Of a DNA stretch of 64,000 nucleotides, positions 1-64,000 are shown in pieces. Source of the stretch: an uncultured delta proteobacterium (GTDB taxonomy: Bacteria > Myxococcota > Myxococcia > Myxococcales > Myxococcaceae); assembly GCA_963771175.1 (NCBI GenBank), contig CAVYSY010000054.1, forward strand, positions 1-64,000, read 5' to 3'. The translations under genes were made by a program, and so were the position numbers. How positions within the stretch are numbered: position 1 is the stretch's first letter; each line of letters begins with the position of its first letter. The notes beneath the pieces are model-generated. The model had not been told where the DNA came from. It saw only the letters and a list, made by a program, of their open reading frames with translations, and ran no database searches.

Positions 1-240
1 CGCCCGGATTTCTCGCCACGACCGGTCATGTGGTCCGCGACCCCATGCAACCGTTGCGCCGACGCCTTTCAGCGGGAGAACGAGGCGAGCTGTGCGATCC
101 AGGACCAGCTATCTGCGACACGGATGTCGCATTGGCGTTCATGATCGGGCGCGACCATATCAGAATCCCGAACTCGGCGAGTTTGCATCCCCGCGAAGCC
201 AGCGAGTTCATACGCCTGTGACACGACGCATCGGCGCCGG

Positions 241-643
241 AGCATTCCCGAGTTTCTCCAGCCCGTGCTGCGCACCATCGTCGAACAGGCGCGCGCGGCG
301 ACGGGCGCCCGGTATGCCGCCCTGGGCATTGACGGCTCGCCGACCCACTCCTCCTGGAGGTAGTCCGCCCTCGAGCGAGGCCTTGAGCGGGCGAGCCACC
401 ACGTCGCGCGAGGTGCTCATCCTCCGTCCGGACGGGAGCCGGCTGCCGGTGGCGGAGCACGCCGTGCCCGTCTATGGCGAGGACATGCGGCTGCTGGGCG
501 CCGGGGTCGTCATGGAGGACCTCTCCGCCCGCGAGGAGCGCAGGAAGCTCCTCTCTGTCGCCGCAGCAGCGGCTGCTCTGGACGGAGCTGGATTGGAGCC
601 GAGGGGACTGCTCACTCGGGGGCTCGGGGTGCTCGCGGCGTAG
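241..643 (+). pseudogene. Internally deleted sensor histidine kinase remnant (start of a GAF domain joined to a PAS fragment)
   Basis: The frame from 241 reads PVLRTIVEQARAATGARYAALGI (typical GAF start), then stops at 361-363. Another frame continues with PAS-like REVLILRPDGSRLPVAEHAVPVYGEDMRLLGAGVVMEDLS. No kinase domain follows. Confidence 0.55.
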
Positions 644-829
644 CGAGGACGGGTGCTGTCGGCTGGTGGGAAGAGTCGCTCGGTGCGCGCGGGTGGGGGA
701 CGACTTCAACGAGGCGGGCGTCCCAGCCCAGGGCTGGCGGGCCAGCGGGGATGTTCCTGGCGGTGCCATGCGCATACATGTGCGGGGTGGAGGCTGAAAC
801 TCCCGAGCCTTCTCATCCAGGAGGTCATC

Positions 830-1744
830 ATGTCTCGAAGAGCGACGCTCGTCCTGTCTGGCGGAGGAACGAGGGGGGCATTCCAGGTGGGAGCGGAGCG
901 TGTCCTCCGCGAGGAGGGGGGCTTCGAGTGGGAGCGCATCCTCGGCGTCTCCGTGGGGGCCCTGAACGGCACGCTCCTGGCCCAGGGGCAGTACGAGCAG
1001 GTGATGGACCTCTGGCTCACGCTTCGCGAGAAGGATGTCTATCGGAAGTTCTCCTGGCCCCGGGTGGGCTTGCGCCTCGTCACGAGGAAGCTTGGCTTCT
1101 ATGACAACACCCCGATGCGGGAGTCAATCCTCAAGCGCGCCGCGGGGCGGCCGTACAAGGTTCCCGTTCACGTGGGGCGGGTGTCTCTCGTGAGCGGTCA
1201 ATACGAGCTGGTGTCTTACGACGAGCCGGGGTTCCTCGACGCCGTCTGGGAGAGTGCGACGCTGCCTGTCATCTGGGAGGCCGTCGGTCCCCAGGCCCGT
1301 GTGGATGGTGGCATTCGGAACATGACGCCGCTGGGAGATGCACTGGAGTACGATCCGACCGAGCTCGTCGTCATCCTGTGCGGCAACTATCAGTTGGACC
1401 CGGCACCGCCCCCGCGCACCATCGTGGACGTGGCCCGGCGCAGCCTCGGGGAGGTCGTCATCAACGAAATCCTCATCAATGACGTGCGGGAGTTCCTGAA
1501 CATCAACCACGTGGTGCGGCAGGCCGCGGAGCACGGCGTGGCGCTGACGGATCTGGACGGTAAACCCTACCGCCACTATCCCATCACCATCATCCAATCG
1601 GAGCATGAGTTGGGGGATTCACTGGACTTCTCGCCGAACCTGCTCCGGGCGCGCATCCTGGCGGGGGAAGAGGCCGCGAGGAAGGCGCTCCAGGTACAGA
1701 GGGCCCCTCCGCCCCATGAGGAGGCCCCCCCGCTGCATGCCTGA
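830..1744 (+). CDS. Patatin-like phospholipase
   Basis: LSGGGTRG oxyanion loop, GVSVG nucleophile motif and DGG motif; GGAGG RBS before ATG 830. Confidence 0.93.
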   Translation: MSRRATLVLSGGGTRGAFQVGAERVLREEGGFEWERILGVSVGALNGTLLAQGQYEQVMDLWLTLREKDVYRKFSWPRVGLRLVTRKLGFYDNTPMRESILKRAAGRPYKVPVHVGRVSLVSGQYELVSYDEPGFLDAVWESATLPVIWEAVGPQARVDGGIRNMTPLGDALEYDPTELVVILCGNYQLDPAPPPRTIVDVARRSLGEVVINEILINDVREFLNINHVVRQAAEHGVALTDLDGKPYRHYPITIIQSEHELGDSLDFSPNLLRARILAGEEAARKALQVQRAPPPHEEAPPLHA

Positions 1745-1908
1745 CTCGAAGCTCGAGGCAGCCCGCCCGCGAAGCAGACAGCCTTGCATCCCTTACGGCA
1801 CTCGAAACGCCCGGCACCTGGGTCAGACACCCTGGCGGCGGAACACCACGGCATAACTCTCCTTTCCGCCGTGTAATCCCAGGGGGCCTCCACCTGGAGG
1901 CGCACCAG

Positions 1909-4900
1909 ATGAGGGCTGGAACCTACCACGTCACGGAAACCCTCCATGAGGGGGAGCGCAGCAGACTCTACCGGGCTCTCCGGGGCGCGGAGGGCCTGCC
2001 TGTCATCCTCAAGGTGCTCGGCCCCCGGCGCCCCAGCCCCCACGAGCTCGAGGGCCAACGGCGGGAGCTCTCCTTTGGCCGGAGCCTCGACACGCCCGCC
2101 GTGGTGAAGCCCCTCGGATTGGATGCCTTCCACGGGCAGCCGTGCCTCGTCCTGGAAGACACGGGCGCCGTCTCGCTCGCCCATGTCCTGGACGGGGCCC
2201 TGCCGGTCGGCCGCTTCCTCCCCCTGGCGCTCGGCATCGCCCGGGCGCTCGCCGAGCTCCACCACCACCACGTCATCCACAAGGACATCAAGCCCGAGAA
2301 CATCCTCGTCCACCCCAACACCGGCCAGGTGCAGCTCACGGACCTGGGCATCGCCACGCATCCTGCCCCGCGAGCACCAGGCCGTGCAGGGCCCACGCCT
2401 CATCGAGGGCACGCTCGCCTACATGTCCCCCGAGCAGACGGGGCGGATGAACCGGGTGCTCGACCTCCGGACGGATCTCTACTCGCTGGGCGTCACCTGC
2501 TACCAGATGCTGACGGGCCGGCTGCCCTTCCTGCGCGACGGACCCCCTCGAGTGGATGCACTGCCACATCGCCCGCACGCCGCCCCCGCTGCGCGAGCTC
2601 GCCCCGGAGGTGCCGGAGGTCCTCGAGGCCATCGTCACCCGGCTCCTGGCCAAGGTGGCCGAGGAGCGCTACCAGAGCGCGCAGGGGCTCGTGCATGACC
2701 TGGAGCGCTGTCTGGAGCAGTGGACGGCGCGGGGGCGCATCGACGCCTTTCCCCTCGGCACCGGGACGTCTCCGAGCGCTTCCAGATACCGCAGAAGCTC
2801 TACGGCCGCGAGCGCGAGATGCGCCCTGCTGCTGCACGAGTTCGAGCAACTCGTGGCGCGGGGCGAGCCTCGGCTGGTGCTCGTCTCCGGGTACTCGGGG
2901 ATCGGCAAGTCCTCGCTGGTGCACGAGCTGCACAAGCCGGTGCTCGCGACGCGAGGCTTCTTCCTCTCCGGGAAGTTCGACCAGTACAAGCGAGACATTC
3001 CCTACGCCACCGTCGTCCAGGCCTTCCAGGGGCTGGTGCAGGAGCTGCTGGCGGGCACCGAGGAGCAGCTCGCCGCCTGGAGGCAGCGGTTGCTGGCGGG
3101 GTTGGGCGCCAACGGTCAGCTCATCATCGACGTCATCCCCGAGGTGGAGCTCATCCTCGGCCGGCAGCCGCCGGTGCCGGAGCTGCCCGCCGCCCAGGCG
3201 GAGAGCCGCTTCCTCAACGTCTTCAGTCAGTTCATCCAGGTGCTCGCGCGCCGCGAGCACCCCCTGGTGCTCTTCCTGGACGACTTGCAGTGGGCGGACG
3301 CGGCGAGCCTCAAGCTGCTGCGCTACGTGCTGACGCAGCCGGAGACGGGCTACCTGCTGGCCCTGGGCGCCTACCGGGACAACGAGGTGAGTCCCTCCCA
3401 TCCGCTGCCGCGCATGGTGGAGGAGGTGCGCAAGGCCGGCACCGCCGTGCGAGACGTCGTCCTGTCGCTGCTCTCACCCCAGCACGTGGCGCAGCTCGTG
3501 GCGGACACCCTGCACGCCTCGCCCGAGGCCGTCCACCCCCTGGCCCGCCGGCTCCACCAGAAGACGGCGGGCAATCCCTTCTTCGCCATTCAATTCCTCA
3601 CCATGCTCTACGAGGAGGGGCTCGTCTGGTTCGACGCGGGGGCTCGCGCCTGGCGGTGGGACGTGCAGGGCATCGACGCCAAGGGCTTCACGGACAACGT
3701 GGTGGAGCTGATGGTGGACAAGCTCAAACGGCTGCCACCGGGGACGCAGGAGGTGCTGGAGCGGGCCGCGTGTGTGGGCAACGTCGTGGACTTCCACACG
3801 CTGGCGGTGGTGTGCGACCAGGAGGAAGCGCGCGTCCACGCGCACCTGTGGCACGCGGTGAAGGAGGGGCTGGTGCTGCGCGCGGGCACGCGCTACCGCT
3901 TCCTGCATGACAGGGTGCAGCAGGCGGCCTACCTCCTCATCCCCGAGCCCCAGCGCGAGCGGGTGCACCTGAAGATTGGGCGGCTCCTCCTCTCGCGCAC
4001 GCCTCCCGAGGCCCTGGAGGAGCGCCTCTTCGACATCGTCAACCAGCTCAACCTGGGGGCCTCGTTGCTGACCGAGGCGTCGGCGCGGACGGAGCTGGCG
4101 GAGCTGGACTTGAGGGCGGCGCGCCGGGCGAAGGCCTCCACGGCCTACGCCGCGGCCTCGAGCTACCTGGCGGTGGGCATGGCCCTGCTGGGGCCCGGGT
4201 GCTGGGAGGAGCACCCCACGCTGGCCTTCGCCCTGCACCGTGAGCGCGCCGAGTGCGAGTTCCTCCTGGGGGGCCTGGAGGAGACGGAGCGCCTCTTCCC
4301 AGTGCTGCTGCGCCACGCGCCCAGCCGCGTGGACAAGGCCGGCGTCTACCGCCTCAAGGTGGACTTCCACGTGACGCGCTCGGAGAACGCGCTGGCCGTG
4401 CAGAGCGCCTTGGAGTGTCTGGCGCTGTTTGGCATCGACATGCCGGCCCACCCCACCTGGGAGCAGGTGGAGTACGAGTATGAGCGCTTCTGTCTGGGCT
4501 TGGGCGGGCGCTCCCTGGAGGCGCTGGTGGAGCTGCCTCTCATGAAGGACGAGGACATTCGGGCGGCCATGGGAGTGCTGGGGGTGCTGTTCGCTCCCGC
4601 CTATTTCACCGACAAGAACCTGCTCTACCTGCACCTGTGCCACATGATGAACCTGAGCCTGAGGTACGGCAACACGGATGCCTCGGCGCACGGCTATGCG
4701 TGGTTCGGCACGCTGCTGGGGCCCGGCTTCCACCGCTACCGGGACGGCTACCGCCTGGGCCGGGTGGCCCAGGAGCTCGTCGAGCGGCATGGCTGGCTGG
4801 GCTACCGGGGGAAGGCCTTCTTCTCGCTGGAGATGCTGGCCTTCTGGAACGAGTCCGTCTCGGCCGCCGTCGACCACTGCCGGGCCGCCTTCGAGGGCAG

Positions 4901-7469
4901 CGTCGAGGCGGGGGACCTGGCCAGCGCTTGTTATAGCTGCAACCACCTCATCACCGAGATGCTCAACCGCGGCGATGGGCTGGAGGAAATCCACGCCGAG
5001 TCGGTGCGGCGCATGGACTTCGTGCGCAGGACACACTTTCGAGACGCGGAGCACATCATCCTCAACCAGCAGCGCTACATCCAGCAGATGCGGGGGTTGA
5101 CGGAGGGCTTCTCCACCTTCAACGGGGACGGCTTCGACGAGGCGCGCTTCGAGTCCGAGCTGACGCCCGAGCGCATGCGGACGATGGTGTGTTGGTACTA
5201 CGTTCTCAAGCTCAAATCCCGCTTCATGTGTGGGGAGTATGAGCAGGCGCTCGAGGCGGCAGGGCATGCCGAGCGGCTGCTGTGGTCCTCGGTGGGGCAC
5301 CCGCAGGTGCATGACTTCCACCTCTACCGTGTGCTGACGCTGGCGGCGCTCTACCCACGGGTGCCAGCGGAGAGGCAGCGGGCCTTCCTGGAGACGCTGA
5401 GGGAGGACGAGGCGCTGCTGCGGGAGTGGGCGGACAACCACCCGAGGAACTTCGCGGCCACGTACGCGCTGGTGTCGGCGGAGCGGGCGCGGCTGGAGGG
5501 AGACGTGGCGGGCGCCATGCGGATGTATGAGCAGGCCCTGCGCGCGGCGCGCGAGGGAGGCTTCATCCAGTACGAGGCGCTGGGTTACGAGCTGGCGGCG
5601 CGCTTCTACCTCGCGCAGGGGCAGGGCCGCTTCGGCGAGCTGTACCTGCGCGAGGCGCGCTCGTGCTACGCGCGCTGGGGCGCTCATGGCAAGGTGCGGG
5701 AGCTCGAGCGGCGGCATGAGTGCCTTCGCGAGTCAGCGGCCTCCCTGGCCGGCTTCGAGTCCTCGGTGACCTGCTGCCTTCGGCCCGAGCAGCTCGAGCT
5801 CCTGTCCGTCGTCAAGGCCTCGCAGGCCATCTCCGGGGAAATCGTCCTGGACAGGCTCATCCACAAGCTGGTGGAGGTGGTGCTCGAGCAGAGCGGGGCC
5901 CAGCGGGGCGTCCTGCTGTTGGCGCCCGAGGGGCAGCTCTCGGTGGCGGCGGAGGCCTGGCTGGAGGGGAGCTCGGTGGTGGTCCAGGCGCCACCGGAGG
6001 TGACGGAGGTGGGGGAGGCGCACCTGCCCGTGTCCCTGCTGCAGTACGTGTGGCGGACGAAGCAGCAGGTCGTCCTCGAGGATGCCACGCGGGCGGCGCC
6101 GTTCGCCACGGATGCGTACATGGTGGGGTGGAAGCCGAAGGCGGTGCTCTGTCTGCCCATCCTCCGGCGGGCCAGCGTCATCGGGCTGCTGTACCTGGAG
6201 AACAACGTGCTGGCGGGCGCCTTCAGCCGCGAGCGGCTGTCTTCCCTGGAGCTGTTGGCTTCGCAGGCGGCCATCTCGCTGGAGAACGCCATGCTCTACA
6301 CCCACGTGCAGCGGGAGAACCTCGAGCGGAAGCTGGCCCAGGAGGCGCTGTATGAGAGCGAGTCGCGCTACCGCCACATCCTCGAGACCGCCGAGGAGGG
6401 GGTCTGGATGCTCGACGCGCAGGGCGCCACGATGTTCGTGAACGAGAAGATGACGCGGATGCTGGGCTACACGGTGGAGGAGATGGTGGGGCAGTCGTTC
6501 CTGGTCTTCATGGACAGGGAGTTCCACGCGGAGGCTGGACGGTGCCTGGAGCGACGCATGGAGGGCATCCGCGAGCAGCATGACTTCCGCTTCCGGGGGA
6601 AGGACGGTCGCGAGATATGGGGCATCGTGTCCGCGAATCCGCTGGTGGACCGGGAGGGGCGGGTGACAGGCGTGTTGGGGATGATTACGGACATCACCCA
6701 GCGCAAGCAGGCGGAGCGGGAGCGGGACAGGCTGTTGAGCCAGGAGCAGGCGGCGCGCGCGGTGGCGGAGGAGGCGGCGAGGATGCGCAATGACTTCCTG
6801 TCCATCGCCTCGCACGAGATGAGGACGCCGCTCACGCCGCTGCGGCTGAGGCTGGAGCGGCTGCACCGGACGCTTGCGCGCGAGGAGCAGGCGCCGTTGG
6901 CCGAACAGGTGGCGCTCTGCCAGCGGCAGGTGGGGCGGATGGCCCGGCTCGTCGAGACGCTGTTGGATGTGTCACGGCTCATGGCCGGGAAGCTCGAGCT
7001 GCAGTGGGAGTGTGTGGATTTGATGGAGTTGGTGAAGGATGCCATCACGAGCAATGAGGACACGCTGGCGCGCGAGGGGTGCGAGCTGGAGCTGAGGGCG
7101 GAGGCTCCGGTGGTGGCTCGAGTGGACAGGGGGCGCCTCGAGCAGGTCCTCGAGAACCTGCTGGGAAATGCCATCAAATACGGGCCAGGGAAGCCCATTC
7201 AGGTGAGCGTGGAGGTGGAGGGGGAGGTGGCTCGGCTGCGCGTGAGGGACCACGGAATTGGCATCTCACCGGAGGACACGGGGCGCATCTTCGAGCGCTT
7301 CGAGCGGGCGGTGCCGCTGAGACATTATGGGGGGTTGGGGCTGGGGCTGTACATCACCCGGGAAATCGTCGAGGCGCACCAGGGCCGCATCCGAGTGGAG
7401 AGTACGCCGGGGGAGGGCTCGACGTTCACCGTCGAGCTGCCGCTGGGGAGAGGTGGCGAAGCCACTTGA
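1909..7469 (+). CDS. Hybrid Ser/Thr kinase - AAA ATPase - GAF - PAS - histidine kinase (frameshifted near 2360, 2540 and 2760-2820)
   Basis: [13 protein letters not shown] and [16 protein letters not shown] kinase motifs; Walker [22 protein letters not shown] (LYLENN); PAS; H-box [13 protein letters not shown] and GLGLGL boxes. Domains are spread over three frames. Confidence 0.9.
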
Positions 7470-7747
7470 CGACGGGGCAGCTGGCGGCGGGTTCAACCAC
7501 CGCTGGCGTCGTGCTCGCCCGGACAGCGGGCCCGGCGACCGCACGGGCCCCCGGCTCGCTGCCTGCCTCAAGCGCTTGTGCGCCCACGCCCCACTCCCCA
7601 GCTTTCCAGCGTTCAGCTGGCCTGAGGAGGTCGGGACATGAGGAGCGAGGGCCATGAGTGCATGCTTTTCGGCGTTCGCGAGAACCAGGCGCATCCTCGG
7701 CGCATGAGCTCTTGAACCAACCCCACTTGCACAGAGTCTCCAGGAGG

Positions 7748-8449
7748 ATGACCATGCCCGAGCCGCCCCCCTCGGAGTCGCGCCAGCAAGAAGAGAATCA
7801 CCGCTTGGAGCTCGTCGCCACGGTGATGATGGCCTTGGCCGCGATTCTCGCGGCTTGGGCGGCGTTCCAGAGCGCCAAGTGGAGCGGGCGGCAGAGCATC
7901 GCCTTCAGCGAGGCCGCGGCAAGCCGCACCGTTGCCGCGCGCTTCGCCACCCGAGCCGACCAGCAAGCGGCTCTCGACGCCAACATCTTCATTGCCTGGG
8001 TACAGGCGGTCGCGGCCGAGGTCAGCCCGGACGAGCTGCGCGCCCGCGGGTACGAGCCCAAACCCGGAACGCTCTCGAACTTCCTCTTCGCGCGATTCCC
8101 GAAGGAGCTCGAGTCGGCTGTCGAGGCCTGGCTGGCGACGCGGCCCTTTCAAAACGCGGAGGCGCCAGCCACGCCCTTCGAGATGCCCGAGTATCGGAGA
8201 GAGGCCCTCGCGGAGGCGGAGCGTTTGAACGAGAATGCGGAGGCGCGCTCGGAAGATGCCCGGACGTTCAACCTGCACTCTGACCGGTACGTGGCGACGA
8301 ACGTCCTGTTCGCCATGATCCTCTTCTTCGCGGGAGTGGCAACGAAGCTCGAGAGTCGCCTTGCGCAGCGCTTGATGCTGGGCCTGGCGTTCGTCTTCAT
8401 GCTCGCCGCATGCTCCGTGCTCGTCACCTTTCCGGTCGCACTGGACTGA
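7748..8449 (+). CDS. Hypothetical membrane protein (1 N-terminal and 2 C-terminal TM helices; DUF4337-like layout)
   Basis: Hydrophobic segments ELVATVMMALAAILAAWAAFQS and VLFAMILFFAGV...LAFVFMLAAC; AGGAGG upstream; GC3-biased codons. Confidence 0.75.
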   Translation: MTMPEPPPSESRQQEENHRLELVATVMMALAAILAAWAAFQSAKWSGRQSIAFSEAAASRTVAARFATRADQQAALDANIFIAWVQAVAAEVSPDELRARGYEPKPGTLSNFLFARFPKELESAVEAWLATRPFQNAEAPATPFEMPEYRREALAEAERLNENAEARSEDARTFNLHSDRYVATNVLFAMILFFAGVATKLESRLAQRLMLGLAFVFMLAACSVLVTFPVALD

Positions 8450-8578
8450 CCCAGGCTCCGCGGTGGCCAGCGCCGACCTCCCCGGGCCCGAGCGCTGGGA
8501 GTTGCCTTCACACCGGGTGAGCGTACCTTCCTGGCGGCAGGCTAGACCCACCGAAGCGAGACCTGCTCGGAGGACGGG

Positions 8579-9086
8579 GTGGTGTGCCTCATCATCGAAC
8601 AGCCGGATACGGAGACCGCCTCCATCTCCATCCGCGCGAAGGTCCATTCCGCGCTCACGCTCACGCTGGCGGCGGAAGTCGAGAACGTGGAGCTGTCGAC
8701 ACCACTACCTGCCGTTCGCCTCGGGCCACACGCTCCACCTCGAAGCACAGGTCGTGTTTCTCGGGCACTTCTTGGAGCTGCGCGAGCTCGCCGACTTCGT
8801 CGTAGCGCCTCAGTGGCGCGCCGTCGCCCGCGTCGGCCGCCGGATCCCCGGTGCTGCCGCGGTGGTGATCATCAACACCATCGGGAACGACGAGGGGCTC
8901 GTGGAGTCGCGAGTCGGGTACGGCCACTACATCGCCGTGCGTCTCGAGGTAGATGCGTTGGGCTGGATCACCGGCTTCTACGCGGACTCCCTGGCAGGCG
9001 CGAGCGACGGCAGGCGCCGCCAGCTCATCGCCCGGTTGGTGGAGCAGCTCGTCCAGCATGCACAGGGCCTGGTCGGGGTGGCGTGA
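8579..9086 (+). CDS. Hypothetical protein, probably frameshifted near 8700
   Basis: Protein-like text in one frame (CLIIEQPDTETASISIRAKV...) continues in another (LPFASGHTLHLEAQVVFLGHF...GLVGVA*). No recognisable family. Confidence 0.4.
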
Positions 9087-9170
9087 GCCGCACCGAGGGT
9101 GCGCCGGCTCCCAGAGAAGGGGGCTCCCTGGGCAATCCGGCACGGGCTGTGAGTGTTGCAAGGAGTAGTA

Positions 9171-12100
9171 CTAGGGGGCGATTACCGCCGCTCGGCCAGC
9201 ACTCCCTCCGCCGGTCCCAGGGTCGTACACCTCCACGCTGGCAAGGGGGCTTCCTTTAGGTCCTCCGACCACCAGGACCTTCCCCGACGGCAATAGCGTT
9301 GCTGTATGGCCATGGCGACCGGTGGCCGGCGTGCCGGCAAAGTTCCATTGCTTGGTTCCCGGGTCGTACACCTGCGCATTGGCGAGGTACCCTACGAAGT
9401 ACCACCCCCCGGTCACCAGCACCCTGCCCGACGGTAGCAGCGTTGCGGTATGCCCAATGGAGGTGTTGGTCATCATGCCCGTGGTGGGAATCCAATTGCC
9501 CGACGTTGGATCATACGTCGTGGAGCTGGACAGGGCGCCGTTCTCATTCTCCCCTCCGGCCACCAGCACCTTCCCCGAGGGTAGCAACGTCGCCGTGTGC
9601 AACCAGCGAGGGATACCCATCGAGATGGCGCTGCTCCATGCCCCCGTCTCAGGGTCGTACACCTCCACGCCCGAGTTCTTCCCATGGATATTCCCCCCCC
9701 CGGTCACCAACACCATCCCCGAATCCAACAGCGTCGCCGTGTGCAACTGGCGAGCGGTGACCATCGAGCCGGTGGCACTCCACACCCCCGTCTTGGGATC
9801 GTACACCTCCGCACTCGCGAGACTGCTTCCTGTAGCGCCCCTTGTGTGTCCCCCCGCCACCAGGACCTTCCCCGAGGGCAACAGCGTCGCCGTATGGTGC
9901 ACACGGGCGGTCGCCATCGAACCGGTGGCGCTCCATTTCCCCGTCCCAGGGTCGTACACCTCCGCGCTCGCGAGGTTGCTCCCGTTGGACCCTCCGACCA
10001 CCAGGACCTTCCCCGAGGGCAACAGCGTCGCCGTGTGATTCGCACGAGAGGTCGCCATCGAACCGGTGGCGCTCCATCCCCCCGTCCCGGGGTCATACAC
10101 CTCCGCGCTCGCGAGGGTGTTCCCGTTGGACCCTCCGACCACCAGGACCTTCCCCGTGGCCAACAGCGTCGCCGTGTGGTCTCCGCGGACGATGGCCAGC
10201 GAGCCAGTGGTACTCCACTCCCCCATCCCCGGGTCGTACGCCTCCGCGCTGGCGAGCCCCCTTTCATTTCTTCCCCCGAGCACCAGGACCTTCCCCGTGG
10301 CCAACAGCGTCGCCGTATGCATCTGGCGACCGACGGCCAGCGAGCCGGTGGCGCTCCACATCCCTGTCCCCGGGTCGTACACCTCCGCGTCGGCGAGGTG
10401 ACCTGCGCTGTAGCCTCCGGCCACCAGCACCTTTCCCGAGTCCAACAGCGTTGCCGTGTGCAACCGGCGAGCTGTAGTCATCAAGCCGGTGGTGTACCAC
10501 TGCTCCATCTCTGGGTCATACACCTCGGCACTGGCGAGGGCGTTGAGTCCCCTCTCTCCTCCGGCCACCAGCACCTTTCCCGCCGGCAACAACGCTGCTG
10601 TATGCAACTTGCGCGCGGTCTCCATGGAGCCGGTGGTGCTCCACGCCCCTGTCTGCGGGTCATACACCTCCGCGCTGGAGAGGGCGCCGCTTTCTCCCTC
10701 TCCTCCGGCCACCAGTACCTTCCCCGAAGGTAACAACATTGCCGTATGCAGCTTGCGCGCGGTGGCCATGGAGCCAGTGGCGCTCCACTCCCTTGTCTCC
10801 GGGTCATACACCTCGGCACTGGCGAGGGCACCGCTTCCGCCCTCTCCTCCCACCACCAGCACCTTCCCCGAAGGCAACAAGGTCGCCGTGTGCAACTGGC
10901 GCGCGGTGGCCATGGAGCCAGTGGTGTGCCACATCATTGAATCCGGGTCGCTCAACTCGACACTGGCGAGGGAGCCACTTCCGCCCTCTCCTCCCACCAC
11001 CAGCATCTTCCCCGAAGGCAACAAGGTCGCCGTGTGCCCAGAACGAGCGGTGGCCATTGTGCCCCGGGGTCTCCACCATCCCATTGTCGGATTATATGTC
11101 TCCACGCTAGCGAGCGTGCCGCTTTCCCCCTCCCCGCCAGTCACCAGCACATTCCCCGAGGGCAACAGCGTCGCCGTGAAGTACTCGCGGGGGGTCGCCA
11201 TGGAGCCGGCGGCGTTCCACACCCCCGTCCTCGCGTCGTAAACCTCCGCGCTGGCGAGAGTGCCGCTTTCGCCATTTCCTCCGGCCATCAGCACCCTTCC
11301 CGACGGCAGCAGTATCGCCGTGTGTTCGGCGCGAGCGGTCACCGGTGAGCCTGTGGCCCTCCACACCCCTAACGCTGGGTAGTACACCTCGGCACCGGCG
11401 AGCGCGCCGTTTCCACCCCCACCCCACACCCCGGCCACCAGCACCGAGCCCGTTGGCAACAACGTCGCGGTGTGAGCGCCGCGGACGGTGGTCATCGAGC
11501 CGGTGGCGCTCCACCTCTCCGTCGTCGGGTCGTACACCTCCGTGCTGGCGAGAGCGTTTTTCTCTCCCCTCCCTCCAGTCACCAGCACCTTCCCCGACCG
11601 CAGCAGCGTCGCCGAGTGTTGGTAGCGGGCAGTCGCCATCGAGCCAGTAGCGCTCCACTTCCCCGTCGCTGGGTCGTACACCTCCGCGTTGGCGAAGTGG
11701 TCGCTTCCAACCCCCCCGGCCACCAGCACCTTCCCGGAGGGCAACAGCGTCGCCGTGTGATAGTCGCGGGCATTGGCCATCGAGCCGGTGGTACTCCACA
11801 CCCCCGTTCTCGGGTCGTACACCTCCGCGCTGGCGTACACGCCGTTTCCACCCCCACCCATCCCCCCGGCCACCAGCACCTTCCCGGAGGGCAACAGCGT
11901 CGCCGTGTGCAACTGGCGAGCGGTGACCGTCGAGCCGGCGGCACTCCACGCCCCCGTTCTCGGGTCGTACACCTCGGCACTGGCGAGACGGCCGCTGTGA
12001 CTCATTCCCCCGACCACCAGCACCTTCCCGGAGGGCAATAGCGTCGCCGTGTGTTCCCTACGGGGAGTAGTCATGGTCCTGGTGGAGATCCACGCCCCCG

Positions 12101-12501
12101 TTCTCGGGTCGTACACCTCCGCGCTGGCAAGGGTTTTGATCCTGTCCTTGCCATCGACGTATCCCCCCACCACCAATACCTTTCCGGAGGGCAACAGCGT
12201 CGTCGTGTGTCCCTGACGGGCGGTGGTCATCGAGCCGGTAAGGTTCCAACCCGGTTCCCTGAGAGCAGGGGCTTCCACCGGGCTGCCTGGCACGTTCTGC
12301 TTTCCCCCCAGCGAGAGTTGAGCGACCGGCCCCAGTGCGCTGTCCTCCCTGGGGGCGCCATGCCACTCTTTTGCGGCGGGCTCGGAACCCTCCGTGCGCG
12401 GCCGACCCGCTTCCGGACCAGCGCCGAGCGCCAGAGACAGAAAAGGGAACAGTATCCACACGAGTGACGCTTGCATCCGGAACAACGACTCCTTCTTCAT
12501 C
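9171..12501 (-). CDS. Secreted Kelch-repeat beta-propeller protein (21 repeats)
   Basis: 21 copies of R..HTATLLPSGKVLV.GG...SAEVYDP.TG.W; hydrophobic N-terminal signal-like segment; exact start uncertain. Confidence 0.92.
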
Positions 12502-12668
12502 AGGACATGCACCTTGGGTGTTTGGGGGGGAGGATGGGCTGGTCGCACACCGCCTTGAAGAGAGTACCTCCCGTGGCCTCACACTCCCTAGAGACGGTGT
12601 CAAAGGACTCGACCCGGCTCATGTGAGGGCTCCTGGCGTTAGCAGCATTCGCTGCGTGAAAATCCAGG

Positions 12669-13472
12669 CTAATGCCGCCCCAACTCCCTGTCCCAGGCCC
12701 ACAATTGCCCGCTCACCGCGTATTTATAGGCGCTGGAGAAATCCTCGAACTTCTTCGGGGGAAGCGCGCGGAGGCGCTCGCGCAGGAAGTCCGGGTCGCT
12801 GAGCACGTCGCGGTGCTTCAAGTCGGTGTCCATCTCCACCACGATAGGAATCACCCGGAGCACGGCCTCTTCGCACTCCTCGCGGGTGGCGCGAGCCATG
12901 CGCTCCACCGTCAGGGCCAGGTGCTCGCGGACCGAGGCCGGGCCTCCGGGGCACCAGGCCTCCAGGGTCTTGCGGTAGATATCCTCCACGAGCTCCTCCA
13001 TCGTGTACTTCTTACCGAACCAGAACGCGTAGCGAGGGCCTTGGAGCACGTCCCAGAAGCGGAGCAACGAGGCGAGCCGGTTCGCCATGCGCACAGCGTT
13101 CTGCGGCGGGGGTGGGGACACGGCATGGTAGAGGGCCCCCCACGGGGTGCTCAGGCAGAAGGACTCGAAGGCATTTTCCGTGCGTTGACGCTCCTCCTTC
13201 GGGACGCGTTCGTCCAAGCTGGTGAAGACCTCGGCGAACAGGTGCACCCGCCAGCGCGGGCGGGCCCAGTCGAAACCTTCGGCCCCCGAGTGCATCACCA
13301 GCACCTCGCCGGGCAGCACCTGGTGCATCTGCCGGGGCTGGGGAAAGGCACCGGTCTTGAGGTACTCCCGGGCCCACCAGTGGCCCTCGGCTCTCACCTT
13401 GCGGAGGATGGCGGCGGTGGTGTCGTAGAGCCACGCTGGAAACTCGAGCACCGGGAAGGGGGCCGGGGTCAT
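12669..13472 (-). CDS. Hypothetical cytoplasmic protein, candidate immunity protein
   Basis: Long GC3-biased ORF directly downstream of a secreted nuclease-like gene; no signal peptide. Confidence 0.7.
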   Translation of the reverse strand: MTPAPFPVLEFPAWLYDTTAAILRKVRAEGHWWAREYLKTGAFPQPRQMHQVLPGEVLVMHSGAEGFDWARPRWRVHLFAEVFTSLDERVPKEERQRTENAFESFCLSTPWGALYHAVSPPPPQNAVRMANRLASLLRFWDVLQGPRYAFWFGKKYTMEELVEDIYRKTLEAWCPGGPASVREHLALTVERMARATREECEEAVLRVIPIVVEMDTDLKHRDVLSDPDFLRERLRALPPKKFEDFSSAYKYAVSGQLWAWDRELGRH

Positions 13473-13559
13473 GGTCTTTCGCCCTACCACAGCGGTCAAT
13501 TGCGCCTCAAGCGCCAGGCACTTCGCTCGCTCCGAGGGTGGCAGACGCCTCCCGCCCGC

Positions 13560-14303
13560 TCAGCGGCAGTCCCCAGGCAGGTAGACCTGGCCCTGGAAGC
13601 CCTTGGGGCGTTCGCCCCCATCATAGGCAGCCCGGATCGCCTGCTCGGCCAACTCGCCGCGCTGCGCTATTTCTTCCCTGGGCAACTCCTCTTCCTTCTG
13701 GGCCGCCCGCTCCTTCCAGGAAGCATTGGGTTTCTTGCTCCGGTAGCTCCAGCGGTACAGCGTCACTCCGGGCTCGGGCGTGCGCCAGGACAACTTCCAG
13801 AGTGCTCCCCCATTCTCGAATTCGAGGAAGAGTGACCCCTCGAAGCCAGTGCCTCCCACGAGTTTCTTGTCAGGGTCGACGGCCTCATTCAGAGCCGCGA
13901 GATAGCGCCCCGCCTGTTCTCTGCCTTCCCCGCGCGACTCCTCATCGTCCGGCTTTATTTCGAAGAGCACGAGGGCGTCGGTATCGGTGATGTCCGGGCG
14001 CAAGAGCCTCACGAACTCCGAAAGACGCTCGGGGTCCCCCAACTTCCCCTCCTTCACGATTCTGGAGAGACTGGCGGTGTTGAGGAAGACGACGCGGGAG
14101 GGATGCTGCACGCGGTACGCTCTGCCAATGGCCAAATGTGCGGCCCTTCCCAGAAAAGCGCCCCAGGGCTCCTTGGAGTCCGGCTTGCGGCCCGGGAGCG
14201 TGGAGAAGGGCGGCTCCGCCTGGGCACTGAGGGCCGTCATGAGCACCAGGAGAAAACCCGCCAGCCCCAAGGTGCTCCTCGTCCTGCTTCCACTGTTTTT
14301 CAT
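13560..14303 (-). CDS. Secreted PD-(D/E)XK (restriction-endonuclease-fold) nuclease-like protein
   Basis: Signal peptide ending ALSAQA|EP; motif G.AAH...LRPDITD...FEIKP...Q..RY; GGAGGAG RBS. Confidence 0.7.
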   Translation of the reverse strand: MKNSGSRTRSTLGLAGFLLVLMTALSAQAEPPFSTLPGRKPDSKEPWGAFLGRAAHLAIGRAYRVQHPSRVVFLNTASLSRIVKEGKLGDPERLSEFVRLLRPDITDTDALVLFEIKPDDEESRGEGREQAGRYLAALNEAVDPDKKLVGGTGFEGSLFLEFENGGALWKLSWRTPEPGVTLYRWSYRSKKPNASWKERAAQKEEELPREEIAQRGELAEQAIRAAYDGGERPKGFQGQVYLPGDCR

Positions 14304-14410
14304 GTCCAACAGGCTCCTCCCCGAGCGGTGTGACATCCCAATGACGACCGTTGGCCTCATGCATGGAAATGGAAGCCTGAGAGGGGTCGGCAAGTTGTAT
14401 ATACGCGGAT

Positions 14411-14839
14411 GTGTCGAGCGAACCGTCCGTCGAGCAGGAGCTGATGCGAGGCGACAAGGCCGTACAGTCGCGCTTCCGGTTCGCCTTCATGGCGCTCGGT
14501 TGCGTGTGCGTCGGCCTCGGAGTCCTCGGCGCGTTCCTGCCGCTGCTGCCGACGACGCCCTTCCTGCTCGTCGCGCTGTGGGCCTTCTCGCGCAGCTCCC
14601 GCCGCTTCCACGACTGGCTCTACACGCACCCGCGCTTCGGGCCTCGGCTCCAGGAGTGGCGTGAGTACGGCACCATCCCGGTGAAGGTGAAGGTGAGTGC
14701 GCTCTCCGCCATGGGAGTGAGCCTCGCCCTCATGGCCTTCGTCGCGCGCGTGAAGTGGCCCGCGCTCGCCGGGGCCGCCGCGGTCATGCTGTTCGGCGCG
14801 ACGTACATCCTCCGCCGTCCGAGTCGTCCGCCCGAGTAG
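14411..14839 (+). CDS. YbaN/DUF454 family inner membrane protein
   Basis: GVLGAFLPLLPTTPFLLVALWAFSRSSRRFHDWL.HPRFGP signature. Confidence 0.9.
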   Translation: MSSEPSVEQELMRGDKAVQSRFRFAFMALGCVCVGLGVLGAFLPLLPTTPFLLVALWAFSRSSRRFHDWLYTHPRFGPRLQEWREYGTIPVKVKVSALSAMGVSLALMAFVARVKWPALAGAAAVMLFGATYILRRPSRPPE

Positions 14840-14902
14840 GCGAGTAGGGGAGGGTTCAATCCCCTGGCCGGCTCGGCCTATGGTTCGCCCTGGCGTGGCC
14901 GG

Positions 14903-16116
14903 ATGCCCGAGCAGGAGCGGCGAATGATTCCAGCATGGCAGGACAGTGTTAGTACCTCGACATCTCCCCAGCGTCGGCGTCCTTCGCGGCTGTGCGCACT
15001 CGTCACCCTCCTCTCGGTGCTGTCGAGCGGGTGCCTCGGCCACTTCTACGAGGTGCCGCGCACGGAGCTGGAGCGGGTCGTGATGAAGCCGCCCCAGGAG
15101 CGCGGTCAGGATGTGTATGCCGTGCAGCAGTTCGTGGTGGCCGACGAGCCGGATCCGGCCCCCGCCTGGGCGCCTCCCGACGGTGCGCCGCCGCCAGGCT
15201 ACTCGATGAACTCGCACGGCTACTGGGTGCCGGACCTCTACCTCAACTACGGCGTGCCCTACTACGATCCGCCCGTCTACTACAGGACCTCACGCGACGG
15301 CCCCTCCGGTGTCCACGCGGCCACGCCCGTCACCGATACCTCGTCTGGCGGCTCGTCCTCCTCGGGCGGCGTGGCGGTGGCGGCGGCGACATCGGTGATG
15401 TGGGCAAGCTCCTGGCGTTGGCCATCGTCGTCGGGGTCGCGGTCGGCATCGTGGCCGCGGCCTCCGAGGGGGCCCGTTTCGACGGCTCGGTCGCCGTGCA
15501 CCCGCACCACCCGGTGCATCTCTGGAGCCGCGGTGGCGGGCGGAGCACCGTCCCGCTCGACGAGCTCACCTTCGATGATCTGCGAGACGTCGAGAGGGCC
15601 GTGCTGTCGGGCCATGAGGGCGCCGGCATGTGGCTGCGCGATGCCGCGCCGCTCAATCGCAAGGGCTTCTCGTACCAGTTCGGTGCCGGCAACGACAGCT
15701 TCGCGCTGCCCGGTCGGCTGACCTGGCGGAGCGCCGGCTTCCACTTCGCGTTCGGCTACTTCCCCTCGAAGAAGCTCGGCATCCTCGCCCACTCGCGCAT
15801 CCAGGTCGGACTCGACGAGAGCATGAGCTTCTACAACACGCGCCTCGGCCTCGAGGCCCAGTGGTACCCCCTCTCCCTGTGGCGCCTGCACCTGGGGCCC
15901 TTCGTCGGGGGCGGGCAATCGTGGGCCGCCTCGGCCGGAGCGATGCCCGCCATGCGTGGCGAGCGGCCCTACGTGTCCTTCGGCGGGCTCGCGGAGTTCG
16001 ATCTGACCACGCGTCTGGGATTGACCTTCCGTTGGACCGAGGACTGGCTGCCGACCGTCGGTGGGGACACCCGTGCCCTCAACCACTCGTGGTCGGTGGG
16101 GCTCGCCATCTACTGA
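14903..16116 (+). CDS. Lipoprotein with C-terminal beta-barrel-like domain (frameshift near 15370)
   Basis: Lipobox-like LSSGC; Pro/Tyr-rich and Gly/Ser-rich linker; second frame has alternating beta-strand pattern ending WSVGLAIY. Confidence 0.65.
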
Positions 16117-16161
16117 GCGGCGGTTGTTCGTGAGTCGGGGGGTGATGCAGTACAAGGCCGC

Positions 16162-17370
16162 ATGCACCTGCCGGCCTTCCTCCAGCGCCCGTCCATGCGG
16201 GCCCTGTTGCTCGTCGCGCTCTCCTTCGTGGGTTGGGGAAGCTGGGCGCTCGTGAGTCCCTACCAGGCTCCCTACGGAGGCCTGTCCGGAAGGTTCTCGG
16301 ACCACATCTCGCACATGAACGCCGCGCGCCTGTTCGCCCTGTGCGGCACCTGCGTGTGGGAGCAGCCCGCCGAGGAGTTCCTGCGGCGCTACACCGAGGA
16401 GGAGCGGCGGCAACTGCCCGAGGAGCTCCGGCCCTACATGACCGAGAAGTCCCCGCTCTACGTCGTTCCGGGCGGGTCGCTCGACAAGCCGCTCCTGCTC
16501 AACTGGCCCATGTTTCCGCGTCCCTACCCACCGGGAGCCCTCCTGCTCTCCGCACCGGTGGCGCTCGCCTACCACTTCACCCCGCTCTCGTTCTCCGGCG
16601 CGGGCCGCCTTCTCGTCCTGAACTACCTGCTGTACGCCCACCTCGGCCTGTTCTTCGTGCTGCGCTGGCTGATGTCGGGCTCGGCCCAACCCCTGGCGCT
16701 CGGGCTGCTCGGCGGGTTCCTCCTCTACAGCGAGACGATCCGCTGGGCACTCGAGGGCTTCTACGACGTGGCGTTGCTGGCTCCGCTCGCGCTCTGTGGC
16801 CACTTCCTCTTCCAGCGGCGAGGACTGGCGGCGCTGGTGAGCTACTGCGTCGCGGCCTTCATCCACTACCGCGCGTTCCTCTTCGCGCCGTTGTCGCTCT
16901 ATGCGCTGTACCTCCTCCTGCGCGAGGGGAAGCGCGAGCCCTGGGGTGTGCGGGAATGGGTCGCGATGGGGGCCGTCGCCGTGCTCGGGGGAGCGAGCCT
17001 CCAGACTTTCGGGCTCGTCGCGCCGTCGCTCTCGCTCTTTCCGCTCACCAATCCGTTGCGGAACCCGGAGACGCACGGACTGCTGCACCTGCTCGTCGGG
17101 GGCGGCCTGGCGGCGGTGGCGCTCCTCTACGCGCGGGCGTGGCTGGACCTGGCGCTGCTGGGCTGGATGGGGATGATGCTCGCGCGCATCTACCAGACGC
17201 AGGCCTGGCACGCGCTGTCGCTGTTGCTATGGATGGCGCTCCCGGTGTGGACGTCGCGGAGCGAGCGGGTGCCGATGGTCCGAGACGTCCGGCTGGCAGT
17301 CGTCTGGATGATGGCGGTGCTCGTCTACAAGCAGACGCTGCTGCCGGCCCGGCTGGTGGACTATCTCTGA
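16162..17370 (+). CDS. Polytopic membrane protein, possible GT-C-fold glycosyltransferase
   Basis: About 10 hydrophobic segments; extracytoplasmic loop after TM1 with FSDH; PYPPGALL motif reminiscent of GT87-like proteins. Confidence 0.6.
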   Translation: MHLPAFLQRPSMRALLLVALSFVGWGSWALVSPYQAPYGGLSGRFSDHISHMNAARLFALCGTCVWEQPAEEFLRRYTEEERRQLPEELRPYMTEKSPLYVVPGGSLDKPLLLNWPMFPRPYPPGALLLSAPVALAYHFTPLSFSGAGRLLVLNYLLYAHLGLFFVLRWLMSGSAQPLALGLLGGFLLYSETIRWALEGFYDVALLAPLALCGHFLFQRRGLAALVSYCVAAFIHYRAFLFAPLSLYALYLLLREGKREPWGVREWVAMGAVAVLGGASLQTFGLVAPSLSLFPLTNPLRNPETHGLLHLLVGGGLAAVALLYARAWLDLALLGWMGMMLARIYQTQAWHALSLLLWMALPVWTSRSERVPMVRDVRLAVVWMMAVLVYKQTLLPARLVDYL

Positions 17371-18263
17371 CGCGAGTGGGGGGAGGGCCTGAGCTTCTCC
17401 AACTCGGTGATGAGGAGCTCCGAGACCCGGCGCACCCGGGGGATGTCGAGCGCCGACTTCGCGCACACCAGGTGGAGCGAGCTGCGCGCGAAGGGCCCGA
17501 GGTCGATGGGTAGCGGCACGAGTGATGTCGGGCGCGAGAAGCGGTGCTGGAGGCGACTCATCACCACGGCGCCGACCCCGGCCTCCGCCGCCGCGAGGTG
17601 AACGAGGAAGTTGTCCGAGGTGAATGCCGGGGTGAAGCCGGGGATGAGCTCCTCGAGCTGAGGATTGGGCGGCAGGGTGTCGAGCGGTGGCGCCCAGGCA
17701 ATCCAGGGCACGTCGGCGAAGCCCGGCTTGCGCGGCAGCTTCGCGGCGAGGGACTTCGCGACGCAGACGACGTTCTCCAGCTCGAGCGAGAGCAGCACCT
17801 GGAGGCTCTCCTGGGTGGGCACCTTGCCGCGGAGCGCGAGGTCCGCCTCTCCCCGGTTCAGGTCGAGGTAGTGGATGCTGGAGAGCACCTCCATCCGGAG
17901 GCCCGGGTGCATTCCCGCGAGCCACGCGGCGAAGGGGGCGAGGAAGTCGGTGCACAGGTGGGGCGGTGCGGTGATGCGGACGAGCCCTCGGGGAGACGGG
18001 TCGGAGGACTCCGCGGCGCGACCGAGCTCGCCGGCCCACTCCGCCATCTTCTTCGCCGGTGCGAGCAGCCGCTCGCCCGCGCTGGTGAGCGAGGCTCCGT
18101 CGACGCTGCGCCGGAAGAGCGTCGTGCCGAGCGAGTATTCCAACGCGGCCAGGCGGCGGCTCACGGTGGGCTGGCCGATCCGGAGCCTCCGGGCCGCGCC
18201 GCTCAAACTGCCCGTCTCCGCCACCGCCAGGAACAGCCGCACGTCTTCCCAGGGGATATCCAT
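17361..18263 (-). CDS. LysR family transcriptional regulator
   Basis: WEDVRLFLAVAETGSLSGAARRLRIGQPTVSRRLAALE HTH motif; EADLALR. Confidence 0.95.
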   Translation of the reverse strand: MDIPWEDVRLFLAVAETGSLSGAARRLRIGQPTVSRRLAALEYSLGTTLFRRSVDGASLTSAGERLLAPAKKMAEWAGELGRAAESSDPSPRGLVRITAPPHLCTDFLAPFAAWLAGMHPGLRMEVLSSIHYLDLNRGEADLALRGKVPTQESLQVLLSLELENVVCVAKSLAAKLPRKPGFADVPWIAWAPPLDTLPPNPQLEELIPGFTPAFTSDNFLVHLAAAEAGVGAVVMSRLQHRFSRPTSLVPLPIDLGPFARSSLHLVCAKSALDIPRVRRVSELLITELEKLRPSPHSRQR

Positions 18264-18328
18264 GGATGGATGGCTACATGCCAGAATGGCGGATTTCAAT
18301 CCGCGAGCGCATGGATAGGGTTGGGTCC

Positions 18329-19252
18329 ATGAGAATCCTGCTCGTCACTGCCCTCGTCTCCCTGCTCACCGGATGCAAGGTGAGCTCCCACTCCACCCAG
18401 AATTCCACCCTCGGAGTCCCACGCTCCTCGGCCGAGCTGCTGGCGGTCGTCGACCAGCCGGGCCCGGTGCTGCTCGAGACGGTCAACTCCAGCGACTGGC
18501 AGATCAACCGGAGTGGCCTCATCAACCTGGAGCACCCGCGCGCGAAGGAGGCCGGCCTCACCGAGGGGCAGGAGCCCATCCAGGTGTACTTCCATGTGCT
18601 GCGGCACCCCACGCACGGCACCTTCATCGTCGACACCGGAGTGGAGAAGGCGATGCGGGACAAGCCCGAGGACGCGGCCATGAGCGGCCTGGTGGCCTCG
18701 TTCATGAAGGTGGACACGATGAAGATTCACGAGCCGCTGGGGGACTGGCTCGCGAAGCAGGAGGCGCCGCTCCAGGGCGTGTTCCTCACGCACCTGCATA
18801 CGGACCACATCATGGGGATGAAGGATGTGCCCGACGGCACCGCCGTCTACACCGGCCCCGGGGAGACGTCGGACCGCGCGTTCCTCAACCTGTTCTCACG
18901 GGGGAGCACGGACGCCGCGCTCGAGGGGAAGGCGGACATCAGCGAGTGGGCCTACGCGCCCGATGCGACGGGCCGGTTCGCCGGAGTCCTGGACATCTTC
19001 GGGGACGGCTCGGTCTGGGCGCTCTGGGTGCCGGGGCATACGCCGGGCAGCACCGCGTACCTGGTGCGCACTCCGAACGGACCCGTGTTGCTCACCGGTG
19101 ATGCGAGCCACACGCGCTGGGGCTGGGAGCACGACGTCGAGCCGGGCACCTTCTCCGGCGACCTGAAGAAGAGCGCCGAGAGCTTCACGCGCCTGCGCCA
19201 GCTCGTCGCGGATCATTCGTCCATCGAGGTGCGCTTCGGCCACCAGGGATGA
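18329..19252 (+). CDS. Metallo-beta-lactamase-fold hydrolase lipoprotein (AHL-lactonase-like)
   Basis: Lipobox LLTGC; THLHTDH, PGHTPG, TGDA and terminal GH metal ligands; divergent from the LysR gene. Confidence 0.88.
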   Translation: MRILLVTALVSLLTGCKVSSHSTQNSTLGVPRSSAELLAVVDQPGPVLLETVNSSDWQINRSGLINLEHPRAKEAGLTEGQEPIQVYFHVLRHPTHGTFIVDTGVEKAMRDKPEDAAMSGLVASFMKVDTMKIHEPLGDWLAKQEAPLQGVFLTHLHTDHIMGMKDVPDGTAVYTGPGETSDRAFLNLFSRGSTDAALEGKADISEWAYAPDATGRFAGVLDIFGDGSVWALWVPGHTPGSTAYLVRTPNGPVLLTGDASHTRWGWEHDVEPGTFSGDLKKSAESFTRLRQLVADHSSIEVRFGHQG

Positions 19253-19350
19253 CGGGACACGGGTAGAGTGTTGACCCCTTGCGTCATGAGGGGAGCGCCT
19301 GGGCCCTCGAGCCCTTCGCGCCTGACGCACCATCTTCCTGGAGAGACATC

Positions 19351-20506
19351 ATGGATGTACCCGTTTCATTCCGTCTGAATCCGAAGAGCCCGGCAGTGGG
19401 CGCCAGCTACGCCGCTGGCAAGGTCCCGATGACCGACGCTCATCGAGGATTACATTCACGAGCGCCTCGATATCGAGGGTGACTTCCGCGCCTTCATTCG
19501 CGAGCGCCACAAGGTGGCCGACTACAAGTTCGTCGCGGACCACTTCAAGTTCCTGTTCACCCGCTTCCTGCCCGAGGTGATGATCCACTCGCAGGAGCAG
19601 GACATCCGCATCGGCCGCGAGCACTATGACCGCGGCAACGACTTCTTCGGCTGGTTCCTCGGGCCGCGGATGATCTACACCTCCGGCTTCTTCACCTCGC
19701 CCAACCAGTCGCTGGAGGATGCGCAGGACCAGAAGATGAAGCTGGTGTGCGACAAGATGCAGCTCCAGAAGGGCGAGCGCTACCTCGACATCGGCTGTGG
19801 CTGGGGAACGCTCGTGGCCACCGCGGCCAAGAACTACGGCGTGGACGCGACGGGCATCACCATCGCGGAGAAGGGTGCCGCGTACGCCACGGAGCAGATT
19901 GCGCGGATGGGCGTGAGCGATCGCGCTCGCATCCTCACCATCGACTATCGCGACATCCCGGCCGGCCCGTACGACAAGATTTCCTGCCTGGAGATGGCCG
20001 AGCACGTGGGCGTGCGGAAGTTCCAGGACTTCATGAAGCAGGTCTACGGGATGCTCGCCGATGACGGGCTCTTCTACCTGCAGATCGCCGGGCTGCGCGC
20101 CAAGACGGGCCTGGTGGGCTTCCACTTCGAGGACCTGGTGTGGGGCCTGTTCATGAACAAGTACATCTTCCCGGGCGCTGACGCCTCCATGCCGCTCTCC
20201 TTCGTGGTGAGCAACCTGGAGCAGGCGGGCTTCGAGATCCACAGCGTGGAGAACGTGGGCATCCACTACTCGCTGACCATCTCGCGCTGGTACGACAACT
20301 GGATGAACAACCGCGCCGACATCGTGAAGACCTACGGCGAGTGGTGGTTCCGCGTGTGGCAGATGTTCCTCGGCTGGTCCGTGGAGATCGCCGCGCAGGG
20401 CTCGTCGACCTGCTTCCAGATCGTCGCCAACAAGAACCTCGATGGCTTCAACCGCATGCGCTGGGTGGGTGCCACGAACCTGGGTGAGCGCGACCTGAAG
20501 AAGTAG
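19351..20506 (+). CDS. Cyclopropane-fatty-acid-synthase family SAM methyltransferase, sphingolipid C9-methyltransferase-like (frameshift near 19435)
   Basis: HYDRGNDFFGWFLGPRMIYTSG, LDIGCGWG, CLEMAEHVG and KYIFPG motifs; N-terminus MDVPVSF... lies in another frame, with GGAG RBS. Confidence 0.88.
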
Positions 20507-20521
20507 ACGTCCTCGTGACGT

Positions 20522-20550
20522 GGTGGCGGGCCGAAGCAGGGCCCGTCACC
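20522..20550. terminator. Hairpin between convergent genes (probable bidirectional terminator)
   Basis: GGTGGCGGGCC-N7-GGCCCGTCACC inverted repeat. Confidence 0.55.
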
Positions 20551-20563
20551 GCGGTGGAGGTGC

Positions 20564-23300
20564 TCAGTCCCTGGCCACCGTGAGGTCCAGCACCGTCATG
20601 GACCAGGGCGCGAGCAGCACCTGCACGTCGTTGCCGGACTGGAAGAAGGACTTGCGCTCGGCGAAGCCCGAGGGCTCACCCGCGTAGGCCAGCACCCGGG
20701 CACTGGTCACCTTGCCGCAGCCGCGGAACTCCACCTGGGCGTTGCGCGCCTCGTCCGGCTGCAGGTTGAGCGCGACGGCCACCACGCGCTTGCCGTCGTC
20801 GCTGCGCGAGGCGAACAGGGACACGCCCTCCGAGTCCGAGGTCTTGTCGAACTTCGTGGGGACGTAGTTGTCCTGGAAGCGCCCGCCCTTGCCGTCGAAG
20901 TTGCGGAAGGCGCGGAAGGCCCAGAAGGCGGGGCTGCGGAAGGGCGGGTAGGTCCAGTGGAAGGCCGAGGTGAGGTTCTGCTCGGCGAAGCGTCCGAGCG
21001 CCTCGGCCAGCGCGAGGCCGCCGCTCATGTGCTTCTGGCGCCGAAGTTGTACTCGCCGATGGAGATGCCGCGGCCCGGGTAGTTCTCCGCGATCCAGCGC
21101 TTGAGCCGGGGGATGAGCTCGACGGTGTCGTCGATCCACGACTCGTCCACGTACTTCGGGTCCCACAGCGCGCGGGTGGAGCGGATGCGGCGCGCGGCGG
21201 TGTCGGGGTCGGTGGCGCCCGTCTCCTCGAAGCCGATGCCCTCGCCCTGCGGATAGAAGTGGACGTCGAGCACGTCGAGGATGCGGGTGCCGGTCTGCTT
21301 CTCGTGCTCGTGGAGCTTCTGCAGGTACCAGGCGAGCAGCGGCACGTTGCCGTGCGCCTTGCGGTCCGGCTTGTTGCCACCCGGCGCCACGTCCGCGGCC
21401 GAGTAGAAGTAGTCCGGCCAGCCCCACTCGGCGGGGCCGGCGATGACGGCGTCCGGGTCCGCCTGGCGCACGGCGGTGCCGTAGGCGATGGTGCGCTCGA
21501 GCAGCTCGTCGTAGGTGGCGGGCTCCGGGTGCACGTCGCGGTGCGTGGTGTTCCAGAGCATCGGCTCGTTGTCGAGGATGTACAGGTGCACGCTGCGCCC
21601 GCGCGTCTTGTCCTTCTCGCGGATGGCGCGCACCCACTCGTCGATGAACGGGGGCGGCGCCTCGACGCTGGTCTGGGTGGGCGGAGGGGCGTGAGCGCCT
21701 CGCCCGAGGGACCGATGCCGTTGCCGGCCTCGGGCACGTCCGGGTCCATCTTCTGCTGCGGGCCGAAGACGGACATCGGGAAGCCCAAGGAGCTCGTGTC
21801 CTTGGCCACCCAGCCGATGATCGGCACGGTGAGGGCGGACTGGAGCCCGTGCTGGAGGTTGGCCTGGAGGAAGCTCTCGTAGGTGTACTGGGGGCTGGTG
21901 CCGAGGACGATGTTGCGGAAGAACCAGTCGTTCGCCGTGTTCCAGGCGTTGCCCAGCTTCCAGTTGTAGCGGGAGGTGGGGTTGCCGCCCCAGCGGCGCG
22001 CGGTGGCGCCGAGCTCCCACTGGTGGGTGTCCTTGAGCTCGCGCAGGTCGTTGAAGGCGATGCCGTAGATGAGCGGGCTGATGCGGTGGCCGGGGGTGGT
22101 GCAGTCCACCACCACCTTGGCGCCCTTGGCATCACCGAAGGCCACACGGCCGCCGCCCACCTCGGAGGCGGACTTCGGGGCCTGCGCCACGGTGGGCGTG
22201 ACGACTTGGGCGAAGCCCACCTGGTTCAGCTCCACCCAGTCGGTGCCCACCTTCTTGTGCGCGCGCAGGACGAGCTGCGTGAAGGCTTGCTTCTCCGGGT
22301 TGAGCTCCTCCATGGGGACGAACACCTGCGTCCACTCGCCGTCATGCGCGGTGACGTACGTGTCCGACAGCCGGATGCGGGGGAAGAGCGTCTCGCCCTC
22401 GGAGTCCAGCCGCACCTCGAGGAAGTCACCGAAGCTCGAGGGCGCGCGGTAGCGCAGCGTCAGCCCGCCGTGCTCCACCGGCAGGCCCTTCTTGTGCAGC
22501 ACCCAGCCGCCCAGGTTGGCCAGGCGCAGCTTCGCCGGAGTGGGCCCCTTCAGCTCGCGCTCGGACCAGCCGAGGTCCTCCCAGCCCGGCTGCAGGCCGT
22601 TGTCGTAGGCCAGCTCCCCGGGCTCGACGATGGACCTGACGGTGCCCGTCCCCTGCTGGGCCTGCCGCGCCATGACGGTGCCCGCGGCGGGCGTCATGCC
22701 ACCGGGAGCGGTGAGGCCCCACTGGTCCACCTCCACCCAGTCATTGCCCACCTTCTTGTGGGCGCGGAGGACGAGGCGGGTGAAAGGCACCTTCTCCGGG
22801 TTGAGCTGCTCGAAGGGGATGAAGAGCTGCGTCCACTCGCCGTCGTGGTGCGCCACATGGCTCGAGTCCACGCGCACGCGGGGGAAGAGCGTCTCGCCCT
22901 CGGAGTCCAGCCGCACCTCGAGGAAGTCGCCGAAGCTGGAGGGGGCGCGGTAGCGCAGCGCGAGCCCGCCGAACTCGCCCTGGATGCTGGGCTTGGACAG
23001 CATCCACCCGCCCAGGTTGGCCATGCGCAGCTTCGCGGGTCCGGGGCTCTTCAGGTCGCGCTCGGCCCAGCCCTCGTCCTTCCAGCCGGGCTGGAGGGTG
23101 CCGGCGAAGGCCACCTCGGTGAGTGCGGGGATGTCATAGACGGTGGCACCCGAGGCCTGCGCGGTGGCGGCCTCCGCGATGGTGCGCTTGCACGAGCTGA
23201 CAAGGGGGGCGCACGCGTACACGCCGATCAGCAGGGCCGCGTGAGCCCACCTGCCGCCGCGTGTCCGTCGCGGTGCGCCGCTGGTGCTGGTTCGGCACAT
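20564..23300 (-). CDS. epsB: Glycoside hydrolase family 44 protein, EpsB-like, with a duplicated N-terminal module (frameshifts near 21690 and 21035)
   Basis: ISPLIYG, RRWGGNPTSRYNW, ILDNEPMLW, LDVHFYPQ and IGEYNFG GH44 motifs; last gene of the eps run; start overlaps the upstream stop (TGATG). Confidence 0.85.
22205..23115 (-). repeat. Tandem intragenic duplication (period about 501 bp) in the GH44 gene
   Basis: Near-identical DNA at 22381 and 22882 (GGGAAGAGCGTCTCGCCCTCGGAGTCCAGCCGCACCTCGAGGAAGTC); both copies encode LRYRAPSSFGDFLEVRLDSEGETLFPR. Confidence 0.9.
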
Positions 23301-24901
23301 CACTCGCCGTCCACGTCCTTGCGGGGGACGATGCGCGCGGGGATGCCCACCGCCACGCTGTCCGGGGGCACGTCCTTGAGCACCACCGCGTTGGCGCCGA
23401 TCCGCGAGCGGGCGCCAATGGTGATGGGGCCGAGGATGCGCGCGCCGGCGCCCACCCACACGTCATCCTCGATGACGGGGTAGCCGTCGTCCTTGGCGGT
23501 GCCCACGGTGTTGTTGCCGTAGAAGCGCACGCGGTTGCCCACCTTCGCGTCGCCACCCACCACGGTGCCCAGGCTGTGGACGAAGTAGACGCCGTTGCCC
23601 AGCTCGACGTCCTTGCCAATCTCCACGCCCAGCACCGCCGTCTGCGCCACGCGCAGCGCGTGGTTGCCGAGCGGAATGCCCAGCCCTCGCGCCGCCTCGC
23701 GCAGCCGCTGCAGCGCCAGCACGCGGTAGGCGTCCGAGGTGAGCACCATGGAGGCCACGGCCTTCACGCCCGTGCCGCCGTGCTCGGAGCGCGCCACCTG
23801 CAGCGCGTCGTCCTTGAGGGCCCTGGCCAGCCGCAGCACCTGGCCGGGCTTGCCGCCGGTGAGCGCGAAGCGGGCCACATGCTTCGCCGCCTTGGGCAGC
23901 GAGCCCGCCTCGGTGCGAGCCCCGCGCAGGTACTCCATGGCGTACGTCACCGAGGTGCCCATGAAGGCCACCTTGCTCAGCCCCGCCTTGTCGGCGAGCC
24001 GCGCCACGCCCATCACCGCCTGGGTGACGGGGCGGGAGGCCTCGGGCGCCACCACCGCTGCGGCGAGCAGCGGCCGGGCCAGCGGGTTCATCTCGAAGAG
24101 GTAGCGCCAGGGGTCCACCTGGGGCACGTCCGGGTGCTTGCTCGCCACGTGCATGTCGAACATGCCGTAGCGGTGGGCCCGCTTCAGCCACTTCTCGAAG
24201 CTGGTGTGGTCCGAGCCGTGGAGGACAGCCGCCTCGGTGCAGAACTCGAAGCGGCAGCCGGCCTTCTCCAGGCGCACGCCCAGCTCGATGTCCTCGGACT
24301 GGCCGAGGCTCTTGTCGAAGCCGCCGGCGGCCACGTAGTCCTCGCGGTGGAACGAGACGTTGCCGGTGAAGAGCTGCCAGCCGCGGGCGCGCCGCTTGGG
24401 GCCGCTCATGCTGGCGGCGATGCGGTTGTTGAGCCACGCGTACCACCGCTCGAAGAGCGGCATGTCCGAGATGGCCGGGTCCGGGCGGATGCTGCCGATG
24501 ACGACGTTGCGCGAGCCCTGCGGGTGACGCGCCAGGTGTCGGGCGAGGAAGTCCTCGGCCACCTGCATGTCGTCGTCGGTGATGAGCACCACGTCGCCGC
24601 GCGCCGCGAGCACGCCCCGGTGACGCGCGGCGGCCGCGCCGGCGTTGGCCTGCGTCTCCACGCGGAGGGTGTAGGGGAGCGTCAGCTTCTCCAGGTGGGG
24701 CGCGGCGGGCTCCTTCGAGCCGTCATCCACCACCACCACCTCGAAGTCGGAGGGGGCGAGCGTCTGCCGGGCGAACTGGCCGAGCAGGCGCTGCACGAGG
24801 TCGAGTCGGTTGTACGTGGCAACGACGACACTCAGCCTCGGCCGCGGGGACACGGGCCGAGGGAGGGCGGCGCCAGGGGCGCCGGAGGCAGCACTGCTCA
24901 T
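23300..24901 (-). CDS. GT2 glycosyltransferase fused to a serine-O-acetyltransferase-like hexapeptide-repeat domain (EpsD+EpsC-like)
   Basis: SVVVATYNR, VVVVDDGS, ITDDD and SEDIELG GT2 motifs; C-terminal PVIEDDVWVGAGARILGPITIGARSRIGANAVV...VGIPAR. Confidence 0.9.
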   Translation of the reverse strand: MSSAASGAPGAALPRPVSPRPRLSVVVATYNRLDLVQRLLGQFARQTLAPSDFEVVVVDDGSKEPAAPHLEKLTLPYTLRVETQANAGAAAARHRGVLAARGDVVLITDDDMQVAEDFLARHLARHPQGSRNVVIGSIRPDPAISDMPLFERWYAWLNNRIAASMSGPKRRARGWQLFTGNVSFHREDYVAAGGFDKSLGQSEDIELGVRLEKAGCRFEFCTEAAVLHGSDHTSFEKWLKRAHRYGMFDMHVASKHPDVPQVDPWRYLFEMNPLARPLLAAAVVAPEASRPVTQAVMGVARLADKAGLSKVAFMGTSVTYAMEYLRGARTEAGSLPKAAKHVARFALTGGKPGQVLRLARALKDDALQVARSEHGGTGVKAVASMVLTSDAYRVLALQRLREAARGLGIPLGNHALRVAQTAVLGVEIGKDVELGNGVYFVHSLGTVVGGDAKVGNRVRFYGNNTVGTAKDDGYPVIEDDVWVGAGARILGPITIGARSRIGANAVVLKDVPPDSVAVGIPARIVPRKDVDGE

Positions 24902-25560
24902 TTCTTCGGGGCTCCAGACGTGGGCTGGAGCGTAACGCTTCCCACGAAGCGCTCCTTCCCAATCAGGTCGAGCGTACGACGAGCGGACGAGAAGTCCGAG
25001 TCACCGAGCGTCACGCACAGCAGCGCTCGCTCGGCCGCCAGTGCGATCTCCAGCCCCACGGGGTTGGAGATGACGGAGTCGATGAGGACCACCACCCGGT
25101 CCCCCTGCTCCACGTAGGCCAGCATCTCGTTCACCACGTGCTGCGCGCTGCCCAGCTCCAGGCCCTCGGCATCCAGGAAGTGGATGGGAGTGGTGCCCTG
25201 CTTGGTGCCCACCTCGAGGATGGCCCGCGCCGTCTGCTGCCCGGAGCCGCCCACGTGCGAGGGCACCACCACCAGCGACGACCAGCGGTGACGCTGGTTG
25301 AGCATCGCCCACAGGTGCAGCAGCGTGCTGGTGGGGACGGTGCTGAAGGGCTGCTGCGGGGCCTGCTGTTGCTGCTGCTCGACGACCTCGGACGTCCCGC
25401 CCCCGTTGGGAGTCGGTCCGGACGGAGGAGACGCGGGTGCGGCCAGCGCGCGGTTGCCCCGGACCACCGACAGCGGCTGCAACACGCGCCGCTGCTCGGG
25501 AGGTTTCTGGCCACCACCGCGCGAGCCACCCTTGGTCTTCTTGTCTTGAGGCTCGAACAT
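24898..25560 (-). CDS. wzeX: Stand-alone BY-pseudokinase-like protein (WzeX-like)
   Basis: Degenerate P-loop fold (WSSLVVVP...DRVVVLIDSVISNP...GKERFVGSV); position between wzy and epsD as in M. xanthus. Confidence 0.65.
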   Translation of the reverse strand: MFEPQDKKTKGGSRGGGQKPPEQRRVLQPLSVVRGNRALAAPASPPSGPTPNGGGTSEVVEQQQQQAPQQPFSTVPTSTLLHLWAMLNQRHRWSSLVVVPSHVGGSGQQTARAILEVGTKQGTTPIHFLDAEGLELGSAQHVVNEMLAYVEQGDRVVVLIDSVISNPVGLEIALAAERALLCVTLGDSDFSSARRTLDLIGKERFVGSVTLQPTSGAPKK

Positions 25561-25689
25561 GGGCAACCCCATGTTAGCGCGGTGCGAGCCGTTTGACAGC
25601 ACCGAAGAGGCCGATTCCGGGCCCTTTGTGTCGTATTTTCGTAGCCTCTTGGCTTTACGGTGCGGTACCATAACAGGTTTCTTACTGGA

Positions 25690-27207
25690 TTACGAGAATT
25701 CGCCCCTCGAATTCTCAGGGGCCGAGACTTCGTTTCGTCGCGGCTGCGCGCCAGGCCAGGCGCCTGTGTAGATGGCCAGCTTGCTGGCGCAGGTGAGGGC
25801 CATCGCCGCCAGCAGCGTGCCCAGCCAGCTGATGTTGCCCATGTCACCGAAGCACTGGTTGATATAGGCGACGAACACCGACAGCGCCACCAATCCACCT
25901 GCACGGTATTCCGGCTCATGCGCGCGGTGGTAGGCGCGCGCGGCCAGGAAGATGCCGACGGGGAGCCACATCCACAGCCCGCTGAAGCCCACCACGCCGC
26001 CGGCGGAGAGCATGCCCAGCACCGAGTTGTGTGGGAAGTAGAGGTAGTCGGCGAAGGCATGCGAGATGTCGGGCAGTTTGATCACCTCGTCGAAGGGGTG
26101 CCCCCAGCCGGTCCCGAAGAGGGGGTTGCGGTCCCAGGTGTGGACGACGTTGATGTTCTCGATGTCGCGGTAGTCGAGCTGCCCCTTGGCGAGGTTCTCG
26201 CCCTCCACCAGGGACTTGAAGATACCGACGATGCCGAAGATGCCCGTGGGGTTCTGCCAGCCCACGGAGAGGTAGAGGGGGAAGAGGGGCAGCAGCACCA
26301 GGCCGGCCCGGGAGAGGTAGCGCTTCACCCAGCTCCAGGGGCTGACGACGTACGCGCAGATGAGGCCCAGGGTGAAGCTGACGTAGGCCAGGCGTCGGTC
26401 GTTGTAGTGCATCCCCATGAGGATGACGGCGCACACCCCGACCATGCGCCAGAAGTTCTTTCGCCTGGGGTCCTCGATATACGAGTAGATGGCGACGCCC
26501 AGCCCGGTGACGTACAGCACCGAGTCCGAGTGGGTGGTGGCGTACTCGTGGTACAGGCCCCGGGGGCGTGCCATGGCGAGGATGAAGTAGGCGCCCAGGA
26601 TGGCCTTGGTGAAGCAGCCCCCGATGATGATGCGCCCGAGGGTGTGGAAGTCCTCGGGTCCGCGCAGCGCGGCGTTGAAGAGCATCACCATCAGCGGCAG
26701 CACCAGCATCTGGTGGAACTGCGCCCTGGCCACGCGCGACACGCCGCCGTTGATGTTGATGCCCCACACCTGAAGCCAGAGGATGGTGGCCAGCAGCACC
26801 AGCAGCGCGATGACCAGGGGGTTGGCCAGCGGACTCGGGAGCGGATCTATCGTGATGCGGGTGGCGCGCCGGTAGGCCATCAACCCGAGCAGCCCGAGGA
26901 TGGCGATGTCCAACAGGGGGAGGGACATCACCGGCATGGTGAAGAGCAGCTTGCCGGGGAAGTACAGCGGCGACTGCCAGTGGCCCTCGTAGGGGACCTC
27001 GGTGACGAGGTCCACCGTGACGGCGATGGCGAACAGCGCCAGCGTCAGCGTGCGCAGCGGCTGGCGGCACACCCACCACAGGAAGGCGGCGCCCACCACC
27101 GGCACCAGCGCGATGGCCGGGGCGACGACGAGGAGCCCCAGCGTCGCCAGCACCAGCAGGGCCAGCAACCCCAGGAAGACGGGCGTGCGAGAGAGGAAGG
27201 TTTCCAT
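25690..27207 (-). CDS. wzy: Wzy polysaccharide polymerase (O-antigen ligase family)
   Basis: Multi-TM protein with PLFGTGWG...PHNSVLG motif; lies within the eps cluster. Confidence 0.85.
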   Translation of the reverse strand: METFLSRTPVFLGLLALLVLATLGLLVVAPAIALVPVVGAAFLWWVCRQPLRTLTLALFAIAVTVDLVTEVPYEGHWQSPLYFPGKLLFTMPVMSLPLLDIAILGLLGLMAYRRATRITIDPLPSPLANPLVIALLVLLATILWLQVWGININGGVSRVARAQFHQMLVLPLMVMLFNAALRGPEDFHTLGRIIIGGCFTKAILGAYFILAMARPRGLYHEYATTHSDSVLYVTGLGVAIYSYIEDPRRKNFWRMVGVCAVILMGMHYNDRRLAYVSFTLGLICAYVVSPWSWVKRYLSRAGLVLLPLFPLYLSVGWQNPTGIFGIVGIFKSLVEGENLAKGQLDYRDIENINVVHTWDRNPLFGTGWGHPFDEVIKLPDISHAFADYLYFPHNSVLGMLSAGGVVGFSGLWMWLPVGIFLAARAYHRAHEPEYRAGGLVALSVFVAYINQCFGDMGNISWLGTLLAAMALTCASKLAIYTGAWPGAQPRRNEVSAPENSRGEFS

Positions 27208-27233
27208 CGTCGTGCGCGGCCGTCACCCGGCCG

Positions 27234-28421
27234 TCAGGGCTTCTGGCCCTCGCGCGCGGTGCGCACCCACTCGCCCTTCTTCTCCTCGGAGCGGCTGAGC
27301 ATCAGCCACACCTTCCAGGCCACGTAGAAGGGCGCCCACGCCAGGGCCGAGAGGCCCGACAGGCCCATGCCGGACACCCACCAGCCGCGCATCACGTAGA
27401 GCACCAGCGCCAGCACGCTCGCCGCCGCCGCGTACGCGGACAGCGCCACGTGCCCCTGCCACAGCGACAGCGCCCCCGAGGCCACCGCCACCGCGCCCGC
27501 CCCCAGCACCACCCAGCTCAGCGGCGGCACCAGCAGGTCCACCGCCAGGTCCACCAGCACCTTGTCGCCCTTGCGCAGGCCCTCGGCGAGCAGCGGCAGG
27601 CCGAACTTGCGCGTCATCGCCATGCGCCCGCCATCCCAGCGGCGGCGCTGCGAGCGCGCGGCCTTCTCGCTGGTGACCATCTCCCCCAGCGCCTCGGCCT
27701 CCCAGGCGTAGTGCACGCGCTGGCCGGCCTTCCCCAGGCGGATGCCGTACTCCAGGTCCTCCACGATGGAGAAGGCCTCGTGGGGCACCTGGCGGATGAT
27801 GGCGTGGGTGAAGCACATGCCGTTGCCGCGCAGGCCGCACGAGACACCCAGCCGCTCGCGGCCCAGCGAGCGCACCTTGTGGAAGAGCGCCATGGCGACG
27901 GCCATCAGCCGCGTGCGCCACGAGGCATGCGGGTTGAGCACGCCGTAGTGCGCCTGCACCGCCTGCGCGCCCGCCTCCAGTCGCAGCCCGAAGGCGTGCA
28001 GCAGGTTGGGCGTCACCTCGGTGTCGGCGTCTACCACCACCACCGCGTCGGCGAAGCCGTCCGCCAGGCTCTGCTCGAAGGCGAGCTGCAGGGCGTAGCC
28101 CTTGCCGCGGAGCTCCTTGTTCTGCCGCTCCAGCACCGTGGCGCCGGCCTCGCGCGCCCGCTCCGCCGTGGCGTCCGAGCAGTTGTCCGCCACCACGAGG
28201 ATGCGCCGCAGCGTCGCCGGGTAGTCCACCGCGGACAGGTTGGCCACGGTGCGCGCGATGCCCGCCTCCTCGTTGTGCGCCGGGATGATGACGTCGAACT
28301 TCAGCCGCGGCGGCACCCGCGGAGGCGCCTCCTTCTCCCCCGATAGGAGCGTGAGCAGCAGGAGGTAGCCCGAGGCGAGGAGCACCGGCAGGGCCAGGAG
28401 GACGAGCAGCGAATCGAGCAT
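27234..28421 (-). CDS. epsU: GT2 glycosyltransferase (EpsU-like)
   Basis: IIPAHNEE, VADNC, GKGYAL, VVDAD, EDLEYG and QRRRW motifs. Confidence 0.85.
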   Translation of the reverse strand: MLDSLLVLLALPVLLASGYLLLLTLLSGEKEAPPRVPPRLKFDVIIPAHNEEAGIARTVANLSAVDYPATLRRILVVADNCSDATAERAREAGATVLERQNKELRGKGYALQLAFEQSLADGFADAVVVVDADTEVTPNLLHAFGLRLEAGAQAVQAHYGVLNPHASWRTRLMAVAMALFHKVRSLGRERLGVSCGLRGNGMCFTHAIIRQVPHEAFSIVEDLEYGIRLGKAGQRVHYAWEAEALGEMVTSEKAARSQRRRWDGGRMAMTRKFGLPLLAEGLRKGDKVLVDLAVDLLVPPLSWVVLGAGAVAVASGALSLWQGHVALSAYAAAASVLALVLYVMRGWWVSGMGLSGLSALAWAPFYVAWKVWLMLSRSEEKKGEWVRTAREGQKP

Positions 28422-28467
28422 CACGGCTTGGGGGGACTTCGGGTGGGGCGCGAGGGGGGGCCTCGCG

Positions 28468-29967
28468 CTATCGGGAACCAGTCTCGACGTGCTCCAGCTC
28501 CGCGAGCACGGGCAGCCCCAGGTTGCGCTTGACCTGCCAGGGCTGGAGCAGCCGGCCGCTGAGCACGTCGCGGGCGATGGCCGCGAAGACGCCCAGCAGC
28601 AGTCCCGCCAAGATGCCTCCGAGGGCAATCACCTTCGCGTTGGGCTTCACCGGCGTGCGGGGGAACTCGGCGGGGGTGAGCACGGTGTAGCGGTACTTGA
28701 AGGAGGCCTGGGAGATGTCGCGCTCCAGCTTCGCCGCGTCGATGCGCTTGCGCATCTGCTGCTGGACGACCAGACGCACGCGCAGCTCGTCCACCGCCAC
28801 CGCCGCCTTGGGGTTCTCCGACACCGCCGGGAGGATGCCCATCAGCACGCGCTCCAGGCCGTACGGGTCCGGCATCGGCTCGTCGGGGAAGGGGACGGAC
28901 TGGCCGCCGTAGCGCTCGTACTCCGAGGAGAGCTGCTTCTCCTCGCCTTGCAGCACCCTCGTGTTCGGTGAGCCCTGGGCCCTCAGCCCGACAATCTTCT
29001 GCTGCAGCTCCACGATGTTGGGGTGGCTCTCCCCGTAGAGCTTGCGCTGCGCCACCAGCTCCGCGTTGAGCTGCTCCAGGCGCCGGTTGTGCTGCTCCTC
29101 GGAGTCCGAGATGGCGCGCCGCTTGGCGCGGATGAGGAAGCGCAGCCCGGCCAGGTGCTGGTCCGAGTTGAAGCCTCCCACGCGCGGGTCTCCCACCGCG
29201 CGCCGGCGCTCGAGCATGATCTGCTCGAAGACCTTCTCGAAGTGCGTGTAGGCCTCCTTGACGTTCTCGGTGGCCTGCTTCTCGTGGATGGAGAGGATTT
29301 CCATCGCGTCGTTGATGCTGGCGAGGTCCTCGCGCTGGCGCGCCTCGAGGAAGCTCTGCTGCGCGGCATCCACCAGCTCGTAGGCGAGCTGCGGGTCCGG
29401 CCAGGTGACGCTGAGGGTGACCTTGCCGTCCTCGGTGTCCACGACGAGCTGCTTCTCCAGCATGCCCACCATGGCGTCCAGCTTGATGTCCTCGGTGGGG
29501 CGGCTGGAGATGAGGTGGACGAGCGTGTCCTTGAAGCGCAGCAGCGGGGCGCGCGTGGCCTCCCAGCGGTCCAGCAGGTTCACCCGCTTGATGAGGGCCA
29601 CGAGGTTCTCGCGCCGCATCACCGCCTGGGCGGCCGTGCGCGTCACCGAGTCCACCTCGCCGGGCGGGCGCAGCGGGTTGGGCGGGTCCGGGTCCAACGC
29701 GGCGATGCGGTCCGGGTTGACGAGCGCGGCGATGGTGGAGCTGCGCTTGGGCAGCAGCGTGGCCTGCGAGTAGTAGCTGCGCGGCAGGAACTTGGCGATG
29801 GCGAGCCCCAGCGCGGCTGTCACCAGGAAGGTGGTGAGCGCCAGCAGCTTGTGGCGCAGCACCGCGTTCTTGACGTAGCCGAGGTAGTCCTTGAGCGCCT
29901 CCCAGTCGATGAGCTGGGCCTGCGCCTTCTCCACCTCGGGCAGCTCGTCACGATGTGGCGCGCTCAT
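28468..29967 (-). CDS. epsV: Polysaccharide co-polymerase / chain-length protein (EpsV/Wzc-like)
   Basis: Two TM segments flanking a coiled-coil periplasmic region; YGESHPNI and P..PVKPN motifs; C-terminal LGLPVLAE. Confidence 0.85.
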   Translation of the reverse strand: MSAPHRDELPEVEKAQAQLIDWEALKDYLGYVKNAVLRHKLLALTTFLVTAALGLAIAKFLPRSYYSQATLLPKRSSTIAALVNPDRIAALDPDPPNPLRPPGEVDSVTRTAAQAVMRRENLVALIKRVNLLDRWEATRAPLLRFKDTLVHLISSRPTEDIKLDAMVGMLEKQLVVDTEDGKVTLSVTWPDPQLAYELVDAAQQSFLEARQREDLASINDAMEILSIHEKQATENVKEAYTHFEKVFEQIMLERRRAVGDPRVGGFNSDQHLAGLRFLIRAKRRAISDSEEQHNRRLEQLNAELVAQRKLYGESHPNIVELQQKIVGLRAQGSPNTRVLQGEEKQLSSEYERYGGQSVPFPDEPMPDPYGLERVLMGILPAVSENPKAAVAVDELRVRLVVQQQMRKRIDAAKLERDISQASFKYRYTVLTPAEFPRTPVKPNAKVIALGGILAGLLLGVFAAIARDVLSGRLLQPWQVKRNLGLPVLAELEHVETGSR

Positions 29968-29971
29968 CCCC

Positions 29972-30367
29972 CTACGCCTCCTTCCGCTGTCCCGCGGCCA
30001 TCACCCGCTCCACCTGCTGGCGGAACTCCTCGGGGGTGAACGGCTTGATGAGGTAGCCGCTGGCTCCGGCCTCCTCGGCCTGCGCGCGATCCAACGACAG
30101 CGTGCGCGCGGAGATCATCAGCACCGGCACGTCCTTGTGCATGGGCGAGGCGCGGATGTGCTCGCACACCTCGAAACCGGAGATGTCCGGCAGCGTCAGG
30201 TCCAGGCACACCAGGTCCGGACGCACCTCGGAGAGCTGCTCCAGGGCCGCGCGCCCGCTGAAGGCCTCCAGGACGCGGGTGAAGCCCAGCTCCTGCAGCA
30301 TGTCGCCCAGCATCCTGCGGAACATGGGGGAGTCCTCCACGACGAGGACGGTTCCTTGCTGCTGCAT
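29972..30367 (-). CDS. epsW: Single-domain response regulator (EpsW-like)
   Basis: VLVVEDS, PDLVCLDLTLPDISG, ISAR and YLIKPF receiver motifs. Confidence 0.88.
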   Translation of the reverse strand: MQQQGTVLVVEDSPMFRRMLGDMLQELGFTRVLEAFSGRAALEQLSEVRPDLVCLDLTLPDISGFEVCEHIRASPMHKDVPVLMISARTLSLDRAQAEEAGASGYLIKPFTPEEFRQQVERVMAAGQRKEA

Positions 30368-30573
30368 AGAATCTCTCAGGCCTTTTCTCAGTCTTCCATC
30401 GCCGTCCAGAGCACCAGGACGAGGAATGCATAGAGGAAGTTGTACGCCACGACCATCGCCACCGCCCGTTTTACTCCGCGAGCCGCGTTGCGCTCACGCG
30501 CCGCCAGGCATGGCAACACGATGATGGCGTACAGCACCGACATCAGGAGGAACTTCTTCATGGCCTGGTGTTC

Positions 30574-31782
30574 TTAAAGCCTACCACGGTCATACCGGAC
30601 CACCAATCCAATGCTTGTGTGCCACTGGACGACGGGCACGGTGGAGATGACCACATGGTCCGTCCAGGTGAGCTGCCCCTTGCCCTGGACGTAGAGGTAG
30701 CGAGAGAGCGGGTAGAGGGCCTCGAGCTCTGTCTTGAACTCGGCATCGTACGCATGGATGCCCGCGGTGAGGGCGTGGGCGTAGCGCAGCGAGCCCGTCA
30801 CCTTGGCCTCGCGCCGGCCCTTCCACTCCAGGCCGACCCCCACATCCCCGCGGGAGATGAGCTGGGTGGTAAGTGGATCCATGTAGGGCAGGAAGCGCGC
30901 TCGAACCTTGGCCTTCACCGGCCAGTGGTTGCCCAGCGGCACCGGCGCGTTGAGGGTGGTCTCCAGCGTGGGCTGCACCAGGTTCTCGATGGGCCTGTCG
31001 GGCCGGCGTGGGTACTGCCGGCCGAAGGCGAGGCCCGGCTCGACGCTCAGGTCGACCAGCGGGGAAAAGAAGTGCTGCACGCCCGAGGAGAGCTGGAGGA
31101 GGGAGTCGCGGCTGCCGGTGGAGAAGGAGACGTCGCGGCCGTAGAGCGAGACGGTGAGGTAGTCGCGGCGGGTGGCGCCGTAATAGGACTGGAGGCGCAG
31201 CTCGGGGTAGCGCTGCTGGGGGTAGGCCGCGTCGCCGCGCGTCGCCGGGCGCACCGGTGGATTCAACAGGCCGTTGACGACCCAGCCGAGCGTACCGGCG
31301 ATGGCCAGCCTTTTGATTCCCAACGACGTCCAGAAGCCCGCCGCCGTCTCCGTGTAGATGTAGGCGCTGCTGAGCTTCGCACCCGGAAGGACGGGGAGGC
31401 TGCCGGTGCCCGCGCCGCCGCCGAAGTCGTCGAAGGGGAAGGTGCCGTAGGTGGTGGTGTGGACGGCCAGCAGCTTGAGGTCGCGGCGTATCCTGTAGTC
31501 GGCGCGCGTGTAGACGGACTGGAGGATTTCCAGCGTGGGCCGAGTGGCGGCCTGGCGGATGAGGAGCTGCGGCTCGTAGACGAGCTTGACGTCCAGCAGG
31601 TTGGTGTAGAGGAAGCCCTCCAGGCGCGGGGCGGCCATGAGGTCCGTCACCACGCGGGCATTGGCCAGCTCGGTGAGCAGCGGCGTGCGGACGATGGTCT
31701 CGACGCGCGCCGAGGCCTTGTACTTGACGGCCGGGGCGGAGGCCACCAGCAGCAAGCCGAGGGCCAGGGCGGGCATCGCCAT
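30574..31782 (-). CDS. epsX: Outer-membrane beta-barrel partner of the OPX protein (EpsX-like)
   Basis: Signal peptide; alternating amphipathic strands; immediately downstream of the OPX gene. Confidence 0.72.
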   Translation of the reverse strand: MAMPALALGLLLVASAPAVKYKASARVETIVRTPLLTELANARVVTDLMAAPRLEGFLYTNLLDVKLVYEPQLLIRQAATRPTLEILQSVYTRADYRIRRDLKLLAVHTTTYGTFPFDDFGGGAGTGSLPVLPGAKLSSAYIYTETAAGFWTSLGIKRLAIAGTLGWVVNGLLNPPVRPATRGDAAYPQQRYPELRLQSYYGATRRDYLTVSLYGRDVSFSTGSRDSLLQLSSGVQHFFSPLVDLSVEPGLAFGRQYPRRPDRPIENLVQPTLETTLNAPVPLGNHWPVKAKVRARFLPYMDPLTTQLISRGDVGVGLEWKGRREAKVTGSLRYAHALTAGIHAYDAEFKTELEALYPLSRYLYVQGKGQLTWTDHVVISTVPVVQWHTSIGLVVRYDRGRL

Positions 31783-31786
31783 GGGG

Positions 31787-32425
31787 TTATTCCACCACCA
31801 CCACGTCGCCCGTCTTCAGACGGAAGGTGGAGGCGGTGCCCTCGTTGCGGGTGAGCGCGGGGTAGGAGAAGCGGATGCGCACCGGCTGCGGGTAGCCGGC
31901 CTCCTTGCGCAGTACGTAGATGCCGTCCTCGCGCGCGTAGTCGCTGAAGCCGCCGGCCTCCGACAGCGCCTGCAGCAGCCCGGAGTTGGCCTCGAGCAGC
32001 TTGCGGCCCGGGTTGCGCACCTCGCCGAGTATCGACACCTTGATGGGCTGGGCCTCGTCCACGATGACGGTGACGACGGGGTTGGCCACCATGTCCTTCA
32101 GCTTCTGCTCCACCAGCTTCGCGAGCGCGGCCGGCGTCTGCCCGGCGGCCTCCACGTCGTTGATGAGCGGCAGGCTGATGCGGCCGTCTTCGCGCACGCG
32201 CAGGCGGGAGGAGATGTCCCGCTGGTTCCACACGTTGACGTTGAGGACGTCGCCCTTGCGGATGAGGTAGCCCTCGTCCTGCTGCGTCTGGGGCTCGCGG
32301 TAGTCGTCCACCCAGATGAAGCGGCCCGGCTGGTAGCAGGCGGACAACAGCAGGAGCGCGGCCAGCAGGGACCAGCGGCGCGGCGAGAGGGAGCGGAGGG
32401 AGGGTCGGCTCATGGAAGGCTTCAT
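31787..32425 (-). CDS. epsY: Polysaccharide export OPX protein, short form (EpsY/Wza-like)
   Basis: PES motif YLIRKGDVLNVNVW...DGRISLPLINDV.AAGQT; SLBB domain; ends LKTGDVVVVE without an outer-membrane helix; ATGA overlap with wzx. Confidence 0.9.
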   Translation of the reverse strand: MKPSMSRPSLRSLSPRRWSLLAALLLLSACYQPGRFIWVDDYREPQTQQDEGYLIRKGDVLNVNVWNQRDISSRLRVREDGRISLPLINDVEAAGQTPAALAKLVEQKLKDMVANPVVTVIVDEAQPIKVSILGEVRNPGRKLLEANSGLLQALSEAGGFSDYAREDGIYVLRKEAGYPQPVRIRFSYPALTRNEGTASTFRLKTGDVVVVE

Positions 32426-33942
32426 GCGGCGCGGACCTCGGCGGGAGGCGGCTCGGTGGAGACCTGGGGCTTGCGGCGGTCGCGCACCTTGCGCACCAGT
32501 GCGAGCACCTCGTCCTTGCGCACCGCGCCGGTGAGGAGGGTGAGGGACACGTAGAGGAGGCCGTCCAACACCAGGCGGGCGAGGCCGCGCGCCAGGTCGC
32601 GCGAGTCCAGCCCCAGTCGGCCCAGCATCAGGTGGACGGCGGTGACGGCGGCGCACACCCCGAGCGTCTTGCCCAGCACGGAGAGGGCCCGCGCATCCCA
32701 GGCGCGGTTGCCGATGGCGGTGACGAGGATGACGGTGACGATGATCTCGCAGGTGGCCAGCGTGAGGGCGGTGGCGCTCGCGCCGCCCGTCGGGCCCAGC
32801 CACTTCAGGCAGAGCGGGATGAGCACGAGGTTGAGCACGGGGTTGAGCACCGCGGCCAGGATGGAGGTGCGCGTCACCGTCCAGGGGCGGTTGGCGGCCA
32901 TGAGCCAGCTCCCGCACACGGTGGCCACGTAGGTGAGCACGAAGATGGGCGCGAGCAGCCGCAGCACCGGCGCGGCCGGCAGGTAGGCCTGGCCGATCAT
33001 CAGCTGCACCCACGTCTCCGCGCCCAGCGCCAGCGCGAGCGTCACGGGCACGGACAGGGAGACGATGCCCTCGAGCCCCCGGCGGAGGAGGCGGGTGAAC
33101 TCCTCGGGGGAGCTCGCCGCCGCGCGCGACATCATCGGCAGCAGCACCCAGCTCAGGATGGGAGAGAGCAGCATCGTCATGCCGGCGATGCCCCAGACGG
33201 CGCCGTAGTAGCCCACCTCGGTCTTGTTGGCGACCATGCCGAGGATGCTGACGTCCACGCGGCCGTTGGTGGCCAGCGCCGCCTCGTTGATGAAGAAGGG
33301 CAGGGCGGCCAGCAGGGCGGTGACGGTGGAGCGCACGTCCAGCCGCAGCTTCAGCCCGGCGTGCTGGCGCGTGAGGCGGAAGAGGAACGCGGCCTTGACG
33401 ACCTCGGCGCCGATGAAGGGCGCGGCCATCCACGGCAGCGGTGCGCCCAGCAGCAGCACCAGCACCAGCCCGCCGCCCCAGATGCACTTCATGAGGACGT
33501 GGGCCACCGACAGGCCGTCCACTTGCTCGCGGGCGTGCAGCACCGCGGCGAGGATGGCGTTGAGGCGGAAGAAGAACTGGTAGACGCCCAGCAGCAGCAC
33601 CAGGGCCTGCACCTCGGGCGGCTCGCCACTGGCGCGCATCACCCACAGCATGGCGCCGCTCAGCCCCAGCGCGAGCCCCACCTGCAGGAGCAGCGTGCCG
33701 CCGAAGAACTCGCTGGCGTGCTCGCGACGGAGGGCCACTTCCTTGCGGATGTAGACGTCCAGGCCCATGGCGCTGAGCACGAAGAACGCGCCGGAGAAAC
33801 CGTTGGCCCAGTTGTACTGGCCGAAGCTCGTCGGGCCGAGGATGCGCGGCACCAGCATCTGCAGGACGAGCGAGATGCCGTACGTCACCAGCAGCGACCC
33901 GCCCAGCTTGACGGCATTGCGCAGGGAGGTGTGGGCGTCCAC
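32422..33942 (-). CDS. wzx: Wzx flippase
   Basis: Many hydrophobic segments, RILGPTSFGQY and EVGYYG motifs; start uncertain because the frame stays open upstream. Confidence 0.88.
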   Translation of the reverse strand: MDAHTSLRNAVKLGGSLLVTYGISLVLQMLVPRILGPTSFGQYNWANGFSGAFFVLSAMGLDVYIRKEVALRREHASEFFGGTLLLQVGLALGLSGAMLWVMRASGEPPEVQALVLLLGVYQFFFRLNAILAAVLHAREQVDGLSVAHVLMKCIWGGGLVLVLLLGAPLPWMAAPFIGAEVVKAAFLFRLTRQHAGLKLRLDVRSTVTALLAALPFFINEAALATNGRVDVSILGMVANKTEVGYYGAVWGIAGMTMLLSPILSWVLLPMMSRAAASSPEEFTRLLRRGLEGIVSLSVPVTLALALGAETWVQLMIGQAYLPAAPVLRLLAPIFVLTYVATVCGSWLMAANRPWTVTRTSILAAVLNPVLNLVLIPLCLKWLGPTGGASATALTLATCEIIVTVILVTAIGNRAWDARALSVLGKTLGVCAAVTAVHLMLGRLGLDSRDLARGLARLVLDGLLYVSLTLLTGAVRKDEVLALVRKVRDRRKPQVSTEPPPAEVRAA

Positions 33943-34186
33943 CTGGGCGGGCTCGGCCCGCGGTTCGGCCGCCGTGCTCGTCTGGGACGTTTCGATGACT
34001 CGGTACCTCGACAGGGAAGGCTGCGCGCAGTGAACGACAGAGGTGCCCCCCCGTCAAATACAAGGCTACATGTCTGTAGAGTGGCCGAGCCGGCTTCTTG
34101 AGGCGGTGGGAGGCCCCAGGACCCGAGGGGTCCCGTTCCGGTGGGGAGCCATGGGGGCGAGGGGTCGGCCCCTGCCGCCCGAGGAG

Positions 34187-34941
34187 ATGCGCGCCATGTA
34201 CGAGTTGAGACGCTGGGGAGTGGTGCTCGGGTTGCTGCTGGCCGGCTGCGCGGCCTCGGGCCCTTCGCTGCGCGAGGAAGCGGCGCCCGACGCTTCATTC
34301 CAGGAGGCGGAGCGGGACGAGGCGGACACATGCCTCGCGCTCCTGTGTGACGAGGAGGTGTGCGGCTTCCTGCGCTGCGAGGACGTGGCGGAGGCGGTGG
34401 CCGAGCGGGTCGGCTCGGACGCGGCGCCCGGCCGCGTGGTGAAGGCGTGGGCGAACCCGAGCGCGGTGAGCATCTACCCGCCGGGCTACAACCCCCACCT
34501 GCGGCACTGGGGGAGGCCGTTGTTGCTGCCGGAGGAGCGGGGCGCCGTCTTCATCATCCCGTGGAGGAACCACCACCACCGCCACCTGCTACCGAGCCAG
34601 AAGCAGCTCCTCGCCGAGGCCAACGAGAGGCTGAACCGGCCTCACGAGAAGCACCACATCTTCCCGCAGGAGTTCCTGGAGTGGTTCAAGAGCAAGGGGA
34701 TCGACATCCATCAATGGACGATGTTCATCGAAACAGCCCTGCACAAGAGCATCCATCGCGGAGAGAAGGGGGGTCCCTGGAATGCGGCGTGGCGGCAGTT
34801 CATTGCGAGAAGGCGATAAAATGCGCGACGAAGGAGGACATCTGGAAGCACGCCTGGGAGTTGTGCGTACGCTTCGGTCTGATGGCGCCACTGCAGCCGT
34901 ACTATGGCAAGACGCGGCTGCCGCCCCCCATCGAGTTCTGA
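34187..34941 (+). CDS. sitA6: SitA6-family (TIGR02269-like) lipoprotein toxin (frameshift near 34815)
   Basis: Lipobox LLAGC; C.ALLCDEEVCGFLRCED; EKHHIFPQEF..WF...GIDIH...H..IH.G..GGPWNAAW. Confidence 0.85.
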
Positions 34942-34948
34942 GGTGCAG

Positions 34949-35672
34949 ATGAGGTTCTACAGGCTGGATTCCGTCCCGTACGAGAGCTTGCGCTACACGG
35001 GCGAGTACAACGCCGACCGCAAGTGGGGCCTGCCCGGGCTGCAATGCCCCACCTGCAATGTCCCCTATGTCGATATGTCGGAGGCCTACCCGGGCGTGGA
35101 TTTATCGGGCGTGCCGGAGGCGAAGCAGCTCGAAGAGGCCTGGCTGGAAGAGGACGTCGAGAGGTTCAAGCGCCTGCGGGAATTGGTGCGGCCCCTGGTT
35201 CCGGCGGGAGCGCCACTGGCTCCCGGCTGCCGGCTTCGGCCCGCTCGTGGGCTCGGCCCGTGGCAACTTCGCGCAGCTTGACATGCTGTACGCCGACAGG
35301 GTCATCATCCGCCGCGACGCGCTGGAGCGCTCCAGGCGGAGGGCCTGCGGGGATTGAAGGGGCACCGCACCGGGCTGCGCTTCCGGCAGAGGAACGCGCC
35401 GGAGTTGATGGAGCTCGAGCCGGAGATGCTCGGCCTGCTCCACCCGGACTGCATCCCACCGGGCAAGGCCGCCCCGTGCAAGACGTGCGGTGGCTATGTC
35501 TTACTCCCTGCCGAAGGAGCCGCTGCTCGACCGGGCCTCGCTGCCGGAGCACCTGGACGTGTTCCGGCTGCGCAACTGCACCAGCTTCATCGTCATCAGC
35601 GAGCGCTTCGCGGACACCCTGCGCCGGCTCGGCTTCGAGGAGTTCTCCCTCCGCGAGCTGCCCGTGCGCTGA
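34949..35672 (+). CDS. sitI6: SitI6-family double-CXXCG immunity protein (several frameshifts)
   Basis: [11 protein letters not shown] and PCKTCG motifs; C-terminal [18 protein letters not shown]; directly follows the toxin gene. Confidence 0.82.
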
Positions 35673-35711
35673 GCCCCGCGAAGCGGCGGGGCCCCTTGTC
35701 TCTCGCGCCGT

Positions 35712-37284
35712 CTAGCTCGCGCCGCTGCCCGTGAGCACCACCGGCACCGTCTTGAGGATCAGGTTGATGTCGTTCTTGAGGCTCCAGTGGTCGATGTACT
35801 GCATGTCCAGGTACATCCACTCCTCGAACGAAATCTGATTGCGGCCGGAGACCTGCCAGATGCAGGTGAGCCCCGGGCGCACCGACAGGCGGCGCCGCTG
35901 CCAGGCCTCGTACTTCTCCACCTCGCTCGGGCATGGGCGGCCGCGGCCCCACCACGCTCATGTCGCCGCGCAGCACGTTGATGAGCTGGGGCAGCTCGTC
36001 GATGGAGTACTTGCGGATGAAGCGCCCGATGCGGGTGATGCGCGGGTCGTTCTTCATCTTGAAGACGGGGCCCGTCTGCTCGTTGAGCGTCTCCAGCTTC
36101 GCCTTCAGCTCCTCGGCGTTGACCACCATGGAGCGGAACTTGAGCATGTGGAACGGCTTGCCGTGCAGGCCCACGCGCTTCTGCTTGAAGAAGATGGGCC
36201 CGCGGCTGGTGAACTTCACTCCCAGCGCCACCCCCACCAGCAGCGGCGACAGCATCGCCAGTGCCGCCGCCGAGCTGCAGATGTCGAACAGCCGCTTGAG
36301 CGCCATCTGGTGCGGCCGGAACGCGTGCGTCAGGAAGTGCAGGTACCCATCCGAGACCGCGTGGTCGTCGATGGGCCGCGCCCGATCGAACCGGATGTGG
36401 TACGCCGGCAGCGCGAAGGGAAGCCCGAAGTTCTCGCACAGCTTCACGGCGGCCTGCATCTCCGCCGAGTGCTTCAGCATGTTCCCGGCGATGTACACCT
36501 CGTCCACCGGCACCGTGCACAGGATGTGCTCCAGGTCCTTCACCGTCCCCATCACCGGCGCGGGCGGCGTGGACGAGGCCGCCTCGTTGCTGAAGCTCAG
36601 GTAGCCAATCACCCGCCGGCGGTGCTTGGTGTTGAGGTCCTCGCCCGTGAGCCGGCCCATCGCTCCCACACCGACGATGAGCACCTCGTCCAGCGGCTGC
36701 TCCTGCCCGGACAGTCGCCGGAAGAGGTACATGCGCAGCAGCACCACCGAGGGCCACAGCAGCGGGGGGAACAGGCTGAGCGCGACGATCCACGACTCGG
36801 TGCCCAGCACCAGTCGGGTGAGGAAGAGCACCACCGTGACGACCATCACCTGGATGGACACCAGCGCCAGGTCATCCAGCCGCTCGCGGTCCGCGAAGCG
36901 CACGTCGTAGAGGCACAGCGCCGTGCCCACGAACAGCCACGAGATGATTCCCACCCCCATCAGCACCCAGACGTCGGTGCGCTCCAGGTGTAGATCGTGC
37001 CCCATCATCGTCGTGGAGATGATCAGCGCCGCCACCACCAGCACCAGGTCCACCGTCAGGTTCAGCTTGGCGGCGAACCCCGGGGCGAAGCGTGAGGGCG
37101 GGGTCGCGGCGGCGGCCGGCGGGGTGAGCACCGTGAGCGGCTTCTCCGCGGCGGCCGGCGTACTCGTCCCCATCACCGGGGCCTCGGACGAGGCCGCCCC
37201 GTTGGGTAGGGTGTCCGAACCGGTCTGGGAGGTGGTGGAGGTGGACTCGCTGGATGTCACGTCAACTTGAGCTGCGGGTCGCAA
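35712..37284 (-). CDS. epsZ: Priming polyprenyl-phosphate hexose-1-phosphate transferase (EpsZ/WbaP-like; frameshift near 35930)
   Basis: [47 protein letters not shown] and [13 protein letters not shown] motifs; start uncertain (37260-37284). Confidence 0.9.
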
Positions 37285-37586
37285 TCTGGACGCTCCGGGA
37301 TTTCGACATCCGACGACCCCCGCATGATAGGGGACCGCGATGCCTGCCAGAAGCGGGGGATGACCAACTGTTAAGGCGCTTCATCCCCCCGTTTTCTGTG
37401 CCCCGCAGGGTAGAAGGACGGCCCGCGCACCGTCAACCTCCCCTGTATTTTTGTTCCGACGGTGTAACTGTTGCCTGACACAACTCCGCCCCACCGGGTC
37501 GGAGCGCATGTGTGTCGCCACTGTAGGGGCACGGCGCATGCATGGCGTGGACTGGACGTAATGGGTCCTCCAACGGAGTCACCGCC

Positions 37587-38336
37587 ATGGCCTCGCCCGC
37601 CCCGCCCGTGTCCGCCGCCGTCGTCCTGTCGCGCCGGGAGCTCGACGCGGCCCTGTTGGATTTGGACGGCGTGGTGACTCGGACGGCCGAGGTGCATGCC
37701 GCGGCGTGGAAGCGGCTGTTCGACCCGTACCTGACCCAGCCCTTCTCGGCGGAGGACTACCGGCGGTACGTGGACGGACGGCCGCGACTCGACGGCATCC
37801 GCTGCTTCCTGGCCAGCCGGGGCCTCTCCCTGCCCGAGGGCTCGCCGGAGGACGGCGCCGGGGCGGAGACGGTGTGGGGACTGGGGCAGCGGAAGAACGC
37901 GGCCTTCCTCGAGGCGCTGGAGCGACAGGGGGTGGCGGTCTTCCCGGCGGCGGTGGGGCTGCTCGAGCGGCTGCGGGCGGCGGGCTTCCGCACGGCGGTG
38001 GTGACCGCGAGCCGCAACGGCGCGGCGGTGCTGAAGGCGGCGGGGCTGGAGCATCTCTTCGACGCTCGGGTGGACGGTGTGGAGGCGGGGCGGCTGGGGT
38101 TGCCGGGCAAGCCGGCCCCGGACACGTTCCTGGAAGCAGCACGGCGGTTGGGCGTGCCGCCGACGCGGGCGGTGGTGCTGGAGGATGCCCAGGCCGGAGT
38201 GGAGGCGGGGCGGCGAGGGGGTTTCGGGCGCGTGCTCGGCGTGCGCCGCTCGGGGCCCGAGGGCGCGCTGGTGGCGGCCGGGGCCGACGTGGAGGTGACG
38301 GACCTCTCCACCGTGAGGGTGGAGGAAGGAGGGTGA
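37587..38336 (+). CDS. HAD hydrolase, beta-phosphoglucomutase family
   Basis: DLDGVVTRTAEVHAAAWK, GKPAPD and LEDA motifs. Confidence 0.9.
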   Translation: MASPAPPVSAAVVLSRRELDAALLDLDGVVTRTAEVHAAAWKRLFDPYLTQPFSAEDYRRYVDGRPRLDGIRCFLASRGLSLPEGSPEDGAGAETVWGLGQRKNAAFLEALERQGVAVFPAAVGLLERLRAAGFRTAVVTASRNGAAVLKAAGLEHLFDARVDGVEAGRLGLPGKPAPDTFLEAARRLGVPPTRAVVLEDAQAGVEAGRRGGFGRVLGVRRSGPEGALVAAGADVEVTDLSTVRVEEGG

Positions 38337-38337
38337 G

Positions 38338-39198
38338 GTGCGGGAAAGCGGGCCGGAAGTGCGACCGATGCGGGAGGTGCCCTCGGCGCTGGAGCGGTGG
38401 GAGGAGTTGCGGCGGCGGATGGAGGGCCATGAGGTGGCCGTCTTCCTGGACTACGACGGCACGCTGACGCCCATCGTCCCCCAACCCGAGGACGCGCGCC
38501 TGTCGGACGCGATGCGGGCCACGGTGGCGGCGCTCGCGCGGCGCTGCCCGGTGGCCCTCGTGAGTGGGAGGGATTTGCCGGTGTTGAAGGACTTCGTGCG
38601 GCTGGAGGGCCCGTACTACGTGGGCAGCCACGGCTTCGACATCGAGGGGCCGGGCGGGCGGGCGTTCCAGCAGCCGGAAGGGCTGGCGCTGCTGCCCGAG
38701 CTGGACGCGGCGGAGCGGGAGCTGGCGGCCGGCCTCGCGGGCCTTCCCGGTGCTCGGCTGGAGCGCAAGCGCTTCAGCGTGGCGGTGCATTGGCGGCATG
38801 TGGAGGAGGCGAGGGTGCCGGAGGTGGAGCGCGTCGTGGCCGGGGTGCTGGCGCGCCACCCGCGGCTGCGCCGGAGCGGGGGGAAGAAGGTGTTCGAGGT
38901 GCGGCCGGACCTCGACTGGGACAAGGGCCGGGCGGTGGAGTGGCTGTTGCGCGAGCTGGGACTGGCGCGCGAGGGCGTGCTGCCGGTGTTCGTGGGGGAC
39001 GACCTCACGGACGAGGACGCCTTCGCGGTGCTGAAGGGGCGGGGCCTCGGGCTGGTGGTGCGAGGCGACGAGGCTCGGCCCACGGCGGCGGATTACGCGT
39101 TGGAGGACGTGGAGGAGGTGCGCCAGTTGCTGGAGCGGCTCACCGCCCGCGTGGAGGGACGCAGCGATGACGCTGGAACACTGGTTGTTCAGCCATGA
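38338..39198 (+). CDS. otsB: Trehalose-6-phosphate phosphatase
   Basis: FLDYDGTLTPIV, VSGR, GSHG, WDKG and GDDLTDEDAF motifs. Confidence 0.92.
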   Translation: MRESGPEVRPMREVPSALERWEELRRRMEGHEVAVFLDYDGTLTPIVPQPEDARLSDAMRATVAALARRCPVALVSGRDLPVLKDFVRLEGPYYVGSHGFDIEGPGGRAFQQPEGLALLPELDAAERELAAGLAGLPGARLERKRFSVAVHWRHVEEARVPEVERVVAGVLARHPRLRRSGGKKVFEVRPDLDWDKGRAVEWLLRELGLAREGVLPVFVGDDLTDEDAFAVLKGRGLGLVVRGDEARPTAADYALEDVEEVRQLLERLTARVEGRSDDAGTLVVQP

Positions 39199-41638
39199 GG
39201 GCTTCGAACCGGCGAAGGAGGGCCTGCGCGAGGCGCTGTGCACGCTGGGCAACGGCTACTTCGCCACGCGCGGGGCGGCGCCAGAGGCCACGGCGGACGA
39301 GACGCACTACCCGGGCACGTACCTGGCGGGCGGCTACAACCGGCTGAAGACGGACCTGGCCGGGCGGGTGGTGGAGAACGAGGACCTGGTCAACATGCCC
39401 AACTGGCTGCCGCTCACCTTCCGGCTGGAGGGCGGCGACTGGTTCAACGTGCGAGCGGTGAAGCTGCTGGAGTACCGGCAGGAGTTGGACATGGCGCGGG
39501 GGCTGCTGCTGCGCACGGTGCGCTTCGAGGACAAGCAGGGGCGTCGCACGCGGGTGGAGCAGCGGCGCTTCGTCCACATGCGGGACAAGCACCTGGCGGG
39601 GCAGGAACTGGTGCTGGCGCCGGAGAACTGGGCGGGCGCGTGCGACCTGCGCTCGGCGCTGGACGGGCGGGTAGTGAATGGGGGCGTGCCTCGCTACCAG
39701 CAGCTCAACTGCAAGCACCTGCGCTGCCCTGGTGACGGAGGAGGTGGACGCGGAGACGCTGCTGCTGGAGGTGGAGACGGTGCAATCGCGCCTGGAGGTG
39801 GCGGAGGCGGCGCGCACGCGGCTGTACGCGAACGGCCGGCCCGTGGTGGTGGGGCGCGGGCTCGCCGTGGAGGAGGGCTTCCTCGCGCACGAGTTCACGG
39901 TGGACGCGCGCGCGGGCGAGCGCCTCTCGGTGGAGAAGGTGGTGGCGCTGTACTCGTCGAGGGACCTCGCGGTGTCGGAGCCCGCGCTGGAGGCCCGGCA
40001 CGCGGTGGAGGTGGCGCCCGCGCGCTTCGAGGAGCTGGTGGCCACGCACGCGCTGGCGTGGACGCACCTGTGGCGCCGGTGTGACCTGGACCTGGAGCTG
40101 GCCGAGCCGGACCACATCCATCGGACGCTGCGGCTGCACATCTTCCACCTGCTGCAGACGGTGTCGCCGCACACCATCGACCTCGACGTCGGCGTGCCGG
40201 CGCGCGGCTGGCACGGCGAGGCGTACCGCGGCCACGTCTTCTGGGACGAGCTGTTCGTCTTCCCGTTCCTCAACCTGCGCGTTCCCGGATCTGACGCGCG
40301 CGCTGCTGCTCTACCGCTACCGGCGGCTGCGGCGAGGCGCGCGAGGCAGCGCGGGCAGGCGGGCTTCCGCGGGGCGATGTATCCCTGGCAGAGCGGCAGC
40401 GACGGGCGCGAGGAGAGCCAGCGGCTGCACCTCAACCCGCGCTCGGGGCGCTGGCTTCCGGACGACATCGCGGCTGCAGCGGCACGTCAACGCGGCCATC
40501 GCCTACAACGTCTGGCAGTACTACCAGGCCACCGGCGACTCGGAGTTCCTGTCCTACTACGGCGCGGAGATGCTGCTCGAGATCGCCCGCTTCTGGGCGA
40601 GCATCGCCAGCTACGAACCCGGCGCTGCGGCCGCTACGAGATCCGCGGCGTGATGGGCCCGGACGAGTACCACGACGCGCTACCCGGACCGCGCCGAGCC
40701 CGGGCTCGACAACAACGCCTACACCAACGTGATGGCGGTCTGGGTGCTGTGCACGCGCCTGGAGGTGCTCGAGCTGCTGCCGCGCGAGCGGCGCCGACGA
40801 GCTGCTGCGAGCGGCTGCGCGCTGCGGCCGCGAGGAGCTGGCGCGCTGGGACGACGTCAGCCGGCAAGACTGCGGCTGCCGTTCCACGAGGACGGCGTCA
40901 TCAGCCAGTTCGAGGGCTACGAGCAGCTCCGGGAGCTCGACTGGGAGGCGCTACCGCGCAGCGCTACGGCGACATCCAGCGGCTGGATCGCATCCTCGAG
41001 GCCGAGGGCGACACGCCCAACCGCTACAAGCTGTCGAAGCAGGCCGACGTGCTGATGCTGTTCTACCTGTTCTCGGCCGAGGAGCTGCGCGGAGCTCTTC
41101 GAGCGGCTGGGCTACCCGTTCGACGCCGGAGATGATCCCGCGGACCGTCGACTACTACCTGCAGCGCACCTCCCACGGCTCGACGCTGAGCGGCGTCGTT
41201 CACTCGTGGGTGCTGGCGCGCAGCGACCGCCCGCGCTCATGGACGCTGTTTGGCGAGGCGCTGCGCAGCGACATCTCGGACGTCCAGGGCGGCACGACGC
41301 CGGAGGGCATCCACCTGGGCGCCATGGCGGGGACGGTCGACCTGATGCAGCGTGCGTTCACCGGCATCGAGGTGCGAGGGGACGTGCTGCACTTCAACCC
41401 CAACCTGCCCGAGGGGCTGGTGCGGCTGAAGTTCCAGCTGCGCTACCGCAGGCACCTGGTGGAGGTGGAGATCACCCAGGACAAGCTGGTGCTCAACAGC
41501 CGGTGGAGGAGCCCGGAGCCGCTGGAGTTCGCGCTGCGCGGCGTGCGCCTCCAGCTCCTTCCCTGCGAGACGCGGGAGTTCCCCATCTCCCGGCCCCCCA
41601 TCACGGCTGACTCGGACCTGCACGGCGCGGGTCCGTGA
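39167..41638 (+). CDS. Glycoside hydrolase family 65 (trehalose/maltose phosphorylase-like), multiply frameshifted
   Basis: LGNGYFATRG, YRGHVFWDE, GVMGPDEYH, KQADVLML and RTSHGSTLS motifs spread across frames. Confidence 0.88.
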
Positions 41639-42881
41639 GGACCCCGGACTTCCAACGGACGGGCAGGGACTCGAAGCCGCGGAAGAGCAGGCTGTGGCAC
41701 TTGAGCTGCGGGAGCTGCTCCTCGTCCAGGTGCAGGTCCGGCAGGCGCTCGAGCAGCACCGAGAAGGCGATTTCCAGCTCGCGCCGGGCCAGGCCGGCAC
41801 CCAGGCAGTGGTGGGGCCCGAAGGCGAAGCTCAGGTGCTTCTGGTGGTGGTCTCGGCTGATGTCGAAGCGCTCCGGCTGCGGGAAGACCTCCGGGTCGCG
41901 GTTGGCGGCCGCCATGCCCAGGAAGACCATGTCGCCCTGGCGGAGGGTGCGTCCCCGCAGCTCGAAGGTCTCCACCGCCACCCGGTGAATCCACGGGATG
42001 GGCGGGTCGTAGCGCAGCATCTCCTCCACGGCCGAGCGCACCAGCCCCGGGTCCTCCTGGAGCTTGCGCAGCTCTGAGGGGTGCGTCAGCAGCGCGTGGA
42101 GGCCATTGCTGAGCTGGTCCGTGGTGGTGAGGTGCCCGGCCGAGAGGATGAGCAGGGCGTTGGCGACAATCTCCTCCACGCTCGCGCCGCCCGCCTCCTG
42201 GCGCTGGACCATCTGGCTGAGCATGTCGTCGCCGGGCGCGCGCATCCGCTCCTCGACGAGCGCCGTCATGAAGTCGCGGGACTCCACCATGGCCTGGTTG
42301 GCGCGGCGGGCCAGCGCCACCATGTCCACCCCCATCGCGGGGCTGAAGAACTCGGCGATGGGATGGGTCCACGCCACGAAGCGCGTGCGCTCCTCGGCCG
42401 GAATGCCGAAGAGCTCGGCGATGACGAGCGGGGGGAGCTGGTAGGCGATGTCCGTCGCGAAGTCCATGCGGCCCTGGGAGAGGGCCCCGTCCACCAGCCG
42501 GTTCATCGTGCGGCGGATGGCCGGCAGCCACGCGTCGAGCGCCTGGGGCGTGAAGCCCGGGCTGCTGGCGCGGCGCAGGCGCAGGTGCTCCTTGCCATCC
42601 TTCATCACCATCTCGTTGCGGATGACGTCGAGGATGTCGCGGGCCGCGTCACCGACCTGGCTCCGCATCTGGAACTCGGCCAGCCGTGCCCGGTCGGCGC
42701 TCAGGCGCGAGTCGCGGAAGGCGTTCATCACGTCGTCATGACGGGTGAGGAACCAGGCATTCACCCCGCTCGACCAGTGCACCGGATCGCTCTTTCTCAG
42801 CTCCTCGTAAAGCGGGACCGGGTTGAGCATGTTCTCGGGCGCAACGGGGTTGAGGGGGTGCTTCCGGGCTGCGCTCGACAT
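41601..42881 (-). CDS. Cytochrome P450
   Basis: I-helix AGHLTT, EEMLR, AANRDP and heme motif FAFGPHHCLG. Confidence 0.95.
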   Translation of the reverse strand: MSSAARKHPLNPVAPENMLNPVPLYEELRKSDPVHWSSGVNAWFLTRHDDVMNAFRDSRLSADRARLAEFQMRSQVGDAARDILDVIRNEMVMKDGKEHLRLRRASSPGFTPQALDAWLPAIRRTMNRLVDGALSQGRMDFATDIAYQLPPLVIAELFGIPAEERTRFVAWTHPIAEFFSPAMGVDMVALARRANQAMVESRDFMTALVEERMRAPGDDMLSQMVQRQEAGGASVEEIVANALLILSAGHLTTTDQLSNGLHALLTHPSELRKLQEDPGLVRSAVEEMLRYDPPIPWIHRVAVETFELRGRTLRQGDMVFLGMAAANRDPEVFPQPERFDISRDHHQKHLSFAFGPHHCLGAGLARRELEIAFSVLLERLPDLHLDEEQLPQLKCHSLLFRGFESLPVRWKSGVLTDPRRAGPSQP

Positions 42882-43188
42882 GGTTCTCTCTCCTCGGACG
42901 ACGCATCCTGATGTGCGGGTCTGACGCGATAATCAGCTCTGACCCTCTTGTCTGGAACTGGATTGCAGTTGCCGAGCCAAGCCATGCAAACCCACGGCTC
43001 ACGCAGCGGAGCTGGAAAGCTGTGGGCCGAGGCTCACTCCTTGGGTAGGCACAAGTGAGCCCCACGGTGAGAATCACCCTTTTTCGTCACCCGGCCGTCC
43101 CCGGGGATGGGGTGGGGTGCTACCCGGCGGGTCAGGTCTCACCCGTGCTGGCGAGCGGGGCCGCCGCGGCCATGGTAGAGGCCGGCGC

Positions 43189-43713
43189 ATGAGCACGGAG
43201 TCATTGGAACGGGTGGTCATCCGCGAGGCGAGGCCCGAGGACGACGCGGCCATCGGCGAGCTGCTGGTGGAGGCCTACCTCACCCAGTACGCGAAGAAGC
43301 TGCCGGAGGTGGTGTACACGGAGGAGCGCAAGCGGAGCCTGCGGGACACGGCGAGCAAGCGCGAGGTGGCGAAGGTGCTGGTGGCGGAGCTGGAGGGCCG
43401 GGTGGTGGGCTCGGTGGCGGTGTGGCCGCCGGGAGCGCCGGGCACGGAGGCGTGGCTGCCGAACGCGGCGGACCTGCGCCACCTGGCCACGGCGGTGGAG
43501 TTCCAGGGCAAGGGCCTGTCCAAGCCCCTGCTGGACGAGGCCGAGCGCATGGCGCGCGCCTGGGGCGTGTCGGCCGTCTGCCTGCACGTGCGCCGGGGCG
43601 CGGAGGGGGTGATGCGCATGTACCAGCGCCGCGGTTACGTGCGCGAGCCGGCGGGCGACCTGGAATTGCCCAGCGTCTCCCTCGTGGCCTTCGTGCTGCG
43701 CTTCCAGGGCTGA
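43189..43713 (+). CDS. GNAT family N-acetyltransferase
   Basis: IREARPED; LA...FQGKGL acetyl-CoA binding motif; MYQRRGY. Confidence 0.9.
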   Translation: MSTESLERVVIREARPEDDAAIGELLVEAYLTQYAKKLPEVVYTEERKRSLRDTASKREVAKVLVAELEGRVVGSVAVWPPGAPGTEAWLPNAADLRHLATAVEFQGKGLSKPLLDEAERMARAWGVSAVCLHVRRGAEGVMRMYQRRGYVREPAGDLELPSVSLVAFVLRFQG

Positions 43714-43778
43714 GCCCCCGCACGGGGCGCCTCCCCTCGCGTCCGTTCCTAGATTCATGGGCAACGGGGGACATCTCC

Positions 43779-45632
43779 ATGCGCGCGCCGCCCATCTCCG
43801 ACTATGCCCTGCTGTCCGACTGCAACTCGGCCGTGCTCGTGAGCCGTGCGGGCTCGGTGGACTGGTTCTGCTGCCCCCGCTTCGACTCGCCCGCCGTGTT
43901 CAGCCGGCTGCTGGACGCGGAGGCGGGGCACTGGGTGCTGCGCCCGGTGAGGGGCCGCTCGCACCGGCGCTACCTCGAACGCACGCTGGTGCTGGAGACG
44001 CTGCACCACACGCCCACGGGCATCGCGGTGCAGGTGGATGCGCTGGCGCTGGGGCGGGGCACGCGCGAGCACGGGCTGGGAGCGGACGTGCCCGGGGTGC
44101 TGCTGCGCCGGGTGGCGTGCGTCGAGGGCCAGGTGGAGTTCGAGACGGACTTCCGCCCCCGGCCCGAGTACGGGCTGGTGCACCCGATGCTGCGCGAGGT
44201 GGAGGGCGGAGTGTGGGCGCAGGGCGGCGCGTCCGTGCTGCTCCTGTCCTCGCCAATGCCCCTGGGATTCGGGGACTGTGAGGCCCACGGGCGCTTCACC
44301 TTGAAGGCGGGGGAGTCGGTGGGGTTCGCCCTGCAGCACCGCTCGTGGTGGCAGTCCCCGGTGCGGCCCTGGAGTCAGGAGGCCATCGACGTGGCGCTCG
44401 GGGACACGGTGGAGGCGTGGCGGAGCTGGTCGGACATGCACCAGCGCTATGAGGGCCCCTGGCGCGAGCTCGTCCACCACAGCGGCCGGGTGCTGCAGGC
44501 GCTCACCTTCTACCCGACGGGTGCCATCGTGGCCGCGCCCACCACGTCCCTGCCAGAGTCGGTGGGCGGCGAGCGCAACTGGGACTACCGCTACTCGTGG
44601 CTGCGTGACGCGAGCCTCACGCTGGAGGCCCTCTGGGTGGCGGCCTGCCCCGACGAGGCCTGGCGCTTCTTCAACTTCCTCTCCTCGACGGTGACGCAGC
44701 TGCAACGGGGGGAGGACGCGCGAATCATGTCTGGCATTGGCGGCGAGCACGACTTGAGCGAGCGCGTGCTGCCGCACCTGTCGGGCTGGAGGGGCAGTCG
44801 GCCCGTGCGGGTGGGGAACGCGGCGTGGACGCAGCGGCAGTTGGATGTCTATGGCGAGGTGCTCGCGGCGGCGCACCGGCTGAAGGAGCAGCTCGGAGGG
44901 CTCGACAGCGAGGGGCGGCGGTTCCTGGTGGCGCTGGCGGACTCGGCGGCGGACCGGTGGGGGGAGCCGGACCAGGGCATCTGGGAGATGCGGGACGCGC
45001 CCCAGCACCACCTCTACTCGAAGCTGATGTGCTGGGTGGCGGTGGACCGGGCGCTGGCGCTGAAGGACCTGCTCGTGGCGGATGCCGAGCGCGTGGCTCG
45101 CTGGGCGCGGGTGCGGCGTGAGCTCCGCTCGGCCATCCTGGAGCACGGGTGGAACGCTCGGGTGGGGGCCTTCACGCAGGCGTTCGACTCGGACGTGCTG
45201 GACGCGTCGGCGCTGATGCTGCCCATCGTCGGCTTCCTGCCGGCGAGGGACCCGCGGATGCTGGCCACGCTGGAGGCCATCTCCACGGACCTCACGGACG
45301 ACCGGGGGATGGTGTACCGCTACCGGAGCGCGGACGGGCTGTCAGGGGAGGAGGGTACCTTCTTCCTGTGCACCTTCTGGTTGGCGCACGCGTACGCGCT
45401 GGCGGGCGAGGTGGAGCGGGCGCGCGAGACGTTCACACGGACCGTGGAGTACGTGAACGACGTGGGGCTGCTGTCCGAGGAGGTGGAGCCGGAGAGCGGG
45501 GAGCTCCTGGGCAACTTCCCGCAGGCCTTCAGCCACATCGGCCTGGTGAACGCGGCGTGGGCCATCACCCAGGCGGAGGAGCGGAGGCGGAGCTCCGCGC
45601 CCGCGCACACCCCCGAGCCTCTCGGCGGCTGA
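43779..45632 (+). CDS. Glycoside hydrolase family 15 (trehalase/glucoamylase-like)
   Basis: [35 protein letters not shown] and GNFPQAFSH motifs. Confidence 0.93.
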
Positions 45633-45971
45633 AACCTGCCGTCATGTCTTCAAAAGTGAATTGTCATTGGGCTGTAATCAAAGACAATTCGTAAAGGCAA
45701 GAATAAGCAATTCGGGCGGCTTGGGCGTGCTTGACAGGGAGTGTTTGGAGATTCTAGTTTTCAGGAGTTCCCGCGAGAGGAAGAGTTGCATGGTGGGTTG
45801 CAGCTCGCGGTAGGACTTCTGGAAATCACTCAAGCGGAACGCCACCGGCGGTGCCTCGGTGGGGCCAGCTTGTCTCTCGCGTGTTTCACGTGCTCCGCGA
45901 GGAGCACATCTGATGAGCCGGGACACCCACCCGGAGTTCAGTGCTTCAACGTAAGCCTCGGGAGACGTTGA

Positions 45972-46916
45972 ATGGCTGCTTTGATCTGGTCTCTGCCTGT
46001 CACCCAGCACCACACGCACGTCCGGCGCGTGCAGTCTTCTCCACCCGCGATTTCGAGGCTGGAGGCGACCGGTACCAACCGGGAGGTCGTTGCCAGCTAT
46101 TACGACTGGAAGACGGCCTCCATCCTCAAGAAGTACGGGCCGGGTCCGCGCGTCCATTTCCACCTCGGCTACTTCGAGGAGCCGCTGGACACCGCGGTGG
46201 AGGCGGACGAACTGCGCGAGCGCGTCCGCCGGGCGCAGGAGGAGGTGGTCGCGCGCGCGGCCCGCGCGTGGGATGCGCCGCGCGAGTTCGCGGGTCGACT
46301 CCTGGACGTCGGCTGCGGCCTGGGGGGCGGCGCCATCTACTGGGCGCAGCACTGCCCCACGGAGGTGACGGCGGTGACCATCGCGCGGGAGCACCTCCCG
46401 CTCATCTCCAACTTCGCCCGGCAGGCGGGGGTGGGGAAGCGCGTCCAGCCGGTGCTGTCCGACGCGTGCGAGGTCCAGTCGGAAGAGCCCTTCGACGCCG
46501 TGGTGGCGATGGAGAGCTCGTGCTACTTCCCGCGCGATCGCTGGTTCCAGCACCTGCGCGGCCTGGTGCGTCCCGGGGGCGTCGTGTGCATCGAGGACAC
46601 CTTCCTGGGCAGCCCGGACTGCCGCGAGCCCTTCGACCAGTACTGGCACACGCACATCGAAACGGTCGCCGAGTACGTGCGCTGTGCGCGCGCGGCGGGC
46701 TTCGAGCTCGAGAACAACGTCGACCTGACGGAGGGGACGACGGACTTCTGGCGCCATAGCATCGAGTGGAGCCGGCGCACCCTGGCGGCCGGGGACGTGG
46801 AGCCCGGCGAGGCCGAGCGCCTGAAGAAGTCCATCCTCTGGCACGGGTACTTCCACGAGGCGTGGTTGCGGCGGGGCATCGAGGTCTGGCTGTTGAAGTT
46901 CCGGCGCGTCAGCTAG
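45972..46916 (+). CDS. Class I SAM-dependent methyltransferase (prenyl/terpenoid/sterol methyltransferase-like)
   Basis: YYD...HFHLGY, LLDVGCGLGG, MESSCY and VRPGG motifs; immediately upstream of a terpene synthase. Confidence 0.88.
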   Translation: MAALIWSLPVTQHHTHVRRVQSSPPAISRLEATGTNREVVASYYDWKTASILKKYGPGPRVHFHLGYFEEPLDTAVEADELRERVRRAQEEVVARAARAWDAPREFAGRLLDVGCGLGGGAIYWAQHCPTEVTAVTIAREHLPLISNFARQAGVGKRVQPVLSDACEVQSEEPFDAVVAMESSCYFPRDRWFQHLRGLVRPGGVVCIEDTFLGSPDCREPFDQYWHTHIETVAEYVRCARAAGFELENNVDLTEGTTDFWRHSIEWSRRTLAAGDVEPGEAERLKKSILWHGYFHEAWLRRGIEVWLLKFRRVS

Positions 46917-46968
46917 CGTCAGGTAGTCGGTAGTCAGGTAGTGGGGGGGTTCCTTGGGTGCACGCGAG

Positions 46969-47844
46969 ATGAGCAGGGTCCGCAATCAACAGGTTCTCGA
47001 GGCCACGCTGGAATGGGGGCGCGAGCTCCCCGGCTTCGTCCCCGCGCATGCGCTCCATGGGGTGGTGCTCACCGAGGCGTTCGCGGGTGGTGTCCAGGGC
47101 GCGGAGGGCGAGTGGATCGCCGGGCTCGGCGAGGACGAGCCGGCCCTGCTGCTGGCGGCCATGGACCTGGCCTGCATCCTGTGGGTCGACGACTGGTTCG
47201 ACACGAGGGAGCACACCGGGCGGGAGGCGGAGCCGGGAGAGTCGCTCGTGAAGGTCCTCCTGGGCGGGTCGGCGACCACTCCCGAGGCGAGAGGTCTCGC
47301 GCTGCTGCGCGACAGGTTCCGTGCCGCGGCGCGAGGCCCGGATGACAATCGCCTGTGGGCCGAGACGCTCATCGACGTCGTGCGCGCCTCGCAGGAGGAC
47401 TGGCGCGTCTCGCGCGGGGAGCGCTCGCGCACCTGGGGCGAGTACCTGCGCAATGGTGAGCACAACATCGCCGCCGCCCACCTGGCCTTCACCTTGTCGC
47501 TCGCGTACGACCTCGGGCTCTCGTCGAGGGCCTCGGAGCCCCGGTTCCGCCGCGCGCTGAGCCACCTGTGCCTCGCCATGCGGCTGCGCAACGACCTGGC
47601 CAGCGCGGAGAAGGAGCGCCGGGAGGGCAACCTCGCCAACGGGCTCTTCATCATGGAGCGCTACCTGCCTCCCGCGCAGGCCTTCGCCTTCGTCGACGCG
47701 GAGCGGCTCGGCTACGAGCGGATGCTGGCCCGGGATGTCGAGGCACTCGGGCCCTACCACCCCTTCCCGCGAATCGCGCGGGTGATGATCGCCGCTGTGG
47801 AGCGCTTCTACCAGGTGCCCGATTCCCGCTACGCCGGCACCTGA
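46969..47844 (+). CDS. Class I terpene synthase, ent-kaurene-synthase-like (probable diterpene synthase)
   Basis: DDxxD (WVDDWFD), NSE/DTE motif (RLRNDLASAEKE) and C-terminal RY; about 290 aa. Confidence 0.88.
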   Translation: MSRVRNQQVLEATLEWGRELPGFVPAHALHGVVLTEAFAGGVQGAEGEWIAGLGEDEPALLLAAMDLACILWVDDWFDTREHTGREAEPGESLVKVLLGGSATTPEARGLALLRDRFRAAARGPDDNRLWAETLIDVVRASQEDWRVSRGERSRTWGEYLRNGEHNIAAAHLAFTLSLAYDLGLSSRASEPRFRRALSHLCLAMRLRNDLASAEKERREGNLANGLFIMERYLPPAQAFAFVDAERLGYERMLARDVEALGPYHPFPRIARVMIAAVERFYQVPDSRYAGT

Positions 47845-47978
47845 TGCACCAGGGGTGATGAAGTCATCCCCTCACGCCTTCCGAGAAAAAGCGCATTCCA
47901 TGGAAGTGTCGTTTTCATGACGGTATCGGTATAGACTGGAAGGTACCCACCCGAAGTCCCTCGAAGAGGGGAATCTCC

Positions 47979-48227
47979 ATGTCCAAGCTCGTTGCGTTCA
48001 TCGTCGCCGCCATCGCGGCCGCTGGCGTTCTCGTTCCGGTCGTTGCGTATGCCTACGGCGTGAAGACCGGTCCCTGCTCGGTCTCCGTGACCTGCATCGG
48101 TGGCCAGGTTGTCTCGTGCAGCGGCGCGCAGGTTTGTTATTGGAAGGTCGATGGCTCCACGAGCCGCGGCTTCGTGGAGTGTGACAGCTACGGCCGCGAA
48201 TACTGCGGCGCCATCGTGGCCGATTGA
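47979..48227 (+). CDS. Small secreted cysteine-rich peptide (6 Cys)
   Basis: GAGGGG RBS; signal peptide ending AYA; mature part about 57 aa with six cysteines. Confidence 0.75.
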   Translation: MSKLVAFIVAAIAAAGVLVPVVAYAYGVKTGPCSVSVTCIGGQVVSCSGAQVCYWKVDGSTSRGFVECDSYGREYCGAIVAD

Positions 48228-48387
48228 CGGTCGCACCTCGGTGGGCCCTCCTCTCCAGGTGAGGAGGGTCCCCCATCTGCTCGCTCCTGGATATCTCGCC
48301 CGACCCACTGGGGAGGGGCGTCAGGTGGGCGTGTCATAATCCAGGGGACTCACTGGCCCTCGGGCCGGTTCCCCCGGTGCGCCCCTC

Positions 48388-49110
48388 ATGTCCCGCTTCC
48401 GTCTCTCGCAGAGCGATGCCGTCGAGTGGCTCCGCGCCCTGCCGTCCGCATCGGTGGACCTCGTCATCACCGACCCCGCCTACGAATCGCTCGAGAAGCA
48501 CCGCGCCATCGGCACCACGACGCGCCTCAAGCACAGCAAGGCGTCGAGCAACCACTGGTTTCAAATCTTCCCCAACGCGCGCTTCCCCGAGCTGTTCTCG
48601 GAAATCTGGCGGGTGCTGAAGCGGGACGCGCACTTCTACCTGTTCTGCGATCCCGAGACGATGTTCGTCGCGAAGCCGCTCGCGGAGGCGGCGGGCTTCC
48701 GGTTCTGGAAGCCCCTCGTCTGGGACAAGCAGCACATCGGCATGGGCTACCACTACCGCTCCCGCTACGAGTTCATCCTCTTCTTCGAGAAGGGCCGGCG
48801 GCGGTTGAGCGACCTGGGCGTGGCGGACGTGCTCCCGGTGCCACGCGTGTACCGGGGCTATCCGGCGGAGAAGCCCACGGGGCTGAGCGAGGTGCTCATC
48901 CGGCAGAGCAGCGAGCCCGGCGACGTGGTGGTGGACCCATTCCTGGGCTCGGGCTCGGTGGGCGTGGCGGCGGTGCGGCTCGGGCGGGACTTCCGGGGCA
49001 CCGACATCTGTGACGAGGCGCTGGCGGTCTCCGAGGCGCGGCTGCGCGCCGAGGGCGCGGTGCCGGAGGAGGCGGAGGAGACGCGAGTGCGCATGGCCCG
49101 GAGCGGGTGA
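48388..49110 (+). CDS. N4-cytosine/N6-adenine DNA methyltransferase (beta-class motif order)
   Basis: VDLVITDPAY catalytic motif precedes YPAEKP and DPFLGSGS SAM motif. Confidence 0.9.
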   Translation: MSRFRLSQSDAVEWLRALPSASVDLVITDPAYESLEKHRAIGTTTRLKHSKASSNHWFQIFPNARFPELFSEIWRVLKRDAHFYLFCDPETMFVAKPLAEAAGFRFWKPLVWDKQHIGMGYHYRSRYEFILFFEKGRRRLSDLGVADVLPVPRVYRGYPAEKPTGLSEVLIRQSSEPGDVVVDPFLGSGSVGVAAVRLGRDFRGTDICDEALAVSEARLRAEGAVPEEAEETRVRMARSG

Positions 49111-49598
49111 GGGGGAACGAGAGCCGGACGCAGGAGGCGCGGATGACTGGACACGAATACGCGGAGCTGGTGGCCAGATACATCGTGAAGAACTTCGCCT
49201 CGCGCGGGGTGAAGGTGTACCGCGAGGTGAACGTCGGCAAGACGCTCACCGGGAAGGGGCGGCGCGTCGACGTCTTCGTGCTCGAGCCCACCACGGGCAC
49301 GGCGCTCGCCATCGAGTGCAAGTACCAGGGAAGCGTCGGCACCGTGGACGAGAAGATTCCCTTCGCCCTGCAGGACCTGGAGAGCATGCGGATTCCGGTG
49401 TGCGTCGCCTACGCCGGAGACGGCTTCTCCCAGGGCATCCTCCACATCCTCTCCGCGTCGCCCATCGCCACCTACTGCCTGCCTGGGGCGAAGACGCTCG
49501 CGCCCTCCCAGGAGACTCGCGAGCTGGACTGCCTCCTGGCCATGACCTTCAAGTGGTGGGACGTGCTCGTGCGCGGCAAGAAGCGTGTAGCGCTGTGA
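49107..49598 (+). CDS. PD-(D/E)XK nuclease superfamily protein
   Basis: E...RRVDVF...IECKYQ motif; GTGA overlap with the methyltransferase stop (alternative ATG at 49143). Confidence 0.82.
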   Translation: MRGNESRTQEARMTGHEYAELVARYIVKNFASRGVKVYREVNVGKTLTGKGRRVDVFVLEPTTGTALAIECKYQGSVGTVDEKIPFALQDLESMRIPVCVAYAGDGFSQGILHILSASPIATYCLPGAKTLAPSQETRELDCLLAMTFKWWDVLVRGKKRVAL

Positions 49599-49622
49599 AC
49601 CCGGGCGAGGCCTTACCGCATG

Positions 49623-50456
49623 TCACGGCTGGGAGAAGCCCCGCGCTGGCATCGCGGGAGAGCGGTGCAGCCAGTTGTCCTCGGGGTAGCGGGCGGTGCC
49701 GTCGATGAGGTGGACCGCGTAGGCGTGGCGGCTCTTGGGTGAGGTATTGGCGCCGCTCTTGTGGGGCAGCAACCCGTGGAGCACGACCAGGGAGCCCTTC
49801 TTCACCTCCAACGGCACCATGCCCTCCTCGGGCAGGGGCGTGGGGTCCAGCACCTGGAACGCCGTGCCGCCTCCCGGGGCGCGGACGAAGCGCTTCTTCA
49901 GGCCCAGCGTGTGCCCGCCGGGCAGCGCCCACAGGCACCCGTTCTCCAGCGTCGCGTCCTCCAGGGCGAACCAGAAGCCCATGCAGGTCGGCGGCTCCGT
50001 GTACAGGAACGTCGAGTCCTGGTGGCTGTTGACCTCGCCGCCGATGAAGGGCTGCTTGAAGATGTACATCGACTGGATCAGCAGCGGCTGCTTCATGCCC
50101 AGCTCCGCGGCCAGGGCCGCCAGCTCGGGCGTGCGGGAGAACCGGTCGAAGACGGGGTCCAGGTCGTGCAGCGCGTGGCCGATCTTGTTGATCGACAGCG
50201 CCTTGTCCTGGCGCAGCGAGCCGTCCGGCTTGAAGGCGTTCTCCTCGAAGAAGAACCGGAGCTGATCCCCCGAGGACAGGAAGTACTCGTCCGAGGTCCG
50301 GGTCTGCTCGTGCGTGGTGAAGATGGAGACCGTCTCCGGCTGGAAGTCGGCCACCAGCTCCTCGGCCCGGGCCTTCAACGCATCGCAGGAGGCCGCCGGG
50401 ACGAACCCGGGCAGTACGAGGAACCCCTGTCGCGAGAACTCTTCGGCACGATTCAT
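49623..50456 (-). CDS. Phytanoyl-CoA dioxygenase (PhyH) family Fe(II)/2OG dioxygenase
   Basis: QSMYIFKQP, HQD, NGCLW and H.S..N.S..SR motifs; alternative start at 50468. Confidence 0.92.
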   Translation of the reverse strand: MNRAEEFSRQGFLVLPGFVPAASCDALKARAEELVADFQPETVSIFTTHEQTRTSDEYFLSSGDQLRFFFEENAFKPDGSLRQDKALSINKIGHALHDLDPVFDRFSRTPELAALAAELGMKQPLLIQSMYIFKQPFIGGEVNSHQDSTFLYTEPPTCMGFWFALEDATLENGCLWALPGGHTLGLKKRFVRAPGGGTAFQVLDPTPLPEEGMVPLEVKKGSLVVLHGLLPHKSGANTSPKSRHAYAVHLIDGTARYPEDNWLHRSPAMPARGFSQP

Positions 50457-50517
50457 GTCCGCTCCCATGCGCGGCTGCGACCGGCAGCCTATTCGAGCGG
50501 GCGGGGACTGCGAAGAG

Positions 50518-50588
50518 CGCTCCTGCTGGGAATCGAACCCAGTTCACACGGTAGACGGCCGTGCTGCGATCCAATCGCATCCAGGAGC
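50518..50588 (-). tRNA. Non-canonical tRNA-Asp(GTC)-like RNA
   Basis: Minus strand GCTCCTG GA TGCG ATTGGAT CGCA G CACGG CCGTCTA CCGTG TGAA CTGGG TTCGATT CCCAG CAGGAGC G. All four stems pair perfectly and G73 is present, but it has G8, C33, T37 and no encoded CCA. Confidence 0.75.
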
Positions 50589-50600
50589 TTGTGCTGCGAG

Positions 50601-50673
50601 TACCCCGTACGGGAGTCGAACCCGTCTTTCCGCGGTGAGAGTGCGGTGTCCTTCGCCGATAGACGAACGGGGC
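50601..50673 (-). tRNA. tRNA-Glu(CTC), no encoded CCA
   Basis: Minus strand GCCCCGT TC GTCT ATCGGCGAAGGAC A CCGCA CTCTCAC CGCGG AAAG ACGGG TTCGACT CCCGT ACGGGGT A; cloverleaf with one A.C mismatch at 31-39. Confidence 0.85.
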
Positions 50674-50690
50674 AGGAAGTCGGGACCCGG

Positions 50691-50733
50691 AAAAGCAAGA
50701 GGCCGGGTCCCTTCTTGGGAGCCCGGCCTCTGA
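50691..50733 (-). terminator. Intrinsic terminator/attenuator hairpin upstream of the tRNAs
   Basis: Minus strand AGAGGCCGGG(C)TCCC-AAGAA-GGGACCCGGCCTCT followed by TGCTTTT. Confidence 0.8.
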
Positions 50734-50770
50734 GTCCCGTGCCTCGTCATGGGACGAGGACGCGGAAGGT

Positions 50771-50920
50771 TCAGAATCCGGGCGGTTGGCCGCCAGTCAG
50801 CTCGAGGCCGAGCAGGAGGTCCAGAGCGGTATCCAGGCCGGTACGCGAGAGCGCGTCGATGCCAGTATCAGTGTCGTTCAGGGACTCGAGGTTCATCGGG
50901 CTCTGCTTCGTCACCGTCAT
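50771..50920 (-). CDS. 49-aa putative leader (attenuator) peptide MTVTKQSPMNLESLNDTDTGIDALSRTGLDTALDLLLGLELTGGQPPGF
   Basis: Strong RBS GAAAGGAG 8 nt before the ATG; ends 37 nt before the terminator; its last codons are complementary to the terminator 5' arm. Confidence 0.72.
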   Translation of the reverse strand: MTVTKQSPMNLESLNDTDTGIDALSRTGLDTALDLLLGLELTGGQPPGF

Positions 50921-51027
50921 GGTCACCGCTCCTTTCATCGAGAAAAGACGTGGCTGGAATCCATTCCTGACAACGCACCGCGCGGCTCGACAAGTGCCCG
51001 GCGCGTGAGCGCCAAGGATGCGTGAGG

Positions 51028-51645
51028 CTAACCGAGGTCTTTCTGTCGGACCCCGAGCCCCGCGGCGATGCCCGGCACGGCAAGGCGTCGGAAGAGCTCG
51101 TCCACCTCCGCGGGGGGTCGTGGGTTGGGGCTATCCAGCCACCAGATGAGGAGGCCGAGGAACGCGCCCACCACGAAGTGGACCACGCCCTCGAAGGCGC
51201 CACCCGGTGCCCTGCTGTCCGGTGGGGCGAGCGAGGCGAGATCGTCCCGTGTGAGCTGGGTGACCAGCCGGCGCATCTTGTTCTGCAGCGCCGCACCGCT
51301 CTCCCGGCCCACCATGGCCTGGTAGAGGTGGCGATGCGAGTGGGCATGCTCGAAGAGGGCCAGTCCGAAGTCGAGCCGGCCTGAGTCCGTCCCCTTGCGT
51401 CCTCCGCGCGCCGCTCGCCGCTGCGCGACAATGGCGCTCTTGAGCTCGTCGAAGCCGCTTACCAGCAGCTCCTCCTTGTCGGAGAAGTGGGCGTAGAAGG
51501 TGGACCGCCCCACGTTGGCCCGGTCGGTGATGTCCTGCACCGTCACCGCCTCGTAGCCCTTCTCCAGGATGAGCTCCACGAGCGCATGCCTCAGGAGCTG
51601 CCGCGTCCGTTGGACTCGTCGATCCTCGCGCTTCTCCTCCGCCAT
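51028..51645 (-). CDS. TetR/AcrR family transcriptional regulator
   Basis: DRRVQRTRQLL...VTVQDITDRANVGRSTFYAHF. Confidence 0.95.
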   Translation of the reverse strand: MAEEKREDRRVQRTRQLLRHALVELILEKGYEAVTVQDITDRANVGRSTFYAHFSDKEELLVSGFDELKSAIVAQRRAARGGRKGTDSGRLDFGLALFEHAHSHRHLYQAMVGRESGAALQNKMRRLVTQLTRDDLASLAPPDSRAPGGAFEGVVHFVVGAFLGLLIWWLDSPNPRPPAEVDELFRRLAVPGIAAGLGVRQKDLG

Positions 51646-51761
51646 CGAGCACCTCGCAATCCGGAACAAATCCCCCTGCGTGTCCCGAAACACACAGGCT
51701 CCGCGGGGCCGTTCATTGTGAAGACCGGCCGCGGCTCGCATTCTGAACAAAGAAGCCATTA

Positions 51762-51778
51762 CTGGACAAGGTGTCCAG
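51762..51778. promoter_or_regulatory. Probable TetR operator
   Basis: Perfect palindrome CTGGACA-N3-TGTCCAG between divergent tetR and ABC genes. Confidence 0.6.
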
Positions 51779-51797
51779 CATTCAGGGAGAGCCGCGA

Positions 51798-52574
51798 ATG
51801 TCGAACGAGTCCTCATCACCCGCCGCCCCGCTCGGCGGGGAGCCCCTCATCCGGGTCCGGGGCGTGGTCAAGACGTACCGCACCCCAGCGGGCCCCTTCC
51901 CCGCGCTGCGAGGGGTGAGCTTCGAGGTGAGCCAGGGCGAGATGGTGGCGGTGGTGGGCAAGTCCGGCAGCGGCAAGTCGACGCTCCTCCACCTGATGAG
52001 CGGAATCGACCACCCCTCGGCGGGAGAGGTTCACGTGGCCGGGACGCCCGTGCACTCCCTGTCCGAGGGGCGCCTGGCCCGCTGGCGCGGGCGCAATGTG
52101 GGCGTCGTGTTCCAGTTCTTCCAACTGCTGCCCACCCTGACGGTGGCCGAGAACGTCATGCTGCCGATGGACTTCTGTTCCACGTTCCCGGCGAGGGAGC
52201 GCCGCGCCCGGGCACTCGCCCTGCTCGAGCAGGTGGGCATCGCGGAGCAGGCGGACAAGCTGCCCTCGGCGCTCTCGGGCGGGCAGCAGCAGCGGGCGGC
52301 GATCGCTCGGGCGCTGGCCAACGACCCGCCGCTCCTCGTGGCCGACGAGCCCACCGGCAACCTGGACTCCAGCACCACCGAGGCCGTGTTGCAGCTCTTC
52401 ACCGAGCTCTCTCGCCGCGGCAAGACCGTGGTCATCGTCACCCACGAGCGCGAGGTCGCTCGCGTCTTCGACCGGGTGCTGACGCTGGCGGATGGGGTGC
52501 TCGTCTCGGAAGCCCCTGGACAGCGCCGGGCCCGGGCCGGGGTGCTCGCCGAGGTGGCCCATGGCCAGGCCTAG
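51798..52574 (+). CDS. ABC transporter ATP-binding protein (LolD/MacB type)
   Basis: [26 protein letters not shown] and VTH motifs. Confidence 0.95.
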
Positions 52575-54975
52575 GTGGCGAAAGCTGTGGCGCGACCTGT
52601 GGATGGAGCGTGGGCGCGCGGCGCTGATGGTGGTGGCGGTCGCGGTGAGCCTGCTGGGCATCGGGGCGGTGCTGGGGGCCTACGCCATCCTCTCGCGCGA
52701 GATGGCGGGCAACTATCTGGGCACCCGTCCCGCCTCGGCCACGCTCGAGCTGGATGCCGTGGACCGCGCGCTGGTGGAGGAGGTGCGCCAGCGTCCGGGA
52801 GTGCTCGAGGCCGAGGCGCGCAAGACGCTCCTGGCCCGGGTGAAGGTGGGGGCGGATTGGATGCCCCTCCTGCTGTTCGTTATCGACGACCTCGACTTCC
52901 CGAGACTCAACCGCTTCCGGCTCGAAGACGGCGCCTGGCCCCCGCCGGAGGGCACCCTGCTCATCGAGCGCACCGCCCAGCGCGTGCTCCAGGCCGGACC
53001 GGGCCAGTCCATTCGCGTGAAGGCGCCTGCTGGACAGGCTCGGGAGATGACCATCCGCGGCCTGGTGCACGACCCGAGCCTCTCGCCCGCCTGGCAGGAG
53101 CGAGAGGGCTACGGTTACATCACCCGGGAGACCCTCGCGTGGCTCGGTGAGGCGCCGGTGCTGGATGAGCTCCGGGTGGAGCTCGCGGCGGCCAGGGAGC
53201 CCCTGGAGGCCCCCGCGGTCGATGCTGCTGCTCGCGAGCTGGGCGCCTGGCTCCAGCAGCGCGGGTATGGCGTGCATCATATCGAGGTGCCGCCCCCGCG
53301 CAGGCACCCCCATCAGACCCAGATGATGGCCGTCCTCTTCATGATGCTCGCCTTCAGTGGGATGGCCCTCGTCCTGAGCGCCATCCTGGTGGCCACGACG
53401 CTCGCCGGCATCCTGGCCCGACAGGTGCGCGAGATAGGCGTGATGAAGGCCGTGGGCGCGGGCACCGGGCAGATCGCCGGTCTGTATGCGGTGATGACGC
53501 TCCTGCTCGGGAGCGGCTCGACCTTGCTGGCGGTGCCTCCGAGCATCTTCGCCGCACGGGCCTTGTCCCACATGGTCGCGCGGATGCTGAACCTCGAGCT
53601 CGTCAGTGAGGCGATTCCCGGCTGGGTCCTCGCGCTGCAGGTGGCCGCTGGCGTGCTGGTCCCCCTGGTGGTTGCGGCCATCCCCCTCCTCCGGGGCAGC
53701 CGCGTGAGCGTGCGGCAGGCCCTTGATGACCACGGCATCACTCAGGAGACGCCGGGCGCGCGCGAGCCCTCCGGGGTGCTCCGCGTCCTGGGCGGGCTCG
53801 ACCGGATGCTCCTGCTGGCGCTTCGCAACACCTCGAGGCGGCGCGGGCGCCTCGTGCTGACCGTAGGGCTCCTGGCGGCCGGAGGCGGGATGTTCATGAT
53901 GGCCCTCAACGTGATGGAGGGATGGGAGCGCTATGTCGGGGAGGTGCCCCGGACGCGCCACTACGACGTGGAACTGCGCTTCGGGCAGCCCCAGCCGACA
54001 GCGCGCATCGTGAGCCTGCTTCAAGGCGTCCAGGGAGTCCGGTCCGTGGAGGCCTGGGGCTACCTTCCGACGGCCTTCTCGAAGCCGGCTCTCCTCGACG
54101 TGAGCCGCGTGTACCCGGACGGCGGCCACGGCGGCTTCATCCTCCGCGCTCCGCCGGCGGAGACCTCCCTCGTTCGGTTCCCGCTCAGGTCCGGGCGCTG
54201 GCTCGCGACGGGTGACGTGGATGCGGTGGTGCTCAACCACATGGCGCTCGTGCAGGCGCCTCACGTCCAGGTGGGTGACAGGGTCTCCTTGTCCGTGGAG
54301 GGCAAGCCGACGGTGTGGCAGGTGGTCGGCATCGTGGAGGAGGTCGGGTCGCCCGCGACGGCCTACGTGACGGACGAGGCGCTGGCCCGCGTCGCCGGCA
54401 CGGTGGGGCGCACTCAGTCGGTGCGGCTCGCCACGACGACGGCGGACCCAGGTGTTCGGGAGGAGGTCCTCCGCGCGGTCGAGCGCACGCTGGAGCAGGC
54501 CAACGTGGGCGTCGAAGTGGCCATTCCGCTGTCCGAGTTGCGCACCGCCGTGGGGGACCACGTCCTCGTCCTCGTTCGGATGCTCATCGCGATGGCCGTG
54601 CTCATGGCGACGGTCGGTGCCATCGGGCTCACGTCGGCCATGGGCATGAGCGTGCTGGAGCGGACACGGGAGCTGGGGGTGATGCAGGCCATTGGCGCGA
54701 CACCGGGCGTGGTGCTGCGGCTCATCGTCACCGAGGGCGTCTTCGTCGGCGCGTTGAGTTGGGGGGCGGCCCTGCTCCTCTCGGTGCCACTGACAGCGCT
54801 CGTCGGCAGCATCGTGGGCACGCTCGCCTTCAGGCTTCCGCTTCCCCTCGTGCTGTCTCCGTGGGCGATGCTGCTGTGGCTCGCCCTGGTGCTGGTGGGG
54901 TCCATGGGGGCCACGGCGCTGCCCGCCTGGCGTGCCTCGAGGCTGACCGTTCGCGAGGCCCTCGCGCAGGTCTGA
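52561..54975 (+). CDS. ABC transporter permease (FtsX/MacB-like, duplicated)
   Basis: Two repeats ([11 protein letters not shown] and [11 protein letters not shown]) with large periplasmic loops. Confidence 0.92.
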
Positions 54976-55013
54976 TGGAGGACGGAGGACTGCTCTCCAG
55001 GGTTGGCCGGCAC

Positions 55014-56747
55014 CTACTCGGGTGTCAGGGGCGCGTTCGTGTGGCGCAGGGGCCGCTCCGGCAGGAACAGCGTCAGCAGGAAGCTCAGCAGCGAGATGAC
55101 GATGGCGATGCGGTAGATGGCCGAGATGGCCCGGGTGAAGCCGTCCTTCAGCGCCTGCTCGACTTCACCCACCGCCGCCACCGCTCGCGCCTTCTCTGCT
55201 TCGAGTTGGCCCAAGGCCTCGGTCCTCGCGGGGCCTTCGAGCGTCGCCTCCACCTCTCGCTCCCGCGCCGCGAAGCCGCTCCGCAGGCTTCGTTCAATCC
55301 GCTCCGCCGGGAAGGCCTGTCCAACCACCATGCCCTCGCCCCCGCTGCCCCCGCTTCCGGAGGAGTGGAGTTGCTCGCGCACCTCGGGAGGCAGGTTGGC
55401 GGTGGCCCTCGCCGTACCCGTGGTCACCGAGGAGGCGAGGGTGGAGGCGAACACCGTTCCCAGCAGCGCCACGCCAATGGTGGCGCCCATCTGCCGGAAG
55501 AAGGTCACGGACGCGGTGGCCACGCCCACCTGCCCCGGGGGCACCGCGTTCTGGATGGCCAGCGTGTAGAGCGGCAGCGAGGGCCCCAGCCCCACGCCCA
55601 CCAGGATCATCTTCACCGTCACCTCGGCCTGGGTGGACTCGGGCGTGAGGGTGAAGCCCATGATGGCGTAACCCACGGTGAGCACCACCAGCGAGCCGAG
55701 CATCAGCAGCCGGTAGCGCCCGAGGTGCGAGACGAGCTGGCCCGCCAGTACGTTGCCGGCCACCACGCCCAGGGTGAGCGGCGTCAGGGTGAGCCCCGAG
55801 CGCGTGGCGGACAGGCCCACCACGTTCACCATGAAGAGCGGCAGGAAGACGACGGCCGACAGGAAGCCCGCTCCGAGGATGCAGACGGTGAGGTTGCCCA
55901 GCGTGAAGATGCGGTTGCGGAACAGGCCGAGGTCGAGCAGGGGCTCGCTGGCGCGGCGCTCGGCGAGGACGAAGAGCACGTGGCCCGCGGCCGACAGCGC
56001 GAAGAGGCCGAGGATGGGCGCGGAGCCCCAGGCGAAACCGCTCTCGCTGGAGGGGGCGGAGTGGCCGAGGCTCAGGGCGAGCAGCAGCGGCACCACGGCG
56101 AGCACCAGCGCGAGCGCTCCGGCCAGGTCGAGCCGGGGGCGCATTTCTCCGGCGCGCGGGTGGAGCGCGGGCATGCGCAGGAGGATGAAGGTGAGCGCCA
56201 CCACGCCCACGGGCAGGTTGATGAAGAAGACCCAGTGCCAGCTATAGCGGTCGGTGAGGTAGCCGCCGAGCAGCGGGCCCACCACGCTGGAGAGCGCGAA
56301 GACGGCGCCGGTGAGCCCCTGGTACTTGCCTCGGACGGCGGGTGGGAACAGGTCCGCGACGACGGTGAAGGCCGAGGTGAAGAGCGAGGCGCTGCCCAGG
56401 CCCTGCACCACCCGGGAGAGGATGACGTGGAGGGTGCTCCGTGACAGTCCGCACAGCACGCTGCCGACGACGAAGAGGATGATGCCGACGACGAGGATGG
56501 GCTTGCGGCCGAAGATGTCGGACAGCTTGCCGTAGATGGGGAGCATCACCGTGGAGGCCACCAGGTAGGAGGTGGTGAGCCACGGGTAGTGGGCGGGGTC
56601 GATGTGGAGCTCCGCCTGCATGGCGGGGCCGGCGGTGGCGACGATGGTCTGGTCGAGCGCCGCGAGCAGCAGGGCCATCAGCACACCGAGCAGCGTGAGG
56701 GCCTTCTGGGACTGGGAGAGCTCGTGGGCCTGGGTGGGCGGTGCCAT
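55014..56747 (-). CDS. MFS drug:H+ antiporter (DHA2/EmrB type)
   Basis: LDQTIVATA, GKLSDIFGRK and WHWVFFINLPVG motifs. Confidence 0.93.
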   Translation of the reverse strand: MAPPTQAHELSQSQKALTLLGVLMALLLAALDQTIVATAGPAMQAELHIDPAHYPWLTTSYLVASTVMLPIYGKLSDIFGRKPILVVGIILFVVGSVLCGLSRSTLHVILSRVVQGLGSASLFTSAFTVVADLFPPAVRGKYQGLTGAVFALSSVVGPLLGGYLTDRYSWHWVFFINLPVGVVALTFILLRMPALHPRAGEMRPRLDLAGALALVLAVVPLLLALSLGHSAPSSESGFAWGSAPILGLFALSAAGHVLFVLAERRASEPLLDLGLFRNRIFTLGNLTVCILGAGFLSAVVFLPLFMVNVVGLSATRSGLTLTPLTLGVVAGNVLAGQLVSHLGRYRLLMLGSLVVLTVGYAIMGFTLTPESTQAEVTVKMILVGVGLGPSLPLYTLAIQNAVPPGQVGVATASVTFFRQMGATIGVALLGTVFASTLASSVTTGTARATANLPPEVREQLHSSGSGGSGGEGMVVGQAFPAERIERSLRSGFAAREREVEATLEGPARTEALGQLEAEKARAVAAVGEVEQALKDGFTRAISAIYRIAIVISLLSFLLTLFLPERPLRHTNAPLTPE

Positions 56748-56913
56748 CGTCGCGAGCGAGGGTAAGCACGGGTGGGTCCGGGTGGCGGGGAAGGCGTTGG
56801 TTGGAGGACACCGGGACGCGTGCAATGCGTTGTTCTGCGCGAAGGTGGAGCGGGCTAGCGTCCGGAACCCCTACCTGGGCGGCCCGCGTGGGCGGGTCCG
56901 AGGAGACGACGAC

Positions 56914-57888
56914 ATGCGCGCGGTGCAGCTCGAGCGGTTGGAGGGTCCCGAGGGTCTGAAGCTGGTGGACATGCCGGAGCCGGAAGCCGGGGACCAGGTG
57001 CTCATCGACGTGGTGGCGGCGGGAGTGAGCTTCCCGGACCTGCTGCTGAGCAAGGGCCAGTACCAGATGAAGCCGCCCGTGCCGTTCGTGCCGGGCGTCG
57101 AGGTGGCGGGCGTGGTGCGCAGCGCTCCGGCGGGCGCGGCGGTGAAGGCGGGGGACCGGGTGATGGCCTTCACGATGCTCGGGGGCTGGGCCGAGGTGGT
57201 GGCGGCACCGCCGAACATGACGTTCCGCGTGCCCGAGGGCTGGAGCTTCGAGGCGGCCGCGGGGACGGTGATGAACTACCACACGGCGCACTTCGCGCTG
57301 CACCGGCGGGGCCGGCTCAAGGCGGGCGAGACGGTGCTGGTGCACGGCGCGGCGGGCGGGGTGGGGACGGCGACGATTCAGGTGGCGCGCGGCGCGGGTG
57401 CGCGGGTGCTCGCGGTGGTGAGCAGCGAGGAGAAGGCGGAGGTGGCTCGGAGCGCGGGCGCGGACGCGGCGCTGCTGTCCACGGGGGACTGGGTGTCGCA
57501 GGTGAAGGAGAAGACGCAGGGACGGGGCGTGGACGTGGTGATGGACCCGGTGGGCGGGGACATCTTCGACCTGAGCCTCAAGTGCCTGGCGCCCGAGGGC
57601 CGGCTGCTGGTGGTGGGCTTCGCGGGCGGCCGGATTCCCGAGGTGAAGGTGAACCGGCTGCTGCTGAAGAACATCGACGTGGTGGGCGTGGCCTGGGGCG
57701 CCTTCATCATGCAGGAGCCCCAGCTCACCGGGGAGATCGCCAAGGGCCTGGCCGAGCTGGCGGAGAAGGGCTTCGTGGAGCCGCTGGTGGGCTCGGTGTT
57801 CCCCCTGGAGCAGGCGGCCCAGGCGCTGCGCGAGCTGGATTCACGCAAGGCCACCGGCAAGGTGGTGCTGCGGGTGCGACAGGGCTGA
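56914..57888 (+). CDS. NADPH:quinone oxidoreductase family (MDR superfamily)
   Basis: PFVPGVEVAG, VLVHGAAGGVG, DPVGG and TGKVVL motifs. Confidence 0.93.
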   Translation: MRAVQLERLEGPEGLKLVDMPEPEAGDQVLIDVVAAGVSFPDLLLSKGQYQMKPPVPFVPGVEVAGVVRSAPAGAAVKAGDRVMAFTMLGGWAEVVAAPPNMTFRVPEGWSFEAAAGTVMNYHTAHFALHRRGRLKAGETVLVHGAAGGVGTATIQVARGAGARVLAVVSSEEKAEVARSAGADAALLSTGDWVSQVKEKTQGRGVDVVMDPVGGDIFDLSLKCLAPEGRLLVVGFAGGRIPEVKVNRLLLKNIDVVGVAWGAFIMQEPQLTGEIAKGLAELAEKGFVEPLVGSVFPLEQAAQALRELDSRKATGKVVLRVRQG

Positions 57889-58046
57889 GGCGGTGTGAAT
57901 CAGCCGCTCAGGGCGGGAATTCGCACGAATTCGAGCGCGTGTGAGCGGCTTCACAGCCAGGGTTTTCTCCGGGGGTGTATCAGCGTCTCGAAAATCGAGA
58001 GGCCCACTTGGAGTTCGAAGTGGGCGCACCGAGGGGGGATTCCTGA

Positions 58047-59223
58047 ATGATGGGACGTGAGTGGCAGGCATGGCGACAGGCGTTGGTGCTTGTCCTGTTC
58101 GTAACCGCTGCCTGTGGAGGGAGCGGTCCTGTCTGGAACGTGACGCTCGAAGGTGAGGCGTCCGCGCCTGTGCTGTCTCCGCGAGGCAGCCTCGTCGTCG
58201 TCACCTCCGCTCCAGCGCTGTACTCCATCGATGAGAGCGGCAAGACCGAGTGGCGTGTATCCCTCGACGGGGTGTCCCCGGGCTCGGAGAGCACGGATGG
58301 GCCAGGGGGCCCGGTCGTCTTCGAGAATGGCGACATCGTGGTGCCAGCGGGCCCCGCAGCGCTCGCGCGCTATTCGGCGGATGGGGAGTTGCTGTGGCAG
58401 ATGTCGCTCCCGGTCAACATCAACGCGGAGCTGGCGGCGTTGCCGGATGGCTCGGTGGCCGTGCCTGGGACTTCGGGCACACTCCTCGTCGTTCGCGCCG
58501 ATGGCTCCACGGGCATGGAATTCCGCGAGACGACCATCACCTCCCTGCTCTCTTGGACTGCGGCCCCTGTCGTGACGGCGGACGGTGCGCTGGTGGGCAT
58601 TCTGGGTGATGGCTTCATCATTCGCATCGAGAAGGACGGCACGCGTGGGTGGCTGCACGAGACTCAGAGCTCGACTTTGGCTCTTGCACTCGGGGCGGGT
58701 GGCAGCGTGCTGTACCTGTCACGCAGCGGCTCGGAGGATGTGGCCGAGATGAGGGGTCTCCTTTCACTGGGCGCGGATGGGCAGGTGCGCTGGCACGAGC
58801 TGCTCTCCGAAGGGGCTTTGTACGAGCCAGCGGTGGAGGCGGATGGCACCGTCCATGTCGTGTCCGGAAGCTATGGCCGTGGGCCTCTGCTTCTGCGCTA
58901 CAAGGAGGGCCGTGCCCGCGAGGAGGTCGTATTGCCTGAGCCAGCGGTATGCGGGCCCCTGCTCGCTTCAGGAGGCGAGCGCATCGTCCGGCTCAAGGGG
59001 GACCGACTCCGGGTCTACGATGCTCGAGGAAAGCTCCTCCAAGAAGAGGCGCTTCCTAGCTGGAGGACCGCGCCCGTGCTCGCTCCGGGTGGCGCACTGT
59101 ATGCCACCTCAGGCAACACCCTTCACCGGATCGACCTGGAAGTCGAGGGCCTGGCGGATGCGCTCTGGGCTCGGCCACGCGCTGACAACCGAGCCTCCGG
59201 AGCTCCTTCCTCCGTCACCCTGA
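58047..59223 (+). CDS. PQQ-like/BamB-type beta-propeller lipoprotein (true 3' end uncertain; frame stays open to 60722)
   Basis: Lipobox TAAC; repeated DG...W blades; typical closing motif W.RPRADNRASG near 59170-59200; TGA at 59221 is in another frame. Confidence 0.65.
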
Positions 59224-59319
59224 AATTTCCTGACACGCGCTCGCGAGAGAGCGCGTCTGTTCAACCGGTCGCTCCGGACGGGGCCGGTATTGCCAAGAAT
59301 CACTTGAAAGGAGAATGTC

Positions 59320-59631
59320 GTGAACCGAGTCATCAGCCTGGGGCTGATGCTGCTGGGAGTGGCTTGTCAGAAGACACCCGAAAGCAGCACCACGCCCACC
59401 GAGACGACCACTTCCCCTGGTTTCTTCCAGAAGGCCCTCAGTCCCTCTTGTCAGGCTGTCTACTCCTGCTGCGAGGAGTTCTCCGCGCGTGTCGCGAAGG
59501 GCGGCAAGGCGCCTTTCAACTGCACGGCGCTCGCTACGCAAGGGCCCGAGGGCTGCGAGCAGTCGCTGCAGACCTTCCGTGCGTTGTCACCCAAGGTGAA
59601 GGCCCAGCTTCCTTCCGCCTGCACCCAGTGA
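59320..59631 (+). CDS. Small cysteine-rich lipoprotein
   Basis: GAAAGGAG RBS; lipobox LGVAC; Thr-rich tether; six further cysteines including CC. Confidence 0.75.
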   Translation: MNRVISLGLMLLGVACQKTPESSTTPTETTTSPGFFQKALSPSCQAVYSCCEEFSARVAKGGKAPFNCTALATQGPEGCEQSLQTFRALSPKVKAQLPSACTQ

Positions 59632-59642
59632 GAGTTCCCGTC

Positions 59643-60722
59643 ATGAGATATCCCTTCGTCATTACCGTTTCGCTGTTATTCGCGGCCACTGCTGCCGCTC
59701 AATCTCCTTATCCCAACCCAGACCGCTGTATGCCCATTTCGATTGGGGACAGATTCAACAAGGTCGTGAGCGGTGTGCTCAGCGCGGGGGAGAACAACGA
59801 GAACTACCAGATGCCGGTGGCGGGTGCTCAGATCCACATCGACTCGCGAGATGTGCGCTCTGGGGGCCTGCCCGAGGGTGCCTTCATCAAGGCTCCGGAC
59901 TCGTGGCCGCTGGAGTACACGGACGAATTCAATCGCCGGCCCATCCCGCCAGCCATGTCGCCGCTGCTTGGCGATGACATGCTCGGTATCACCTATCGGA
60001 TCAATCACCTCGCGGCAGCGAGCTTCGAGCTGAACTTCAACTGCAACCCGGATGCTTTCGGTGGCAAGTTGAAGGATGGGGCGTTGAAGCTGCAGGTCGA
60101 GTTTGCCCCCAGCAAGGATGAGGCGGACGACGAGCTGCAGGTGCAGCTCGTCGTCCAGACCTTCGCTGGGAAGATCGCCCTGGACCTGGTCGACGTCGAC
60201 CTGGACGAGACGTTCAAGGTCCACGTGGCCGCCGTGCCCACGGTGAATCCCAATGGCAACGACGTGGACCTCGACTTCTATTACGACTTCAACGAGCTCT
60301 TCAAACACGCCATCATCGGCGAGCTCGTCGATGAAATCGTCACCGTGGCCGCCTCGGCGTCTCTGCTCATGGGACAGACCGCCGCGCTGACCTTCTGTGT
60401 GGGTGACCCCGTGTGCGTCGCCGCGACCTCCACCGCGACCGGCATCATCGTCACCGCGGGGGTGCTGGCGTACGAGCAGGAGATGCGGCAGGCCTCGGCG
60501 GACATGATGGCCTCGGCGCTCGATGAGTTCACCCAGCCCTACCGCCGCAACAATGGGATGCTGAAGAAAGTCCGGGAAGAGTTCCGAAGCCAGGTGCTCG
60601 CCCACAAGGTCTACGAGGGAATGAACCTCCTGGAGGCCGTGGACGCCCTGCCCGTACCGGAGTTCGACATCGAGAAGTTCGAGCCCGTGGACATTCCCGC
60701 CACCTGCAAGGAGGCGCCGTGA
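59643..60722 (+). CDS. Secreted hypothetical protein with a hydrophobic Cys-looped hairpin
   Basis: Internal ATG with signal peptide MRYPFVITVSLLFAATAAA|Q; hydrophobic stretch VAASASLL...FCVGDPVCVAA...IIVTAGVLAY. Confidence 0.7.
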   Translation: MRYPFVITVSLLFAATAAAQSPYPNPDRCMPISIGDRFNKVVSGVLSAGENNENYQMPVAGAQIHIDSRDVRSGGLPEGAFIKAPDSWPLEYTDEFNRRPIPPAMSPLLGDDMLGITYRINHLAAASFELNFNCNPDAFGGKLKDGALKLQVEFAPSKDEADDELQVQLVVQTFAGKIALDLVDVDLDETFKVHVAAVPTVNPNGNDVDLDFYYDFNELFKHAIIGELVDEIVTVAASASLLMGQTAALTFCVGDPVCVAATSTATGIIVTAGVLAYEQEMRQASADMMASALDEFTQPYRRNNGMLKKVREEFRSQVLAHKVYEGMNLLEAVDALPVPEFDIEKFEPVDIPATCKEAP

Positions 60723-63161
60723 AGATTTCGTTCCTGCACGCACGGCTCATGTTGCTCCTGGCCCTGCTGGTGCTGCCCGGCTCCGCGCTCGCGTGGACGC
60801 TGAAGCTGCACCTGTTCGCCGCCAACGAGGTCCTCAAGGATGTCACCGAGGACGGCACGGTGGACCTCGGGCCCTACAACGAGCATCCACTTTCCCCGGA
60901 GGTCGTCCAGGCCTTGCGCGAGTACCCGGAGTACTTCCGCGCCGGCGCTCTCGGTCCGGATGGCTACCCGGACATCTTCACCGGTCAGGTCTTCACCCAT
61001 GGTGATCAGAGTGAAGGACTGGTGAACTCCCTCATCCAGGAGAACTTCCTGACCTGTGCCGAGGCGGAGGCCCGTGGTTGGTGTCGCTCGTCGGATGGAA
61101 CTCCCGCGTGCGTGATGGGCAGTGGCGGCAAGGCGGTTTGCGGGGAAAAGAAGGCCGAGGACTCGGCCGTTCCCTACATCATCAACGGTCGTTACGGTTT
61201 CAAGCGCCCCAAGCGCTTCTGGCGCTCCATCGATTGGGCCCGCTTCCTCCTCGACTCCGCCTACGAGGAGCTTCGCCTCGCGAAGGGGGAGGGGCATGAG
61301 GCGCAGACGCGTGCCTATCAGGCCCTGGCTTTCGCCTATGGCTACCTCACCCACTACTCCGGGGATGGTTTCGGCCATGCCTGGGTGAATCTCTACGCCG
61401 GTGGCGCGTGGGACTATTACGACGAGCACCCGGAGTTCGAGTATCGCCACGTCATCGTGGAGGGCTATGTGCAGCACGTCTTCGAGACCAGTTCGCGGGC
61501 CTGGCCGTCCTATCCGGCCGAGCTGCGCGATACCGAGATCGCCGCGCCCGCATGGTTCGTGGAGAAGTACCTCATGCGGGAGGCCATCGCTGGCGATGAC
61601 TCCGCGGGCCCCGGGGCACGTCACATCCGGCTGTTGTACGGCTACAAGGCGCTGCTCGAGCAGTTGCGCGAGCGCACGAAGTTGTCCCCGGGAGAACTGG
61701 CCGATTTCGGCGGGGCCAACTTCGACGTGCGCGACCCACAGAACTACAGCAGCATGTGGTCATACCTGCTCAATCGGTGCGCGAGTGATGTGGTGTTCGG
61801 GGCGGCGACCGTCCTCCTGCTACAACCGCCTGTACCGGCTGGCCCTGTCGAAGTACCTCGACACGCGAATCCAGAAGGTGGACGAGGCGCTGCTGGCATG
61901 GGCGCAGCTCAGCACGGACATCCTCCAGCAGGGCTTTCTCTCGCCGGACGGCTTCGAGCCCGGCGCCATCCGGGCCCTGCTCACCCAGTACTTCGAGACG
62001 CGGGTGAAGCCTCTGGTGGTTCCTGCCGAGGACGAGCCGCTGCGGCAATTCTTCGCCGGGGTGTCTTGTGTCGACGTGGGCCCGCGCAACTTCCAGCAAG
62101 TCTGCGAGGCGGTGTTCGCCCAGGTGAACGTGGCCATCCAAGAGCTCCAGACCGAGCTCGAGAGCAAGCTCCAGACGAAGCTGGTGAAGTACTACGAGGC
62201 CTTCGACATCTATCTCTGCACTCTCGAGTACTACCTGGGCCGGTTCACGGATCCCGTCGTCCGGATGAACTTCGCCTACTGCGGCACGGAGACCGCCTGC
62301 CCACAGTCCGTCACCCGTAGGTCCCAGGTGGAGGATGACGTGTTCATGGTCTCCTCGGACCCACGCACGTTCATCCCCTTCCAGAACACGGTGCGGATGT
62401 CGAAGCTGAGCCTGTTGAACCAGGAGGAGATGCGCCTCGTGGCCATGATGGCCAATCTCATGCCGATGGCGGAAGTGGACCCCATCCAGTTGGAGCTGGC
62501 GCGGTTCCTCAATGACGACCTGTACGAGCAGGCCATCTATGAGAGCATCGCGACACTGGATGGCTCCGTACCCATCGAAGAGAACGACCTGCTGAGCCAG
62601 CGGCGTGTGCTCTTCGACCAGTTCCGCAAGACGCCCGTGTTCGGAGTCATGAAGGATGTGGCTGCCCGGGAGCGGCTGCACTGGCCCCTTTTTGAGATCC
62701 GCAAGATGGATCCGGACGGAGATCAGATCACCCTCTCGTATGACCTGTGCCCGTGCTGGCCCGAGATACGCACCCAGAACGCGATGGACGACGATGGAGA
62801 CCGCGTCGGTAACAGTTGCGATGGGGACTGGCTGTTCCCCCACGCGGCGGAGGTGGTGACGTCCATGGATGACGCGGGCTTCGGCCCGCCGGCACTGGGT
62901 ATCAAGCAGAGCTTCGTGAACCGGTTGGACAACACGGTGAAGGTGGCCTGCGAGCGTCACTCCACGGCGGAGGCCATCAACCTGCTGGACAACATGCTCG
63001 CGGAGATTCGCGCCCATACGGACAATGCCATGATGCGGCCGGACACCGCCCAGGCCATGAAGGCCGTGGTGGATGAGCTGCTCGCGAAATTCCATGCCGG
63101 TGCGATGCGGTGTGTGGACTCTCCGCCCGTTGGAACGGTGATGGCGTGCGGTGGTTACTGA
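60719..63161 (+). CDS. Secreted Zn-dependent phospholipase C / S1-P1-fold protein with TSP3-like Ca-binding repeat and FIMAH-like C-terminus (frameshift near 61800)
   Basis: Signal peptide then W.LKLH; GALGPDGYPD; GYLTHYSGDGFGHAWVN; HVIVE; DPDGDQI...DLCP...DDDGDRVGNSCD. Confidence 0.8.
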
Positions 63162-63181
63162 CCTGGATTGAAGGAGCGGAA

Positions 63182-63640
63182 ATGATGAAGCGCGCATGCC
63201 TGCTGTTTGGACTGTTGCTCACGGGTTGTCTGGGTGGGGAGAGCGAGACTTCCGACGCGGGGTCCTCCGTGGCGACCCTGATATTCATTGTGCCTCCGCC
63301 GAAGACGGTGGCCCCAGGGTGTCCCTCACCCGCGGTGCGGCTCTATGTGGATGGGGTGATGCGGTCCTGCCCCATCGCCACGTTCGAGCCCAATGACGGC
63401 GGGGCGGCCACTACCCTCATCTCCTGCAACGAGTCCAAGGGACTCCAGCCTGGCGTGGGGTACCTGCTGGAGGCCGTGTACCTGCAAGACTCGAAAATCA
63501 TCGCGAGGGGGGCGCTCTCTTCCGAGGCGATTACCCTCAGTGCCGGGAGCAACCGCCGGGATCTGCCCCCCGCCAACGTCACCACCATGCTGGATGCCAA
63601 CAGCAATGGCACCTCGGATATCCATGAAGCCTGCCCGTAG
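63182..63640 (+). CDS. Hypothetical lipoprotein
   Basis: AAGGAG RBS; lipobox LLTGC; C-terminal DANSNGTSD Ca-binding-like motif. Confidence 0.75.
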   Translation: MMKRACLLFGLLLTGCLGGESETSDAGSSVATLIFIVPPPKTVAPGCPSPAVRLYVDGVMRSCPIATFEPNDGGAATTLISCNESKGLQPGVGYLLEAVYLQDSKIIARGALSSEAITLSAGSNRRDLPPANVTTMLDANSNGTSDIHEACP

Positions 63641-63806
63641 GAGGAGCTCTTCCTCTTCCAATTGCTAGGTTTCACCCTGGGAGCGCCGTCTCGTCGGAGG
63701 GGCGCTCCCGGGGCCTGTGTCCAGCATGCGACCACTTCCGTGAGTGCGCTTCGGTGCGCCGACCCGCTAGCATCGGTGCCCGTACTCGACGCAGGGGGAC
63801 GCACCG

Positions 63807-64000
63807 ATGCTCACCGGACGCATGATGGACTTCCCGCTCACGCTGACCCACTTCCTCGAGCGCGCCCGCACCTACTTCGGCCGCTCGGAGATCGTCAGCC
63901 GCCAGCCGGACAAGTCGCTCCACCGCTACACCTACGCCGACTTCTATCGGCGCACCTGCAAGCTCGCCAACGCGCTCACCCGGCTCGGCGTGAAGCCCGG
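63807..64000 (+). CDS. Long-chain fatty-acid-CoA ligase, N-terminal part (truncated by window edge)
   Basis: MLTGRMMDFPLTLTHFLERARTYFGRSEIVSR...YTYADFYRRTCKLANAL..LGVKP. Confidence 0.85.
   Translation, partial: MLTGRMMDFPLTLTHFLERARTYFGRSEIVSRQPDKSLHRYTYADFYRRTCKLANALTRLGVKP

Follow-up and report, generated by a model that had tools for sequence, protein, structure and literature searches.

A candidate ribosome-mediated attenuator upstream of atypical tRNA genes in a member of the Myxococcaceae

Why should two tRNA genes lie immediately downstream of a small open reading frame (ORF) and a transcription terminator? The question is raised by the minus strand of the window, by which we mean the whole 64,000-nt stretch of DNA analysed. 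In the textbook view, tRNA genes are controlled at their promoters, through growth rate and the stringent response; amino-acid biosynthesis and a few translation-apparatus or resistance genes are known to be under leader-peptide attenuation. The arrangement probably works as a leader-peptide attenuator, in which ribosomes decide whether transcription continues into a small operon of tRNA genes that are both supernumerary and atypical. Its anatomy, conservation, frame preservation, alternative folds and codon statistics were computed here, and from them we infer that transcription terminates or reads through in vivo, where ribosomes would stall and which type of promoter is used.

Anatomy of the locus and its copies in relatives

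Along the minus strand, a promoter-like box of the form TTGTCAGG-n15-CGTC (50947..50973), conserved across relatives, is followed by the Shine-Dalgarno sequence GAAAGGAG (50936-50929), 8 nt 5' of the ATG (50920) of a leader ORF of 49 codons plus a TGA stop (50773-50771). Its translation (50771..50920), MTVTKQSPMNLESLNDTDTGIDALSRTGLDTALDLLLGLELTGGQPPGF, ends in GGQPPGF. Codons 33-41 (50798..50824), which read CTG GAC CTC CTG CTC GGC CTC GAG CTG (LDLLLGLEL), are candidate regulatory codons. The last 13 bases of the ORF, stop codon included (50783-50771), can pair with TCAGAGGCCGGGC (50733-50721) to give a predicted antiterminator hairpin (50721..50783) around an inner stem at 50767-50735. The intrinsic terminator (50691..50730) consists of GAGGCCGGG-C-TCCC / AAGAA / GGGA-CCCGGCCTC and then TTGCTTTT, with its 5' arm at 50730-50717, the loop AAGAA, its 3' arm at 50711-50699 and the tail TTGCTTTT at 50698-50691. 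Just beyond the tail lies CCGGGTCCC (50682..50690), complementary to the segment GGGACCCGG of the terminator 3' arm (50711-50703); it has an alternative partner in CGGGAC (50739-50734), with which it forms an outer helix in the minimum free energy (MFE) fold of 50800-50674.

A sequence-only reading of this DNA had named the RBS, ORF, hairpin, terminator and two tRNA genes in that order, and every part is found at its place on the minus strand. The 12 of 13 pairs it gave between the leader end and the terminator arm resolve into 11 Watson-Crick pairs and one G.U, with one A.G mismatch. The small hairpin that it listed as an element of its own (CCTCGTC-CCAT-GACGAGG, 50759-50742) is really the tip of the antiterminator.

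Both tRNA genes, also on the minus strand, were found by ARAGORN. The first, tRNA-Glu(CTC), has 74 nt (50600..50673) and scores 47.1 bits against the Rfam tRNA model. The second, tRNA-Asp(GTC), has 72 nt (50517..50588) and was missed by the Rfam scan at default filters, its 39.2 bits coming from lax filters. Only tRNA was matched in Rfam, with no T-box at E up to 10 in 50300-51300 or at the gathering score over the whole window. A T-box riboswitch was accordingly rejected, there being no match of a specifier loop or T-box antiterminator to the Rfam model.

The module, comprising the promoter-like box, RBS, ORF, antiterminator, terminator and tRNAs, is represented by 15 copies, found in the window and at 12 related loci. 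All are homologous and come from close relatives, Archangium-type myxobacteria that can be cultured and live in soil without being pathogens. Among them, L001 belongs to Archangium gephyra SDU49 (NZ_CP102578.1), L005 to A. minus Cbm 6 (NZ_CP043494.1) and L011 to Cystobacter fuscus Cbf 10 (NZ_CP043491.1). Leader ORFs range from 41 to 52 codons, and arrays of 2-7 tRNAs begin 16-118 nt past the leader stop codon in 14 of the 15. The search of relatives for leader, hairpin and tRNAs together, proposed with the sequence-only reading, therefore found module and array linked in 14/15 copies, and in several genomic contexts: the neighbours vary from copy to copy and include BtuF/FecCD, TetR/PhyH, GH97 and LanC-like genes. 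In the Corallococcus copy (L012), the place of the array is taken by a degenerate element resembling a tRNA, whose anticodon is CCA and whose 23.6 bits fall below threshold; the one TGG codon in the L012 leader carries no weight either way. Another copy, L002b, has lost the hairpin and terminator and kept the ORF and tRNAs. Phage and plasmid collections gave generic tRNA-level matches only, covering at most 12% of the query.

Small proteins related to the leader peptide number 31 and, where named, are Archangium/Cystobacter-like; the L012 peptide has a single other relative, in C. exiguus. The N-terminal part of the peptide is conserved and the C-terminal part is variable, a pattern that would suit a substrate or partner of some tRNA-dependent pathway, such as a RiPP-like precursor modified with the aminoacyl-tRNAs of the array. 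The presence of tRNA-Glu and the LanC-like genes upstream in L007 point the same way. We regard this explanation as highly improbable: the 71 proteins flanking the module in 13 places include no conserved protein partner, RiPP cluster or conserved enzyme gene, LanC-like genes occur in one place of the 13, the substitution pattern of the ORF (below) argues against it, and the terminator and antiterminator would be left unexplained.

Sequence conservation among relatives begins abruptly at the promoter-like box, in which TGTCAGGA and CGTC are invariant in alignment A3 of the relatives. The window has a single instance of the TTGTCAGG-n15-CGTC pattern, where 0.15 would be expected, and the pattern stands at the same relative position in all 14 other modules. 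A sigma-70 promoter scan of 50300-51300 in the window gave no sites. The ECF41 motif is given in the excerpted text of PMC3426412 as TGTCACA-n16(+/-1)-CGTC, and the window has TGTCAGG-n15-CGTC, kept in 15/15 modules, a 5/7 match to the ECF41 -35 element. The resemblance to this motif may serve as a lead only.

A translated leader and two competing hairpins

Translation of the leader is suggested by the way the ORF has evolved. All six of its indels are multiples of three, as against one of 13 in the non-coding part downstream, and the RBS and ATG are conserved in 15/15 modules, with AAAGGAGCGGT identical in every one. The peptide behaves differently. Averaged over all pairs, pN/pS is 0.84, and the variable sites fall evenly on the three codon positions (16, 12 and 15 of 39), which together argue against a selected micropeptide. 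At synonymous sites the leader shows 2.5 times the conservation of the neighbouring FecCD gene (pS of 0.11 versus 0.29), a sign of constraint at the nucleotide level. The end of the ORF, CCG CCC GGA CTC TGA, with its rare GGA codon, is nearly invariant at base level, and the stop codon falls within the antiterminator strand in every module. The leader ORF looks to be translated, but the peptide itself does not look to be under selection.

Alternatively, the ORF might be a small-protein gene of the usual kind that simply ends in a terminator, while constitutive expression of the tRNAs comes from leaky read-through or a promoter that escaped recognition and the complementarity is a by-product of GC-rich DNA. 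Several genomes do annotate the ORF as a hypothetical protein, its N-terminal half is recognisable out to Corallococcus at 59% identity, the thermodynamic ground state of the window is the terminator and L002b works without one. We nevertheless think this unlikely. It sits poorly with a pN/pS near 0.8, with the evenly spread changes and conserved synonymous sites, with the near-invariant ORF end and with an antiterminator far more stable than chance (z -5.05). Furthermore, the scan of the window's module gave no sigma-70-like site, and there is hardly room for a promoter before the first tRNA. From T-tract to first tRNA there are only about 17-45 nt in 13/14 arrays, spacers too short for internal promoters.

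The reading of the locus as an attenuator posits two exclusive folds, and both are predicted. The segment 50800-50674 folds with -65.1 kcal/mol (z -4.79) and the antiterminator, 50786-50717, with -40.3 kcal/mol; in neither case was any of 200 shuffles as stable. The antiterminator is also the RNAalifold consensus. When the whole leader is folded without the terminator 3' arm, the antiterminator forms with 6-13 pairs between leader and 5' arm, and with at least 9 in 13/14 modules. The terminator alone has -28.6 kcal/mol in the window and is present in 14/15 modules, missing only from L002b, with 96.7% of the alignment cells paired. Its T-tract has 5-6 T in 8 positions in 13/14 modules and three in L012. 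A simple consensus terminator scan reported no minus-strand sites and left the window terminator unflagged, most likely because the stem has a bulged C.

Which fold prevails would depend on the ribosome. When 28 nt are masked to imitate a ribosome sitting on the stop codon, 14/14 folds contain the terminator. Leaving the leader 3' end free, a check proposed with the sequence-only reading, gives a divided answer, the antiterminator being the local MFE in 7/14 modules and the terminator in the other 7/14; in the window sequence the terminator is still thermodynamically preferred. With the mask placed upstream, as by a stalled ribosome, the antiterminator is the MFE in only 5/14 modules. Equilibrium folding thus leaves the matter undecided, and a switch would need to work through the kinetics of folding. 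No trp-type 1:2 anti-antiterminator was found, and unmasked whole-leader folds still give the antiterminator. The further helix between GGGACCCGG and CCGGGTCCC that the sequence-only reading had proposed lies within the RNAalifold consensus of the read-through RNA. Its cells are 96.8% paired, with no pair changed on both sides.

Compensatory changes, which had been put forward as a check, are few. One alignment column records a stepwise triple change: L003 has T>C in the leader, A>G in the 5' arm and T>C in the 3' arm, L011 shares the changes in the leader and the 5' arm, and L002a shows a G.U intermediate. One or two pairs have changed on both sides, but the counts of pairs and of pair types do not exceed shuffle controls and the RNAalifold covariation term is +0.13. 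Covariation was rejected as proof of either helix, being not significant because the sequences, from close relatives, are too similar.

The nucleotide-level constraint could also reflect a structured non-coding RNA that regulates without ribosomes, as a protein or ligand switch or as an element for the processing or stability of the tRNA precursor, the terminated leader perhaps acting in trans as an sRNA. Some of the structure would suit it. A long-range helix hides the Shine-Dalgarno region by pairing 50931-50924 (GAGCGGTG) with 50831-50824 (TACCGCTC, codons 30-33); it is in the RNAalifold consensus, each pair being formed in 10-14 of 14 sequences. The outer helix encloses both the terminator and the T-tract, and attenuator-derived RNAs that act in trans are known in Sinorhizobium, as the excerpted text of PMC6614838 has it. 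The in-frame indels, the invariant RBS and ATG and a stop codon that always lies inside the antiterminator strand speak against a ribosome-free mechanism, as does the lack of any Rfam family beyond tRNA, T-box included, and we judge it quite improbable. The core of the attenuation reading, namely a translated leader whose 3' end is an antiterminator strand competing with a terminator before the tRNAs, is supported by the linkage, the frame preservation and the folds.

The codon run and the tRNAs of the arrays

The 54 array tRNAs have just five anticodons among them: Glu-CTC, Asp-GTC, Gly-GCC, Leu-GAG and Leu-CAG. Leader codons 33-41 of the window are nine consecutive codons each Watson-Crick cognate to one of these, and the run ends 14 nt upstream of the antiterminator 5' strand. 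In the background, 25.5% of codons belong to the cognate set; no run there is longer than eight, a length seen once in 39,262 codons, and no run of at least nine occurred in 20,000 random 49-codon windows. Runs of 7-12 codons are present in 8/14 tRNA-linked modules, and only weak runs, or none, are seen in L004 (4), L002b (3), L007 (2) and L012 (1). As all modules are homologous, the run counts as one evolutionary observation. The five Asp and two GAG codons counted in the sequence-only reading are correct, but the match to anticodons, there allowed to be coincidence, is much stronger than was thought, being a nine-codon run cognate to exactly the five array tRNA types. The PPG motif, which that reading named as a pause motif, calls for a correction. 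It sits inside the antiterminator 5' strand, so that a ribosome paused there would mask the strand and favour termination, and it is absent from four of the 15 leaders (L007, L010a, L010b and L012).

Two other codon patterns were tried and rejected. Rare-codon enrichment in the leader is not significant (p 0.02-0.67 per module) when the count takes in all 32 rare codons. Tracking of array make-up by leader composition is anecdotal only: L004, which is without tRNA-Glu, has K where other leaders have E, the L005 leader has extra Leu codons, and L011, with Leu tRNAs only, nonetheless retains D, E and G codons.

The array tRNAs are unusual. The Rfam tRNA consensus has U8, U33 and A37, and bacterial tRNA-Leu is class II. 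By comparison, C33 is found in all array copies of Asp (9/9), Gly (12/12) and Leu-GAG (10/10), array tRNA-Asp has U37, position 37 of array tRNA-Glu is A, C or U, and both Leu types are only 76 nt long. In the window, tRNA-Glu(CTC) has an A31.C39 mismatch and tRNA-Asp(GTC) has G8, C33 and U37; neither has an encoded CCA. The array tRNAs depart from canonical bacterial elongators, which have U33, a purine at 37 and, for Leu, a long variable arm. Because these features are near-universal, a role of the array tRNAs in translation is only putative. Some arrays are without tRNA-Asp or tRNA-Glu entirely, and those genomes must presumably hold other genes for these anticodons, which would make the array copies supernumerary. 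The array tRNAs are presumably functional and spare.

The locus has the parts by which an attenuator is recognised: a maintained ORF with RBS and start codon, a terminator, an antiterminator that can be masked and regulatory codons that match the product. Transcription would start at the TTGTCAGG-n15-CGTC box and the 49-codon leader would then be translated. The antiterminator would be made of the final 13 leader bases as its 5' strand and the terminator 5' arm as its 3' strand. A ribosome arriving promptly at the end of the ORF would cover the 5' strand, the terminator would form and polymerase would stop at about 50691, some 18 nt before tRNA-Glu. A late ribosome would let the antiterminator form first, with read-through into the tRNAs, and the freed terminator 3' arm may then pair with CCGGGTCCC downstream. 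Lateness could come from a general impairment of initiation or elongation, or from a stall within codons 33-41. With no ribosome at all, the antiterminator would form by default. As there is no trp-style 1:2 anti-antiterminator, the element should also answer to general inhibition of translation. The stall codons would be those read by the five array tRNA species, giving a supply-and-demand feedback in which, most likely, slow reading of the cognate codons by ribosomes switches on the tRNAs that decode them.

Comparison with known systems and possible role

The classical leader-peptide attenuators are those of the amino-acid operons, trpL, leuL, hisL, thrL and pheL. The pheM leader of the E. 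coli pheST operon attenuates an aminoacyl-tRNA synthetase gene and responds to one amino acid. With the classical systems, of which pheL is described in the excerpted text of PMC3082878, the module shares a short translated ORF, regulatory codons that precede the antiterminator strand by a few codons, hairpins that exclude each other and a T-tract. It differs in regulating tRNAs rather than biosynthetic enzymes, in having regulatory codons of five types for four amino acids that match the product tRNAs, and in its long leader of 49 codons. Without the anti-antiterminator of the trp type, an untranslated leader should read through and not super-attenuate. The likeness to pheM is that a gene of the translation apparatus would be attenuated through the decoding of cognate codons, although the module controls tRNA genes and not a synthetase answering to a single amino acid.

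Ribosome stalling is also used to sense translation inhibitors, by the tylosin-induced attenuator of yxjB in B. subtilis (PMC6851288, in excerpt) and the topAI uORF in E. coli (PMC12121999, in excerpt). As in these systems, the default state of the module would need a ribosome to clear the leader, and slow or stalled ribosomes would switch the genes on. Unlike the module, the two systems, as the excerpts describe them, control resistance or toxin-antitoxin genes and have no correspondence between codons and product.

Large tRNA arrays offer another comparison. A tRNA array unit or L-array has been defined as having at least 20 tRNA genes at a density of at least 2 per kb (PMC4758250, in excerpt). 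The module arrays, with 2-7 tRNAs, fall below the 20-gene number but are dense enough, L006 having five tRNAs in 429 nt. The L-array of Anabaena sp. PCC 7120 (the trn operon) is inducible by translational stress, encodes 23 functional tRNAs and is regulated at its promoter through direct repeats and a putative repressor (PMC8421152); the words 'attenuat', 'terminator' and 'leader' do not occur in that paper. Both would be supernumerary tRNA operons that are normally silent and come on when translation is impaired, but the module has few tRNAs, of five types, and would be controlled by attenuation. We searched the literature for tRNA genes under the control of an attenuator or leader and found no relevant description.

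Phages carry compact tRNA arrays in which anticodon loops are altered (PMC10264068, in excerpt), and the module arrays resemble them in being compact and having non-canonical features. Over 75 nt, the 76-nt array tRNA-Leu(CAG) shares 78.9% identity with the 79-nt tRNA-Leu(cag) of Sinorhizobium phage Phosso. In contrast to the phage arrays, those of the module lie in the host chromosome behind a regulatory leader, and any resistance of theirs to nucleases is hypothetical. We offer, as a tentative and rather doubtful proposal, that the module is a self-contained circuit that keeps back-up tRNAs in reserve, the bacterial equivalent of phage tRNAs that evade nucleases, here under codon-specific control by attenuation. 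The leader would test five of the genome's nine most used codons, and stalls there would call up replacement tRNAs whose odd anticodon loops and truncated Leu forms could make them poor substrates for attacking enzymes; C33, U37 and the variable position 37 could be the evasive features. Possible triggers are depletion or disabling of the housekeeping tRNAs, for example by anticodon nucleases or other tRNA-targeting toxins of competitors, prophage defences or phages.

The module raises questions as to what the C33-bearing tRNAs and the short-arm Leu tRNAs are for, whether and with which amino acid the tRNAs are charged, and whether they protect against tRNA-targeting toxins. It presents itself as a compact natural sensor of codon-specific translation speed. 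If the attenuation reading is true, an attenuator whose stall codons match its own tRNAs would tie the supply of tRNAs directly to decoding capacity in a feedback loop. Next to the promoter-controlled array of Anabaena, an inducible reserve set of tRNAs would then be known to arise in a second way, by a different mechanism.

The element and its relatives

All parts listed by the sequence-only reading are present on the minus strand of the window at the positions it gave. They are an RBS (GAAAGGAG; 50936-50929), a leader ORF of 49 codons (ATG at 50920, TGA at 50773-50771), a small hairpin (CCTCGTC/GACGAGG; 50759-50742), a GC-rich terminator hairpin (50730-50699) with the tail TTGCTTTT (50698-50691), the sequence CCGGGTCCC (50690-50682) just past this T-tract, and genes for tRNA-Glu(CTC) (50673-50600) and tRNA-Asp(GTC) (50588-50517). 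The small hairpin is right in sequence but is not a separate element, being the tip of a long antiterminator hairpin. The pairing claimed between the end of the ORF (50783-50771) and the 5' arm of the terminator (50733-50721) comprises 11 Watson-Crick pairs, one G.U pair and one A.G mismatch. The region is structured far beyond shuffled sequence: z is -4.79 for the fold of 50800-50674, and the antiterminator hairpin (50786-50717), at -40.3 kcal/mol, has a z of -5.05 and was matched in stability by 0 of 200 shuffles. The window's terminator escaped a simple terminator scan, we suppose because its stem carries a bulged C.

A search of small predicted proteins gave 31 relatives of the leader ORF, all of them in Archangium/Cystobacter-like genomes or metagenome records. 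A genome scan with the ORF alignment, reduced to one genome per species, gave 12 loci (nine Archangium and one each from Vitiosangium, Cystobacter fuscus and Corallococcus interemptor). The module is doubled in two of them, making 15 modules with the window included. Its parts follow one order, namely the box TTGTCAGG-n15-CGTC, AAAGGAGCGGT, ATG, an ORF of 41-52 codons, hairpin and terminator, with a single exception. This is L002b, the second module in Archangium violaceum Cb vi76 (L002 3995-4232), where hairpin, terminator and tRNA-Glu are deleted and 16 nt separate the stop codon from tRNA-Asp; from its sequence it would be a natural ‘constitutive’ variant. The tRNA genes start 16-118 nt past the stop codon in 14 of the 15 modules, and the fifteenth, in Corallococcus (L012), has a degenerate tRNA-like element and an HNH nuclease gene downstream. 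This HNH endonuclease gene (L012 4364-4903) is followed by one for a 940-aa protein (4998-7817) in which ClpB-like AAA+ domains are joined to a peptide-chain-release-factor (PCRF) domain, a translation-related fusion of an unusual kind.

The box TGTCAGG-n15-CGTC is sharply bounded, stands in the same place in all other modules and has its sole match in the window here, with 0.15 expected by chance. It is not sigma-70-like in a sigma-70 scan. Its resemblance to the ECF41 signature TGTCACA-n16(+/-1)-CGTC (PMC3426412) is only a lead; an ECF41-type promoter, if real, would add a stress-sigma layer to the control.

No protein-gene neighbour of the module is constant across the places compared, and therefore leader and tRNA array behave as a single unit. 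In most Archangium loci the array stands between BtuF (Peripla_BP_2)/FecCD-type transporter genes on its upstream side and a cobalamin riboswitch on its downstream side. The riboswitch (87-95 bits) lies shortly downstream in seven of the 12 loci (L001 5714-5934, L002 4365-4585, L003 6094-6314, L007 4515-4730, L008 4715-4934, L009 4716-4935 and L010 5574-5793). In most Archangium genomes, though not in the window, the array thus lies within a B12-uptake neighbourhood. The module of the window is flanked by TetR and PhyH genes and that of C. fuscus by GH97 and DUF3089. One MAG has two LanC-like genes and a luciferase-like monooxygenase gene ahead of the module (L007 3-1073, minus strand, and 2515-3807, plus strand); these were seen at none of the other 12 places.

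In the window, a PhyH-family Fe(II)/2-oxoglutarate dioxygenase gene (49623-50468, minus strand) begins ~50 nt past tRNA-Asp in the same orientation. No terminator is evident in the gap, and the gene may share a transcript with the tRNAs, in this genome alone. At 48388-49598 (plus strand), an N6/N4 DNA methyltransferase gene has a 4-nt overlap with a PD-(D/E)XK (PDDEXK_11) nuclease gene, probably forming a type II restriction-modification pair. Directly upstream of the leader's promoter-like box, a TetR-family gene (minus strand) diverges from genes for an ABC ATPase and an 827-aa FtsX-type permease, a MacB-like exporter (51028-54975).

The proposed switch and the leader ORF

When whole leaders are folded up to the terminator 3' arm, the antiterminator forms, with 6-13 pairs between the last 16 bases of the ORF and the 5' arm, and at least nine in 13 of 14 modules. 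Once the 3' arm and T-tract are included and the leader end is left unconstrained, local MFE folding gives the antiterminator in seven modules and the terminator in the other seven; the two states are close in energy. Masking 28 nt in imitation of a ribosome at the stop codon gives the terminator in all 14 folds. A mask for a ribosome stalled upstream makes the antiterminator the MFE structure in only five of 14, and the choice between the two would therefore have to be made kinetically, like that of known attenuators.

RNAalifold finds a three-part consensus in the 14 complete leaders: the antiterminator; the helix proposed earlier between the freed 3' arm (GGGACCCGG) and CCGGGTCCC, which is thereby recovered; and a long-range helix between the Shine-Dalgarno region (GAGCGGTG) and codons 30-33 (TACCGCTC), which accounts for a conserved rare GCT codon. 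In the three structures tested, 92.6%, 91.1% and 96.8% of cells are paired, but double-sided changes are limited to one or two pairs; the close similarity of the sequences makes statistical covariation weak. The variation that appears most telling for the switch is a column changed in step at three places in L003 (leader CTC>CCC, 5' arm GAG>GGG, 3' arm CTC>CCT). L011 carries the first two of these changes and L002a is a G.U intermediate.

The ORF bears the signature of a frame kept open. Start codon and an identical RBS are present in all 15 modules, and its six indels are 3, 3, 3, 6, 9 and 27 bases long, as against one multiple of three among 13 indels between stop codon and tRNA. Were the product a functional micropeptide, its sequence should be constrained, and here the evidence speaks against it: mean pN/pS is 0.84, and variable sites are spread evenly over codon positions 1, 2 and 3 (16, 12 and 15 of 39), suggesting no clear purifying selection on the peptide. 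Synonymous sites are ~2.5 times more conserved than in the adjoining FecCD gene (pS 0.11 vs 0.29), and identity over the non-coding sequence that leads to the tRNA is 88%. Together, the pN/pS, codon-position spread and low pS point to constraint on the RNA with frame and stop position preserved, as would be predicted for a regulatory leader ORF.

Codons 33-41 of the window's leader (CTG GAC CTC CTG CTC GGC CTC GAG CTG) are each Watson-Crick cognate to one of the five anticodons found in the arrays, with all five represented, and the run ends 14 nt ahead of the antiterminator strand, the same geometry as in classical attenuators. Against a background of 94 long high-GC3 ORFs from the window and loci (39,262 codons), where these anticodons read 25.5% of codons, the longest such run is eight, seen once; a run of nine, or 11 of 12, occurred in 0 of 20,000 random 49-codon windows. 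The five codons rank 2, 3, 6, 7 and 9 in usage. Because of the homology of the modules, the run amounts to a single evolutionary observation, and not all of them share it (longest run 12 in L005; 9 in the window, L006, L008 and L011; 8 in L009; 7 in L001 and L002a; 6 in L003; 5 in L010a and L010b; 4 in L004; 3 in L002b; 2 in L007; 1 in L012). PPG, noted earlier as a pause motif, lies inside the antiterminator strand, so that a ribosome paused there would hide this strand and favour termination, and it is replaced by QPG or LPG in four of the 15 leaders; the proline pause is therefore probably not the inducing stall.

The array tRNAs

Arrays hold two to seven genes, 54 in all, with only five anticodons (Glu-CTC 10, Asp-GTC 9, Gly-GCC 12, Leu-GAG 10 and Leu-CAG 13). 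The window's pair looks like a shortened form of a typical five-gene array. The tRNAs fold as cloverleafs, with Rfam tRNA-model scores of 39-63 bits; default Rfam filters drop the Asp copies, which reach 39.2 bits under lax ones. Position 33, near-universally U in tRNAs, is C in every Asp, Gly and Leu-GAG copy. The tRNA-Asp also has G8 and U37, and position 37 of tRNA-Glu is A, C or U depending on species. Bacterial tRNA-Leu has a long variable arm; both Leu species of the arrays (L001-L011; e.g. L006 4499-4672) are 76 nt long and lack it. None of the array tRNAs has an encoded CCA, and nearly all 3' trailers start with TCGCAG or a close variant (TTCGCAG or ACGCA; e.g. window 50599-50589 and 50516-50505), a regularity that hints at a common processing signal. 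In L007, one compensatory change within the anticodon stem of tRNA-Asp supports a maintained structure.

In the phage collection, the array Leu tRNAs come closest to a 79-nt tRNA-Leu(cag) from the tRNA cluster of the Sinorhizobium jumbo phage Phosso (L013 1503-1581), 78.9% identical to the array Leu-CAG; mycobacteriophage tRNA-Gln genes also match (~80%). Several arrays are without any Asp or Glu tRNA, and those genomes must therefore hold other genes for these anticodons, which would make the array copies supernumerary. In the first array of L010, a tRNA-Asp copy whose D-arm is damaged, and which ARAGORN leaves uncalled, lies in the spacer that separates tRNA-Glu from tRNA-Gly (1953-2045). 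Arrays appear quick to gain, lose and erode members.

Class and possible function

The predicted mechanism is leader-peptide attenuation. Those of its defining features that sequence analysis can address are found here: a predicted translated ORF, a terminator, product-related codons and an exclusive antiterminator that a terminating ribosome is predicted to overlap. The element differs from a trp-type attenuator in having no anti-antiterminator and therefore should open on general translation inhibition too, a predicted likeness to antibiotic-sensing attenuators. Rfam has no model for the leader element, and literature searches for attenuation or leader peptides in connection with tRNA arrays, clusters or operons gave nothing relevant; the element is therefore classed as a new form of leader-peptide attenuation.

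The functionally nearest relative would be the translational-stress-inducible tRNA array of Anabaena. Control of the Anabaena array lies with repeats at the promoter and a putative repressor, in contrast to the attenuator proposed here; attenuation, terminators and leaders go unmentioned in that paper (PMC8421152). A tentative and on balance unlikely reading, compatible with the present evidence, is that failure of the housekeeping tRNAs that read the commonest codons would induce the array tRNAs as damage-resistant replacements.
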